Source: Novakomyces olei (Eukaryota). Taken from it: 64,000 nt of DNA. A program made the position numbers and the translations under genes. The notes under the pieces were generated by a model. The model did not search any database. It saw only the letters and a list, made by a program, of their open reading frames with translations, and was not told the origin of the DNA. Shown piece by piece: positions 1 to 64,000 of the stretch. The DNA lies in the NCBI GenBank assembly GCA_016906335.1, contig JADEYG010000007.1, forward strand, positions 1,984,001-2,048,000, given 5' to 3'. How positions within the stretch are numbered: position 1 is the stretch's first letter; each line of letters opens with the position of its first letter.

Positions 1-1408
1 ACGAGGTCTCGCAAAGACGGCGACGAAGACGACTCTATGCAGGCAGTCGCGGCAGTAAGAAAAAGGCCGCTCAGCAATCGAGCAGGTGGACATTTGTTCT
101 CGGGAAAAGCCGGAAGACGAATAATGGAGCAAACACTGGATGAAGGAATGATGGAGGAGGACGGTCCGGCTTCAGCAGCAATCAGTGAAGAGCCTTCTTC
201 ACAGGACGAAAAGCTTTTATCGACACTGTACAAAGTCGCCTGCGCGAGTTATGCGCTTTCACGTTACTCTATTGACGATGCAATCACCATGTTTAAGTCT
301 CTGAGCAGCAATTTGCGGGAGTCAGAGACCGTCCTGGCACAACTGGCTATTGCTTACTACGAGGCTGCCCAGTACGAAGCAGCTAAAGACTGTTTTGCCA
401 AACTGCGGGCGATTGCACCTTACAGAACTCGCGGAATGGAAAAGTATTCGACCACACTTTGGCACTTGAACAAGGACGTAGAGCTCAGTTGCCTCGCCCG
501 TGATCTACTGCAGCAGGATCGCCTATCCCCTCAAGCCTGGTGCGCTATGAGCAACAGTCTCAGCCTGCACAAAGAGCATATTGCTGCTCTGAAATGTGTA
601 AAGAGGGCAATTCAATTAGATCCGGTTTTTGCCTATGCCTATACGATCCAGGGTCATGAATTGGTGGCCACTGAAGAGTTTGAAAAGGCACAAAACTCGT
701 ACCGGCAGGCGATTAGGGTAGATAAAAGGCATTACAACGCATGGTACGGATTAGGGATGGTATACTTGAAGATTGGGGATAATTCAGAGGCAGAGATTCA
801 TTTCCGTAATGCCGCAAAGATTAACCCTAACAATTCAGTGCTGCTCTGCTGTATCGGAATGGTAAGGGTTATATACACATCTCGTTTAATTGCCTATGCT
901 AATTGTAGATTATGGAGAGAAAGTCAGACCTTACAGAGGCACTTTCCATGTATCAGAAGGCTTCAAAGTTAGCGCCAAATTCGGCACTGGCCTTGTTCAA
1001 GCAGGCTAAAGTATTGATTGCATTGGGCAAAGTTGAGGTGAGGCAGCATATGAGAAGGTTCCAAAAAAGATCTTGAAAAAATAATAAAAGATAAAGAACA
1101 CGAATAACCCTTATTAATATTAAAAATTAAAATTGAAATAATACAATGAAGCATAATGCTAACATTTAGGTGGCTCTACGAATACTTGATTTCTTAAAGG
1201 ACATCGCTCCGGATGAAGCAAATGTGCATTTTTTGACGGGAAAGCTGTACGATTATGTCGGCGAAAAGACGCTGGCTCTAAGGCATTTTACGATCGCGGC
1301 CAATCTCGACAACAAAGCGAGTCATATTATTAAAGAAACGATCGGTAGGACATACTTTTGTTTGGTGGATTTGACTAACAATGCATTATAGAGCTGCTCA
1401 ACAGCTAG
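1..1408 (+). CDS. CDC27: Anaphase-promoting complex TPR subunit Cdc27/Nuc2 (APC3), 3' part; 5' end is outside the window
   Basis: TPR repeats with YSTTLWHL, SPQAWCA, FAYAYTIQGHE and RHYNAWYGLG. GT-AG introns at 862-908, 1038-1169 and 1345-1391; stop TAG at 1406-1408. Confidence 0.93.
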
Positions 1409-1608
1409 AAACGCTGTAGATATACCCTGTAAATAATATCGTTAACACAATCACAACAAGTATTCGTTCTGTAGTGAGACTGGCTTGTAGATCTGTAGAG
1501 TCATATGTCAAAGACAAATGTGGTTGTCTGAGAAAGCTATTTGAGAGTATATATTGTTAAAAAGCATCTCTTTATGTACTAGGTCGATCTGATTAGTCAG
1601 ATAGAATA

Positions 1609-1696
1609 GCCCATTTAGCATAGTGGTATTGCGTTGCACTCGTACTGACAAAGTTGATTAATGCAGAGGTCGGGAGTTCGAATCTTCCAATGGGCA
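1609..1696 (+). tRNA. tRNA-Thr(CGT) with a 16-nt intron (1645-1660)
   Basis: Acceptor stem GCCCATT/AATGGGC plus discriminator A; D-arm with TAGTGG; anticodon stem TTGCA/TGCAG with loop CT-CGT-A; intron after position 37; T-loop GTTCGAATC; T-run shortly downstream. Confidence 0.93.
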
Positions 1697-2124
1697 AAAA
1701 TTTAAATTTTTATTATTATTTTTCTCTATAATCATGGAGCTACAAGATTATTATGTCATACTGCTATATCGCTTTATTGCATTATTTTTAAATTATTCTT
1801 TTTAGTATTGTTAATTGTAGTTTTCGATAGCAAGTCGAGCAGGCGGGGCAGTGCTAATTATATCCACCATTCTCAGCAGCAAAAGTCAGGCAGAAGAATG
1901 TTTTGGTTTTAGGGACAGCAAAACTAGCTGACTCTCTAAACTGCAGTTGCGCAGCTGCGATTTCGCTCGAAAAGCTCGCAACTTGCTGCGTACAACTTAC
2001 GCCTTTTCCTCGAATTGCTGAAAATAAATTAATAGCCAAAATTGGGCGACGAAGTTTCGGCTTCGACCCCAATTCGCCAGCAGCAGCAAACAGCCTTTCT
2101 GCACGACTCGTTAATGCCTCAAAA

Positions 2125-2931
2125 ATGGCTCATTACGCAAAGCAATGGACTGCCCTAGAGTCGTTTCAGCGAGAACTGCTGAGCAAAGAAGAAGGACGTC
2201 TCACAGGTTTCCCCGGCAAAGATCGGTACGTGGATGTACGGCCGTACGCGAAGAACTGTGTCTCTCTCAGAGACGGCACTTATGTAAATGCTTCAGGGAT
2301 CAAATGTTTGAATGGACACTTTATTGCTACTCAAGGACCTTTGCCACAAACGGTTCCTGATTTCTGGCGACTTGTATGGGAGCAAGGCGTATCGTGCATC
2401 GTTATGCTGACTGCTCTGAGAGACGGACTCCGGGAAAAATGTGCTAAATATTGGTGTGAGGAGGGCGTATTTACTGCCGGTGGGTTAAATGTGACTTTGG
2501 CAAAAGTCGAGTCTATTCCTCTGTCTTTCCAATCGCCACGTGGCACTGAAGAATGCATTACTAAAAGGCATTTCAATGTCACCAGTGGCACAGAGTCACG
2601 GAGCATCGTCCAGCTACAAATTTCTCACTGGGTCGACCATGGCGGGTTTGATGGGACGGAGCCTTTATTGGAGATTTTGGATGCAGTGCAACAGCAAATC
2701 TCTTCTTACCCGGTGCTGGTTCACTGCTCAGCGGGCTGTGGGCGAACGGGAACACTGATTGCGGCCCTGGAAATTGCAAACACGCCCAACTCTGTTTTGG
2801 CTTCAACGTTTGGCGAGGATCCAGTTTATGGTGTCGTTGAGCAGTTGCGTAGTCAGCGACTTTTTATGGTGCAGACAAGGGCTCAATTGAACCTTTTGTA
2901 CGATTTGTACAAGCACAAGCTTGAGCGTTGA
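2125..2931 (+). CDS. Classical protein tyrosine phosphatase (Ptp1/Pyp-like)
   Basis: KDRY, YVNAS, FIATQGP, DFWRLVWE, KCAKYW, WVD loop, HCSAGCGRTG and MVQT motifs. First in-frame ATG is at 2125. Confidence 0.9.
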   Translation: MAHYAKQWTALESFQRELLSKEEGRLTGFPGKDRYVDVRPYAKNCVSLRDGTYVNASGIKCLNGHFIATQGPLPQTVPDFWRLVWEQGVSCIVMLTALRDGLREKCAKYWCEEGVFTAGGLNVTLAKVESIPLSFQSPRGTEECITKRHFNVTSGTESRSIVQLQISHWVDHGGFDGTEPLLEILDAVQQQISSYPVLVHCSAGCGRTGTLIAALEIANTPNSVLASTFGEDPVYGVVEQLRSQRLFMVQTRAQLNLLYDLYKHKLER

Positions 2932-2946
2932 TTGTGGCAGTAGATG

Positions 2947-2969
2947 TAAATAATAAATAAATAAATTAA

Positions 2970-3048
<79 letters not shown>

Positions 3049-3050
3049 AT
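2947..3050. repeat. (TAAA)n microsatellite
   Basis: Near-perfect TAAA run directly after the PTP stop. Confidence 0.97.
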
Positions 3051-3253
3051 TCAACCTGCAGTGGTGCACTATTGCTACTGACGAAAAGGCTATACGCTGA
3101 CAAAACATCTATTCTCTTCTACTGAATGGTATTCAATTATAGTCCGTATCTAGCACAGCCTGCTTTTAACCTCCAACCAAGTCTCAGGGTTAGTTAGGGT
3201 TTAATGTACATGCAACCAAAATTACGTGTTTGCTCACGCTTCTTTACAGGATA

Positions 3254-6200
3254 TCATATCTTTGCCTCTGCAGGAGACGAGCCCAAATCCGGTGACGCTT
3301 CTCTGGGCTCCTCGACAGCTAAATTTTCCTCCGTGACTGATTTATCGTCGGCATTTAATTTCTTCTTTTTCTTTGCCGGTGAGACCTTCCCGTCAGCCGG
3401 GCCAGTCCCACCGTCAGGCCTGACTAGTTTCCCACGTTTCTGTGGAGCCTGAATCTTCCCGGAAGGCAGAATCCTCAATTTCCCACTCCTTGCCTTTACA
3501 GCAGGACTGTCTTCATCGTCGGGCAGCTCTTTAAGCCTCGCACCGTCACCAAGCCCGTCCAATTTGGCGTGTAGAAAAGGACGTATTAGCCCAATTTGCA
3601 GTCTTATATTGTCAGAGCTGATAGGTACAAACTTGGGCGGCCGTTCGTACGGGTGGTGGCGTCTCCTTTGCCGTCTACGTCGGCTCCCATCGGCCTCGTA
3701 TTCGATATCTTCGTCCTCGTCAGCGGCCAGTCCCTCACCGTCTCCATTATTTCCAGCCATAGAGGAGCGGAGACGGCCCTGCATCAGGCTCAGGGGCACA
3801 GAGAGCGTGTCCAGCCCAAACTCCTTGTCCAGCCCAAGTTCTCGGAACCCGAAAAAGTCTTCGCCAATATCGTCCGTAAAGTCGCCCGAGAGAAACGTGT
3901 CCGGAGCAGATTCGCCAAAGATCCGTGTCTCTGCCGAGAGCCCGGCTACTGCAGGCCGAAGCATATCGCCCAGGTACTTTTGCATTTTTGCTTGGCCGTC
4001 CTCGAGACGGGAGTCGTACCGCTCAACAGATTCAGCAACGTACTTGTCCAGATCCGACAGCCTGCCGACTCCACTCACGGCCAGCGTTTTAAGTAGCACC
4101 GTCCTTGACAGAGCACCACTATCCGTGCCAAAGCCGTGCGGCTCACTCGAGCTGGCCCGTCCATTCACGCTCTTTTTCTCTATTTTTTCTGCCCTTTTTT
4201 CTGCCCTTGTTTCCCTTTTTCCCCTTTTTCCCCTTTTTCCCCTTGTTTCAGCCTCGTTTTCCCGGACTAGACCGGCTTCGTAGTGCACCTGAAAAGCTTT
4301 GCCCAGTTTTGTAAAGTACTCCTGTACGACCTGCACAACGGTGGACAGCGAGGCCTCCTGGAACGCCTCAAAGCCTGCGTGGAAGAGGACGAGAGCACAG
4401 CACCGTGCCAGTAATGCAGCCGGCAGCTCCGCATTGTACGGCCCAGACCGCCTTCCGTCAGTCCCGTCAGCGCCCGGCTCCAAGACGAGCTCTGGCTCTG
4501 CGAAATCAGTGACCTCGACCTCCCAGGCATCGTTGCCGTCCGGTCCGGATCGGAGAGGGAACGCTGGCAGTCCCTGCTGCATCTGCCGCACTGTCGCAAT
4601 CTTGTGGCACGTCTTTCTCAGCCTCTGTATCCGCCTACAGCTCTCTACCATCCTCTGCAGCACTGCACTCGGCGGGAAAGTCTCCTCCACTCGGAGGGGA
4701 CTGGCAGTGCCTTGTGAGCCAATAGCTTTGCTCCCTGAGCAGTCTGGAAAGGCACAGACAGGGTTGTACTGCAAAAGAACACTGAGCATTAATGCCTGGT
4801 CAAGAGACACGTCCTCGTCTTCCTCGTCCTTCTCTTCTACGTCCTTCTCCTCTACGTCTTCCTTGTCCTTGTCCTTGTCCTTGTCCTCCTCCGTATACAG
4901 CTTCTCTCCCTCTGCGTACCGAGTCATTGCGCTCCTTGTCCGGCACAGTGCTGGAGCTTCAGAGGCCAGTTTGAAGCCCTGGAAGAGCTTTGAACGGCGT
5001 GTGCTCTGAGCTGCCCTTTCACGCTTCGTAGCACGTGCCCAGTACTGGAAATCCAGGTCGCCCTCGTCGTCGTCCCTCTCTGCCTTTGCCAGCTGCTCTG
5101 CATTAGCAGACAGCACTTGCTTCTCGTGCTTTTCTTTGGCCTCTGCCTCTTTTGCGTCTTCCCTCGGAGTCGTTTCCGTCTCTGCAGGCGTCTGCTCATC
5201 CGCCTGAACAGTCTCCCCTGTTTGCTCTCTCGACAAGTCCCTTGAATAGTCTTCTGTCGGATCTTCAGTTTGCTCTTCTGTCGGCTCTTCAGTTTGTTCT
5301 GTTTGCTCTTCTATTTGCTCTGTTTGCTCTTCTGTTTGTTCTTCTGAATTTTCTACAGTTGCCGCGTTCTTTTCATCATCCTTACTGTGCTCTTCCTCGT
5401 CAGACTCATGAGCTTCTCCTTCGCCTTGAGCGGCTTGGTGCTTTGCTGGGAGCAGCGGCCTTTGCGACTGAGGTACTTTTTTACATGACTGAGTATGATG
5501 CTGCTGCTGCTGTTGCTGCTGCGGAGTACCACTCGACCCGTCATCACTGTCGTTGGGGCCACCCGTGTCCTTTTGGCCACTCGCCCTTGATCCCGTGTCC
5601 CTACTATCCTCTTCCTCCCGCTCCACATCTGCCCGCATCTTAACGGCAATATTAGGCACGAGTGGAAGCAGGCTGTTCGTCTTCTTTTGCATCGCAAAAG
5701 CATGCCTGCGCAAGAAATGGTTCGGGTCTGCATTGTATAGTAGACAGTTTGACCATATAAGGCTCAAATCATCCTCAAACTCTTTTTTGCTCTTGTACTC
5801 TAGCGCTTTTAGCTTTTTCATTACCGTCCCAAGGTCCATTGGATGCTTTATTACACTCGCATAGTCTGGAGCCTCGCGTTTACTGACGCGCGAGAGGAAG
5901 GGCGTCGAGTGTTCAGTGTAAGCGCGTAACTCCAGCACGACTTTTTCAGCTGCCTCGTAAAGCTCTTCCTGTCCAATCCGCTCATCGCTCGCCCATTTGC
6001 TCCTGTTTTTACGAACATCCTGGAAAAGCAGCCGCAGTTCCGAATCGGAGATGGAAAGAGAATCCCGCTTGGCTTCAATAGAGGAAAGCAAATGTTTGAG
6101 CGATAATGTGGCTGCTCCAAACATGCCCTGGCTCAGCGCACCGTCACCTGAACCCACATTATCTTGCTGATCTGCCAGGTCGAGAGACGTCTGCTCCAGA

Positions 6201-6895
6201 ACTGCGTCTTTGTCGTACTCCAGCGTATGGTAAATACGAAGCGAGGCCAGCGCGTGCTCCAGTTCTTGAGCTGACGTCATTTCTATAGCCACGCCTTGTC
6301 CTCGCGCACCAGCACTGTCATTTACCGCAATTTGATTGGGTTGAGTGATGGCATTTGAGCTCTTTGCATCTCCAAGCTTGCCTTCAGTTTCTACCGTCTT
6401 TTCCCCTTCAACTTCCATTTCAGTCTCGGCATCATCTTGGCTTTGCCGTTTATTTTCAGTATCATTTTGAATGCTATCTTGTCCATTTTCTTCCTCGTCT
6501 TCGTCCTCATCCTCGTCATAATCGTCTTGGACTATTCTCCGTCCGCCTGCTGATGCCGGCAACTGCGCAGGCGGAGAAGAGGAAGCATTAGCACTTGGCA
6601 TATTACTTGAGCGCGGTGAAACACTGCCTGAAAGCTCTGCGTCCGACAGCATACAGCGACAGCGGAAAATAAACGTTACTGCATCGAATTCATCCGGTAA
6701 ATTCACAACATTTTGCAGCTTTTGTAGTCTGACCAAAAGAGCAGTTTCTGCATCGTCGCTGAAAAAAACAGAGCTTGGCTCATCGCCTGCAATATTCTGA
6801 AATAATTTATATTGCAATTTCGTAAGGTACGATTTCCAGATTTCTGTCTGCGCGACTCTGCGTATAAAATCGTCCATACCCGGTAAGGGATCCAT
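3254..6895 (-). CDS. SPT7: SAGA complex bromodomain subunit Spt7
   Basis: RSKWASDERIGQEELYEAAEKV; bromodomain (STPFLSRVSKREAPDY...PMDLGT...WSNCLLYN); histone-fold region; GEDFFGFRELGLD. Confidence 0.93.
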   Translation of the reverse strand: MDPLPGMDDFIRRVAQTEIWKSYLTKLQYKLFQNIAGDEPSSVFFSDDAETALLVRLQKLQNVVNLPDEFDAVTFIFRCRCMLSDAELSGSVSPRSSNMPSANASSSPPAQLPASAGGRRIVQDDYDEDEDEDEEENGQDSIQNDTENKRQSQDDAETEMEVEGEKTVETEGKLGDAKSSNAITQPNQIAVNDSAGARGQGVAIEMTSAQELEHALASLRIYHTLEYDKDAVLEQTSLDLADQQDNVGSGDGALSQGMFGAATLSLKHLLSSIEAKRDSLSISDSELRLLFQDVRKNRSKWASDERIGQEELYEAAEKVVLELRAYTEHSTPFLSRVSKREAPDYASVIKHPMDLGTVMKKLKALEYKSKKEFEDDLSLIWSNCLLYNADPNHFLRRHAFAMQKKTNSLLPLVPNIAVKMRADVEREEEDSRDTGSRASGQKDTGGPNDSDDGSSGTPQQQQQQQHHTQSCKKVPQSQRPLLPAKHQAAQGEGEAHESDEEEHSKDDEKNAATVENSEEQTEEQTEQIEEQTEQTEEPTEEQTEDPTEDYSRDLSREQTGETVQADEQTPAETETTPREDAKEAEAKEKHEKQVLSANAEQLAKAERDDDEGDLDFQYWARATKRERAAQSTRRSKLFQGFKLASEAPALCRTRSAMTRYAEGEKLYTEEDKDKDKDKEDVEEKDVEEKDEEDEDVSLDQALMLSVLLQYNPVCAFPDCSGSKAIGSQGTASPLRVEETFPPSAVLQRMVESCRRIQRLRKTCHKIATVRQMQQGLPAFPLRSGPDGNDAWEVEVTDFAEPELVLEPGADGTDGRRSGPYNAELPAALLARCCALVLFHAGFEAFQEASLSTVVQVVQEYFTKLGKAFQVHYEAGLVRENEAETRGKRGKRGKRETRAEKRAEKIEKKSVNGRASSSEPHGFGTDSGALSRTVLLKTLAVSGVGRLSDLDKYVAESVERYDSRLEDGQAKMQKYLGDMLRPAVAGLSAETRIFGESAPDTFLSGDFTDDIGEDFFGFRELGLDKEFGLDTLSVPLSLMQGRLRSSMAGNNGDGEGLAADEDEDIEYEADGSRRRRQRRRHHPYERPPKFVPISSDNIRLQIGLIRPFLHAKLDGLGDGARLKELPDDEDSPAVKARSGKLRILPSGKIQAPQKRGKLVRPDGGTGPADGKVSPAKKKKKLNADDKSVTEENLAVEEPREASPDLGSSPAEAKI

Positions 6896-7337
6896 CTTTG
6901 CGGGTAAGCAAAAGTGTCAAAGGCGTCGCGTCGCTTTGCAATAGAGCCTTCAAGACCAACGCGCAACTTCCCACAAAGATGTTTCTTTCTAATGTTACGA
7001 TCCCTTTGCTGGCCGTGTAAAACGCTATGCTACACTTGGCCCTCTTGTTCAACGTTTTGCAGATTGCGCGCCATATATACAGAGTTGAAAAGCTTCGCAA
7101 CAAACGTTATTAGCTGTATGTTAGCGGTGCGCAATTGAAAAAGACGCCAAGTCGCTAATCGGCCGCGTATTGTATAGAATCGATGAGCTCTCACTCGGCA
7201 CTCTAGTGACTAATTGATTGCTTTATTTTAAATATATAAATCTCGACAAAAATAATAATAATAATAATAATGAACAAAATAAGCGTGATTATTTTAATCA
7301 AAATTATTATAATTTGTTCAAAAAGCAAAATTCCAGC

Positions 7338-8519
7338 ATGAGCCAGTCTCAGTTCGCGGCTCTTTTGCGGGCGTCGCGACTCGTCACGCTCGCAAATCGG
7401 ATATCGAATCCGCCTCAGAATAGCAGAAACAATGTTCTGACTCAGCCGACACATCAAATCTTATCCGCTCCGCCACGAGCTCAAGCTCGTGGTGAATGGG
7501 GCCTGAAACGATCACTTCCTCAGAGTCTCAAGGCCGATAGTGTTACAGTGGAAGCACTGGATACGTTTGAGCATCAAACGGAGTTTGAGCCGGCAAAGCG
7601 ATTGGCGCGGCTAGCAGAGTTCTTACAGGAGACAGATCTCAAGATGGGAGGAGGCAATGATAGAGATCGTGTGGCAGCTCGAGACGAAAGAAGGCATACA
7701 AGGAATCGAGGAGACACCGAGACTGAGCACAGTACTGAAAAGGCGGCCAATGCAGTGGGAAACGAAGACGGACTTAAAGCGTCCAAAAAGGTTCCGGCAC
7801 AAAACGTAGTCGAGTTGCAGGATATGAGCTGCAGAGAAATGCAAAAGTTTGTTCGGCGGTGTAGTGCCCAGCGCGACGCCTTTTACAGTTCAAGAGGCCA
7901 AGAAAATAATAGGAAAAATCACAGCCAAGTGTCCTTGCATGAAGCTGAGCAATTTCTCCACTTGCAGTCAGGCAAAGGCAGACGGTTGCATGCTACCGGA
8001 GGACTCGTTTACTGTGGCAATAATCTCTTGTCATCCGCAGAACCCATACAGCGGGCTAATGGAGAAGTGGTATACGAAACTCCTTTCCGGGCCCGAGTGC
8101 TGGGCCGGAATTATCAGGGCAATGATCTATTAATTGGCTTTGGAGGTATTGTGGCCCGGCTCCCCGTGGGCCGCATGACCCGTGCTCGTTATGAGCAGTT
8201 TGAGGAGATTGATGTGTACGTACGAAGGTCGTCTATGGACGACGCTGGCCGGCTTTTCATCGAACTTTCTACGAGTCCGGCTGTACAAAATAGATCACAT
8301 TTAGCGTCTCAGAATGGAGCTCAATCATGGAACAATTTATTCCGCAGCAGCCGGCTTCGGACTGCTCAAGAAAATCAGGCCCGAAATGCTCCCAACTCTA
8401 AGGCTGTCCTCGATAATCTGCGTGAGGCAGTATTTATGTCCCGGAGTCAAAACGAATCCTCTGCCCTGCCTGCTCAAGGCGCCAGAAGGAGTTCAGCAAA
8501 GTCGTTTACTCAAGACTAA
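7338..8519 (+). CDS. MRP51: Mitochondrial ribosomal small-subunit protein Mrp51 (bS1m)
   Basis: FAALLRASRL...PTHQIL...RGEWGLKRSLP...LDTFEHQTEFE matches the recalled Mrp51 N-terminal motifs; ATG at 7338. Confidence 0.8.
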   Translation: MSQSQFAALLRASRLVTLANRISNPPQNSRNNVLTQPTHQILSAPPRAQARGEWGLKRSLPQSLKADSVTVEALDTFEHQTEFEPAKRLARLAEFLQETDLKMGGGNDRDRVAARDERRHTRNRGDTETEHSTEKAANAVGNEDGLKASKKVPAQNVVELQDMSCREMQKFVRRCSAQRDAFYSSRGQENNRKNHSQVSLHEAEQFLHLQSGKGRRLHATGGLVYCGNNLLSSAEPIQRANGEVVYETPFRARVLGRNYQGNDLLIGFGGIVARLPVGRMTRARYEQFEEIDVYVRRSSMDDAGRLFIELSTSPAVQNRSHLASQNGAQSWNNLFRSSRLRTAQENQARNAPNSKAVLDNLREAVFMSRSQNESSALPAQGARRSSAKSFTQD

Positions 8520-8774
8520 ATATGGGTAAACGCACATACGTATACCTCTTTGTCATTGATTGCCCTTGTACTCATTGTTGCAATGTAGTCTCGATGAATA
8601 GAGCAAATTTATACAAAAGTGTATATAGAGCTATGTATACATTTGAATGATACTATAAACAAATATTGCTTATTACAACGTATATTTAAATACTAAAATC
8701 CCGAAAAGAAAAAGTTGGTTAAAAGCAATCCAAACTATCGCAAATACCACTATACCAGACATAGTATATACAAA

Positions 8775-9934
8775 TCACGCCCGTACGTCTTTCATATCAT
8801 AAACCCGACCACGTACTTGCTGCATGTAATCCGAAGAAGCACCTCCCCATTTTTTAGAACTCTTTTGACGCAAATTCTGTTCTCTCTCTTCATCCCGACG
8901 CGACTGCTCGTCAATTTGCTCTACACGATCCCGCCGACTTTGATTCAGATCACGTGCATGTTGTTGCATCTCTGCAAGCCTTCTTTCCCGCTCTTCATAA
9001 CCGTTTTTATCAGAAATTGATGCACTTTGCTTGTCCATGGAAGATGGTCGTCTGTCCGGTGATCTGTCTCGTGAATAGTCTCCACGTAATCGCTCATCGT
9101 CCTGTCTGGCTCTGTAAGCTGATCTCCGCTCGTCTCGGTAATCATGCCGATCATCCCGTCGACGCTCACGTTCAGTATCCCGATACCTATCCCGTGTCCG
9201 TTCCCTCGAATCATCGTCCCTCGAATCATCACGGTCGCGTCCATGGGCCCTGTGATCCCTCGAGTAATCATGACGACGGCGATCATGGTGCCGGTGATCT
9301 TTGTGCCGGTGCTCATGATGCCTATCGCGACTAGACTCCGCTGTAGTTAACCGTCTCTTATAAATCGGATTTCTTGCGACTAAATCCAAATGAGCTTGTT
9401 CTTGTTTTTTGATTGCAAAAAGTGGATCATCTCGAACTTTGCTAGCCGTGTCTCGTACAGGATTCATGTTTTGCACAGCCATGAATGAGCCACCGGCGAT
9501 AGCACTGCTGTTGCTGTTGCTATTCACCGCTGTGCCCAGCGTATCAATACGATCCTTACTTTCGTCCTTAAATAAGTCGTCTACCCGCTTGCGGCCCAGT
9601 AGATATTCTTCCATGCTGTCGCTTGTACCTTCGCCACCACCTCCACCGGCACCGGGAGCCGCATACATCCACTCTACACGGTCTCTGCGCTTTTTGCCTG
9701 TAGCAGCTTCTTGCATACGCTCCATCTCCTGGACCATACGCTCTTCCTGGATCTGCTTACGCAGCTCTGCCATCTTTTTCCGTTCCGCCGCGTCTTCTTG
9801 CTCGGCCTTCCATACCTGCTCCTGGTTCTTGAGCAGTACTGGATGCCTGTTTTCCGTTAGCATTCGCTACATTTCAAATGTACAAAAAGGTAAACTTACC
9901 AGCTCTTTTTCATATTCAAGTTTCCGCCACCCAT
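8775..9934 (-). CDS. CWC25: Pre-mRNA splicing factor Cwc25
   Basis: Exon 1 (9934-9900) plus intron 9899-9847 gives MGGGNLNMKKSWHP; also VEWMY, EEYLLG, KVRDDPL and an RD-rich tail. Confidence 0.93.
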
Positions 9935-10215
9935 CTTGAATGTACTGACCCGATGTACTGTACCTCGAATACGGCAGGTTTGTCGACGAGTAAGCGCAGA
10001 CTCTGTGTGATCAGATTCGTTTGGATTGGAGATATTCCCGCGTATTATTTATTATTTATTAGCCGTATAATAATGCACTGCGTAATATATGTTCAGACAG
10101 GCATTAACGAGGGTTAGGGTTAATATTGAATTTGCTATATAGCTCTAGACAGAGAAAACCCTGTACAAATGGCCACGTAAGAAATGACGAAGGCAACGTT
10201 GAGCGCAATCACGAA

Positions 10216-11503
10216 ATGGACGTGGACGAGCATTTGGTTTCGCTGGCGGCGCTGGTGCAGGATGCACCTGCATTAGCATCGCACACAGCAGAGTTAGAAA
10301 AGATACAGCAGCAGTACAATTCACGGTAAGCAGATAACATGTTTACGGACGGCATTGGGACTGATCAGAAAGGCTATGGAAGCAGCTGACGGACAGCATT
10401 GTCCAATTGTTCTCACAACCAGAATCAGCACCGGTCAGAGTGCGTGTATTCGAGCAGTTTGTGCTACAGATTGGCTCCAAACTGAATGCTCTGCGGCTGG
10501 TAGAGCTGGGACTGACTGCCTATGCGCAGATTCAAGGTACGTAATCGTCCTTCTTGCCTGCTCTATTCTAACCATCTCTCAGACCCAGCAATGGTTATTT
10601 CCAAACTGAAGCGTGTAGCAGAAAAAGCCAGCATTTCCGACGGTGATATCGCCTACGTTCTTTTGCGAACAGAGGTGGCACGGCAAACTATGCTGCGTGG
10701 AGAAATCTCAGAAGCAAAGTCGATCCTGGACGAATGTGGCCGTGCTTTGGATCTGTTTGACACAGTAGAAACGCCCGTGCACGCGGCTTATTATTGCGTA
10801 CTCGCAGATTTTCATAAGGTATCTAAACTCGTAACAGCAATTTATTTTGTGTCTAACGATAAAGGCAAAAGCAGAGTATTCCTCTTTCTACCGTACCTCC
10901 TTACTCTACCTTGCTTGCGTCGACCTGCCGCAACTTTCGCTGAAAGACGTTCATGCACGAGCGGTGGATATCAGTATAGCCGCATTGCTTGGCGATATAT
11001 ATAATTTTGGCGAGCTGCTACTTCATCCTATTCTTGAATACTTGCGGGATACGCCAGACGCATATCTTGGAGAACTGCTGGTGACTTTGAACGCTGGTGA
11101 TGTTCGCGCCTTTGAGCGATTAGGTCCCGCTGTGGCAGCTCACCCGCTACTGGCCTCTTCTGGAGCTTTTCTGCGCCAGAAAATATGTCTAATGGCTCTG
11201 ATTGAGATGATTTTTCAGCGGCCGCCTACCGATCGTACGCTCACGTTTAATGCGATTGCACGTGAATCTTCGTTGCCGGAATATGAGGTCGAGTACCTTG
11301 TCATGAAGGCTCTTAGCTTGGATATTGTGCGAGGCAGTATTGACCAGGTGCGCCGCCTGTTCAAGGTGACATGGGTACAGCCACGGGTACTAAACCTTGC
11401 TCAAGTCGAATCAATGCGGAGTCGGCTTGTGGAGTGGGAAAGCGGCGTTCAGCAGACGGCAGGCTTTGTCGATACTCAGGGCCGTGAGATTTGGACGGCG
11501 TAG
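10216..11503 (+). CDS. RPN9: 26S proteasome lid subunit Rpn9
   Basis: Spliced RLWKQLT; YNFGELLLHPIL, LRQKICLMALIE, VMKALSL..GSIDQV and WVQPRVL PCI motifs; three short introns. Confidence 0.93.
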
Positions 11504-11949
11504 TTTGATAAAAGAAGTTTATAATGTAAGCATTTAAATATTTGTCTGTATTGTAATGGCCGTGGATTTTCTTGGATTATATCGTTTGTAGAATTATTTG
11601 TAAAATTGTTCATCGCATTAATGGTAGCAGACCAACTTGGCATAACAGGTCTACACTGCCGAGTAATATATTACACTTTCTAGTTATTGCAAATTTTATT
11701 ACTAAAGTTATTATAGAAGTTAACATGTGCTGCGTTCATTGATAAGCAGTAATTTTTACATTGAATATGAATTATAGAAAATCAAAGGTTAACAAGTACG
11801 GCAGGCAGTATAAAGGTCACAGTTATAAAAAATTGGACGTGTGTAACTGGGAAAATGTCTATTTCTCGTGCTTGAACCACATTAACAACTTCACTGCCAC
11901 ATGTACAAGTACTGTACAGTATGGACGTCTGACCTAAGCGTAATAAAAG

Positions 11950-12030
11950 TAGCAGAATAATACTAGCAGAATAATACTAGCAGAATAATACTAGCAGAAT
12001 AATACTAGCAGAATAATACTAGCAGAATAA
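11950..12030. repeat. 14-bp minisatellite (TAGCAGAATAATAC), about 5.7 copies
   Basis: Perfect tandem copies read directly from the sequence. Confidence 0.95.
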
Positions 12031-12086
12031 AGTATAAAACCAGTCGGCTGATCACATACCCCACAATCGAGTTTGTTCGGGGCGGT

Positions 12087-13252
12087 ATGGTGCTTACGGG
12101 GATGCGTGCGGGCGAGCGCCGGCGCTCATCCGCACCGGAACGCGTGCCCGGTGACCCGATCTTTGAAGGTTACTTGAAATCTTTAGAAGCCACGGGGCTT
12201 TCACGGGAAGAGTTGAATACAGACGCGATTCAGCTTGTGCATGAGTATGGAAAAAAGAATTTTAAGCAAAAAATGAAGAATAAATAAAAGATGCTGGTCC
12301 GCTAGATTGGTCCAAAAGCGTTCTTTTCGCCTGTACAAAGTGTATCAAAAGAGTGTTTTACATTTAGCCAAGAGGGTCCCAACTAACATGCAGCCATCTG
12401 TACCAGATGATCCGGAAACATTGGAGTTGGCCACAACGCTGCCTGCAAATCTACCAGTTGGCCTGTGACATTCCGGACGAGAAGACGCGTGAGCAGGTGG
12501 GAAACCGTAAACACATTTTGGTGGGCGATATAACGTTGGCAGAGTACAGTACCCCTAATGCCATATTTCTGCGTGCGTGGGACAAGGCGTCTCTTGCACC
12601 AAAGCTGCTTAAAATCTCCCGGTCTGGACATGACGTGGACCGCGAGTGTCGAACCTGGCATGAAATAGCCAAAGGTCGGAGCGATAGTGAATGTATTGAT
12701 GGGCATTTAGCGGGCCCTATGGTCCGATTTGATTTCAGTACAGATCCTAATATTACTGCTGTAATGCTCGACGGCAGAACTCCCATGACTAAAGGCGTGC
12801 TTATGCCTCAGTATACGGGGACACTGGCAGATTTACCCATCCCTGTAGCTGAAGCCATTGTACTGGAAATAACGCGGGACTTGGCTAACGCTGCGCTTGT
12901 TTTGGAACAGAGACAAATATGTCATTGTGACATAAAGTGTGCAAATGTTTTTCTCGATACATTGGGCCAAAGATTTGTAGCTGATTATGGATGTGCAATT
13001 AAATTTGGAGACCCTTTTGATTCGTATACAGAGGAGTACTTTCCCCGCGCTGTTCGGGAACAGGTATTCGGGAATATTGCCGATGCCCGCGTAGACCGTT
13101 GGCTTTGTGTGATTACGGCATTAAGACTGCGGGATGCGGTTGACGAGTTTGGCAATTTTGGTGTTGGAGATGTGTACGACGCAATTGCACACCAACAAAT
13201 TCCAGAGTTCAGGGAGTTACTTTTGCACCTTTTGCAGGGTGTTGAAGCATAG
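12087..13252 (+). CDS. Divergent protein kinase-like protein, about 350 aa
   Basis: Exons 12087-12244, 12306-12341 and 12394-13252 join in frame. LLKI lysine, DREC glutamate, HCDIKCAN catalytic loop, DYG and DRW. The 5' exons are less certain. Confidence 0.75.
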
Positions 13253-13355
13253 ACTGTGATGATTACTGGCACTGGGGAGGCATCTATTCATTTTCATGAG
13301 GCGCAAAATTAATTATTCTAGTGCAAAATTGTTTAAATAATATGAAGCTTATCAG

Positions 13356-13550
13356 CAATTAATACAATTAATGCTAATACAATTAATACAACAATTAATA
13401 CAATTAATACAACAATTAATACAATTAATACAATTAATACAATTAATACAATTAATACAATTAATACAATTAATACAATTAATACAATTAATACAATTAA
13501 TACAATTAATACAATTAATACAATTAATACAATTAATACAATTAATACAA
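13356..13550. repeat. 9-bp minisatellite (CAATTAATA)n
   Basis: About 20 tandem copies; source of the spurious IQL-repeat ORF. Confidence 0.97.
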
Positions 13551-13907
13551 TATGAATGGAGCAGTAAGAAGCCAGTGATAAAATGTATACGTCAGACGAT
13601 TAGTTGGTCGATCAGTCAAAAATACCAGTTGTCGTGTGCAAACTCAATTTGCCCCGCAATAGATAGATCAGGGTTTTCTGTGATACGATACAATTGAGGC
13701 CACCAGCCCCGCTCGACCAGCCAAAGCCGTCAATGGATAGGACGTTTTAATTTACAAATGATTTTGTGTTTGTCAGAAAAGTTTCACCAGATGGGAAACG
13801 CTTTATATTTCAGTATTAAAAATAATATGGATTCTGCAAATATAAACGAAAAGGACAGAATGGGGAAAACAAGCCAATACTCTATGACCAGCTTCGCTAC
13901 CTGATCG

Positions 13908-14515
13908 CTACCTGATCTTGGTCTTTATTGCCATTTCAACAGCAGCGCTTCCCCAGTCTTCTCCATGGTTATGGCCGCCATTGAGCCCAGCACGTTGAAG
14001 CGCCTGGTCTTCAGTGTGTACATTAAGGACGCCATAGATAATAGGCGTAGCAGCATCCATAGACACACGCATTAAAGCGTGAACAACTGCCTCGGAAATG
14101 TATTCAAAATGTGAAGTGTGGCCTTTGATCAGTACGCCAACTGCGACAACGGCATCGTAAGGCCCGTCGCTGCTGCCCGTGGCAGGCGCAGAAGGATCGA
14201 GGCCAGATAAAAGATCTGACGCTTGAGCCGAGGTAGAAGTCTGCGCTTGTGCGATGAATCTAAGGTTAGTAATTTTTAGTAACAAATGTAGTAGTGGCAA
14301 TACCTTTGGCAGGCAATAGGCAGTTCCCAGCTGCCAGGGACGCTTTTAAGCGTTATATTTTGCGGAAGCACTCCGTGTCGCTCGATCATTGCGCGCTGAG
14401 CGCCTTCCACTAAAGGCGTAATTGCCTCCATATTCCATCGCGCGTGCACAATTAGCACACGCAAAGAAGACCCGTCCAAGTCTTTTGGTGGAGCGTCCGG
14501 TTTCTTGATCGACAT
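13908..14515 (-). CDS. RIB4: 6,7-dimethyl-8-ribityllumazine synthase
   Basis: IVHARWN, VPGSWELP, GVLIKG.T.HFEYI and HNHGEDWGSAAVEM; intron 14303-14260. Confidence 0.96.
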
Positions 14516-14784
14516 GACGAGACAGTTGAATCTTGATGGCGTAGAGTCTGGAGTCGTCTACAATTATGTTGAGATACTGGAAATACTAATATATTAATTA
14601 TTATATCGATATATTGGAAATAATAATTATTATATGTCGATATTCTGTCAATATTCATTATTATATTTAGGCATTCTGTCTACAATTATTATATCGATCG
14701 ACATACTGGATATATTAGCGAGAAAAGCATCTTGTCTTCAGCAATAATAATTGCAATTATTGTTAGCCTGACTATAATGATGAA

Positions 14785-16500
14785 ATGATGCACGACTTTC
14801 CGTCATACATTCGCGAACTGACAGCTGCAATTGGCTCTTCAAACGGATCTGCTTTGGGAGTGCTTTTCTCAATTTCCCGATTCAAAACTTTAGACGGGCT
14901 TTCACGGTTTGTATCGACAGCCCATGGCAGTTTTTCTGCAGAACGCGGTCTGCGCAAACTGCCAGATTCTTCATGGGTCGAGCCCGCTATAGCTTTTTGG
15001 CGCGTTGCTGCTAAATTGGCAAAAACGAAATTGTTTGCGGATGCTTACGAATTACAATGCACTCTTGTACAGTACGCAAATAAAATTGATTAGAATAAAT
15101 TGAAAAGTACTAATATTTCTTTAGATGCATTATACGTGCAATTCAATCTTGGCCTGCGTGGACACTTCCCGTTCTGTTCTCCGTCTGCCGAGATTTGTAC
15201 ACTTTTTCTGTGCTGGTAACTTGCCGGTTTGCCCTTTTTTTATTTGATTTATTTTGCTTTTTTTTCATTTTTTTTATCGAGTGGGTCAATTCTTTAATGG
15301 CAAGATAAATCTCGAAATCTCGATACCTCGATACTCGTCTTTTCACTTTTAAAGCTCTACGCTCCTCAACAGTTTTTTTGCATTTAAAAACTTTATATAA
15401 TCCTTCGCAAAACTGACTAAAAGACGCAGCAATCATGTAGAGATGGAAGCAATGCCACATTGGAAAATACTGCTCGACTTTTAAATCGCGCTTTTACTGT
15501 CTGCACTAGCGATAGAGCTCAATTATCTGCGTCCCGGAAATGGGGCACTTATTACGTGGTTGGACTTTTGTTTAAAACGTACTTCCGACTGGACACACTA
15601 TCACTCTCTCGTAATATCTTACGTGCAATCTCGGTGTCGGAATTACCACCACTCGAATTCTTTCCGAAATCACATATTGTTTCATTCAAGTATTATCTTG
15701 GTATAATGGCTTTTTTAAATACAGATCATGTACAAGCGACAAAAGAACTTTCCGAGGCTCTTGACCAATGCACGAAGGCAGCGCCCCATAACATTGAGTA
15801 TGGAACCCGTTTTTCATTTCTATTTGAGATTTTTCTGTATTACTTGATTGAAACGTTTGCTGTGATTTGAATTGTATTTAAATTTCAATTCTATTTTCCC
15901 CTTTACTTTAAATTCAATTAATTTTGGTACTCTAGAATATCTTGTTTTAGCCTTTTTAATCTACTCTCCGTTTATGTGTTGTTTACTAAGATTCAGGCTG
16001 ATTTTGCGATATTTGATACCCGCTAAACTTATCGCGTACCATCAAGCCCCTAGCAAAGTTTTGTTTCAGCGATTCCCGCGTGTCTCAAAACTGTACCGTG
16101 AACTTTTTGCAGCGATTGGCCAAGGTGACCTCGGCCGTTTCGACAGGGCTTTGGCTCAGCGTGAAGTGCAGTTTATAAAGCAGCGGACCTTCCTGACTAT
16201 GGAGCGGGCTCGAGCTCTTTGCATGCGTAATTTATTCCGTAGAGTATACGTAATTCTCGGGCGCTCGACGCGAATATCGATCGACAAGTTTAGTCAGGCT
16301 TTGGACTTTGTTGGGCTGCACGTCTCCAATGCCGAAACTGAGCTTTATGTGGCTAATATGATATACAAGGTAAGAGTGATTTCGATAATCTACTGACCAA
16401 TTTTTAGGGGTTTATTAAGGGATACATATCTCATGAACGTAGCATCCTTGTCGTTTCCGCAAAGGATCCATTCCCGTTTGCTGTGGCCGCAGCCGCTTGA
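14785..16500 (+). CDS. PCI-domain protein of the Csn12/PCID2 family
   Basis: SDRA..SRKWGTYY, LFKTYFRL and VANMIYK-GFIKGYISHE..LVVS..DPFP; five exons, stop at 16498-16500. Confidence 0.88.
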
Positions 16501-16715
16501 CTGTGAATACGATAAATTTGTAGAATAAGAAATATGTAGAATAAAAATTACTTTTGCAGTTACAAATGCCAATCATTGAGTAATATATCGTAAGCTCTAA
16601 AAGTTATTCAGTACATTACACAGCGTGATTATTTACACATCAGGTTTGAACCGAATGCCTACATGTACCATAAAACGACACTTTTATTATAATTTCTCGA
16701 AGACAAAAATGCTCT

Positions 16716-18934
16716 CTATTCGGCCGAATCATCAGTCGAGTCGTCTGACTCTCGGGCCGATAATTCATCGGAATCCTCAGCTCCGTTTTGTTGATCATCC
16801 TCGTCTCTATGCTTTTCCTCATTCGCTGCTGCCTCTGCCAACATTGCCCGTTTTTCTTCACGAATTTTGCGCTGGTCAATAACATACTTTCCAAGAGGTC
16901 CAGTCTGAGGGCTGATTTGAGCAAAATCGCTCTCCATCTGGATGACGTGTTTCCCATCAAACTCAATTGCAGTGCGCGCCTCACTGATCAAGGTAGATTG
17001 AGCGTTTAATTTGTCAACCAAAACGTGTAGCGCACGACTTGTTCTGGCATTTTTACAGGACTTTATGTACCGTTTCAAGTGCATAACAATAGGCAAAGCA
17101 AGCTCTGGAAAAGCAATTGACCGTGAATGAGCTGCTAAAGAATCAGCAAAGCACTCTACGACTTGATCAACAATCCCGTCTTGCAGAGGCTTGCTTCCAA
17201 TGTACTGAGCAGACGCCTTTATAACCAGATCAAAGTCAAGCGGGGGCAGAGTGGAGGCATTGGCCCGGCGTTTGACCTCGGACGAGTTAAGGATACTGAA
17301 ATAAATCGAGGCAGTCGGGATAAATGTGCCCGTCTCCCTCTGAATCCGATTAATGCTGCGCAAAAGATGAAAATGATATGGGAAATAAGCAGCTGAAGGC
17401 AACAGACGAATCGAGCCGAGAGCAATTTGGGTTAATGGGTAAATAAGCTCAGCCGCTGCTGACCCTAATCCGCAAACTATAATACTCCAAAAGTCAACAG
17501 AATGGCAATATTGCCAGTTGTATACTAATTTAAACGATTCCTTTTCCCGTTTTTGCACACAGGTCCTTAGATGAATGGCCATTTGACGGATGAAAAGGAA
17601 AACGTGTGAATAGCTCGCCTCTGGATCAATTGCAAAAAGAGGCGCTGCGGAGTTTTTCATAAAATTAATATGAGGAACCGTGTGGACATTGACCACACGA
17701 GAATTGGCAACAAAGACTCGATAGGACGTTTTGAGCACAATTGCTCGTAAACTGCGATCACCCATCTCTGCAATTTTGCGGACCAAAAGAAGTGCAGCGA
17801 CCCTGACGGAGTCGCTTTGTGACGTGGCCCACAAGTTGAGCGAAGAGACGATTATTTTCTTTAATACCTTTCTAAAGGAGATAAAGTAGGGTAGAAGCTT
17901 TTCCGTCTCCTGGAAAACGATGCGCAACAAATTTTCGTCTGGTGTAGTCTCCGTCAAATGTAACAGGGCAGCAGAGTATGATTTGAGGAGCGGCCTAACC
18001 CGCTTGAATTTGTTGTGTGAGCTTGCACTGACTGCGTTAGAAAAAAAGTACAAAAACATGATAAAACATCGAATAAAGCCCAAGATTAAAATCAAAGTTA
18101 AATTCAAAGCGATTGAACAAATATCAAACAGCATACCTTTTTACAGCGGGAATATGGTGTTGAAGTACCACTGGAGTCTGTTTTAATGCCAGGAAAGATA
18201 GTTTCTCAAACACTTTAGGATCATTTATAGTGTATTTAAATCTGCTTTCGCCCTTTTCATCTTCGTCATTGAGAAAAGAAGCTGCCTTGAAAGCCAATAT
18301 AATGCGAGCCAATGCCTGCAAAGAATAAGTTTGCTTGAGCGATTTCTCCCAGTCCAGCAGTGTTTCAATTGTGAGAGGCTCTTTTCTCCGCTTCTCTGGT
18401 TTGCCTTTGGAGACTATTTGGTCGTCCGCTTCCAGCTCCTCGTCCTGTTGCAAAGCCGTTGCACGTAAAAGATCAGCATCGTTCTCCTCCAAGTATTTAT
18501 AAAAACTAGGATCTTTGTCCTTGAGCTCGGACAGCTGCCGCAAGTAATCTTCCTCATTGTCGATATCTGATTCTGAGCTGGATTCGTCATCACTTTCCTC
18601 CTTCTCTCCTACTTTGGCCGCGCCCGAAACTTGAGCTCCATTCGACAATAAATCGTCAAGCGTCTCTGCTGCTCCAAACTCGGATTCATCATCACCTTCT
18701 GAATTTGCTTGACTGTCATCTCCATCGCCGTTCTTTTGTGCCTCCTCGTTTTGTCGACCGCCTGACATTTTTGCTGATTTATTGGTCTGGCGTTTTCGGA
18801 TTTTTGATGAGTTCTTTCGTTTGTCGAGCACCCGCGAAAGATGTTTTTTTTCGAATTTTTTGGTCGCCTTAGAAGGCTTTGCCTGTACGTTCAAATGTCA
18901 GCCAGTGAAACGAATTACAAAGGAAGCCTACCAT
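16716..18934 (-). CDS. NOC2: Nucleolar complex protein Noc2
   Basis: KATKKFEKKHL, LKDKDPSFYKYLEEND, VYNWQY and SIAFPEL. ATG-only first coding exon 18934-18932; introns 18931-18883 and 18136-18028. Confidence 0.93.
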
Positions 18935-19142
18935 TGTGTCTCTGACTTAAAGGCGAACTCGACCTTCTTTTTTGCCTTGTTTTTATTTTATCTGTTTTAT
19001 TTTAATTTTTTTTTCCTCTTATTATATTTCGCAAATTTTGATTAGTTGATATTCAGCCCATAATAAAGATTTTATAATAAATTAATGAAAAATAAATTAG
19101 ATATGGAATAGGGATAAGTAACCACATAATCGATCAGCCAGA

Positions 19143-19180
19143 ATATTATATTATATTATATTATATTATATTATATTATA
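19143..19180. repeat. (TTATA)n microsatellite
   Basis: About 7 copies in the NOC2/RMD5 divergent intergenic region. Confidence 0.9.
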
Positions 19181-19236
19181 TGCAATCTAATCTCGACGGA
19201 CGCCGCTCTATCAGTACGTCTGTCAGTAGCACCTCA

Positions 19237-20704
19237 ATGGCAGCGGCTGCCAGAGCAAAGCGTGACTCGCCTACGACTCCGGCTACGTTGACAAGTTCCA
19301 TGAACAGCGTCGAAACTGAATTCAATAAATTATTACGCCGTGGCAGCGCGGCCAAGATCGATAGCGCTATAGACAATGTTATAGAGTCGATTCGGTCCGC
19401 AAAGACTGCGATTTCTGCAGGTAAGGCTTCGGTCGTGAAGGGGAAAAGAGCAAAATGTTGAAAAGACGGAAAAGATCGAAAAGAAAAAAGATCCAAATCA
19501 AAAATAAAGAAATGAGAAAAAGGGGGGGGGGATGTGGCAAATACCGGAAGTACCGAGTCTGATTCTAATTTCATAGATCCTGATCCCCAATCACGGCTCA
19601 AGGGACTAGTAGAAGAGTTACGCTCTCATTCTACCGCTATTAGTCACCATCAAAAAGAGCAGTACAACGCGTTAAACAAGTACGGCAAAGCTTTGGAAAA
19701 GGTAATTCTATCTTTATGTCCGTTTCATCACTCTGTTTAATTTTACTATTTATCTTTATCGTTTCCTTTAGACGATATTCTTGCCTTTTAGAACCATTTC
19801 CTCATCGACTGACAAACAGACTTTCAAAGCAGATCTTTCTCTCGTTGATTCGTCTCAGCCCTTCCAGGGCAAAGAGCATTTAATCAACCGGACTATAGCA
19901 CTCCATTTTATACGCAAAGGCGATTTCACATTGGCTCAGAATTTCATGACAGAGTCCGGTGAGCATATTTCACAAGACGTGGTAGACGAGTTTCGCAGCC
20001 TCCACAGGATCCGTGCAAGTATCCGGGCGCATGACTTGGAACCGGCCATAAGGTGGGCCGGCCAATGTCGGGTTCATTTGGAAGCTAAACGCAGCACTTT
20101 GGAGTTTGATTTGCATAAATTACAGTTTGTAAAATATTTCATGGAAGAAGGACAAGCAAAAGCTATGGTATATGCTCGTACTTACTTTCCAAGATTCGGA
20201 GCAAAGCATTTAGGAGAGATTCAAAGGTTAATGACGGCTTTTTTGTACCGCGATACTCTCCGCGACAGTCCGTATGCAGATTTGTTTTATTCTCCTGAGC
20301 CATGGGCCGCGGTGGAGGCGTCCTTTGTCCGTGAGCTCAGTTCTTCCCTCGGCTTTTCCGTTGATTGCCCTTTGTCGATAGTGGTCAATGCGGGAGCACT
20401 GGCCCTTCCTACGCTGATGAAGATGGCGGTCATAATGAGGGAAAAGCACACAGAATGGACGAGCGAAGGCGAGTTACCTGTGGAAATCACTTTGCCCAGC
20501 AAGTACCAGTTTCACTCTATTTTTACTTGTCCTGTGAGTAAAGAACAGGCTACTACGGCTAATCCCCCTATGCTTCTTCCGTGCGGGCATGTAATTGCAA
20601 AGGAAAGCCTGTGGCGTCTCAGCAAGGGAGTATCACAAAAGTTTAAATGTCCGTACTGTCCAATGGAGATTTCTCCAAGCCTGGCAAAGACTATCATCTT
20701 CTAA
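19237..20704 (+). CDS. RMD5: GID/CTLH complex RING E3 subunit Rmd5/Gid2
   Basis: LisH/CTLH/CRA region; ELPVEI..FHSIFTCPVSKEQ..NPPMLLPCGHVI..FKCPYCP; two introns; start at 19237 or 19300. Confidence 0.9.
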
Positions 20705-21272
20705 GCTTCCTACGACTAAGGTTTTGTTTGAGCTGTTAGTATTAGGTCGAGAAGTTAATATTAGGTTCATGGATATAAGGGCTAATATCCAGTCCATTAA
20801 CATGGAACTAGACAAGAGGCCACTTACTCTTGTTCATTTCATTTCATTTTCTTTTAATACCTTTTTTTTTGGGGTCGTCTTTTCTTTTTCAATGGATTGG
20901 TGCAATGAAAACCTTTATGACTATTTTGTGATTGCAAAGGCTATATAGCTTTGGGAGCGTGTTTAATGGTGAACAAAGCGTTTATACAAATCCAAGATCG
21001 TGGTCGTGCCAAATGGAATTTACATCTTGAGATAGGCAACAAGGTTGGGAGTAGCTTTGATTAGTACATAGTATATAAATAAAACTTATGAATAATACCC
21101 TTTAAATAAACATAAGAGAAGAAGAACCGTATGCACATTAATACGGACGAACGAAATTTAAAAATAAGGCCAGTATATTAAGATGATTGACCAAAGTAAA
21201 ACTTGGTTGCCTTGTAGTAATACCGTCATTATGTACCAATTATGACAGGTTGAAATATAAATGAATCCATAT

Positions 21273-22881
21273 CTATATTTGCACAAACTCCTCGCCTTTA
21301 CGGTCCGGGTGTTGTTGCTGCCATTCAACGCGTAGACGAGCGTGAATAAAATCGATAATGAGCAGTAATAGCCCCCCGTTATACACAAGCGTTATCGCAT
21401 AGAAAAAGTTGGCGTTTCCACTTCCTGCGTAAAGCCATAAATGATGGAACGCAGGGCCGAGAAATATGCAATAGAATATAATTGACGCGGATAGAAACGT
21501 ATACCTCAGCTCTTTTATTAGTACGACATTATTGAAAACACAAACACTTTAAAAACTTAAATTAAAAGAAAAAAGGAAATTAAATGAAATAGAATATAAA
21601 ACAAAATAAACTATGTTTTATTAGAAGTTCATTGACATAGGAACTATCGGAATTTTGTGCTGAATACAAAAATCATTCAAAAAAAATTAAAAGTTTAAAT
21701 ATATGTATATATATCATTAGACGGTCCATTAAAAAGGACATAATTGTAGAATTGTTGCAACTTACGCCCGAATATCTCTGGAAATAGAAACAGTAGGTGT
21801 ACGACACAAGCGTGCTCTCCAACAGTGGGATAAGGCTTTAGTACGCTCATCAACCCCCAAACAGCGACAAAAGCAAACGCCGGATCGCAACTGAGCCGAA
21901 CAGTAACGGGTGCAGCGTAAATTACCACGTGTAACGAAAAAACGCAGAGGAAGAAATCGCGGTATGAATCAAACATTTCTGTGAAGAAATACCACCAAAG
22001 TCCGATGTTGGGAGAAAGATCGGGAAGGCTCACTTGAGCACCAAAGCAACGGAGAAAACGCCATGAGGATAATTGGGCATTAGAATGAATCAGTAAAGAA
22101 CAAATCCCCAAGAGGAAAGTTACAATCTGCTTAAAATAGGCACCAATCTCCGGCCGTGATTTATCACAGATAACGTTGAGGTGAACAAGGGGCAAAAGTA
22201 AGACAACGGGCCAAAAGGAAAGGTAAGAGGCAACTACAAGCCAGACAATAGCAAGCGTTTGTTGGTTACGAAGTCCCGCACTAAGGGCAGACACGAGGGC
22301 AAGATTGGAAAAAATGGTTGTACTTTTTGAAAGGCAGGAAGCAACATTGAACGGGTTGAATAGGTAAAGGAAAAGCGGTGTAGTCGTGTCCTGCAAACGC
22401 CTTTGTACCGAAATTCTGTAAATAGTCCATCCAACCCAGCAGTCGGCCAAACTGTATAATGTTGGCACCAATGAACGCGGTATTATAGAGAAAAATGCGA
22501 TTAAAAGTGGCGATTGGTAGTTTATGCCTCCATCGTAAGGGTCAGCAGACCGCTGATACAGGAAAAGTCCCTCAGACACTGTATATTAGCAAAGGGGTGC
22601 CTCAAGTGAGAGCAGGCTGATAGAAGCGAGAAAATAAAGATTAACCAAACACACTAAATAACAACAGCAATGCAAATCTGTGGTCTCCAATTGTAAGGAG
22701 ACCAACAAAAACGGTATCGCGAAGACTTACATCGTTTGAAACTCGTAACCGGGTTCGAGAACTCGATACGATCGCCAAGAGCACTGCCTAAAGGCGTTCC
22801 ATAGAAAACAGCAATCCTTAGCAGTAACGCAATGGCTATTAGAAGCGTTTCAGGTTTCAGTACGGGTGTGGCTTTTGCCAT
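21273..22881 (-). CDS. GAB1: GPI transamidase subunit PIG-U/Gab1
   Basis: RIEFSNPVTSFKR/EG..PYDGG, PNIGLWWYFFTEMF, KPYPTVG and last exon WLYAGSGNANFFYAITL; three exons. Confidence 0.93.
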
Positions 22882-23137
22882 TGTGGTCAAAGTCTGATCA
22901 TTCTGCGCGTAACAGGACACTCGTAGCACAAAAGTTGGACGGGAACTTACGCGACAAGACGTGTTCAGAGATCACAATCTGTATTGTTCAATTGATGTAT
23001 CTATGTTTTTGTATTGTTTTTTTGCTCCAATTGCCAGATAAAGGATAGGGAATATATTTAGGGTTAGGGTTAATACTGGTAATGATTATACTAGTATTCT
23101 CGACAATATAATATACTGTTCTACAGTATAATATAAT

Positions 23138-23257
23138 ACTCCTCTACTCCTCTACTATATTACTCCTCTACTATACACTCCTCTACTAATATACTCCCCT
23201 ACTATATACTCCTCTACTATATACTCCTCTACTATATACTCCTCTACTATATACTCT
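23138..23257. repeat. About 15-bp degenerate minisatellite (TACTCCTCTACTATA)n
   Basis: About 7-8 imperfect tandem copies between the divergent PIG-U and HRD3 genes. Confidence 0.9.
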
Positions 23258-23384
23258 ATACATATGGCAGGTCGATAATGTGATTATACAACACTAAATT
23301 AAATAAAACACGACACACTTCCAGCTGACATCTGTGTCGCACGTCGGGCGGCAATGTTGGTAAGAGTCTGGCGATAAGGCGACA

Positions 23385-26011
23385 ATGAGACTCTGTTTAG
23401 TGGGTAAGAAGCGACTTGGCTCCTTCTTTAATTGACACAGTAATAGCAGCATGTTTCTGTGTGGCACTGGCACTCGAGCCACAGGGCTCCTCTGTGCGCG
23501 ATGGTAATTGGCACACTCGTCTGTCCAGGCAGCGCGCTAACAATCTCTCTAGATCCCGTGTGGAAGTACGATCGTGCCAGCCATTTACTCGCTCAAGTCT
23601 CACGCTACGAGCGGCTTCAGGCGGGCGGAGAGGCAGACGATTACGCGGGCAGTGACGTACGGCAGCCGCAAGACGATCATCTGCTTTGGAGGCTGCTGCA
23701 TCATTTCCAGGACGGCCAAGCAAGCTGGGCAGAGGGGCCAGAGGAGGCAGAGGCCGTCAATCGTGAGCCTCTTTTACTGAGCCACGATGCGGCACGGTAC
23801 ACGGACGAGGCGCTGCGGCTGCTGAAGGAGTCGTCTCTTGCTGGTAACGATAATGCCACGTTCAAGTACGCAGAGATTCTGTACCACGGCCACTTCCGGG
23901 TCGCAAGGCAGTCCGGTGCTTCTCGTGCTTATTACCAGCAGCTGGCTGATCGGGGAAACGCGACTGCTCAGTACATGATTGGGTTCATGTCCTCTGTCGG
24001 AGTCGGATCTCCACAGAACGAGAGAGATTCGTACCTGTACCACTATTTCGCTGCCTCTGGAGGGGATATGCGGTCGCAGATAGCATTGGGCTATCGGCAT
24101 TTTATGGGTATCGGCGTCCGGCAGTCGTGCGAACAGGCAGTCGGCTACTATAGATCAGCGGCGGCACAGGTCTTGGAGAGGATCCAGGAATTTCCGTACC
24201 TCAGCCACCAATTAAACCGGGAGGCATACTACCTCGCCAAGGACGATGGAGGGCTCTACGGAGACGGAGCAAGACCTTCAAGGTCTAATTTCGATAGCAT
24301 GCTTGACTTTAATATGCTCATGGCCCGCACCGGACACTTGTCGGCCCAGTTTGATGTAGCCCTGTTTTTCTACAATGGGGGGGCCGATCACGCCAGGAAT
24401 CTGCCCGTTGCGTTCAAGTTTTTCAAGTCTATCGCAGAGCAGCTGTGGGGAGCGGAGCAAGTCAATCCGATTTCCGCGGATGTGCAGGACACTCTTTCTC
24501 TCACTTCCCTCCGTAATACGATGGGATCCCGTAAATCTGGGGAGCAGAAAAAATCTGTAGACTACGCTATCGGCGGCAGCTCTGCCGGCATGCTTGGTAT
24601 AATGTATCTGCAGGGGGAGGGTGTTGCACAATCCTATGACCACGCACTCTACTGGTTCCAACGCGGTTGCTCTGTGGGTGACAGCCTCTCACAGTTTGGT
24701 ATCGGACTCATGTACCTGCACGGATTGGGACTGCGTGAAAGCAATACCTCTGCCGAGGTGTTCTTTGAGGCCAGTGCCCTTCAAGACCGGCAAGAAGCTC
24801 TTGTTGTTCTGGGAAAACTGCACTTGGCTCGTGGAGACGTGGGGAAGGCTGTAAAATTGTTTGAAAGAGCAGTTTACATGCACCTGGTAACAGGCAAAAA
24901 GGGCAGTTTTGAGGCTTACTATTACCTGGGCGAATTATCAAGGCTCGGGCTTGGACGCAGACGCGATTGTGCGGCTGCTGTTCACCTCTTCAAGACTATG
25001 GTTGAGCAAGTTGATGGCAGCCTCTTGCATTGGCCCTTGGCCAATACATTTAAAAGTGCCAACAAGGCTTACAAGGCCGATGATATAGAAGGAGCTCTGC
25101 TCTATTTTTTGGAAGCCGCTGAGCAGGGCAATGAAATTGCTCAACAAAATGTTGCGTACCTGCTGGATCCCGATTATTCAATGATACCCGAATCCCTGTT
25201 GGATATGGTCTTTGGATCACTGCCTGTAGACGTAAAACACAGTGCAAATGAACTGGCTTTTCTGTTTTATTCGCGATCAGCAAAACAACAAAATATCGAA
25301 TCAATTCTCAAGATGGGCGATTACCATCTCAAAGGCATTGGGACTACTGCCGCCAGTCCTGATACTCAGCAGGCTTACGAGTGGTACAATTATGCTGCCA
25401 TGCACTCGGCCCAGGGCCTTTACAATTTAGGCTGGATGCATGAGCATGGAATAGGCGCAACGAGAGACTTTCATTTGGCTAAAAGGTACTATGACGCTGC
25501 CCTGGAAAAGGATGCAAAAGCCAGCCTGCCCGTCACTCTGGCCGTGTTCAAGTTAAGATTTAAATGTTTTATTGCCCGCGTCATTATGGGCAAACGGCAG
25601 CCTGATTGCGTCTTTGATTCTGGCGATATCAATAATGCTGCTCCCGACTCCGTACCTTCCTCCGTGATCGCTACCCTGGCTAAAATGATGAGGAGGCAGT
25701 GGTCTTTTGACAGAGAAGGCTTGCAATCCGAACCACCAACCACGAATGGAGAAGGGCAGTTTAATGAGTTTGATCGGGGTCGAGAGCAGCAGCAGCAGCA
25801 AGACCTGCTGGATGCTGAAGTATTTGAGCAAATTGCTCTTGTCGGCCTCGCCATTTTTTTGCTTTTGCTTGTCTACGTGCGGCATTTGCGCATGTTGAGG
25901 AGAAGAAGCCAGCGGCAACGAAATGGAGGAGGTAATAGTGCTGTGGGTGGGAACGGAAATGCTGTGCAAGATCCTCGTCCGGGGCCTGAAGGACCAGGGT
26001 TTGTCTTGTAA
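23385..26011 (+). CDS. HRD3: ERAD Sel1-repeat membrane protein Hrd3/SEL1L
   Basis: Spliced signal peptide MRLCLVVIAACFCVALA (two short 5' introns); many SEL1 repeats (ALGYRHFMGIGV..SCE.A, AQQNVAYLLD, KMGDY, RDFHLAKRYYD); C-terminal TM helix. Confidence 0.9.
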
Positions 26012-26581
26012 GGCATTGTCGTGTAGTGAGAAGCATAAGTAGTCAGGAGCATTAGAATAAGGAATATGATTAATGACGAGTTGTAACAAGGGCTGTTCAT
26101 TGAATAATTCATATATTCAAAAATGAATAAATATAGAATTATACTTGTCGATAATTAAGCAAGTCTGACTAGATTACTGGGCTACCTTTCCAAGAGTATT
26201 TTTGGTAAAGTGCGACATACAAAGTGCAGTTGAGCGTTTTTCGAGTCACAATGTCTCTGTTATGGTACGTTGGCCATCAACGCTTTAACCTATAACGAGA
26301 TTGTCATCTTTAGGTTAATTGCATAACAAAAAGCTTTGTTGCCTTGTACGTTTCGTATACAAATCGATCACTGTTCAATAGCGATACAAGGCGAATTAAA
26401 AGTCCCAACTGGATTTCACATGTAGAAAGACTGTCAGATACTTTTGTGCCTCGTTTTGTTCAGATCTTTGCATCAAGATCAAGCCTTGCAGCACGTCTGA
26501 AAATCTGTTAAATAAATCCTGTAAAAATAGAAACAAATTTTTTACACAGATACATACAAAGCCGGTACAAATGTTGATGGA

Positions 26582-27112
26582 TCACCGAGGAGAGAGGAAA
26601 GAGCCGAGATCTAAATTCGCAAGAGGCGAAGACGAAGCCGTCTCGCGCTCACGCTGTAATCGAGCTTGAAGACCCAAGTTCCGTAACCGTTTTCGATCTC
26701 TAGCTTTTGCCGCCAAGGATTTATTGCCGGTTTCTTGGACTTGATTTGCAAATTGCACTCCCTCTTTACTCGGACTCATACGCTTTTGCTCAGAGGCAGC
26801 TCGAGCACGATTTAATAGCAGGACACTGTGAGGCTTTGCCGGTGCTGGAGACTCTGCAGTCCGGCCGCAAATAGCACAAGTAATGCTTATTTTTTGTTGC
26901 CGGTCTTTTCGACGTCGAGCACGTTCAGTGGTTCGAAAAGCCCCGCAATCAGGACAGGCAATCCGCCATGTTTGCTCATCAATTTTTTCGCCTAGAGCCG
27001 TTGCAGCATCGCAGTACTGTAGAAAAAGATCAGGTGCTGGTTGCGCACCTTCACGGTAGCATAGAAGCGAAGCCTCTGCCAGAAATTGGAGTCTTCGTGA
27101 GGCTCCTTCCAT
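26582..27112 (-). CDS. RNase P/MRP zinc-binding subunit (Rpr2/Rpp21/Snm1 family)
   Basis: N-terminal RLQFLAEAS, two CxxC pairs (CPDCG, CAICG) and a basic C-terminus ending LDLGSFL. Confidence 0.75.
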   Translation of the reverse strand: MEGASRRLQFLAEASLLCYREGAQPAPDLFLQYCDAATALGEKIDEQTWRIACPDCGAFRTTERARRRKDRQQKISITCAICGRTAESPAPAKPHSVLLLNRARAASEQKRMSPSKEGVQFANQVQETGNKSLAAKARDRKRLRNLGLQARLQRERETASSSPLANLDLGSFLSPR

Positions 27113-27191
27113 TCGCTAAAGCTGCGTGTGTTTTGCCACTCTTCAGTCAAAAGTCGGCATTTTGTGTCGGTAAATATATTTAATTAAATAA

Positions 27192-27346
27192 TTATTCATT
27201 TATTCATTTATTCATTTATTCATTTATTCATTTATTCATTTATTCATTTATTCATTTATTCATTTATTCATTTATTCATTTATTCATTTATTCATTTATT
27301 CATTTATTCATTTATTCATTTATTCATTTATTCATTTATTCATTTA
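27192..27346. repeat. (TTATTCAT)n 8-bp tandem repeat
   Basis: About 19 perfect copies in a divergent intergenic region. Confidence 0.97.
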
Positions 27347-27513
27347 CTCCATATATATGCATTTTTATTCAAATTATAATTTATCATTAATATTTTTATT
27401 TGTTTTTGTTTTTGTTTTTGTTTTTGTCAATATTCATCTCATTTCAATCCATTCCAATTGCTCAGCAACGTTGATTGAATCCTTCGCGTCAACACTCATG
27501 ACGAATTAGGAGC

Positions 27514-28107
27514 ATGTCGAACGGCGAGGTGCCAGTAGAAGGCCCAGTCGTATTTTCATGCCAATGTGGACGCATTATTGGCGATTCTTGGAATGGATCG
27601 TTACGCACAATGCACAAAGAACTAAATGCGTTCACACTTTCTGTTGTAGCAGATCAGGCGGTAGAGCTTGAAAATCTGCTGCGAACTCTGCCCGATGGTT
27701 CCAGGTAATGAGGCCGATTTTGTATTACACACAGGAAATTAATTAACCTCAGCTTTAACGCTATACTCTGTGCGGCATGTGGAAAACAGATTGGCAAATA
27801 TTTCCGCACTACGCATCGGCAGTACGATGATACCCGGGACATGTACTCGCTCGAAGCCGACAAGGTCACGCTGTACCAGCTGGGTACGGGAATGGTTAGG
27901 GAAAATGCGCTTCCAGACTCATTTCAAGGTGGTAACGGGGACGAGGAAGTGAGCCGTGTCAAGACTTTCTTGGTGGCTCTGTACGATCGCATACTCGGAT
28001 TGGAGTCCACTATTTCAGCTGCAAGTGAGAATGGGGTTGCAGATCTTAAAGCGCCTCACAAGGAGACTAGAAAGAGCAAAGCAGCTAATATTAATGATGA
28101 TGATTGA
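27514..28107 (+). CDS. mis18: Mis18/OIP5-like Yippee-domain kinetochore protein
   Basis: PVVFSCQCGRIIGDS and (after intron 27705-27751) ILCAACGKQIGKYF..YSLE..KVTLYQLG, followed by a C-terminal helix. Confidence 0.78.
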
Positions 28108-28405
28108 GCGTAGACGGACATAAATAGAAGTAGTCCCCTTAAATTAAGATGATTTTGATATTTTGGGGGAAAAGAACATGTTTTTTCGTAAGCTACGAGG
28201 CAATTACAGCAAAATGCTCTTGAAAAGAACTAGAAGAATGAAGCATTCTAGTCTCCCGTACTAGTATTTGATTAATTGTGTGTATTCCATTATGAATTTA
28301 TAGTTATATTTATATTTATACTTATTTTTATTTTTATTTATTTTCTGTGATTTTCAAATCGGCTTTGTCGGTGTCAGGTTTCGCTCGGGACGGTTCCAGA
28401 ATGTA

Positions 28406-29183
28406 ATGCCTTTAGACGACGGATTTCGTAGTGCGCGACGCAAACGTAACAAGAATCCACGTGGTGATCAAATAAACGAGCACGAAAAATGCCGTCAACG
28501 ATGTGATCAATGCGTAAAGCAGTTGAGCCAAGACGCGTGGGCTTTAAGAACGTCGAGTACGTGAGACTACTGTTCCTTTTGTTTAGGCTTCTAACTTTCA
28601 AGAAACCTTTGATGAGCATTTCAAAGTGTGGAGCGAAACGTGGCTCAAAGATGACCGTGAAGGAATTGAGGTTTGGGTTCTTGGACTGGGTAGTGTGCAA
28701 GAGTCGGTAAAAAGTCGGTACCAGCTGGCTTTATTTCTATTGTTACAAAAGCAATTAGAATCTTGCGCAAATTTGAAAAGTGTGACGGCTTACGATCCGG
28801 TTACGAATGATGTCGATGCTTTTATTTTAGGAGAGTATGGTATTCATGTGGCAAAAGTTCCACCTGAGCTGACTCGGCCTTTATTGCTTTATATGCCTCA
28901 TTGTCCGACGTCACTTTACGAGCAAGTAGCAAGCAAACAGGGCCAGCAGCACATTTTCTTTGTGGGAAATGATCTGGCTATTTACCGTGAGGGTATGCCC
29001 CATACGCAGCTCAAGGCAAAATATCCCAGTATTTCTGCGATTCTAGAGCGTAAGGAAACCCGGATTATTTTTTATTACAAGGCTAATATTTTGTTAGAGG
29101 AAACGCTTTTTCGCACGGCTGCCCTAGACGAATGGCCAGCTCGTGGTGATGTATTTAATCATACTGCCTTGCAGTATTTCTAG
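28406..29183 (+). CDS. SRR1-domain protein (Ber1-like)
   Basis: VLGLGS..SRYQLALF, AYDPV, LLYMPHCP..LYE, GNDL and VFNHTALQ; two introns give an in-frame model. Confidence 0.82.
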
Positions 29184-29476
29184 TCTAGTTGTGTTTGTAG
29201 ACTTGATCCTTTAATGCCGGTTGTTATCAAGGCAAAATTTTGGTTTGCGCTTTGGACAGAATGGAAAAAGCAATCCAATCTGCCTAAAATGAAATAGATG
29301 AATTTCGTCAAAAACAAATAAGATGAATTAATGTTTTGTCTCTGATTGGGACACCTAAAAGTTTAATCTTTTTTGCTCTGTCAATCGATATTCTTCTTTA
29401 TATACAATATTTACATTAATGCGTTGTTAAGAAGCATTGGTATTATGTACATCACCGTGCAAGCTCACCATTCATT

Positions 29477-30697
29477 CTAATATCGATGGCGCCCTTCATC
29501 AGCACGGCTTCTTTCCCGAGAACTATATCCACGGCCATACCGATCCGATTTGTCAGCCCTGTCGCGGTGGTCTTGTCGGTCCCGCCGGTCCGAGTAGCGG
29601 TCACGGTCTATTGGACGGGAATCACGGTTTTCTCTGCGGCGTGAATCTCGATCCTCCCTATGACGTGAATCTCGATCCTCCCTACGACGTGAGCCACGCT
29701 CCTCTCTGTCGCTCTTTGAATATTTGTCTGCGCTGTTTGAATATTCCCTTCTATAATCTTTTCCATGATCCTGTTCATGACTTTGCCCATTCCTACTGTA
29801 AGTCTTTTCTCCAGACTCTCTTCGGCTCTTCTCACTGTTTTCTGTCCTATCTCGTTTCGCATGGTTGATTGCATTCTCCTCACGAACTTCGCCAGTTCGC
29901 TTATTTACCATTACCACTGGGACATACGTCTTGTCGGCGCGCTTTTGCCTCTTTTTGTCCCCTTTACCCCAGGCACCAAGCTCCTGACCCGTCGCCTGCT
30001 GAGGCTTTGCTCCAATACCCAAAAACGCTGGTCGCTGTTCAAATTTCTTGCCATTATTCTGTAGCTCTTCTTCCCGCCAGCCCATTCCTCGAAGAAGAGC
30101 AGCGCCAAACTCTCCAACTGGAATACTTTCATACTGCTCTATTGTAGCCTCGTCCGGCCGCGAGGCTACATCGTGACGAAACGCACGCGTTTCGTCAATT
30201 GCCGCGTCTGTAGCCGTCGGGATAACAAGCCCTCTGTCTTTTGCACCTTTGCCTTGTGCTTCCAATTCTAAAGCTTGTATAGCCACTTGGTCCTCTGTCA
30301 ATTCTACTCGATCAGAGCTTTCGGCTCCAGCTTCTGATGCTTTAGCTGGAGCGCTTTCTTGTTCCTTATCTGATCGAGATATAAATTGCAGTCCCCACTT
30401 TGGTCTCTGCTCTTCTTCCCGCTTTTGCTCTTCTTCTGCGCTGATTACGCGAGCCGATTCGTCCCGGCGACGAGCTTCGCTGCGCCAGTCACGATTTGGC
30501 TGTGATGGAATCACTAATGGAGGCTTCTCCTCGCTGATTTGGCTGAAATCTTTTACTTCTTTACCGTTCTGAGCGTCGTCATCCTCACCTGCTGGCTCAG
30601 ATCCGAACGGCGTATAGACTGGACGCTGAGGCTGCCGCCGACCAGGTCCGAGCGACAAAGACAATGGAGCTCGAACAGGACCCGTGTCTGTGGGCAT
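29477..30697 (-). CDS. SPP2: G-patch splicing factor Spp2/MOS2 family
   Basis: YESIPVGEFGAALLRGMGW...RPAFLGIGAK; RD/RS-rich tail. Confidence 0.88.
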   Translation of the reverse strand: MPTDTGPVRAPLSLSLGPGRRQPQRPVYTPFGSEPAGEDDDAQNGKEVKDFSQISEEKPPLVIPSQPNRDWRSEARRRDESARVISAEEEQKREEEQRPKWGLQFISRSDKEQESAPAKASEAGAESSDRVELTEDQVAIQALELEAQGKGAKDRGLVIPTATDAAIDETRAFRHDVASRPDEATIEQYESIPVGEFGAALLRGMGWREEELQNNGKKFEQRPAFLGIGAKPQQATGQELGAWGKGDKKRQKRADKTYVPVVMVNKRTGEVREENAINHAKRDRTENSEKSRRESGEKTYSRNGQSHEQDHGKDYRREYSNSADKYSKSDREERGSRRREDRDSRHREDRDSRRRENRDSRPIDRDRYSDRRDRQDHRDRADKSDRYGRGYSSRERSRADEGRHRY

Positions 30698-31603
30698 ATT
30701 GCTAAAGGCAGCAGCTCGTAATGATCTCTATGTTTGGCAATATTATACTTTTATTCCAGCTTTATTATTTAGTTAGCTATTGTACTTATTAAAGATTTAT
30801 TTAGTGTAATTATAATTAGTCTGACGTTGATATTATATTATGGCTCCATACGAATATATGAACTACAGCTTCAATAATTTTGTACTCTAATTCATAGTCG
30901 ATAGAGAGCAATTGAGCAATTAGATGTGAGCAGGTTTGCGAAGAAGAGTGTACCTAGCGTCCAAATAGTATTGGCATTCCGTATGGTAACAATTTTGGCA
31001 GGTGGAGTAGCGATTTACAAGGCCCAAAGTAAAAATGCTTTGGCTAAAGTCGTGTGCTATACACTATTGTGTTACTACTGCCCTCAACTAGTGGATCGCT
31101 ACTCTACTCCACCACTGTATCCTAAGTTGTTACGTAAAGCCGCAATAAGAATATATTTACACGGTAGATCGACATGTCGCGATACATTTATTAAATTCCA
31201 AAGAGTGCGATTAATGCGCCATGACAAATGGATCTCATAACAGGAAATAGGTTGAATGATCTGCTTGCGTGATGATAGATGATGATGGATGATGACACTA
31301 TCATTAGTTGCTTTTGACAGCCGTATTAGATAATAATGGCAAACCCATATAACGCTATTATCATCAGTCTTCAGTCATTACTTTAATTCTGACAATATCG
31401 ACTTGTTTGCCATATCGCACGCAATTTTGAACAGGGTTTTCCGGTTTTTCCTCGATAGGTGGAGGGATGCTTGGATATTTTGACATTTAATTAATAAAGA
31501 ATATAATAGACGGCGCGAAGGAAGGTCAACGGCCGTTGCCCTACAGTCCGCAACCACGATTTAAAAGTCGGAAAAAACTGAGAAAAGGAGGAAAATTAGG
31601 GAG

Positions 31604-33873
31604 ATGCCAGAACATTCAACTGCCTTGGATGACGATGCTCTGCAGGCCTACTTCACGCACCCACGGAGCAGCTCTTGGAGCGAAAGCAAGTCAGAAACAA
31701 ACCACAATCTGAATGGTGGAACTCTTGCTGAGAAATTTACACAATCCGATGCTATCGATTCACCAGCCGCAGAGACAGTTGTCGAAGAGCCAAAAACAAA
31801 ACTCTGTTATCGCCATCACGCTCGCTCTCGGTGTTTGAGCGCAGCAAAGACTGACGCCGATGCTATGCGGGATATACAGTCGGTAAGGTTACCATTTAAA
31901 ATTTAAAATGTTTATTCTATTTTGTGTTTTGTATCTGTTTGGAATATTTTTTGGAAATTTTTGGAATAGCTCACTGTTGGGTTGTCGAGGGTTTAGGGTT
32001 TGCTGTGACGAGATTATTGTCTTGTTTCATGTCGAATTTACTGTTTGTCTGTTTCTACTATACCGTTTCTTTTAAAAATGGATTGTTGATTTTGCTCAAA
32101 TTTGTTTTACACAAATGAATACCTTTTTGTGCTCTTTGCCTTTGCTTGTTAAAGCATAATCTAATCGAGCAGAGAATGGCAGGTTTAGCAGAGCACGAGC
32201 AGCGTGCTGTATCACAAATATGGTCGGTATTCAGTGCGGCACCGACTCAGCAACGTATGCTGATGCTAAAGGGCATTTTGTCACAGTGTTGTTTCTCGGA
32301 ACTATCATACTTATCGAACGAGGTGAACCATATGTTGCGCATCGATTTCCTTTACGCACTTCCACCAGAAATTGCCTTTAAAATTTTATTCTATTTGGAC
32401 GCCTCTAGTCTTTGTGCAGCTGCCCAAGTTTCCCGTCGCTGGAAAACTTTGGCGGACGATGACCTTGTATGGCACCGAATGTGCGAACAGCACATTGATC
32501 GAAAATGTACAAAATGCGGATGGGGTCTTCCCCTGTTAGAGCGTAGACGGTTACGAGCTTACCGCAGGAAAATGCAACAGCAGCAACAGAAATCTGATCA
32601 GAAGGCAAATGGCAAAATAATCGATTCTTGCCTATTGCTTGATCAGCCGGTCGGCCCAGCAAACAGGTCTTTCTCGGATCAGCCATCACTGCCTAGCTCT
32701 GGAGGCGAAACGACAGACCAGCCTAAATCAGGTGCACGTAGTTCCACGCTGCAGCCATCTGATGAGACTGATGCAAATGGAAAACGTAAAATGCAAGAGC
32801 GCGAAGACGATGGCTGTGGATCTCTGCCTAATGTTTCTCAAGCTTCAAGAGCCTGGAAAGACGTTTACTCTGAACGTTGTAAGATTGAGAGAAATTGGCG
32901 AAAATTAAACTATGTTAAACGAGAGTACCGTCGTCATACTGCAGCTGTTACCTGCCTTCATATTGAAGACGAGGAGCGATTTGATTCAGGTCATGCTCCT
33001 AATTCTGGTGTTATGGTATCTGGCTCATCAGATGGGACTATCCTTGTCTGGTGTATGCGTACGGGCACAGTAGTACAAACACTCAAAGGCCATACCGCTC
33101 CCGTAAGATGCCTACAGTTTGACGATTGTAAGCTCTTTTCCGGGGACGAAGAAGGTTTTATTCTTGGCTGGGATTACCATACGGGTCAGTGTATTTCCAA
33201 GTTGGAGGCTCATTCAGACGCAGTGACGGCTCTTCAGTTTGATGGCAGTATTCTCATCTCTGGATCCGCTGATAAGACTGTAAAGCTATGGGATTTTGGA
33301 GCGAAAACTTGCTGTGTCCTGCGCGGCCACACAAAGGCGGTGAATACTGTCAAATTTGATGCGTCGGCTAAAGTTGCATACTCAGGATCAGACGATTCAA
33401 CGGTACGGCTGTGGAACACTGAGACCCGTGAGTGTATTGGCACAATTGCAGCTCATGTAGGCCCCGTAGAGTCTATTGTCTTGTTGCCCTCGCGCGATGC
33501 TCCAGAACAGGGGGAGACTGATAAAAAAGATGGGAGAGTGCGATCGAGTGTGGACACAATAGCCACTTCTTCCATGGACTGTACCATAAAATGTTGGGAT
33601 GGAACCATGCAGCACTGCCGTAGGACTCTATTCGGACACATTGAGCCTGTAATTGCTCTGGCTGGTGATTCCTTACACCTTCTCTCTGCTTCCTTGGACC
33701 ATACACTAAAGCTGTGGGACGTTCAGGGCGGAGAATGTAAGCATACGCTCACTATTCCGGCCACCAATGGCACACCGACATCGATTGCTCTGTCAGATAG
33801 ACATATTGTATACGGCGACGAGGACGGACGGCTCTCCTTACTCGATTTTTCTTCCGCCGAACCGAAAAAGTGA
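31604..33873 (+). CDS. MET30: F-box/WD40 sulfur controller (Met30/Scon-2/SconB/Pof1)
   Basis: Exon 1 contains KLCYRH; QIWSVFSAAP..LKGILSQCC, F-box IDFLYALPPEI, CEQHIDRKCTKCGWGLPLL and WD40 repeats. Confidence 0.92.
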
Positions 33874-35555
33874 AACTTTGCTGGTTTTGACGGCAAGAAT
33901 CTACAGATTTCTTTTTTTTTGTAAATATTTATACGTCCCTGGTTGTACATATGTACGGTTCGTATTTAGTCCGCGAGCACAGGAGCGCAAGAGTATCTCC
34001 CTTGTTTGATACATTGTATAGTACATTAATGTTATCAGTTTTTCGTATTGCGTTTGAAATTTCCCATTCGTAATAATCAGTGCTAGGTTATTGGGGGAAT
34101 TCACTTTGCATCAGCATTGGCTGCCAGAGTGAAGAGGTGGATTGCAGTGTTCGCTAATCGAGCGCAGGCGACGATTTTGTGTACGGGTAACGAAGATTAC
34201 CTTGCAAAGTTACATTCTAATATTTATCTACTAAGGAGTTTATTGTAATATAATTCAAAACTCGACAAGAATAATATAATAAAATAATGTTAGTATAAAA
34301 TTTTTATACGATAGAGCCTCGTATCAAGTCCTTATCGCATGCCTTGCGGTGGTAGGTAGTTTTGATGATGCTCCTTCATATTAACTATATAATTAACGAT
34401 ATATAATTAACGATATATGAAAACTATATTAAGAACTAAATAACAAAATATATATGACTATGATTTCCTGGTCTTACTGTTGTCGAAATGCCGACTCTTT
34501 AGTTGTCGATGATAGCCACACCAATTTCAAACGGTGTCTAGTTTTTCAATACAACTAGCTCTACTCATTGTTAGTAAACATTCAAGGCCTTGGCCTTGAG
34601 ACGTGTATAGCCACATATCCTTTTTTCCTTAATCCGAGTCTAAACGCGTCGCAGAAAACGGGGGTACAAACCCTTTTCTCTTTCACGGGGTAGACACCCG
34701 ATAACGTCAGAGAGTTTTCAAATAATTTAAATGTCATATAGCTTAATATTAGCAGCCGTGATTAGTTCTTGTTACTGTGCTCAATAATAAACCTATTGCC
34801 ATTTAACCCTCTATTCCTGCTGAAATCATTTACCCTCCATTTGCCTGTTTACAAACTTGCTATGCTATACGTGGCCAGACCCAGCTTGAGCGCGATGCTA
34901 GCCTATATTGGCCTCTGAAACGCACGACATTGCTGCAAAAATTCAGAAAATTCCTTCTCCCTGATCGAAGATGCCCCTTGTGCGCGTGGATTCGGCCAAA
35001 AGTTTACCAATTTGTCCTAACATTTTATTCATTCTAGCCTTCAAGAGTAAAATAATCTAGCCAGTAGCAAAATGTTAATACAAATTTCTCTCCGACACCA
35101 ATAATACTTGATTATACTCGTCATTTTTTCCAAGTAATCATTCCAGCTAACCCCCCAAAATGCATATCCGAATTTCTGACGTGTACCGAAAACTCGGTTA
35201 GAGCTACATGGCTCGATACGATTACCATATTGGGCCAGTGCGCGTCTCTATAATCACAAAACGGTGATAATAGCACAAATTAATTTATTCGCGATTAGCG
35301 CGTCTGTCAATAGAGTGAAAGCGAATTAGATATATAAATTCAGAGCTGGCCATGCAAAAGATGTCCTCGTTTTTGAGAGAAAGTAAAGATCTCAAACTTG
35401 CTGGGCTTTGAGAGTAACGGGTTTGCAGAACAAACCAGTTCGCCTTCATTAAATATCACATTTACCGAGTTCAAAGTCGCGGCAGTATACGCTTTTAAGC
35501 AAGTCTTAACTTTCTATACCCATTTGGCTCTGGAAATTTCTGATTATTTTTCACT

Positions 35556-37778
35556 ATGCGCCTTTTCCCTATCGCCTCGGTGATAGCTACGGTGGCGCAG
35601 ATAGAAATCGTGCAAGAGACAGATGCGCCAGAAGCCGTCTTCATTCATGGCTTTGAGCCACCGTTGGGCCTCGGCAATAAGATCGCTGTTCGCGATACCG
35701 AAGCTTTCATTGCGGCTTTCCGTACGTCGAGTTACTCACCAGAAGCTTGCGCATACCTGTGCACACTGGCAGCCGACTGCGAATATTTCCAAGTTTGGCA
35801 GAAAAACGATATTAATCACTGCTCCATTTTCAATCGCACTATAGACAACGATTTGCTTGTTGCCGAACAGAACGTCTCGCATTCGTTCGCTTACATTGTC
35901 TCTCTCAGGGACAGTTGGAGAGAAACTGCTGCCCTACTTATACGCCATCCTGGGCGTGCTTACGTGATTTATCGGAATGGCCAATACTTGACGGATGAAA
36001 GTTCATATGTTTCGTACACTGTAGGGCTTGATGCACCTGCCACTGCACTACCGCCCTCTGTGGCATGCCCAGCTTGTGTCCTTGGCTCAAATACGGCGGT
36101 CGCAAATCAAGCTTCTGCTATTGCGAACGGACAAGCTCTTCCTACTGCGACCAGCGGGCCGAACAGTAGAACGAACAGTGAGTCGAACAGTGAGTCGAGC
36201 AGCGATTCGAACAACGGGTGGAACAGCGGGCCGAACAGTAGAACGAACAGTGAGTCGAGTAGCGGGTCGAGCAACGGATGGAACAGTGGAACGAACAGTA
36301 GAACGAACAGTGAGTCGAGAAGCGGGTCGAGCAGCGATTCGAGCAACGGATGGAACAGTGGAACGAACAGTAGAACGAACAATGAGTCGAGCAGCGGGTC
36401 GAGCAATGAATCAAGTAGATCAAGCAATTCAGATGGATCAAATAGCTCCGGTGAATCAAGGAGCCCTAATAATCAAATCAGTGTATCGTCATCGACCACC
36501 CCTTCTGCAACGTCCTCTCTTGCTAACCCAACCTCGGCTTATGCTGATTCAACGTCAGGATTTTCGTCCATGGCAGACTTGGTGGCTGCATCAACTGGAG
36601 GCAACGATGGCCAAGACAACTCTACGGTTTCAAGGCCAACTGCTTCAGCAACGAGGTCAAACTCTTTTCTATTTGGAGGGGCAAGTTGGAGTCTTTCAAG
36701 CTTGATTCAAGCAAGCAGGGGAAGCTCGCAATCGCCTGTCCCGACTACGTCATCCTCTTCTGTCATAGCGAACGCTAATGGCGCGAGTCTGTCGACAAGC
36801 TCAGGTGTGGAAACAAGTAACTCTGAGGCAAGAGGTTCCACCTCTGACACTAACACCGCATTGACCCCCACCAGCACTACCCCTACATCAACCCCCACCA
36901 GCACTACCCCCACATCAGCCCCCACCAGCACTACCCCCACATCAACCCGCACACCCAATCTTGGAACAGCGCGCAAATCTCTGCCGGGCCCTTCCAAGAA
37001 ACGTGGCCTAGCATGGTCGTTTCTCTACTCAAATTCTGATTGGTCGCTGTTCTCCGAAGCAGCAGGTGCCGGTAAGATCACGTGGGTATACAACTGGGAG
37101 CTCTGGGACTCACGACCACGCCCTAGAAATTCGGTCCCAAACATTGACAAGTTGGACTTCGTTTTGACTGTCGCGAGTGGCGCAAGGGCCGACTTAATGC
37201 TGGACAGTATAATGAAATATAGAAGAGGATGGGGCCTATCATCCAGATCTATTATGGGCTTCAATCAGCCCGACGACGACACAAAGGACAATATCACAGC
37301 CACGGAGGCGGCCCTTCTATGGAACAATTATATGGACCTGGCGCGCGAGGAGAGCAGCATCCGATGCGGAGCTCCGGCGGTTACAAACTCCGGGTGGCCG
37401 GGCAAGCAATGGTTCGCAAATTGGATCAGTGAATGTGAACAGAATTACGGCGGCTGCGCATATGACTTTATCCCGCTTCACTGGTACGGGACTAACATTG
37501 CCGATTTCCGAGAATGGGTCCGGTACTGGCAGAAGACGTACAGCCGACCCGTGTGGGTTACAGAATTTGCTTATACAAACTGGGATCCTTTAAATCAGCC
37601 GTTATTGGAAGATGTGGAACAGTTTATGACGGAGGCTCTGACCTTCCTCGACGGCAATAAGGGAGTTGAACGGTACGCTTGGTTTAGTCCTTTTTACGAG
37701 GATAGTCTAGTCGGTGCCAATAACCGTCTTTTCTGGAATGGGGAGCTCACAGATCTCGGACGGATGTACATCGGGTAG
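35556..37778 (+). CDS. Secreted GH128 (Asl1-like) beta-1,3-glucan-binding or hydrolase protein with Cys-containing N-domain and Ser/Thr linker
   Basis: Signal-like N-terminus; KRGLAW, WVYNW, GFNQPD, GAPAVT, DFIPLHWY, PVWVTEFA and VERYAWF motifs. Confidence 0.88.
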   Translation: MRLFPIASVIATVAQIEIVQETDAPEAVFIHGFEPPLGLGNKIAVRDTEAFIAAFRTSSYSPEACAYLCTLAADCEYFQVWQKNDINHCSIFNRTIDNDLLVAEQNVSHSFAYIVSLRDSWRETAALLIRHPGRAYVIYRNGQYLTDESSYVSYTVGLDAPATALPPSVACPACVLGSNTAVANQASAIANGQALPTATSGPNSRTNSESNSESSSDSNNGWNSGPNSRTNSESSSGSSNGWNSGTNSRTNSESRSGSSSDSSNGWNSGTNSRTNNESSSGSSNESSRSSNSDGSNSSGESRSPNNQISVSSSTTPSATSSLANPTSAYADSTSGFSSMADLVAASTGGNDGQDNSTVSRPTASATRSNSFLFGGASWSLSSLIQASRGSSQSPVPTTSSSSVIANANGASLSTSSGVETSNSEARGSTSDTNTALTPTSTTPTSTPTSTTPTSAPTSTTPTSTRTPNLGTARKSLPGPSKKRGLAWSFLYSNSDWSLFSEAAGAGKITWVYNWELWDSRPRPRNSVPNIDKLDFVLTVASGARADLMLDSIMKYRRGWGLSSRSIMGFNQPDDDTKDNITATEAALLWNNYMDLAREESSIRCGAPAVTNSGWPGKQWFANWISECEQNYGGCAYDFIPLHWYGTNIADFREWVRYWQKTYSRPVWVTEFAYTNWDPLNQPLLEDVEQFMTEALTFLDGNKGVERYAWFSPFYEDSLVGANNRLFWNGELTDLGRMYIG
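36153..36410 (+). repeat. Coding tandem repeats (about 60-72 bp; NSRTNSES..SNGWNSG) in the GH128 linker
   Basis: GAACAGTAGAACGAACA recurs four times with variable spacers. Confidence 0.9.
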
Positions 37779-38327
37779 GAAGGAAGAATAAAAGGTGGAA
37801 TTGATTTAATTTAAAAAACTGAAAAAAAGAGAAGGAAGAAAAAGACCAAGAAAAAAAAATAGAGAAAACTGTAAATGTATTTTGTACGTTTTCTCGCAAT
37901 GACGATTCAATAGACACGAATACTCATTGTGCCGTTTGATACATTGGTTGGGTTAATGACACGAGTCTTTGGGTACTCGAGCAGTCATTATGGGATTTTT
38001 ATTTGAAAAACTTTACTTGGAAAACCGGGATACCCAGCGCAGTTTATATAAAATAAAATATATTGATACTTTTAAACCCTTTCCTCACACATAAACCAGT
38101 AGATTTTTGTCTAAACAAAAGCGATCTGTGATCAAGACTGTTTGGCTCTACGAAATTGTAATACCACACACGATTAAACGTGTGTGTATAATTTATACAT
38201 TTTTGTTTATAAAACAAACCGCTACTTGCATCTAATCCGTATACTTTATGTATAACGATAATAAATCATTATTTGTGTGCATGGCGGCTATACGTACATT
38301 CCCGTGCGTGCAAACCCGCTGCTCCGG

Positions 38328-41300
38328 CTAGACAGACTTTGAGGCATAAATTCTCGGGGCGATATTCATCGCCATCAGCTCTTGGAACAGCAATTTCGCA
38401 GCGTACGGCAGCATTGTCTGGCTGAACCGGGTCCGATTCTGACACGCTCGGCACTCGTACGAGTTCTTCTTGTAGCTGGCGATAGCAATAAGCCCACAGA
38501 TATCGCATACAATAACCCTGTAAGCATCTGAGCAGTCGAGTAATCGCTCCCGCAGAACGGCACTGCACCCGTGCGAGATTTGGCAGTCCCTCTCCATCTC
38601 TCCGAACCGCAGCCCTCCATCACGAGACCGGCCCTCGACCGGCTGGCGTGTCAGTATTTGCACGGGGCCCCGTGCCCGTGCATGGATCTTATCATCGACC
38701 AAATGTTTCAGCCGCTGGTAGTACGTCGGCCCTAAAAACACTTGAGCCATAAGCTTACGGCCTGTATGGCCATTGTACATGACTTCAAAGCCGCGCGACT
38801 GGTACCCGTGGTGCCGCAGCAGCTGAGAGACTGCCTCGACCGTTACCTCAGTGAAGGGAGTAGCATCTCCCTCGTACCCACTGAGGGCCGATACTTTGCT
38901 CAACTGGCACTCTATCAGATGCGCTACCGTCATTCGCGATGGGATAGCGTGAGGGTTTATAATAAGATCGGGTACTGTGCCCTCCGCAGTGAAAGGCATA
39001 TCCTCGTGGCGATAGGTAATACCAATCGTTCCCTTTTGGCCGTGCCGTGAGGCAAATTTGTCACCAATCTGAGGCACTCGTGTACTGCGCACCCGCACTT
39101 TTACAAACTTTAGTCCCTCCTGGTTCGTTGTTACCATTACTTGGTCAACTATCCCGTTCTCTGTAGCCCGGAGTGGGATGGATACATCCCGCTTTGTGTG
39201 CAGACTCGTCCTTTGGCCCAACTCCTCCGCATCGGGAGCAATCGGAGCAGTTTTGCCTATAATAATATCCTCACCCGAGACACGAGTGCCGGGGGCAATC
39301 AGCCCATCGCCGTCGAGCTTGTCATACGTCCCGTGCTTCATGCGCAGAGTGCTCTGCCGCAGAGGCCGCTCAAACTCCTCCATAACCGTCATTCCAATCT
39401 TTTTTTCCTGGTCCATGTAGGAACGGTAAAACATGCTGCGGAAGAGGCCACGGTCGATACTGCTCTGGTTCATAATCATAGAGTCCTCCTGATTGTATCC
39501 AGAGTAACACAAGATTGCCACAATCGCATTCTGCCCGGCCGGCAGTTCTCGGAACCTGAGGTACTCCATCGACCGCGTTGTCGCCAGCGGCTTTTGTGGG
39601 TAGTACAGGATGTTTGCCATCGTATCCATTCGCGTCTGGTAGTTTGTCAGGAAAATTCCCATTGCCTGCTTGCCCATTGCCGACTGGTAGGTGTTGCGTG
39701 GCGACTGGTTGTGGTCGGGGAAGGGGATAATACTCGCACAAATGCCCAGAATCATGGATGGGTGAATCTCACAGTGCGTCCATATATGGGCGTTAGGGTT
39801 AACGATGGGCTTTATACGCTTGTCCAGCTGATCAAAGTCTTCCTGCACTTCCATTCCGGCCCTTATCTGCCGAGCCGTCTCCAGATCTTCTGGCGTCATT
39901 GCAATCATTACCGTCTCCTCCTCCTCTGCGTCCAAATACTCTACTAACCCTGACGCTACCAGCGAGTTCCAGCTGAACCTTTCTCCCCCGTCCACAGCGT
40001 CCACGTCCTTGTCGTCCAGTAGGCGCTGAACATGCTCCTTGCGGATCATCAGCTGTCCCCTCGACGCACTGTCCGTGTCCGTGTCCACTATAAAAAGCGG
40101 CCGGCAGATTCGGCCGGCATCAGTCAGCAGCCGCAGCTCCTTCTCCCTAATGTCCCTGACCACACTGACCTCTGCACTTATATCAAGCCGACGACGAAGG
40201 CTCCTCAGCGTCTGCACCAAGTGATCAGGGTTGCGGTGCACTCCGAGCCACACGCCATTTACAAAGATTTTAGTAGTGTTGGGAGTGGCACTGGGGTTGT
40301 AGTCCTCCAACCCCTCCATACCCCATTCCTCCAGAAACTCTACTATCGGAGCACTCGGGCTGCCTACCGAGATGTAGCTCATTAGCGCCAGGTTCTTAAC
40401 GAGCCCACACGCTTGGCCTTCCGGTGTCTCGGCCGGGCAAACAAGGCCCCAGTGCGTATTGTGCAGCTGCCGCGGTTTGGCAATTTTGCCATCTCGACCA
40501 ATCGGAGTGTTTGTACGCCGCAAATGCGAAAGAGTAGAGGCAAAGGTGTACCTGTTTAGCACTTGCGAAACACCGACTCTGGCCTGCATTGCTCTACGCT
40601 GATCGCCCCAGTTTCCGGTCGCTAAACTGTACTTCAATCCGTTCGTTATCGTGTTTGATTTTACAGCCAAACTAAGGTTAAACTCCCGGTTGGTCTCCAC
40701 ACACTTTTGCATGTACTTGTATACATCTTTTGTCAATTTTCTAAAGAGCATTCGGAAGAGCGATGCCAGTAAAGGACCCGCCAAATCAAGTCGCTTTTTT
40801 CCAAAATGATCTCGATCATCGGGATCCCTTCGCTCAAGCGCACAGAGCAGCATTCGATGAACCATGTAACCAAGGAAAAAGGCTTTCCGTGTTTCATAAC
40901 CCTCTGATGTTGTTATATGAGGCAGCAGCTCTTTTTGTAGGATATCATTGGCATAGCGTAACCGTTTCTCCCTCACGATACCCGTTGTACTTCCACGTTT
41001 GCCTATAAAGTCAAGAGCAACTGATTTCTCTTGGATAACAAAGGCTTCCTCGATACACGGCTTCAACATATCCAGCATCTGCATATCCGAAGAATCGTAG
41101 CAAATATGCTCTAAAATGTCCCGGTCAGGAACGACGCCGAGCGCCCGGAACACGATAACGATAGGAATATCGTTACGAATATAGGGCAAAGTTGCCCTTA
41201 TAGACCCCGTTCCAAAACCCGTATCAGCACTGCGATTAAATAATTTTATTTGTAAAGAAGAGATCAGTTTAGATCCCTTTTCCATAGCAGATCGGATCTC

Positions 41301-42081
41301 TGCGACGTAAGAGACGGGTGAAGGTGCCATCTTTCTAAACACCTGTACCGTATTTGCCGCAGATCTTTCTTGTGCAATAATAACCTTCTCCGATCCATTT
41401 ATCACGAAATAGCCACCTTGATCATAGGGGCACTCGTTGAGCTCGGTTAACTCGGCTTCTGATAGTCCGTTGAGTGTGCAAAAGGTACTCTTCAACATAA
41501 TCGGTATCTTGCCGATAAAAACTTTACTCGGCTCACCGTCCTCCTCTTCCACCTGCCAGTCCTCCTCACCAACATCGGCATTAGGGCTAACATTGCGTAG
41601 TACCTTCTTTTTCATGTCCACATAAAGCGGACTGGAATAAGTCAAATTACGTAGTCGCGCTTCCTGTGGAAACATATGAGACGTGCTTCCATCCGCTTCT
41701 GTCATGGTCGGCCGCGAAAGATAAATTTGACCAAAATTTATCTCATACCGCCTCGTATAGTCATTGTCAGAATCCGTATGCTGAGCTGGTTGGTCCAAAG
41801 TAAGCGTCGGATCCTCGTCTACCAGCTCTTGCATAGAATTTTGCACGAAATCATCAAACGAGTCCAGCTGACCACGCACGAGGGACTGTAGAGTGTTAGG
41901 ATCGATAAAGATGAGTTGGAAAAGAGCGGAAAAGAATAGGAAAAAACGACAAGACTAGGGCGGGTGGCCTTACCATCTCATCGAAAAACGAAGTGATCAC
42001 GGTCCAGCAGTCTTCCTGTGTGATTTCTTCACCAAACTCAGCGCCATCGCCCATATACTGGTCGACTGCCGTGTCTGCCAT
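38328..42081 (-). CDS. RPB2: RNA polymerase II second-largest subunit
   Basis: [31 protein letters not shown] and other conserved blocks; exon 1 42081-41974 ([14 protein letters not shown]), intron to 41887. Confidence 0.99.
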
Positions 42082-42570
42082 GACTGCGTCGTCTGCGCGC
42101 AACGCGCGAAACGTGCTTTTAGGGCGAAGAAACGGCTTTTTGGCTCAAGAGTTTGTGTAAGACCACGGCACACACAGTAAACGCCTTGTTTTTTCTTGAT
42201 CCTTTTCCAGCGCAAGTTTGATCTCTACTTGAATTATACTATACGCAGTTGATAGCTTGATTATATTTCAAGTAACTCAAGTAATATTCGTATTAATGAT
42301 ACGACGCTTCGTACCAAGTGCAGGTCGGGTAAAACCATACTAAATTATAGTATTCTATTTGCGAGCACACATACTATCTATGTATATGGATAATGTTAGG
42401 ACTAGAACACTTTGAACGTTGGACAAATGGAATAATATTTGCGAGCAGTATCATACACAATACACTGTACAAAGCAATAATGTTATTCCAAGTATGATTT
42501 GCTATAAAATTCTATAGTAGACGCGTACCGCTAGCAACGTTGCCCCTCGTGCTCGCACCTTAATGCCAAT

Positions 42571-43199
42571 TCAACCAAACCTAAACTCGTCAGCCTAAAA
42601 TTATATTGTATGAGCCTACTTGAAAAGTTGAATAGCCGTGCTGCCGACGTAAAAGTATATGAAATGCCGGGATTCTAGAACTGTTAGACTTCACTACCTC
42701 AACGCCAGGACAATTTACCGTGCGACACAAAACTGCCAAACTGCTTGCCCACAATACAGTGCCAAGTGGGACCGTACGTTTTGTCAAACTGTGCAAAAGT
42801 TAGCTGGCTGAGAAGTGGATTAATGCACGAGTATTAGTACCTCTTTTTTGATGTACGCGGCCACATCCTATAACATTAGTGTTATGTCAAACAAACGATG
42901 AAATTCTACCTTCTCCAATGAGAATTTTTCCATTGCTACGACGCCTTTTATAGTCAATAAAATTGTAGTACTCTTCTCCCCAAAAGATACCAATTTCTAC
43001 CGCCTCGTTTTGCATATCTGGTCCCTGTGCGCGAACGGTTAGAGTCCAAACAAAGCAATACTAAGCATGCTTTATCCGTACCATATCTGCCGATTTTATG
43101 ACCGCTAGCTCGATGTTAGTAAACGCGATACATAATACCGCTTTTCCTACCTTTGGGGCCGCCATCGCCTTGAGGATTGCCGAAATCCTGCTGAAACAT
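42571..43199 (-). CDS. DYN2: Dynein light chain LC8, 8 coding exons, about 100 aa
   Basis: Exons 43199-43151, 43104-43082, 43024-42991, 42944-42910, 42867-42841, 42788-42719, 42674-42620 and 42580-42571 give ...[85 protein letters not shown]. Confidence 0.95.
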
Positions 43200-43651
43200 G
43201 GCGCGCACCCGTAGCCGATTCGCGTTGTATTTACAGTGAGGTAATGCTCATTTATTTTGTTATTTTAATATCAGCTATATTCTTATGAGCACGTACGTAT
43301 ACCGATAGGCCTCAACGCACATTAAATAATGCAATGAGAAATTAATGTAAGAGAGTAGAGGGTACTTCGCACATTGCCTTCTATTATCTATTCCATAAAC
43401 AATACTACTCTGTTCCGTTTGCAGGCACATCACATAATACAATCATCACACGCGGCGTACTCAACCTAATAACATTAAGGTATTATGTTATACGCACTTT
43501 AGCAGGCAACTTTATGTGTGGTAAAGTCGAACAAGTAATACTGTCAATCTTATAATTGCACATGTAACATGACGTTAAAACGGCCGCGAGAGCTTACGTT
43601 TAGTACTTGCTAGATTCGTCGCTCACTTGAAAACTGCAGTTTGTCTTCACT

Positions 43652-44462
43652 ATGATATCAGCACTTGTGCTCGTGGCAGACGGTTCCGAAGAAATTGAAT
43701 TTGTTACGGTAGTGCCATGCAATTATCAGTGGACACTTGGACCACTAATCTTTACAGCCCTATGACGTCTTTGTCCGTGCTGGATTCAAAGTTACTTCAG
43801 CCGGCGTAGGAATCGCTTCGGGAGAGGTATGAATTGCGGTCAAAGCACAAGTTTCCGCATTATTCCTTTTATTTTCATGCTCGCATACTACAAAGTTCAA
43901 TTTACGGTGTTTCTCTTCTGACTTTAGAACTATGTTACACTTTCACGTGGAGTCAAAGTTATTCCAGACACAACGCTGTCCGCAGTATCTAAATCTGCCT
44001 TGAATAATTATGACGTGGTGGTTTTACCGGGCGGCGCTGTGGGAGCGGAAACTTTTTGCACTGATAAGGAGGCTCAGAGAGTCGTGAGCGAGTTTTATAA
44101 TGATCCTACAAAGTGGGTGGGGACTATTTGTGCAGCGTCGACTGCAATTGCCGCTGCGCATCTTCACTCGGGGTCTCCGATAACGGGGCATCCTTCTGTT
44201 ATGGACAAGCTCAAGTCTTCTGGCTTGGACACTCGTGACGACAGAGTTGTTACATCAAACAAGCTGGTTTCCTCTAGGGGGTAATTATTTTTTATTTGTT
44301 ATCATTTATTTATTTATTTGTTTTTGTAAATTTTTATTGCAATCATCTAACTCCAGACCCGGAACAAGCTTGCTGTTCGCCTTGACTTTGGTCGAAAAGC
44401 TGGCTGGTAAAGAATTAAGCGATAAAATAGGCCAGCCTATGGTTCTGCCAAAAGAGCTGTAA
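43652..44462 (+). CDS. DJ-1/PfpI family protein (DJ-1/YajL type)
   Basis: ALVLVADGSEEIEFV, YDVFVRAG, SRGVKVIPD, VVLPGG, TICAA (nucleophilic Cys) and SRGPGT; three introns. Confidence 0.92.
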
Positions 44463-44780
44463 ATTTATTGATTTGGCAGTATCCTAGTGCAAAAGGTTGG
44501 TCTGTTTTGGGTATTTATCGCGCGGCGCAAAGATTCAGGAATAATAAAATAAAAATAAAAATGGTTATAATAAAATAAATCTCATCTATTTTACGAAGCA
44601 AGTACAAATGGATTGATGATTCTATGCTTTAAAGTACGCAATATTTGAATTACTATAGTTGCGGATGCGTTATTGTGTGAAACGCTGCCGCTGGTATCTC
44701 CATGACGTTCGTTTAGCGAAATTTTGTCCCGCAGTTTCCGCCCCGCAATACATAATATAGAACAGCTATATAAATATGAT

Positions 44781-44870
44781 ACGGATGATGATTGAATAAA
44801 GAGTCGATGTTCCCACAACATCTTTCCGAATCCCTTTTTTGATGATTTCATGCCTGTGAAATCTGAGGAT
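44781..44870 (+). ncRNA. Candidate box C/D snoRNA
   Basis: Box C ATGATGA 44785-44791, D'-like CCGA 44826-44829, C' TGATGA 44840-44845 and D CTGA 44863-44866. No target identified. Confidence 0.35.
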
Positions 44871-45267
44871 AGAATAATATTAAAGGTATTATAATTGAGT
44901 TTAAATGAAGTTTTAGAAAAACGGACACTTGGCACTCGTATGATTGACGATTAAAGAATGAATGAATAGATAAATAAATAAATAAAATAGAATAAAACAC
45001 CCTCCCGAATAGCTCTTGAATAATACATGCAAGCCTTTGACACTGAACATACCTTCGTGCGTATAGTCAACCAGTCTGAAATAGATTTATAAATAGAATA
45101 GCAATATAGAAAGATAGAACAGTAGCCATCCCAATAAAGAGTTATCTCTTGAAAAAGAAATCAAAATACTGGGTGATGACTAATTACTGATCAATCAAGT
45201 AATTAAAAAAAGCGCCTTAAAAATTCGTTATGAAGTTGCTCATCAGATTCACTTATCCCCTTTAAAT

Positions 45268-47367
45268 TCACTTGAAGTATCCCATTGGCGGCGGTGGCGA
45301 TACTTTAGGAAGTGTCTGAGGAGGATAAGCATTCACAGCCATTGTGGGTAATTGCTGAACGCCGATAGGGAATTGTGGATCCGACCCTGAAGGACGAACC
45401 ACCGGCTGGGCTTTCAATGATGGCGACTTTATCAAAGGTGAAGCCGCCGACGGAGGTGAAGCAACTGCATGAGGAGGAATTGCTGATATATTCACCTCAA
45501 AATTCCCATTCGTAGATCGACTCTCTTCGCTTTTATTGCCTCCTCCACAGCGGAACGTGTGAACGAGAACAGCTGCTACCTGAGAGGCATTCGCATTGTT
45601 TGGCTGACGATTACCCGGCGAGAATCGAACTGCCTGTACAATACGCATCCCATTGAGAATCTTATTTTGCTCTGAAGCAGTAGCCTCTGCACTTTGTGGA
45701 GCAAAATCGAGTCCCAATTTTCTAACGCCTTCGAGAAAAGCTGCCCAAAAGGTAGCCGCAAATGGAAGTTGGAGTGCAAATACTCGTCGGCCATTGCCCG
45801 TCAAAGAAGGTGAAGAATCGACACGTTCTTGTGGTCTTGGAATTTGCTGATTTAAGACTTGAATAGCTTCATCGAAAGCCTCGATAGCAGTCACGCAAGA
45901 CCAGGTGGACTCTCCGCTAAGAATGCCACTTGCATTTGGATGAGCACAAGTGAAGTCAAGAGAAAGTTCGGTTTTGAAAAGCGAATGTCCAGTGATTATA
46001 TCAGTCTGTGGAATTTGCAGGCAGACATCGTTACGGAAGACTGGGACTTTGCCCAAGAACCTCTCTGGGATCCCACAGAGTCGAAGATCAACTAGCTCTC
46101 TGCACGCAATACGAGAGGGAATAAGGGACACGGGGATCTTGTTTGCTGCGTAGTGTGCATAAACGTGGCGAACGATTTCATGCTCAGAGCCTTGTACAAA
46201 GTGCCGGTCCACTGCCTGCATATAAAACTGCGAAAGACTCACTGAAAAACATGCATCATCAACACTAAAACTGACCTGGTCGAGAGGACGGTAAGACAAG
46301 ACATTGTTGGTATCAATATTCATATCGTTCATGTTGTTGATAATGTTATTATTAACATTATTGTTCGTATCGTTGTTGATATTATAGTTGACTTGATTGA
46401 CGTTGAAATTGGGGGCTTGCATGTTGAGGCTATTATTATGATTATTCATCATAATATGTGTCTTGTTCAAATGACCAGAGGTGGGAGGAGTAAAAGCCGT
46501 AGGTAGAGCAACCTTCCCTGCGCTATTTCTGGGAGTAATGAATTTTGAATGAGCAGCTGCAGGTGAACGAGCCTTGTTGGCCTCTGCCAAGTTACGTACG
46601 TGAGGCGCAATTAGAGGAACATGAGGACGTAAATCAACAGAAGAAGCAGGCTGATCATTAAGCAGAGCCTGCAACTCGAGATCGTTGCGCTTTACGTGTT
46701 TCAGTACTTGAATATGAGACGAAACCTGTTTGCGACTACGTAATTTTCCCGTTTTTTCCAGAATATATTGAGAAATTAATTCGTTCCTTCCAATGGGCTT
46801 ACTGTGGCCACTGGCGTCAGAGACCATCAGTTTGCGACGGCCTAGTCGGGGCACTTTTTCTAATGCTTCCCTGAAGGCATCCTCAACATCAGTCGGCCAA
46901 ACTGGAGCTTCCGGCGCCTCAACAATAGGTACAATTTTTGTCGGCGAGGACTGATCATGAGAGCCCAGGTTTTCCATAGAGATTGTCTGCATCATTGCCG
47001 AAGGAGCAGAGACAGTACGCGTTGGCGTTGGGTGCTGAGGGTATGTAAAAGTCTTGCTAGGAGTATGAGCAGATGGGCTTTGAGCTATATTGTTCATATT
47101 CAAAGACTGCTGCTGCTGCTGCTGCTGTTGCTGTTGCTGCTTGAATCTTTTGCGGAACAGCGCAGTAGAAGGATGCTCGGGTGTAATGAAACCGTCTCCG
47201 TCACGATGTGCTGAAGTTACTTGGCACATTGTAGGCTGGCCGGGCACGTTAGATATATCACGAAAGACACGTTTGTTGCAGACTGAAGAAGGTGGAGTCA
47301 TGTCGATCGCACTGGGAAGAAGTGCGGAACCAGCGGTAGCTGGTCGTGATTTGCAAGGCGTTTCCAT
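45268..47367 (-). CDS. TEA/ATTS-domain transcription factor (AbaA/Tec1 family)
   Basis: VWPTDVEDAF.EAL..VPRLGRRK...GRNELISQYI..KTGK.RSRKQVSSHIQVLK; polyQ and Asn-rich tracts. Confidence 0.92.
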   Translation of the reverse strand: METPCKSRPATAGSALLPSAIDMTPPSSVCNKRVFRDISNVPGQPTMCQVTSAHRDGDGFITPEHPSTALFRKRFKQQQQQQQQQQQSLNMNNIAQSPSAHTPSKTFTYPQHPTPTRTVSAPSAMMQTISMENLGSHDQSSPTKIVPIVEAPEAPVWPTDVEDAFREALEKVPRLGRRKLMVSDASGHSKPIGRNELISQYILEKTGKLRSRKQVSSHIQVLKHVKRNDLELQALLNDQPASSVDLRPHVPLIAPHVRNLAEANKARSPAAAHSKFITPRNSAGKVALPTAFTPPTSGHLNKTHIMMNNHNNSLNMQAPNFNVNQVNYNINNDTNNNVNNNIINNMNDMNIDTNNVLSYRPLDQVSFSVDDACFSVSLSQFYMQAVDRHFVQGSEHEIVRHVYAHYAANKIPVSLIPSRIACRELVDLRLCGIPERFLGKVPVFRNDVCLQIPQTDIITGHSLFKTELSLDFTCAHPNASGILSGESTWSCVTAIEAFDEAIQVLNQQIPRPQERVDSSPSLTGNGRRVFALQLPFAATFWAAFLEGVRKLGLDFAPQSAEATASEQNKILNGMRIVQAVRFSPGNRQPNNANASQVAAVLVHTFRCGGGNKSEESRSTNGNFEVNISAIPPHAVASPPSAASPLIKSPSLKAQPVVRPSGSDPQFPIGVQQLPTMAVNAYPPQTLPKVSPPPPMGYFK

Positions 47368-47961
47368 AGTGCAGAAGTCTTAAATGAATGGAGAACAGAT
47401 TAAAAAAAAACCACGAATAGGTTGAGTAGTTGTAAGAGTTCAAGTCGGGCTGAAAATGTGACAGAGACGGTTGTAGGAGGAACGAAACGAAGGTCAAAGA
47501 AACCAAAGGCGGAGGAAAAGACCTAAGAAGAACGACTCGGCTAATTGCTCAATCAAGTCTGAAATTGAGTGTGAACGTGAGCAGTAGATGATTCGGCCAC
47601 GCCGAGGCAAAGACCTGGTGCGTGGACAGCAGCTGATAGCGGCTGAGCGATCAAACACGAGAGACTAATCTGACCGTAGAATGCACTTGATCAAAGCTGC
47701 CCTGACGAAATTGAGTTTAGACGACGATTCAGCCTTGAAGATCCCTGCACGCTCAATTTAGCTGATAGTCAATCAAAGATCGACGGACACGAGCAAAGGC
47801 AGCACCGAGAAAGAGAAAGAACCCGAGAAAGAGAGTGTTGAGGTAAAGATTGAAAGTGGCAATACGAGTGCCTTGAAAGAGTGTATAGTTTTATCTTGAA
47901 TCCATTTACCGCTTTACAAAAGTTGTCTCCGCTGTCTCCTGTGTTTATTCCAGTTTTACAT

Positions 47962-48031
47962 GCGCGTGAATACGCGTCCACCCTGCGTATTAGTCACGTG
48001 ATCTATGGAGTGCACGTGACTTTAGGGTTTT
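47962..48031. promoter_or_regulatory. Motif cluster upstream of the TEA gene: MCB-like CGCGT sites, two CACGTG boxes and TTAGGG
   Basis: GCGCGT at 47962, ACGCGT at 47972, GTCACGTGA at 47993, CACGTGAC at 48013 and TTTAGGGTTT at 48021. Confidence 0.5.
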
Positions 48032-48615
48032 CGTGTTCGACGTGTTGAGGCACAAGTATTGTTACATGCAAAGATTTGCACGTCGTCTAAAGTAAATTTG
48101 TGGGCATTCGGTATTGTAGTAGCGATATTAATATTAAGTAAGTGTCCCTGGCTTGGAAGATACACGCACAAGCCAGCCAAAGTGATAGCTTTAAATGGCT
48201 CAACTTACAATTTCAATGCAACAAAAGTTAATAATAACCTCTCGCGATTTTGTCTACAATTAGAAATTAAACTATCGAGAAAAGTTGCTACTTTAGTCCA
48301 CAGTAGATCAGCGATTGTCGGTTCAATCTATGTATGGATTACACAGCCTGTTGCTAATTAATCTGAATTTTCTCATCATGTCTTGCGTTTCCTACATTTC
48401 ATCATGACACTAAAACAAAAGAACAAAAATGGTTAAAAAAGGCTCACTAGGCACAAAGCACAGAGAGATATTAATAAAAATCATCAATATAAATAAATTG
48501 ATAAATAGACAAAAGTGCCAGGGAACCAAGATAAAATTGAAAAAATATTAAAAATAAATAAACTCTAGATTTAACCATTTTTTGAAAAATCTCTTTAGTT
48601 TTCTCTTTTGTTAAT

Positions 48616-50085
<1,470 letters not shown>

Positions 50086-50496
50086 TGTGCTGCGAAATAG
50101 CACAAATGCACTTGGCTAAAAATTCTTAAAAATATGCGATATACACAAATGTTCACTGATAATTTATCGAGCAAAATTATTTAAAATACAATAATGATAA
50201 GAGTAGCAGATGATAATAAATATACATCCATATGATAGATAAATAAATAAATAAATAATTCTATATAAACTAATCAATATGTATTATACATACGAAGATT
50301 ATCATATTTCATTTTGAATCTTCAAATCTTTAAAACAGAATACTATAAAATATATTTTTTATTAATAAATCGTGTACCTAAAACTGCCTTCATTCATAAT
50401 ATATAAATCTCATAATATATACATACATCTCGACATAAATCTGATTCAGTCTTCTATATTAAAATGCTTTTCAAATGCTCTAAGATGGTTTTGTAG

Positions 50497-52203
50497 TCAT
50501 AATTGATACTCCTCTCCCTGTAAGACAAACTGTCTCAAAAGATGCGGCTCCAGCTCAAAACGTTCCGCAATTGCTTGCAATTTCGAACGCCATTCTTCAT
50601 TACTCAATTGTCTCCAGGCTTCTGTAGAAGTTTCCGGTTTAGTCATGCTCACACGCTCCTGGAAAATATTTCTGGCCACTTCTAATTCCTCCACAAAGCC
50701 CTCTGGTATAGGCCCAAAGACCAGTTTTGTTTTTTGAGGGCATTTGGTAAATTTATTATTCGAAATGAGTTCGATCTGTAGTCTATAATCTGGCATTGCC
50801 TCGGCGTTTTGCAAAATACCCTCAATACTTCCGTATGTTCTTATAAGGCTGTGCGCCCTTACAATTCCGATCCGTGGAATTGTCGAGCAAAAATCTGTTC
50901 CACATAAAATACAGAAATCCACAAATTGCTTCTCATCTAAACGCAAAGCCTTGAGAACGAGATCCGGATTAATCAAATTTTGTATCGAAGATCGCATGGC
51001 AAAGTGTTCAACGTCGGTATTGGCTTTTCGTAAAATTGGTGTAAAGCCCGTTAGCAAGGGTGCTCTTTGCACAATAACGTCACTGTCCTCACTGGCCACA
51101 ACGTCAGCCAATCCTCTTTTTACAAGTTCCGAGGCAACTGATTCACCTTCATAGCCAGATGGTGCCTCTATTAAAGGAACCATGAATTCTTCACAGATCC
51201 CCAAAATACAGCGTTTGACTTTTGGTGTTATACGCCTGGACTGCTCTCTCATCATGTTTTTAACAAGCTTTAAGGATTCGTCAAGAGACGAAGTAACATC
51301 TGCGCTGTCAGACGTAAAAGCTCCATTCAGAGTTCTCAAGTCTCTCGCTATTTTCAGTGTATATTGCCGACGGATGAGCTCATCGATTCCTGCAGATATA
51401 ATTGTAAAGCGCTTGTTCGCCTCGCTCAAATGTAAAACATTTGTTTCATCCAAGCCATCTTGTATTTCTGCCAGTCGCTTATCCATTTCACTATCCAGTT
51501 CTGAGACTTCAGAGCCACTTGCCTCTTCTTGAATTTGTTCTAACTGCATCTCCCCTTTATGGTCAATTTGCAAACCTCCAGATAGCTCTGGAGACGGTAC
51601 GAGTTGCGTCTCTGGTTGAATTAGCCCTTGCGCAGGTTCTTGCACCGGCGTTTCTACTGGCTCTTGTCTTGACTCCACAGGCTCGGCCTCCTCCTCTACT
51701 TGATCCAAGCTTAGTAGCTCTGACGCTTCAGGCGGTGTGAGAGGAGTTCCTGCAAGATCATACTCTGCCTTTCGCACCTTTTCAATGATCTTTGACTGAT
51801 AGGAAGGAGGAAGCTCTTTAAAGTGTGCAATAAACTCAGGTAACCTCGCTAGCCATCCAGCTCGACTTTGTTCAATTTCAAATAATTTAGCTCTACGCTC
51901 CCGCGAAAGCGAACGACGCATTCGCTCTTTTGCCTTTGCTGGATTCGATTCTGGTCCGTCGTAAACAAGTAAGGGTTCAACCCCCAATGTGCGACAGGTT
52001 TGAAGGAAAGAAAGAGTCATGTAGACGTGCCAGTTGTGCTCAATAACATCGTACGCTGGCGACATTGACTCACGGTGGAAAAGCAGAGTCCCATCAAAGG
52101 CAATCGTTCGAAGCCCTTCGGACTTTATTACTCGAGGAGTCAAGCTAGTGACAGCCCCAGGAGCGTAATCTCTAATGAACCTTAAAAGTCGCCTGACCCC
52201 CAT
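50497..52203 (-). CDS. XPG/Rad2 (FEN1-like) 5' nuclease with a long internal insertion
   Basis: MGV start, AFDG, VYDG, EGE, SEDSD, CILCGTDF and H3TH IPRIG..RA..LIR.YGSIE. Confidence 0.85.
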   Translation of the reverse strand: MGVRRLLRFIRDYAPGAVTSLTPRVIKSEGLRTIAFDGTLLFHRESMSPAYDVIEHNWHVYMTLSFLQTCRTLGVEPLLVYDGPESNPAKAKERMRRSLSRERRAKLFEIEQSRAGWLARLPEFIAHFKELPPSYQSKIIEKVRKAEYDLAGTPLTPPEASELLSLDQVEEEAEPVESRQEPVETPVQEPAQGLIQPETQLVPSPELSGGLQIDHKGEMQLEQIQEEASGSEVSELDSEMDKRLAEIQDGLDETNVLHLSEANKRFTIISAGIDELIRRQYTLKIARDLRTLNGAFTSDSADVTSSLDESLKLVKNMMREQSRRITPKVKRCILGICEEFMVPLIEAPSGYEGESVASELVKRGLADVVASEDSDVIVQRAPLLTGFTPILRKANTDVEHFAMRSSIQNLINPDLVLKALRLDEKQFVDFCILCGTDFCSTIPRIGIVRAHSLIRTYGSIEGILQNAEAMPDYRLQIELISNNKFTKCPQKTKLVFGPIPEGFVEELEVARNIFQERVSMTKPETSTEAWRQLSNEEWRSKLQAIAERFELEPHLLRQFVLQGEEYQL

Positions 52204-52769
52204 TATGCATGTACAACAATAGACATTCAATTTTAGAAAAGGAGCATTTTTAATTGAAGCAAAATCTGGCCCTGACGCACCAAAACAAGCTTGGTCAGCG
52301 AGATTACGGATACTGAGTTTGATAATTGCTCAGGGGAGCAACGAGAATGCAAAAGGCATTTTGCCTTATTTAACATTGTTTAACATTGACTCTGGGGAAA
52401 ATACTGGCGGACTATATGCTCATCTTGTATTTATTCTTATTCAATGGCCAACATCAAGTAACAGCACAATGAGAAATGTTTAGTTCTTGAATTTAACTTT
52501 AAATTTGTATAGTCAAGAGGTTCCGTTCCTTTATACTCTCGGTCGGTATATAACATTATTGATGGTGCTGAAATGTTACTACTTCGTACAGCGTAACATT
52601 ACTACAAGTCACCAACGAGCAAGACAGCATGGAGCAATGTTTGGTTTAACGTGCTAGTATTATACAAGATTGCCACAGTGGCGAACACTGACAAAGACAA
52701 AAGCCATACTGTGCTGATCGATTCATGACTCATTAAATAGGCTGTATCAACATTGACTAAATTGCTCTA

Positions 52770-53153
52770 TTATGAGCCCCGATAAGTAGAGAAACTGTAG
52801 GGTGACATAAGAATAGGCACATGGTAATGCTGATCAGGGCTAGCGCGAAATGGTATTTCAACTGCCGGGAAAAAAGTCTCCAAGCCCTGTCGCGTCCAGT
52901 AAGATTTTGTATGGAACACAAGCTTGTACAGTGTATCTTTCTCTGTTACAACGACGTCATTGTCCCATTCAATAACGCGTCCTTGAGCGTTTGTGGTGGC
53001 AGTTGCAATTACTCTGGTCTGCGCATCACTTTCACTATACGGTCGCAACTCTACTTTAATCCCGTCCGCTGGCACTCCATGCACCTAAATTGTTAGACAG
53101 GTCGACAAGTTAGAAAGTACAGTATTGAGAACGTGGCATGTGATTGCCGGCAT
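52770..53153 (-). CDS. 5-hydroxyisourate hydrolase (transthyretin-like)
   Basis: ITCHVLNT / G.PA, TNAQGR, FFP.VEI and HYHVPILMSPYSFSTYRGS; intron 53120-53085. Confidence 0.95.
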
Positions 53154-53577
53154 GACTATTAATCTGTCGGTTTCAATTATTGCCTTTGTTCTACGTGGGA
53201 ACGTTATAATTTAAAATTTATTTAACAGAGGTAAAGCGATCGATATGTTGCTCTTTCTTTTTATTTTTCTCGCTTATATGATAAACTTTATCATCTGCAT
53301 AATGTGGTGCGAAATTTATGCATGATGAGACAAAAATTATAAGGGGTAAACCATAAATCCATTAAGTTACAACCGGCATGTTTATCATTTGGAATTTGGC
53401 CAAAACGATAATTGACTACTATGTTGCACACACGCTACCTTTTCATCAAAGGGGCTATCCAAAAATTCTCGATGCAAAAAGCATGCAAAACGCTCACTCA
53501 AATTATACCAAGATACTTGGCTGCTTGCCAACTTTACAAAACACCAAATAATTTCGCTTTAATCTCTATAAATTTGC

Positions 53578-54808
53578 TCATAGTCTCCGTCCCGGTACAA
53601 GAACGAATATAAGCGTGAGCGCTGCAGTTACCAGCACAAACAGCGCGAAAACCCAGAGCGACCGCACAAGTATTAGCCGTCGAACATAGGGCTCACGGAT
53701 CCGCATAAAATGACAAAACACGGTTTCTGAGAAACCGGAAAAGCCAATTAGCGGATCAAGGTGGAATTCAAAGCTGACGAGACAATAGACGCCGATAGCA
53801 AATAATAAAAGGACCTTTACAAATTAGTTATGAAACAAAAAGGAGCAGCTTTACCCATAAGCGCGTAGCCTGCGGCTTGTAGTCGAGAAATATTAATACA
53901 AACCCGGTCCACAGTCCTCCAAACAAGCAAAAAACGCCCATTAATAGACGCAAGAAAGCAGATAAAGGTACGAGGTTCCCTAAAGCCTTTGCTTTGAGAA
54001 ATTTGGCATATGCATTATGCTCGATAGCTTGAAAAACATAGCTTCGTACATCATCAAAAACCTCAGGATCATCTCGACCCTCCAGCTCAATTGCACGTCT
54101 AACCGCATTCACAAGAATTGGAGGCAAAGCAACTTCGCGTTCTGATCCTGGACTAAGGTAAGTGTAGAGAATACGTTCAGCCGAGGCAGTGATATCAGAT
54201 CTTTGTACTGAATGCTCATCAGCATGGGAGCTTTGAGCCGCAGACGATAATTCAGAGGCGCGTTTATTAATTGCCTCCTGTGCTGAAGTAGAATTGCCCA
54301 CAAACCCCGTAGAGTTTCTGTCCTTTGGGACGGCAGACGCGTACTGCGAAGTAGAAGAAAGCCGTTTGTTTTCTGTTGGTACTCCATTTTCATATAAAGC
54401 AGAGTACATTTTCTCATCGTCGTCCAAGTCAGAGGCAAGCTCTATATCAGCGTCGTCTGCATTTAAAGCCTGTTCCTGTTCAGGAGTCTGATTCAACAGG
54501 GACCGTCTCAATTCTCGGATGTACAATCGGCAAAGCGAAGTGTGCTGGCTTATATCCAGCCACAGATCCAAGTCTTGCAAATCAGCCCAAAAAAAAAAAA
54601 AAACAAAGCAAAACAGAGAGAAAAGAAGGAAACAAGAGAGACTCGGCTCTGTAACAAGGCGAAGCTTACAATCAACAGACCGGGCAATATCGCGCATATA
54701 AATGTAAAAATTGAACAAATCGACTGGCGGCTCACTCTGCCGAGCCAAAACTTCGCCGAGCCACGGCAGACGCTGCTCCCGGGGCATTGTGGCCGTGTCG
54801 CCTCCCAT
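53578..54808 (-). CDS. RAX1: RGS-domain membrane protein Rax1 (polarity/bud-site selection)
   Basis: RLP.L.EVL.R.S.PPVDL..FYIYMRD..RSVDYLD.WLD, GRDDPEVFD, TM segments, IREPYV and terminal VPGRRL; two introns. Confidence 0.9.
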
Positions 54809-55534
54809 GTCGGATTCAATTGGCAGCCTCGTTTCCAGACTCGACACTTTTCTGATCCACCTCCTTTTACACTCAATGTGAAAGTAAACAAAAACAAGAA
54901 TAAATATCACTATTGGAAGTAACGTGTACCAAAGGCGTTCCTCATGTTTTTTACAAGTAAGGAAGCAGGCACGTATATTAATAGTACTCACACAATCTAT
55001 ATAAAGCGCAATGATAGTACAAATGGATACGGTATTATTACGCAGAAAATGAGCAGTCCAATTTTACAGCACAACAATATAATACAACAAATAAATCCGT
55101 GCATTACCATTCCCAACAAACCTTTTTCTACGATACATTACTACGATACTTTTACTTCTATACTTGTATTACTATACTTTTACTACAATACGTGGTACAA
55201 TGCTTTGGTACTATACTTCCACTACAATACTTGCTATAATACTTTTGCTACACTTTAAAAACCTTACAAATTGGTAAACACCAAACGTAATTGGTCTACC
55301 CCGGTTCTCACACAGTACAAACAGAGAAATTGTTGCGCGCTGCCTTTTAGTCATTTCATGTTCACCGGCTCAGGATAAAATTGGGAGAATATTGACAGAA
55401 ATTCCGAGGAAATATTGGCTGACCCATAAGCATATAGGCATTGGCTATTTTAAATCGAGATATTGACTGCTTTACTGGTTTTATTTCATTTTAATCATTG
55501 TTTTTTTGTGCCCACGCCGCCGGCACAAGGTTCA

Positions 55535-56725
55535 ATGGCAGACTCGTGGCCTATTTTCGAATGGCTTTTACGGTTTCCCCTTTTGCAATGGCTGCTATCG
55601 CACCTTGAAGACATTCTTATTCGGAGCATACGCCACGGACCGCTTCCGAGGCATATTGCACTAGTAATGGATGGTAACCGTCGCTTCGCAAAGAGGCTAC
55701 ACCTTGAAACGATTGAAGGGCACTCGCAGGGCTTTGAGTCTTTGAAATTGGTACTTGTCTATTTTATTATTTAGATTGTAAAATGCTTTTAATATTTTAT
55801 CCTGATTATATTCTTTCTGCACAAACGTCAGCGACTAACCTTTCAGATATTAGAGGCCTGTTTAAAACTCGGAATAAAGGAGGTTACAATCTACGCCTTC
55901 TCCATTGAAAACTTCAAACGGTCAAAGTATGAAGTCGACCTGCTCATGGATCTAGCGAAAACGCATTTGCAGCAGTTTTGTGCTCACGGCGATTTGGTAC
56001 AAAAGTACGGAGTCCGTGTAAAGATCATCGGCAAGAAAGAGTTGATCAAGGATGACGTTCGGCAAGTATGCGACAAGGCAGAGGAGTTGACTAAACAAAA
56101 CAAAAAGTAAGGATAGTAATCATAGCCTTTACGCTGTTTTAACTATTGGCAACTAAATACATCAGCCTTGTACGTTTAACATTTTGTTGTTACTACACTA
56201 TGCAGCCGCGCAAGACGTGCTTTATTCATCTCAAATACTTTTCAAAATTTATTGCTACTTTCAAGTTTTGGCTAACACATCAAGCGCGGTGTTGAATATT
56301 TGCTTCCCTTATACCTCGAGGGACGAGATGACCGTGGCCGTCCGGAGAGTCGTTGGCCAAGTTGAAAGGCGGGAGCTCGACATTAACGATATCACAACAG
56401 AAACCATTTCGCAAAACATGTATACTAGAAATTGCAGTTCGCCCGATATTCTGATACGGACTTCTGGAGTCGAGCGGCTCTCTGATTTTTTGCTTTGGCA
56501 GGTTCGTGTTTCTTTATGAAAAATCTAGTCTTCTCTCAAGATATTTTCAATTTTCCCTTTACTGACTCTTGACTTCAGTGCCATCAAAATACACTAATCC
56601 GGTTTGTCCGATGTAACTGGCCCGAATTTAATGTATGGAGGTTCCTGCCACTATTAATCGAATGGCAATTAGCGGAACGGACAATCAAGAAAGGCGGAAC
56701 CAAGAAACGGCACATCACTTATTGA
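55535..56725 (+). CDS. RER2: cis-prenyltransferase (dehydrodolichyl diphosphate synthase)
   Basis: PRHIALVMDGNRRFAK, YAFSIENFKR, PYTSR, PDILIRTSGVERLSDFLLWQ and WPEF; three introns. Confidence 0.94.
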
Positions 56726-56962
56726 TGCTAAAGGCTCGTTTGCATATTGTCATCATGTACAAGTAGAAAATAATTCAATTATTCCCGTTTGACTTTCCTA
56801 TTTCTATACCTAAAAAAGCTTCGTCTACGCCATGCCACCAAGATGATGATAAAATGCAACTTTTATGAATATTCCAGTGCAAAATTTTGTAAAAAGCAAA
56901 GCAAACCTATGCTGAAACTGCTGTTAAATCTAGATTAAATCATGCAGTTCTCAAATAAACCA

Positions 56963-58922
56963 TCAATCCCACGCAAAACCTAAATTTTCACGATTATCAT
57001 CAAACACACGAGCGTATTCCAGTAAAAGCAGCAAAACGTAAGACTCCATATCTTGTCGTCGCAGAGTAAGAGATGCCCATTGTTGACCTGCTTCTGCTAT
57101 ACTTTGAGCCAGTTCATCGTGCCCGTCTAAGCCTTTAACTCCTGCCTCCTTGTAGCCAATGAAGAACGCTAAAATAGAGTGTAATTCATCGTAGCGCGTA
57201 TCAAGCGGAACAAAATGATACCAAGGAACAAGACGGGAATCGTGCCATTCATTGTACAAAGTCTGTTTTATAGCCAAACTTTTAGAGAACTGGAAGGCTC
57301 GAAATCGCGCAGAGAACGATTGCCCGTCTACGTCGACAAGGTACTTGTACTCAAACTGGCCAGCCATGGTTACAGATGGCACAATACTAAACTCTTGTCT
57401 AAGAGCATCACAACCCGTCCCGCACAGCGAAATTTCGGTAAAACCAACATTCGAATGGGCATCGAGAAACTGGGAAAAATTGCAGCGCTGAACCTCATAA
57501 GGCTGCAGGGAATCATGCGTATAATCTGTCAGCAGTGTTATATTTGCCGTATCGATTTTAGAGGAATTCAGCATTGAAACGAGACGGTTACGCTGCATGC
57601 CGCGCCAATTATCTGGTGTGTAGTATCCGCCACTCGTGACTCCACGCCAGAAAATATTGTTTTGCTTTTCGTGCCACGCAACGTCTTTTTCAGGTGTGTA
57701 ATCGTACCTTTCATCGTTTCTGTAGTACATTGTTCTGTAATTAGAATGAAGTTTTATAAATAAATATATAAAATAAATAAATAAGACCTTACGCAGGAAA
57801 CACAATGTCATTGTTTACGGATAGCTTGCATTCGCTAAACACAGGAACAAACTCGTGACTGGTCACGAGGGAGTTTGGCCCAATCAAAGCTCCATGTAGG
57901 TATTGAACGTCCGGCCGCTTGCATAAATCCAGAGCAGAAGACATATTACTGACAAAATTGCCAGGTTGCACGTTTTCGGCATAGAAATAATCTTCTTTCC
58001 CCGTCCACGCCGGAGAATCAGGAGCACAGCATTGCTTTATAGCTTGGAAGCAAGGCTTTCCTCCATAATTTGTCCATTTCACATCAGTATCATCCTCACT
58101 CAGCTCGTTTTGATAAGGACTAAAGCCCGCAACTGGTTCTTTTGCAACCTTTTTATTCTTTGATTCAGCCGCTATAGCTTCTGCGACCTTTTCAAAGGGC
58201 ACCATAACCCTCGGCTCATCAAACTGATTCACGTTTATATCCATGTCCGGTAGCAAATGTATAAAGTTTTGTAAAAGGTTGTTTAATGCTCCGCCACGAG
58301 CATTTTCGTGACTAAGCACACTTTTGCCATTACGAACCTGTATTTGACAAATATCCGGATTGAACTTCAATCTTTGGGCTCGTTTACGGATTTCCCGTGG
58401 TTCCAAGGCCCAGTAAGGACGTAAATCGCGGTTAACTTGACTAAAAATATCGGTAAAAACGGCACCGTTGTCCGTTGAAAACGTCCACCACTCATCAAAA
58501 CGTGGAGGCGGAAGACGACCTTGTTGCTCTATGTATCGTTTGACTGCTTGCCGAAGGCTTCGTGGCTGATTTGCCCGTAAATCAAAGGCTTTGCGCTGAG
58601 CTTCGCCGATAAGAGCGGTAATAGGATGAAGATCAAAAGACGGCTTGCGCTGGTGTATTAGTACATTGAAAAGAGCTTGAAGGAAATGTAGTAAAAACAT
58701 CGCTAAAAACAAATAAACTAGACAAACGAAAAGCGAAACAGTAGTGATCTTTTTGAACGATGGTACCTCTTGTGCTCTGTCTCCCGCTGGCCCTAGCTTG
58801 AACTTCTCGTGTTGAGCAGGTGGAAATTTAATGTCGCTATAATAGTAGGCGCATGAGAAAGTTAGAGCAAATAACAGAGCTGCAAAAAAGGCAATGGTGT
58901 ATGCCCGCGCTCGGCGGATCAT
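56963..58922 (-). CDS. Glycosyltransferase family 90 (CAP10/Cxt1-like beta-1,2-xylosyltransferase)
   Basis: N-terminal TM anchor; GRLPPPRFDEW, LPDMD..VN.FDEPRV, FWRG.TSGG, YKYLVDVDG.SFSARF and WHDSRLVPW.HFVP; two introns. Confidence 0.88.
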
Positions 58923-59291
58923 TGCGCAAATTTGAATACAGCGTCGTCTTAAAGACTCAATAAATTAGACGATAAGTCTGAGCAATAGAGGGCGACCGCA
59001 AAATTCCAGTTCCTTTGGCTTCTTGCTAAAAGAATGTAAAAGACAGGCAACTGCAACTTAAAGCGAGTAGAGCAACAGTTTATTACAGGCCAACTATTGT
59101 TTCCAGTGCCGACTCTGCCAAAACGCGAGGCTGTATGCAAATCCGTTTGGGTTTTGCTCGGTATACCTGAATGTAGCGTAAAACGGACCCACTTTGATCA
59201 AATGCTCAGTTGTTCTCTGAAGAGACAAAGTGTAAACGCCATCTCGGCTGTACCTTGGGCATTTTCGCATTCTATGTTTAACGTCTAAGAT

Positions 59292-59443
<152 letters not shown>

Positions 59444-59506
59444 TAGCGTTGATAACAAAAAACGTTGATAATACGAGAAAATCTGGAATTCCAGGACTTG
59501 TTAGAT

Positions 59507-60399
59507 ATGTTTAAAAAGTAGGCAAATTAAAGTCTGTGAGCCAGCCAATGTTGCTAACCTTTTCTCCAGTTTCAAAGGCAGATCAGACGTGAAAAATGCC
59601 ACACCAGTCAAATCGTCGCTTCAGCGGAACATTCGATCGCGCGTGCTTGAGACGTACCCGAAGCTAGCTGACGTTATTGACGTGGTTCTGCCCAAAAAAT
59701 CACAGCTGGTACAGCTCAAATGGTATTCAGCTCGAGGTGGTCTTTGCGTACTGACAAACTTCAGTGAAGATAGGATATCGCTCTATACTCTTGACGACGA
59801 AGTTCTCTTTTTCCAGAGCTTTGATGACCCGTTATTTCCTTCACTATGGCTAGTGCACAAGTGTACGCTCACGTTTCCCTCATTTCCTCTACAGAGTCTT
59901 GAGAATTATCTCTGATTTATTTATTTATTTATTTTTAACAATTAAATTTACCGAACAGTCCCCGAAGCTTTCCCGCACGTTCGTGTAGATCGTGGAGCTA
60001 TCAAATTTGTTCTTTCTGGCGGTAGGTCTATAATAATGAGCACCAACACTAATCGGCTTTATAGCCAACATCATGGTGCCCGGCCTTACTTCGGCCGGTG
60101 GATTCTTGCCTGAAGACCTTGAAAAAGACCAGATAGTTATTATAACTGCAGAGGGAAAGGAGAACGCGGTTGCCATTGGCAAGACAAAAATGAGTGCCAG
60201 TGAAATGTATGTGGGAGCTTTTAGTTTAATCTTCAAATAATCACCTGTCTTTATCACTTCAGACTGACACTTAAAGGCGAGCGGCAAATAAGGGCATCGG
60301 TATTGAACTAATCCATTATCTAAATGATAGTCTGGTATGATATGTATACCCAATGAATCTGACCTTTTTTAGTGGAAATTCTCGCCGGCATCTTCATAA
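59507..60399 (+). CDS. TMA20: Translation machinery-associated protein Tma20/MCT-1 (PUA domain)
   Basis: MFKKF, [35 protein letters not shown] and KGIGIE.IHYLND.LW; six short introns. Confidence 0.94.
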
Positions 60400-60516
60400 T
60401 GTTCTTATATGTAATATAAAAGTCGCGTTCTTTTGAATTTCCTTCGATCAATTAGTGTGACCGGTTCTTCCTTAATTTTCTGGCTTATTTGAATTAAATA
60501 AATTGTCGAATGATTT

Positions 60517-63500
60517 TTATATTTGGCCTCTGCCATTCGTTTCGACAATGCGCAAGCCTTCGATATAATTTGCCGTAAGCCGCTGAATCTCTCTGCATTC
60601 GCCTTCATCGTTGTTAGAATACGAATTTTTAAAAGAGGACAAAACGAATAAATAAATATCCATAATATATGGCTTTTGCAAACATACCTATCGCCTCCAA
60701 CACTTTTCGCAAAAGCTTTCGTTTGTCCAGTCCAATTATAAAAGGATCCCAGTCTTGGCCTCCACGCTGCTTGTCATTCTGCCCTTGTCCATTTGTTACA
60801 ATTAAAGGCTTACTTTCTTCATTAATCGGCCCTAGCAGGTTTCCCAAAAGCTCATCCAATTTGGACTCGTTCACTTCGTGAGCCAATCTTCGAGCATACG
60901 TTAGAAGTGTTGTCTCGTACTCGCCTTGAGACTCCATCAGCTCAGCAGCTGCTAATCGCGTTTCCAAATGCCCAATGCTGGCAATAGTCTCAAAGTTCTC
61001 AAAGCCTTCTTTGAAAAGGACACCTTTAACAACACGTTGCAGGAATCGTCCCCTTCCATTTTTCATCAGCTCCATATCTGTTCTCCTCTCAGCGAGTCCA
61101 GTGTAGCCTTTGGCAATTTCAGGAGCTGCTCTCATGCCCGAGGAATCCCAATAATGGCTCACTACAGCCCACCAGGGCTCACTCGTTCTCTCCCAGCTTG
61201 ACATCCTGTGATTATATGAAAAGCAGTCTCCGTCACTCAATGTGATAAAGCATTTACCCGTCCTAGTCACCCCGACTTGTGTTAGACTTGGTGCCGGCTT
61301 GGGCTCAGAAGTGCCGATGATCGCTGAATCCAAAATGGGGGCAATCGAGACCGGCGGGTGTACGCAGCACTGTTTTTCCATATTCCTTGAAATTAGAGTA
61401 AATAACTACATAAAAATAAAACAAATAACTAATTAATAAATTAATGAAAAAATAAAATTCCACGAAACCTACCAAACGTAAAGCTGCCCAACGACAGTGA
61501 TTGCCAAAACGATCCATTCATTGCATTCTAAAAAGCACGGGGCTGCTTCCAATACGACAGGTGCTCTCAATCGTCTTCCGGCAGCAGAGAAAAACACAAT
61601 AGATCCGTCTTCACATCCAAGAGCCAGCAAATTTGCCGACGCACAGGCCAGAAGAACAGTGCGTGGAACGTACTCCTGCCAGGCAACAGTCCCGTCTTGA
61701 AAGGCTACAACCCGGCTCGGTGATCTGTCATTCACGGGTGAATTTCGAATTTCCCAAGACATGTATGGTTTAAATTGTGGATTCAGCATTTCTTGGACCA
61801 AGGGAGCAGATAATCGAATAGATGAGGCCCCAACAGCAGGCGAAACAACAGCAGGTCGTATAAAATTGGGCGGAGTATTCTGGCCGTTATTGGAAAGCAC
61901 AATTGACCGATTTGTTGCAGATTCTATCTGCTCATCCGGATTTAATCCTCTTCTTTTATTTCCAATAATTAAAGCTTGAATACCGCCTGCGGGCAACGAT
62001 TTTGATGGAGTGGAGTATGCGTTAGAAGAGGCGGCCAAGTTGCCAAAGGAAGCGTCCTGCCCTGCATTACTAAGGTTTGTGAGAGGCGCATGGAACGAGT
62101 TCACCTGTTGATCGGCATTGTTACTGTGAATTAGTGTATGGCGATTAAACTGCAGATAAATCACTTAAATGCAAAAAATGAAAACAAAACAAATGTAGGA
62201 CAAATTAAAAATAAGACCCAAGATGTCGGAAATTAAATATTCAATTTAATATATATAATTTGCAGTCGATGAGGAATATGTGAAATTAAACAGCTCTTGG
62301 CGCTTACTTTGACGTTATCAACACAGGAGTAACCCGCTTCCTCCCGTCTTTAGTAATGCTGACTTTTTGCTGTAGAGACTCAGCAGGTTTTGTCGGTGTT
62401 GAGGCATCATTCGGAGCTGGCTTCGCAGAGAACCGCTCGAGCGACTGTGACGATGCAATCATCGGCGTCTGGTGAGCTCGTTCTACGGAAGTGGGAATAG
62501 GGTTTGATTCCTTAGCGGCATTTGCTTTCTTTTCCAAATCTAATTGTAGTATTGTCTCTGGTAGGGCCGATCCTTTAGTCAGAATTCCATAGCGTGCAAG
62601 AGTATCGTGCTGCAGATTAGTATATATATGAGGCTTGAAAAAATATTCGCGTAAACGTATAGCCGCGGAATCACAAAATTGTTTAAGACATACAGTATCC
62701 TCATCAGAAAATATCTCTCCAAGCTCGTCTTTTTCAAATTTGCATGCTACCACTGATCCATCGTATGAGCAGGCAAACAAGCACAAGCCGTCTTGTGTCC
62801 AGCACAAGTCGCCTATACTTTTCGTAGCAACTTCTGTGATTACGCAGATAGGACGCGGTTTAATCGTACTCCAAATGCTGACTGCTCTATCTTGCCCGGC
62901 ACAAGCCAGTACAGTTAATGCCGATAATTCTTTTCCATCACCATCTGCTTCTTTTGCTGCGTCATCATTTTGCTCAGACGTGTCTTTGAATAACTTTGGA
63001 TTGAACGCACAGACTTCGACTGGCGCCTCGTGCCCAATAAGCGAAATCGTCGTGTCCCACACGCCTCTTTCTATAATCGAAACTGCACACACAGGGCCGT
63101 TCATTGCATTTGCTCCCGCAACATTTGCACCGTCTGGCGACCAAGATGGCCGACGAAAGTATGTTGTCAGAGGAGAATGCTCGAATGGCTGAGAAAGAGT
63201 TTTTTCTAAATGGAAATCAGAAGATCGCCAGATTTTCAGTGTTCGATCGTCAGACTGACGTTAGCTTGATCACACTTTGGTATATTCGTATCCACAAGAG
63301 ATTCTTTCTTTTTTTGCTGAATTAGATTCTTACCTGTGTCGCAAAGTACTTGCCGGCCGGATCGAATACAACACCCTTTACATGGCTCTTGTGCGCGTTC
63401 AACGTTTTCAGTCGCTCTAAAGCATCAGTCTTGTGATCATTAAAAATGGGTTATTATATACAAGGCAGGCAAGTATAAAGGCCTCTGGAACTGTATTCTA

Positions 63501-64000
63501 AACTTGCACGTTTAACGATAATGAAAACATTTCGTCACGGCAATTTATGCAAAATCGCGTAAATATATTGAATAAAGCAAAGCCGCCCCGCTTACCAAAG
63601 TTAATCCCGCTCCACACAATAATATTACTGTCCAACCCGACGCTAATGAGAAGATCTCCGCTATGACTCCAAGCAATGTCCTGGATGTCTACATTATTAG
63701 ATCAAATTTCAACCAGCAAACAGGCCCAGGCCGATTATGCGTCGAGTCAGATAGCTTACCATTGTCATGGCCCATCAGTCTCTTCACAGACCGCCAATGC
63801 TCAACGTTGACTTCTTTTGACCCAAAAATTGGAGCAGGAGCAGCATTCCTTTTGTTTAGCAAGAATAATCAAATATAAAGTTGAAACAAACATAATAATA
63901 ATTAAAAAGGCTGAATCTTACTGGTCTATGCTCCAGACAATAAGAAAGCGGTCGTCAGATCCAGAGGCAAGGTACCTCCCATCCGGAGAAAACCGTACTG
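60517..64000 (-). CDS. HIR1: Histone chaperone HIRA (Hir1/Hip1); 5' end is outside the window
   Basis: WD40 repeats (GHDNDIQDIAW, HVKGVVFDPAGKYFAT, FRRPSWSPDG), B-domain QKVSITKDGRKRVTP and Hira C-domain HLETRLAAA; multiple introns. Confidence 0.94.

What the first reader, a model, noticed from the sequence alone, without database searches (positions are those of the whole stretch)
35556..37778. Secreted GH128 with catalytic acid/base Glu replaced by Gln: possible non-catalytic beta-glucan-binding protein
Seen: the GH128 motif normally read as GFNEPD is GFNQPD here (CAG at 37266-37268), while the nucleophile in WVTEF is intact. The ORF is uninterrupted and has a signal peptide, a Cys-containing PAN/apple-like N-domain (CAYLC...CEYFQ...CSIF) and a long S/T/N repeat stalk. 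Known: clan GH-A enzymes use the NE glutamate as acid/base, and E-to-Q usually cripples hydrolysis but keeps binding. Inference: a lectin or glucan-masking cell-wall or effector protein, or an enzyme with altered chemistry.
Basis: partly seen in the sequence, partly recalled or inferred. Interest (0 to 1): 0.72.

Follow-up and report, generated by a model that had tools for sequence, protein, structure and literature searches.

The report
Disarmed fungal glucanase, fast-evolving triplicate
A fungus carries three recent copies of a glucan-cutting enzyme gene whose working end is diverging unusually fast, and this copy has lost a key catalytic residue, so it probably grips glucan or distracts an inhibitor instead of cutting.

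Summary
ORF 35556-37778 encodes a 740-aa protein with a GH128 domain whose acid/base position is Gln (CAG, 37266-37268); the nucleophile E670 is intact. Contigs from two runs of two studies show the same codon. E fills this column in 152 of 156 homologous domains, and none pairs Q with an intact nucleophile. Both daughters keep E; one instead has His at the conserved nucleophile-assisting Tyr, so only one copy has the full catalytic set. N-domains and flanks differ by about 3-4%, but the GH128 domains share only 62-67% of residues, with changes enriched in catalytic-face loops and a positive-selection site class that survives multi-hit and hot-spot controls. The same engineered change in a bacterial GH128 gives an inactive protein that still binds oligosaccharides. 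Best reading: a hydrolysis-crippled glucan-binding or decoy paralogue, like MpChi or PsXLP1. Expression, secretion, binding and lifestyle are not shown, and a recent loss of function cannot be excluded. Non-catalytic GH128s already exist (subgroup VII), so this is a new variant of a known kind.

The parts
35556..37778 (+). ORF, 740 aa: signal-peptide-like N-terminus, Cys-containing N-domain, Ser/Thr/Asn stalk, C-terminal GH128 domain; no C-terminal hydrophobic tail
35556..35612 (+). Signal-peptide-like segment (residues 1-19); cleavage region less canonical than in the C12 paralogue
   Evidence: read from sequence; no predictor run
35619..35915 (+). Probable PAN/apple-like domain (residues 22-120), lead only
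   Evidence: Atlas feature score 0.91 to a PAN cluster, 0.85-0.89; no Pfam/PDB/sequence hit
36148..36406 (+). Ser/Asn/Gly tandem repeats (12-, 60-, 72-nt periods), differing in copy number between paralogues
36407..36863 (+). Ser/Thr-rich stalk, 87-92% identical between paralogues over residues 305-436
36864..36953 (+). Pro/Thr/Ser repeats (27-nt period), longer in both paralogues
37005..37769 (+). GH128 (PF11790) barrel, residues 484-738; 62-67% identical to its two paralogues
37266..37268 (+). CAG, Gln571 at the acid/base position after strand 4 (GAG in both paralogues)
37284..37286 (+). AAG, Lys577 at a column that is Gln in 122 of 149 homologous domains and in both paralogues (-2 subsite by motif spacing with CBM6E Q174)
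37479..37487 (+). H642-W643-Y644, intact here; the C7 paralogue has His at the Tyr position (Tyr in 160 of 164 domains)
37563..37565 (+). GAA, Glu670, nucleophile position in strand 7, intact
33799..38138 (+). Block duplicated to G000:C7 near 2.39 Mb (L009); it begins in the last 25 codons of the window's F-box/WD40 gene
34746..39692 (+). Block duplicated, with gaps, to G000:C12 near 1.277 Mb (L008); it carries broken pieces of the window's RPB2 gene
32176..33873 (+). Left neighbour, F-box/WD40 gene; marks this locus as the parent
38328..41834 (-). Right neighbour, RPB2; marks this locus as the parent and places the organism near fission-yeast-type fungi

Best explanation
A hydrolysis-crippled GH128 paralogue that is still under selection as a binding surface. 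An ancestral gene at this locus (N-domain, stalk, active GH128) was copied twice (shown). The three GH128 domains then diversified under positive selection, mostly around the cleft (shown statistically, three sequences). The parental copy changed the acid/base Glu to Gln by one base (shown; direction from both daughters and two outgroups). Without the acid it cannot protonate the leaving sugar, so glucan hydrolysis should fall to a trace (inferred from clan GH-A chemistry and the CBM6E mutant). The folded barrel and intact -1 subsite should still hold a beta-1,3-glucan end or oligomer, displayed on a glycosylated stalk outside the cell (inferred). Its most likely jobs are to cover or sequester wall glucan, or to act as a decoy for a protein that targets the active copy (inferred by analogy; the two are not separated).
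For: Codon real in two studies. E in 152 of 156 domains; 0 of 156 have Q with an intact nucleophile. Model pLDDT 93.6, pTM 0.92, best matches all GH128, Z 24-30. Engineered E168Q GH128 is inactive and binds oligosaccharides. Non-coding upstream DNA differs 3.6% over 1755 nt and four-fold sites in the domain 2/77 to 4/79, while codon positions 1 and 2 differ at 51-57 of 256-259. M2a vs M1a LRT 46; 20 with multi-base changes allowed or indel-flanking codons also removed; 12 against a hot-spot null, reached by 0 of 235 simulations. Variable sites 53 of 82 in catalytic-face loops vs 66 of 171 elsewhere, p 1.5e-4. Frame open although 55-85 random substitutions give a stop in 93-98% of simulations. 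Gln is the shape-keeping one of eight possible non-synonymous single-base outcomes and is a transversion (arithmetic). A second copy independently lacks the nucleophile-assisting Tyr. Natural precedents: MpChi E167Q, MrChi D135N, PsXLP1.
Against: The time of the change on the window branch is unknown, so selection on the domain may predate it. Site 571 has no positive-selection signal (posterior 0.13). The window branch has 5 lineage-specific changes at family-conserved columns against 3 and 1 (p 0.27), which could be early decay. K577 and loss of the Trp at column 540 (absent in all three copies and in both closest outgroups) may weaken binding. Synonymous change in the domain is about twice that of N-domain plus stalk (13/121 vs 13/276, p 0.045) and whole-domain omega above 1 loses significance with multi-base changes (p 0.08-0.11). 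The signal peptide is less canonical than in the C12 copy. The CBM6E mutant may keep residual cleavage at high concentration. No evidence that the organism has a host.
Confidence: 0.5

Rival explanations
1. Incipient loss of function. The three copies diversified as active glucanases; the parental copy then lost its acid/base residue recently because sister copies cover the function, and it is now drifting.
For: One transversion is enough. Four other long or Asl1-like GH128 genes with E remain among 7 in the genome. More changes at conserved columns on this branch, 5 vs 3 and 1, not significant. N-domain omega is about 1. Less canonical signal peptide.
Against: The substitution is the isosteric one; it stands in two studies whose contigs differ by one base nearby; the frame, nucleophile, -1 subsite and 1.75 kb of upstream DNA are kept; a second copy has its own catalytic-centre change.
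Confidence: 0.3
2. Altered chemistry. The intact nucleophile still attacks substrates with good leaving groups or is helped by an outside base or another acid, as in plant myrosinase (GH1, clan GH-A, natural Gln at the acid/base site; recalled), giving a slow hydrolase or transglycosylase.
For: E670, Y644, H642, N570 all kept. Acids D573-D575 and a copy-specific D578 lie in the same loop. Possible residual cleavage by CBM6E E168Q.
Against: D573 is the normal family residue (107 of 156), D574-D575 are also in the C7 paralogue that keeps E, and position 574 matches a +1 stacking residue in CBM6E. No activated natural substrate is known for GH128 (own knowledge). Distances could not be measured because model coordinates are not provided.
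Confidence: 0.12
3. The cleft has been repurposed for a different ligand (another glycan or a protein, as in an adhesin or recognition protein), and glucan binding is gone; the Gln is a by-product.
For: About a quarter of sites fall in a class with omega 4-10; several fast sites lie on helices and away from the cleft. Stalk plus PAN-like domain resembles adhesin design (inference).
Against: The -1 subsite residues and strands are nearly invariant across copies (9 of 47 strand sites vary), as expected if a glucose still sits there.
Confidence: 0.07
4. Assembly or sequencing error, or a mis-joined allele.
For: X1 may be the source of the assembly and X2 has low depth. Only contigs, not raw reads, were available.
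Against: Two studies agree at the codon; paralogue letters appear on separate contigs at the same depth (1100 vs 1026); the three loci have different neighbours.
Confidence: 0.01

Closest known systems
GH128 beta-1,3-glucanases (clan GH-A; PF11790), structurally nearest AnGH128_VI (6ub8) and BgGH128_III (6ub0, 6uay)
   Same: Fold (Z 28.4-29.6, rmsd 1.6-1.7 A over 221-233 residues), N-x-P and T-E motifs, -1 subsite residues.
   Different: Acid/base is Gln; Lys at the conserved Gln column; only 24-31% identity, so no subgroup assignment; long stalk and Cys-rich N-domain not found in searched proteins.
GH128 subgroup VII oligosaccharide-binding proteins (CnGH128_VII 6ubc, TgGH128_VII 6ubd)
   Same: GH128 fold used for binding, by the PDB titles.
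   Different: They are the most distant GH128 structures (Z 24.4 and 23.9), so this is a separate origin. How subgroup VII lost activity was not checked; the source paper was not available.
CBM6E E168Q (8j3y), engineered GH128 mutant
   Same: Same substitution at the same N-E position; inactive and ligand-bound (PMC10956234 passages).
   Different: Man-made, bacterial, otherwise intact cleft.
MpChi and MrChi, inactive GH18 chitinase-like effectors of Moniliophthora
   Same: Natural Glu-to-Gln at the catalytic acid plus a second pocket change; independent crippling of paralogues; binding kept (PMC8960721 section read).
   Different: Different family, fold chemistry and ligand (chitin); expression and immune suppression shown there, not here.
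PsXLP1/PsXEG1 paralogous decoy pair of Phytophthora (GH12)
   Same: Inactive paralogue about 67% identical to an active enzyme; positive selection on the pair (PMC8960721 passage, PMC12003678 abstract).
   Different: XLP1 loses its catalytic Glu by truncation; a host inhibitor is known there, none here.
Schizosaccharomyces Asl1 cell-wall protein
   Same: Ser/Thr-rich stalk followed by a C-terminal GH128 domain.
   Different: Not the orthologue: two other G000 genes (L001, L002) group with Asl1; the three long copies form their own clade with unnamed P0010 and P0011 (quick tree). Asl1 keeps E.
CgEC124, GH128 effector of Colletotrichum graminicola
   Same: Secreted fungal GH128 that suppresses a glucan-induced ROS burst (PMC11046878 abstract and passages).
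   Different: Enzymatically active, 325 aa; sequence relation to this protein not tested.

Membership tests
GH128 (sequence and fold family) | Profile match above the curated cut-off | tested here: met
   PF11790 176.7 bits vs cut-off 21, positions 1-237 of 237
GH128 (sequence and fold family) | Minimal (alpha/beta) barrel matching solved GH128 structures | tested here: met
   pLDDT 93.6; the top 21 entries are all GH128, Z 23.9-29.6, next family 20.3
Active GH128 / clan GH-A retaining hydrolase | Nucleophile Glu on strand 7 | tested here: met
   E670 aligns with 6ufl E199; E in 161 of 164 domains
Active GH128 / clan GH-A retaining hydrolase | Acid/base Glu in the N-E-P motif after strand 4 | tested here: not met
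   Q571
Active GH128 / clan GH-A retaining hydrolase | No substitute acid at the acid/base position | tested here: inconclusive
   Sequence comparison only; model coordinates not available for distances
Active GH128 / clan GH-A retaining hydrolase | Hydrolysis of beta-1,3-glucan | not testable with these tools
   needs assay
GH128 subgroup VII | Closest by sequence or structure to 6ubc/6ubd | tested here: not met
   They rank last among GH128 structures and 14th-15th of 16 sequences
GH128 subgroup VII | Binds oligosaccharides without hydrolysis | not testable with these tools
   needs assay
Asl1 orthologues | Groups with Schizosaccharomyces Asl1 in a tree | tested here: not met
   L001 and L002 group with P0022/P0024 (clade support 98); the window gene lies in another clade (99). 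Quick tree of 67 rows, SH-aLRT only
PAN/apple domain | Profile or fold match with the conserved Cys pattern | tested here: inconclusive
   Atlas 0.91 with 166 shared features; no Pfam hit; domain not folded
MAMP-sequestering pseudoenzyme effectors (MpChi type) | Catalytic residue lost, fold kept | tested here: met
MAMP-sequestering pseudoenzyme effectors (MpChi type) | Secreted, expressed in a host, binds ligand, suppresses immunity | not testable with these tools
   No RNA run listed, no host known, no assay
Paralogous decoy (XLP1 type) | Inactive paralogue beside an active one, under positive selection | tested here: met
   activity of the C12 copy is inferred from its intact residues
Paralogous decoy (XLP1 type) | Binds an inhibitor of the active paralogue | not testable with these tools
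   No candidate inhibitor known

The most novel reading that the evidence does not exclude
The three copies are an arms-race module: one active beta-1,3-glucanase and two paralogues crippled independently at different catalytic-centre residues, all diversifying at the cleft, with the crippled copies sequestering glucan fragments or absorbing an inhibitor or receptor aimed at the active one. It would be a beta-glucan counterpart of MpChi and XLP1 built on GH128, caught just after it arose, in an early-branching ascomycete.
Probability: 0.25. Interest if true: 0.75.

Novelty: new variant of a known kind. Interest (0 to 1): 0.52.

Why it matters
It is a natural experiment in how an enzyme becomes a binding protein: three genes almost identical outside one domain, with one full, one Tyr-less and one acid-less catalytic centre, can be assayed side by side. 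Strong positive selection on a fungal glucanase cleft points to an unknown opposing molecule (inhibitor, receptor or changing glycan). If binding is kept, it adds a GH128 route to glucan masking and a natural glucan probe. If not, it is a well-dated case of duplicate decay.

Tried and rejected
Assembly error: rejected. No RNA holder listed; this says nothing on expression. Runs X3 and X4 gave no cover. Single-sequence fold of the domain was poor (pLDDT 44) and was replaced by an alignment-based fold; the N-domain was therefore not folded. N-domain searches found nothing: 0 of 1004 and 0 of 139 candidates at E<=10 (lengths 407-1295 and 88-282 only), no PDB sequence, no Pfam. The domain search covered only proteins of 147-469 aa and gave 7 hits. 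IQ-TREE runs did not print omega, so codon models were written directly. A divergent donor or plain hot spot as the sole cause of divergence: disfavoured by four-fold sites and the hot-spot null, not fully excluded. Targeted base-specific mutagenesis: no base bias, 0.21-0.27 per base. The careful tree did not finish; the quick tree is used. A regex tally of catalytic residues in 80 bacterial loci was crude and is not used as evidence. The primary GH128 subgroup paper was not held; searches GH128 + subgroup VII (0 papers), subgroup protein names (1 paper), GH128 + catalytic (40 of 76 listed), GH128 + non-catalytic (11 listed) and family identifiers (11) showed no natural acid/base-Gln GH128 in the listings; only the papers cited were opened, no supplements were read, and subscription papers are not covered. 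A search for natural Gln acid/base enzymes returned one irrelevant review, so myrosinase is recalled. Earlier scan findings: nothing in four look-ups.

Full report
Observation. Window 35556-37778 (+) is one open frame of 740 codons. Pfam PF11790 covers residues 484-738 (E 7.4e-52). The motif after strand 4 is GFNQPD, with CAG at 37266-37268 (Q571); the strand-7 motif WVTEF keeps E670. In alignments to solved structures Q571 falls on the residue changed to Ala in 6uat (titled E102A) and E670 on the residue changed to Gln in 6ufl (titled E199Q). That the strand-4 Glu is the acid/base and the strand-7 Glu the nucleophile is established for clan GH-A (own knowledge). An alignment-based model (121 sequences, pLDDT 93.6, pTM 0.92) puts Q571 just after strand 4 and E670 in strand 7; its top 21 structural matches are all GH128, Z 23.9-29.6.

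The codon is real. Contigs of run X1 (703 nt, depth 1026) and of run X2 from another study (401 nt, depth 4.7) span it with no other letter; two more runs gave no cover. X1 may be the source of the assembly. X2 differs by one base in a neighbouring contig, which suggests another genotype. These are assembled contigs, not raw reads.

It is rare. I examined 157 homologous proteins (the best 150 of 2867 representatives, plus 7), giving 164 domains. The acid/base column is E in 152 of the 156 with a residue; the single Q is in a repeat that has also lost its nucleophile; none has Q with an intact nucleophile. This is a small part of the family.

Context. The window holds fungal housekeeping genes. 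RPB2 scores best against 3h0g (2304 bits against 1984 and 1900; that 3h0g is fission yeast is recalled), and named GH128 homologues include Schizosaccharomyces Asl1 and a Saitoella protein, so the organism is probably a Taphrinomycotina fungus. Its lifestyle is unknown. The genome has 7 GH128 matches: two group with Asl1, two are bacterial-like, and three share this architecture: the window gene, L009:3657-5978 (C7, 773 aa) and L008:5433-7823 (C12, 796 aa). The three form a clade with two unnamed proteins that keep E (quick tree, 67 rows).

History. The C7 copy begins inside the last codons of the window's F-box/WD40 gene, and the C12 copy carries broken pieces of the window's RPB2. So this locus is the parent of both. 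Both daughters have GAG, so the change to CAG arose here after copying, by one transversion (parsimony). The C7 copy has His in place of the Tyr of the H-W-Y motif (Tyr in 160 of 164 domains), which PMC10956234 describes as activating the nucleophile. The window copy also has Lys at a Gln column (122 of 149) that matches a -2 subsite contact by motif spacing. Only the C12 copy keeps the full set.

Selection. The first 200 residues are 91-95% identical between copies, the stalk 87-92%, the GH128 domains 62-67%. Upstream non-coding DNA differs 3.6% over 1755 nt between window and C7. Four-fold sites in the domain differ at 2 of 77 to 4 of 79, like the N-domain (3 of about 100), while first and second codon positions differ at 51-57 of 256-259 (four-fold sites are counted only where the first two bases agree, which favours conserved stretches). 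Codon models on the three sequences give omega 1.67 overall and a class of 23% of sites near omega 10 (M2a vs M1a LRT 46). With double and triple changes allowed the LRT is 20, also after removing 32 indel-flanking codons, though overall omega above 1 is then not significant (p 0.08-0.11). Against a null with a fast class at omega up to 1 the LRT is 12, fast-class omega 3.6, and 0 of 235 simulations reach it. Variable sites are 53 of 82 in loops on the catalytic face and 66 of 171 elsewhere (p 1.5e-4). Against this: synonymous change in the domain is about double that of N-domain plus stalk (13 of 121 vs 13 of 276, p 0.045) and clusters beside variable codons (11 of 72 vs 2 of 49, p 0.07), so clustered mutation or conversion of the N-terminal half contributes. 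The N-domain shows omega near 1 on few changes. Three sequences is a small sample, and site 571 itself has no signal (posterior 0.13).

Mechanism. Without the acid/base the leaving sugar is not protonated, so hydrolysis of plain glucan should drop to a trace (established chemistry). The same change made in the GH128 CBM6E (N167-Q168) is described as an inactive mutant, bound oligosaccharides across subsites -4 to +5 with the Gln contacting -1 and +1, and possibly cleaved substrate slowly in the crystal (PMC10956234, passages and Background read). The matching -1 residues N570, H642, Y644, E670 and F710 are kept here. No copy-specific acid clearly replaces E571: D573 is the family residue, D574-D575 occur in the C7 copy that keeps E, and D578 is the only new acid in that loop; distances could not be measured. 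The stalk is 32% Ser and 14% Thr and the protein has 7 N-glycosylation sequons, and there is no C-terminal hydrophobic tail, so if secreted the domain would be displayed or released, not GPI-anchored (inference). The signal peptide was not predicted by a tool and is less canonical than in the C12 copy. The N-domain resembles PAN/apple only by language-model features (0.91; 0.85-0.89).

Best reading (0.5): a crippled paralogue kept as a glucan-binding or decoy surface. Main rival (0.3): the enzymes diversified while active and this copy lost function recently; the data cannot time the change. An open frame after so many substitutions (stop in 93-98% of neutral simulations) shows the domain was under constraint for most of the branch, not that it still is. 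Altered chemistry, as in myrosinase (recalled), 0.12; a new ligand 0.07; error 0.01.

Known relatives. It is a GH128 by sequence and fold but fails the acid/base test for an active member. PDB titles call subgroup VII proteins oligosaccharide-binding, so non-catalytic GH128s are known; they are the most distant GH128 structures, so this is a separate origin. It works, by hypothesis, like MpChi (natural E167Q, binds chitin, suppresses immunity; PMC8960721 section read; PMC8364246 and PMC12028287 passages) or PsXLP1 (inactive paralogue, 67% identical, decoy; PMC8960721 passage; positive selection, PMC12003678 abstract). An active GH128 effector exists in Colletotrichum (PMC11046878 abstract and passages). 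SUN proteins are another glucan-binding wall family (PMC13251364 abstract). My searches listed no natural acid/base-Gln GH128, but the primary family paper was not held and no supplements were read.

Verdict. Real feature, new variant of a known kind. A lone Glu-to-Gln in a recent duplicate would be modest; the parent-and-daughters history, two separate catalytic-centre changes and strong selection on the cleft make it a good, directly testable case. Interest 0.52.

Noticed in passing
L006:1495-2304 (-) and L007:1495-2262 (-), G000:C1: Two short GH128 genes without a stalk that fall far from all other rows of the tree. L007 is 48-59% identical to bacterial proteins in the 80 loci kept of 88, a candidate transfer from bacteria; both keep the two catalytic Glu.
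   Followed up: partly
L006:625-1191 (+): A 189-aa ORF next to the bacterial-like GH128 with no Pfam match; it looks by eye like a small beta-rich glycan-binding or thaumatin-like protein and may have come with it.
   Followed up: partly
L008:4139-4882: Broken, internally deleted RPB2 fragments with stops, 88-98% identical in protein to the window's RPB2, carried along with the C12 duplicate.
   Followed up: yes
L009:3657-5978 (-): The C7 paralogue has His at the near-invariant Tyr of H-W-Y and lacks two residues after the N-E-P loop; it deserves the same assays as the window copy.
   Followed up: partly
window 56963-58922 (-): Two overlapping ORFs (56963-57811 and 57789-58922) both match glycosyltransferase family 90, the second weakly; probably one gene split by an intron or frameshift.
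   Followed up: no
L012:1358-1786: A long 9-base-period tandem array reading as Cys-Ile-Tyr or Leu-Tyr-Leu repeats, a few kb from the C7 paralogue.
   Followed up: no
P0107, P0015, P0059, P0122, P0061: Other homologous domains, mostly in multi-domain proteins, lack one or both catalytic Glu (Lys, Arg, Gln, Ala or Asp instead), so crippled GH128 domains have arisen elsewhere too.
   Followed up: no
window 36031-36705 (+, other frame): A 224-codon alternative frame over the repeat stalk, also open in the C12 copy; probably a by-product of the repeats.
   Followed up: no
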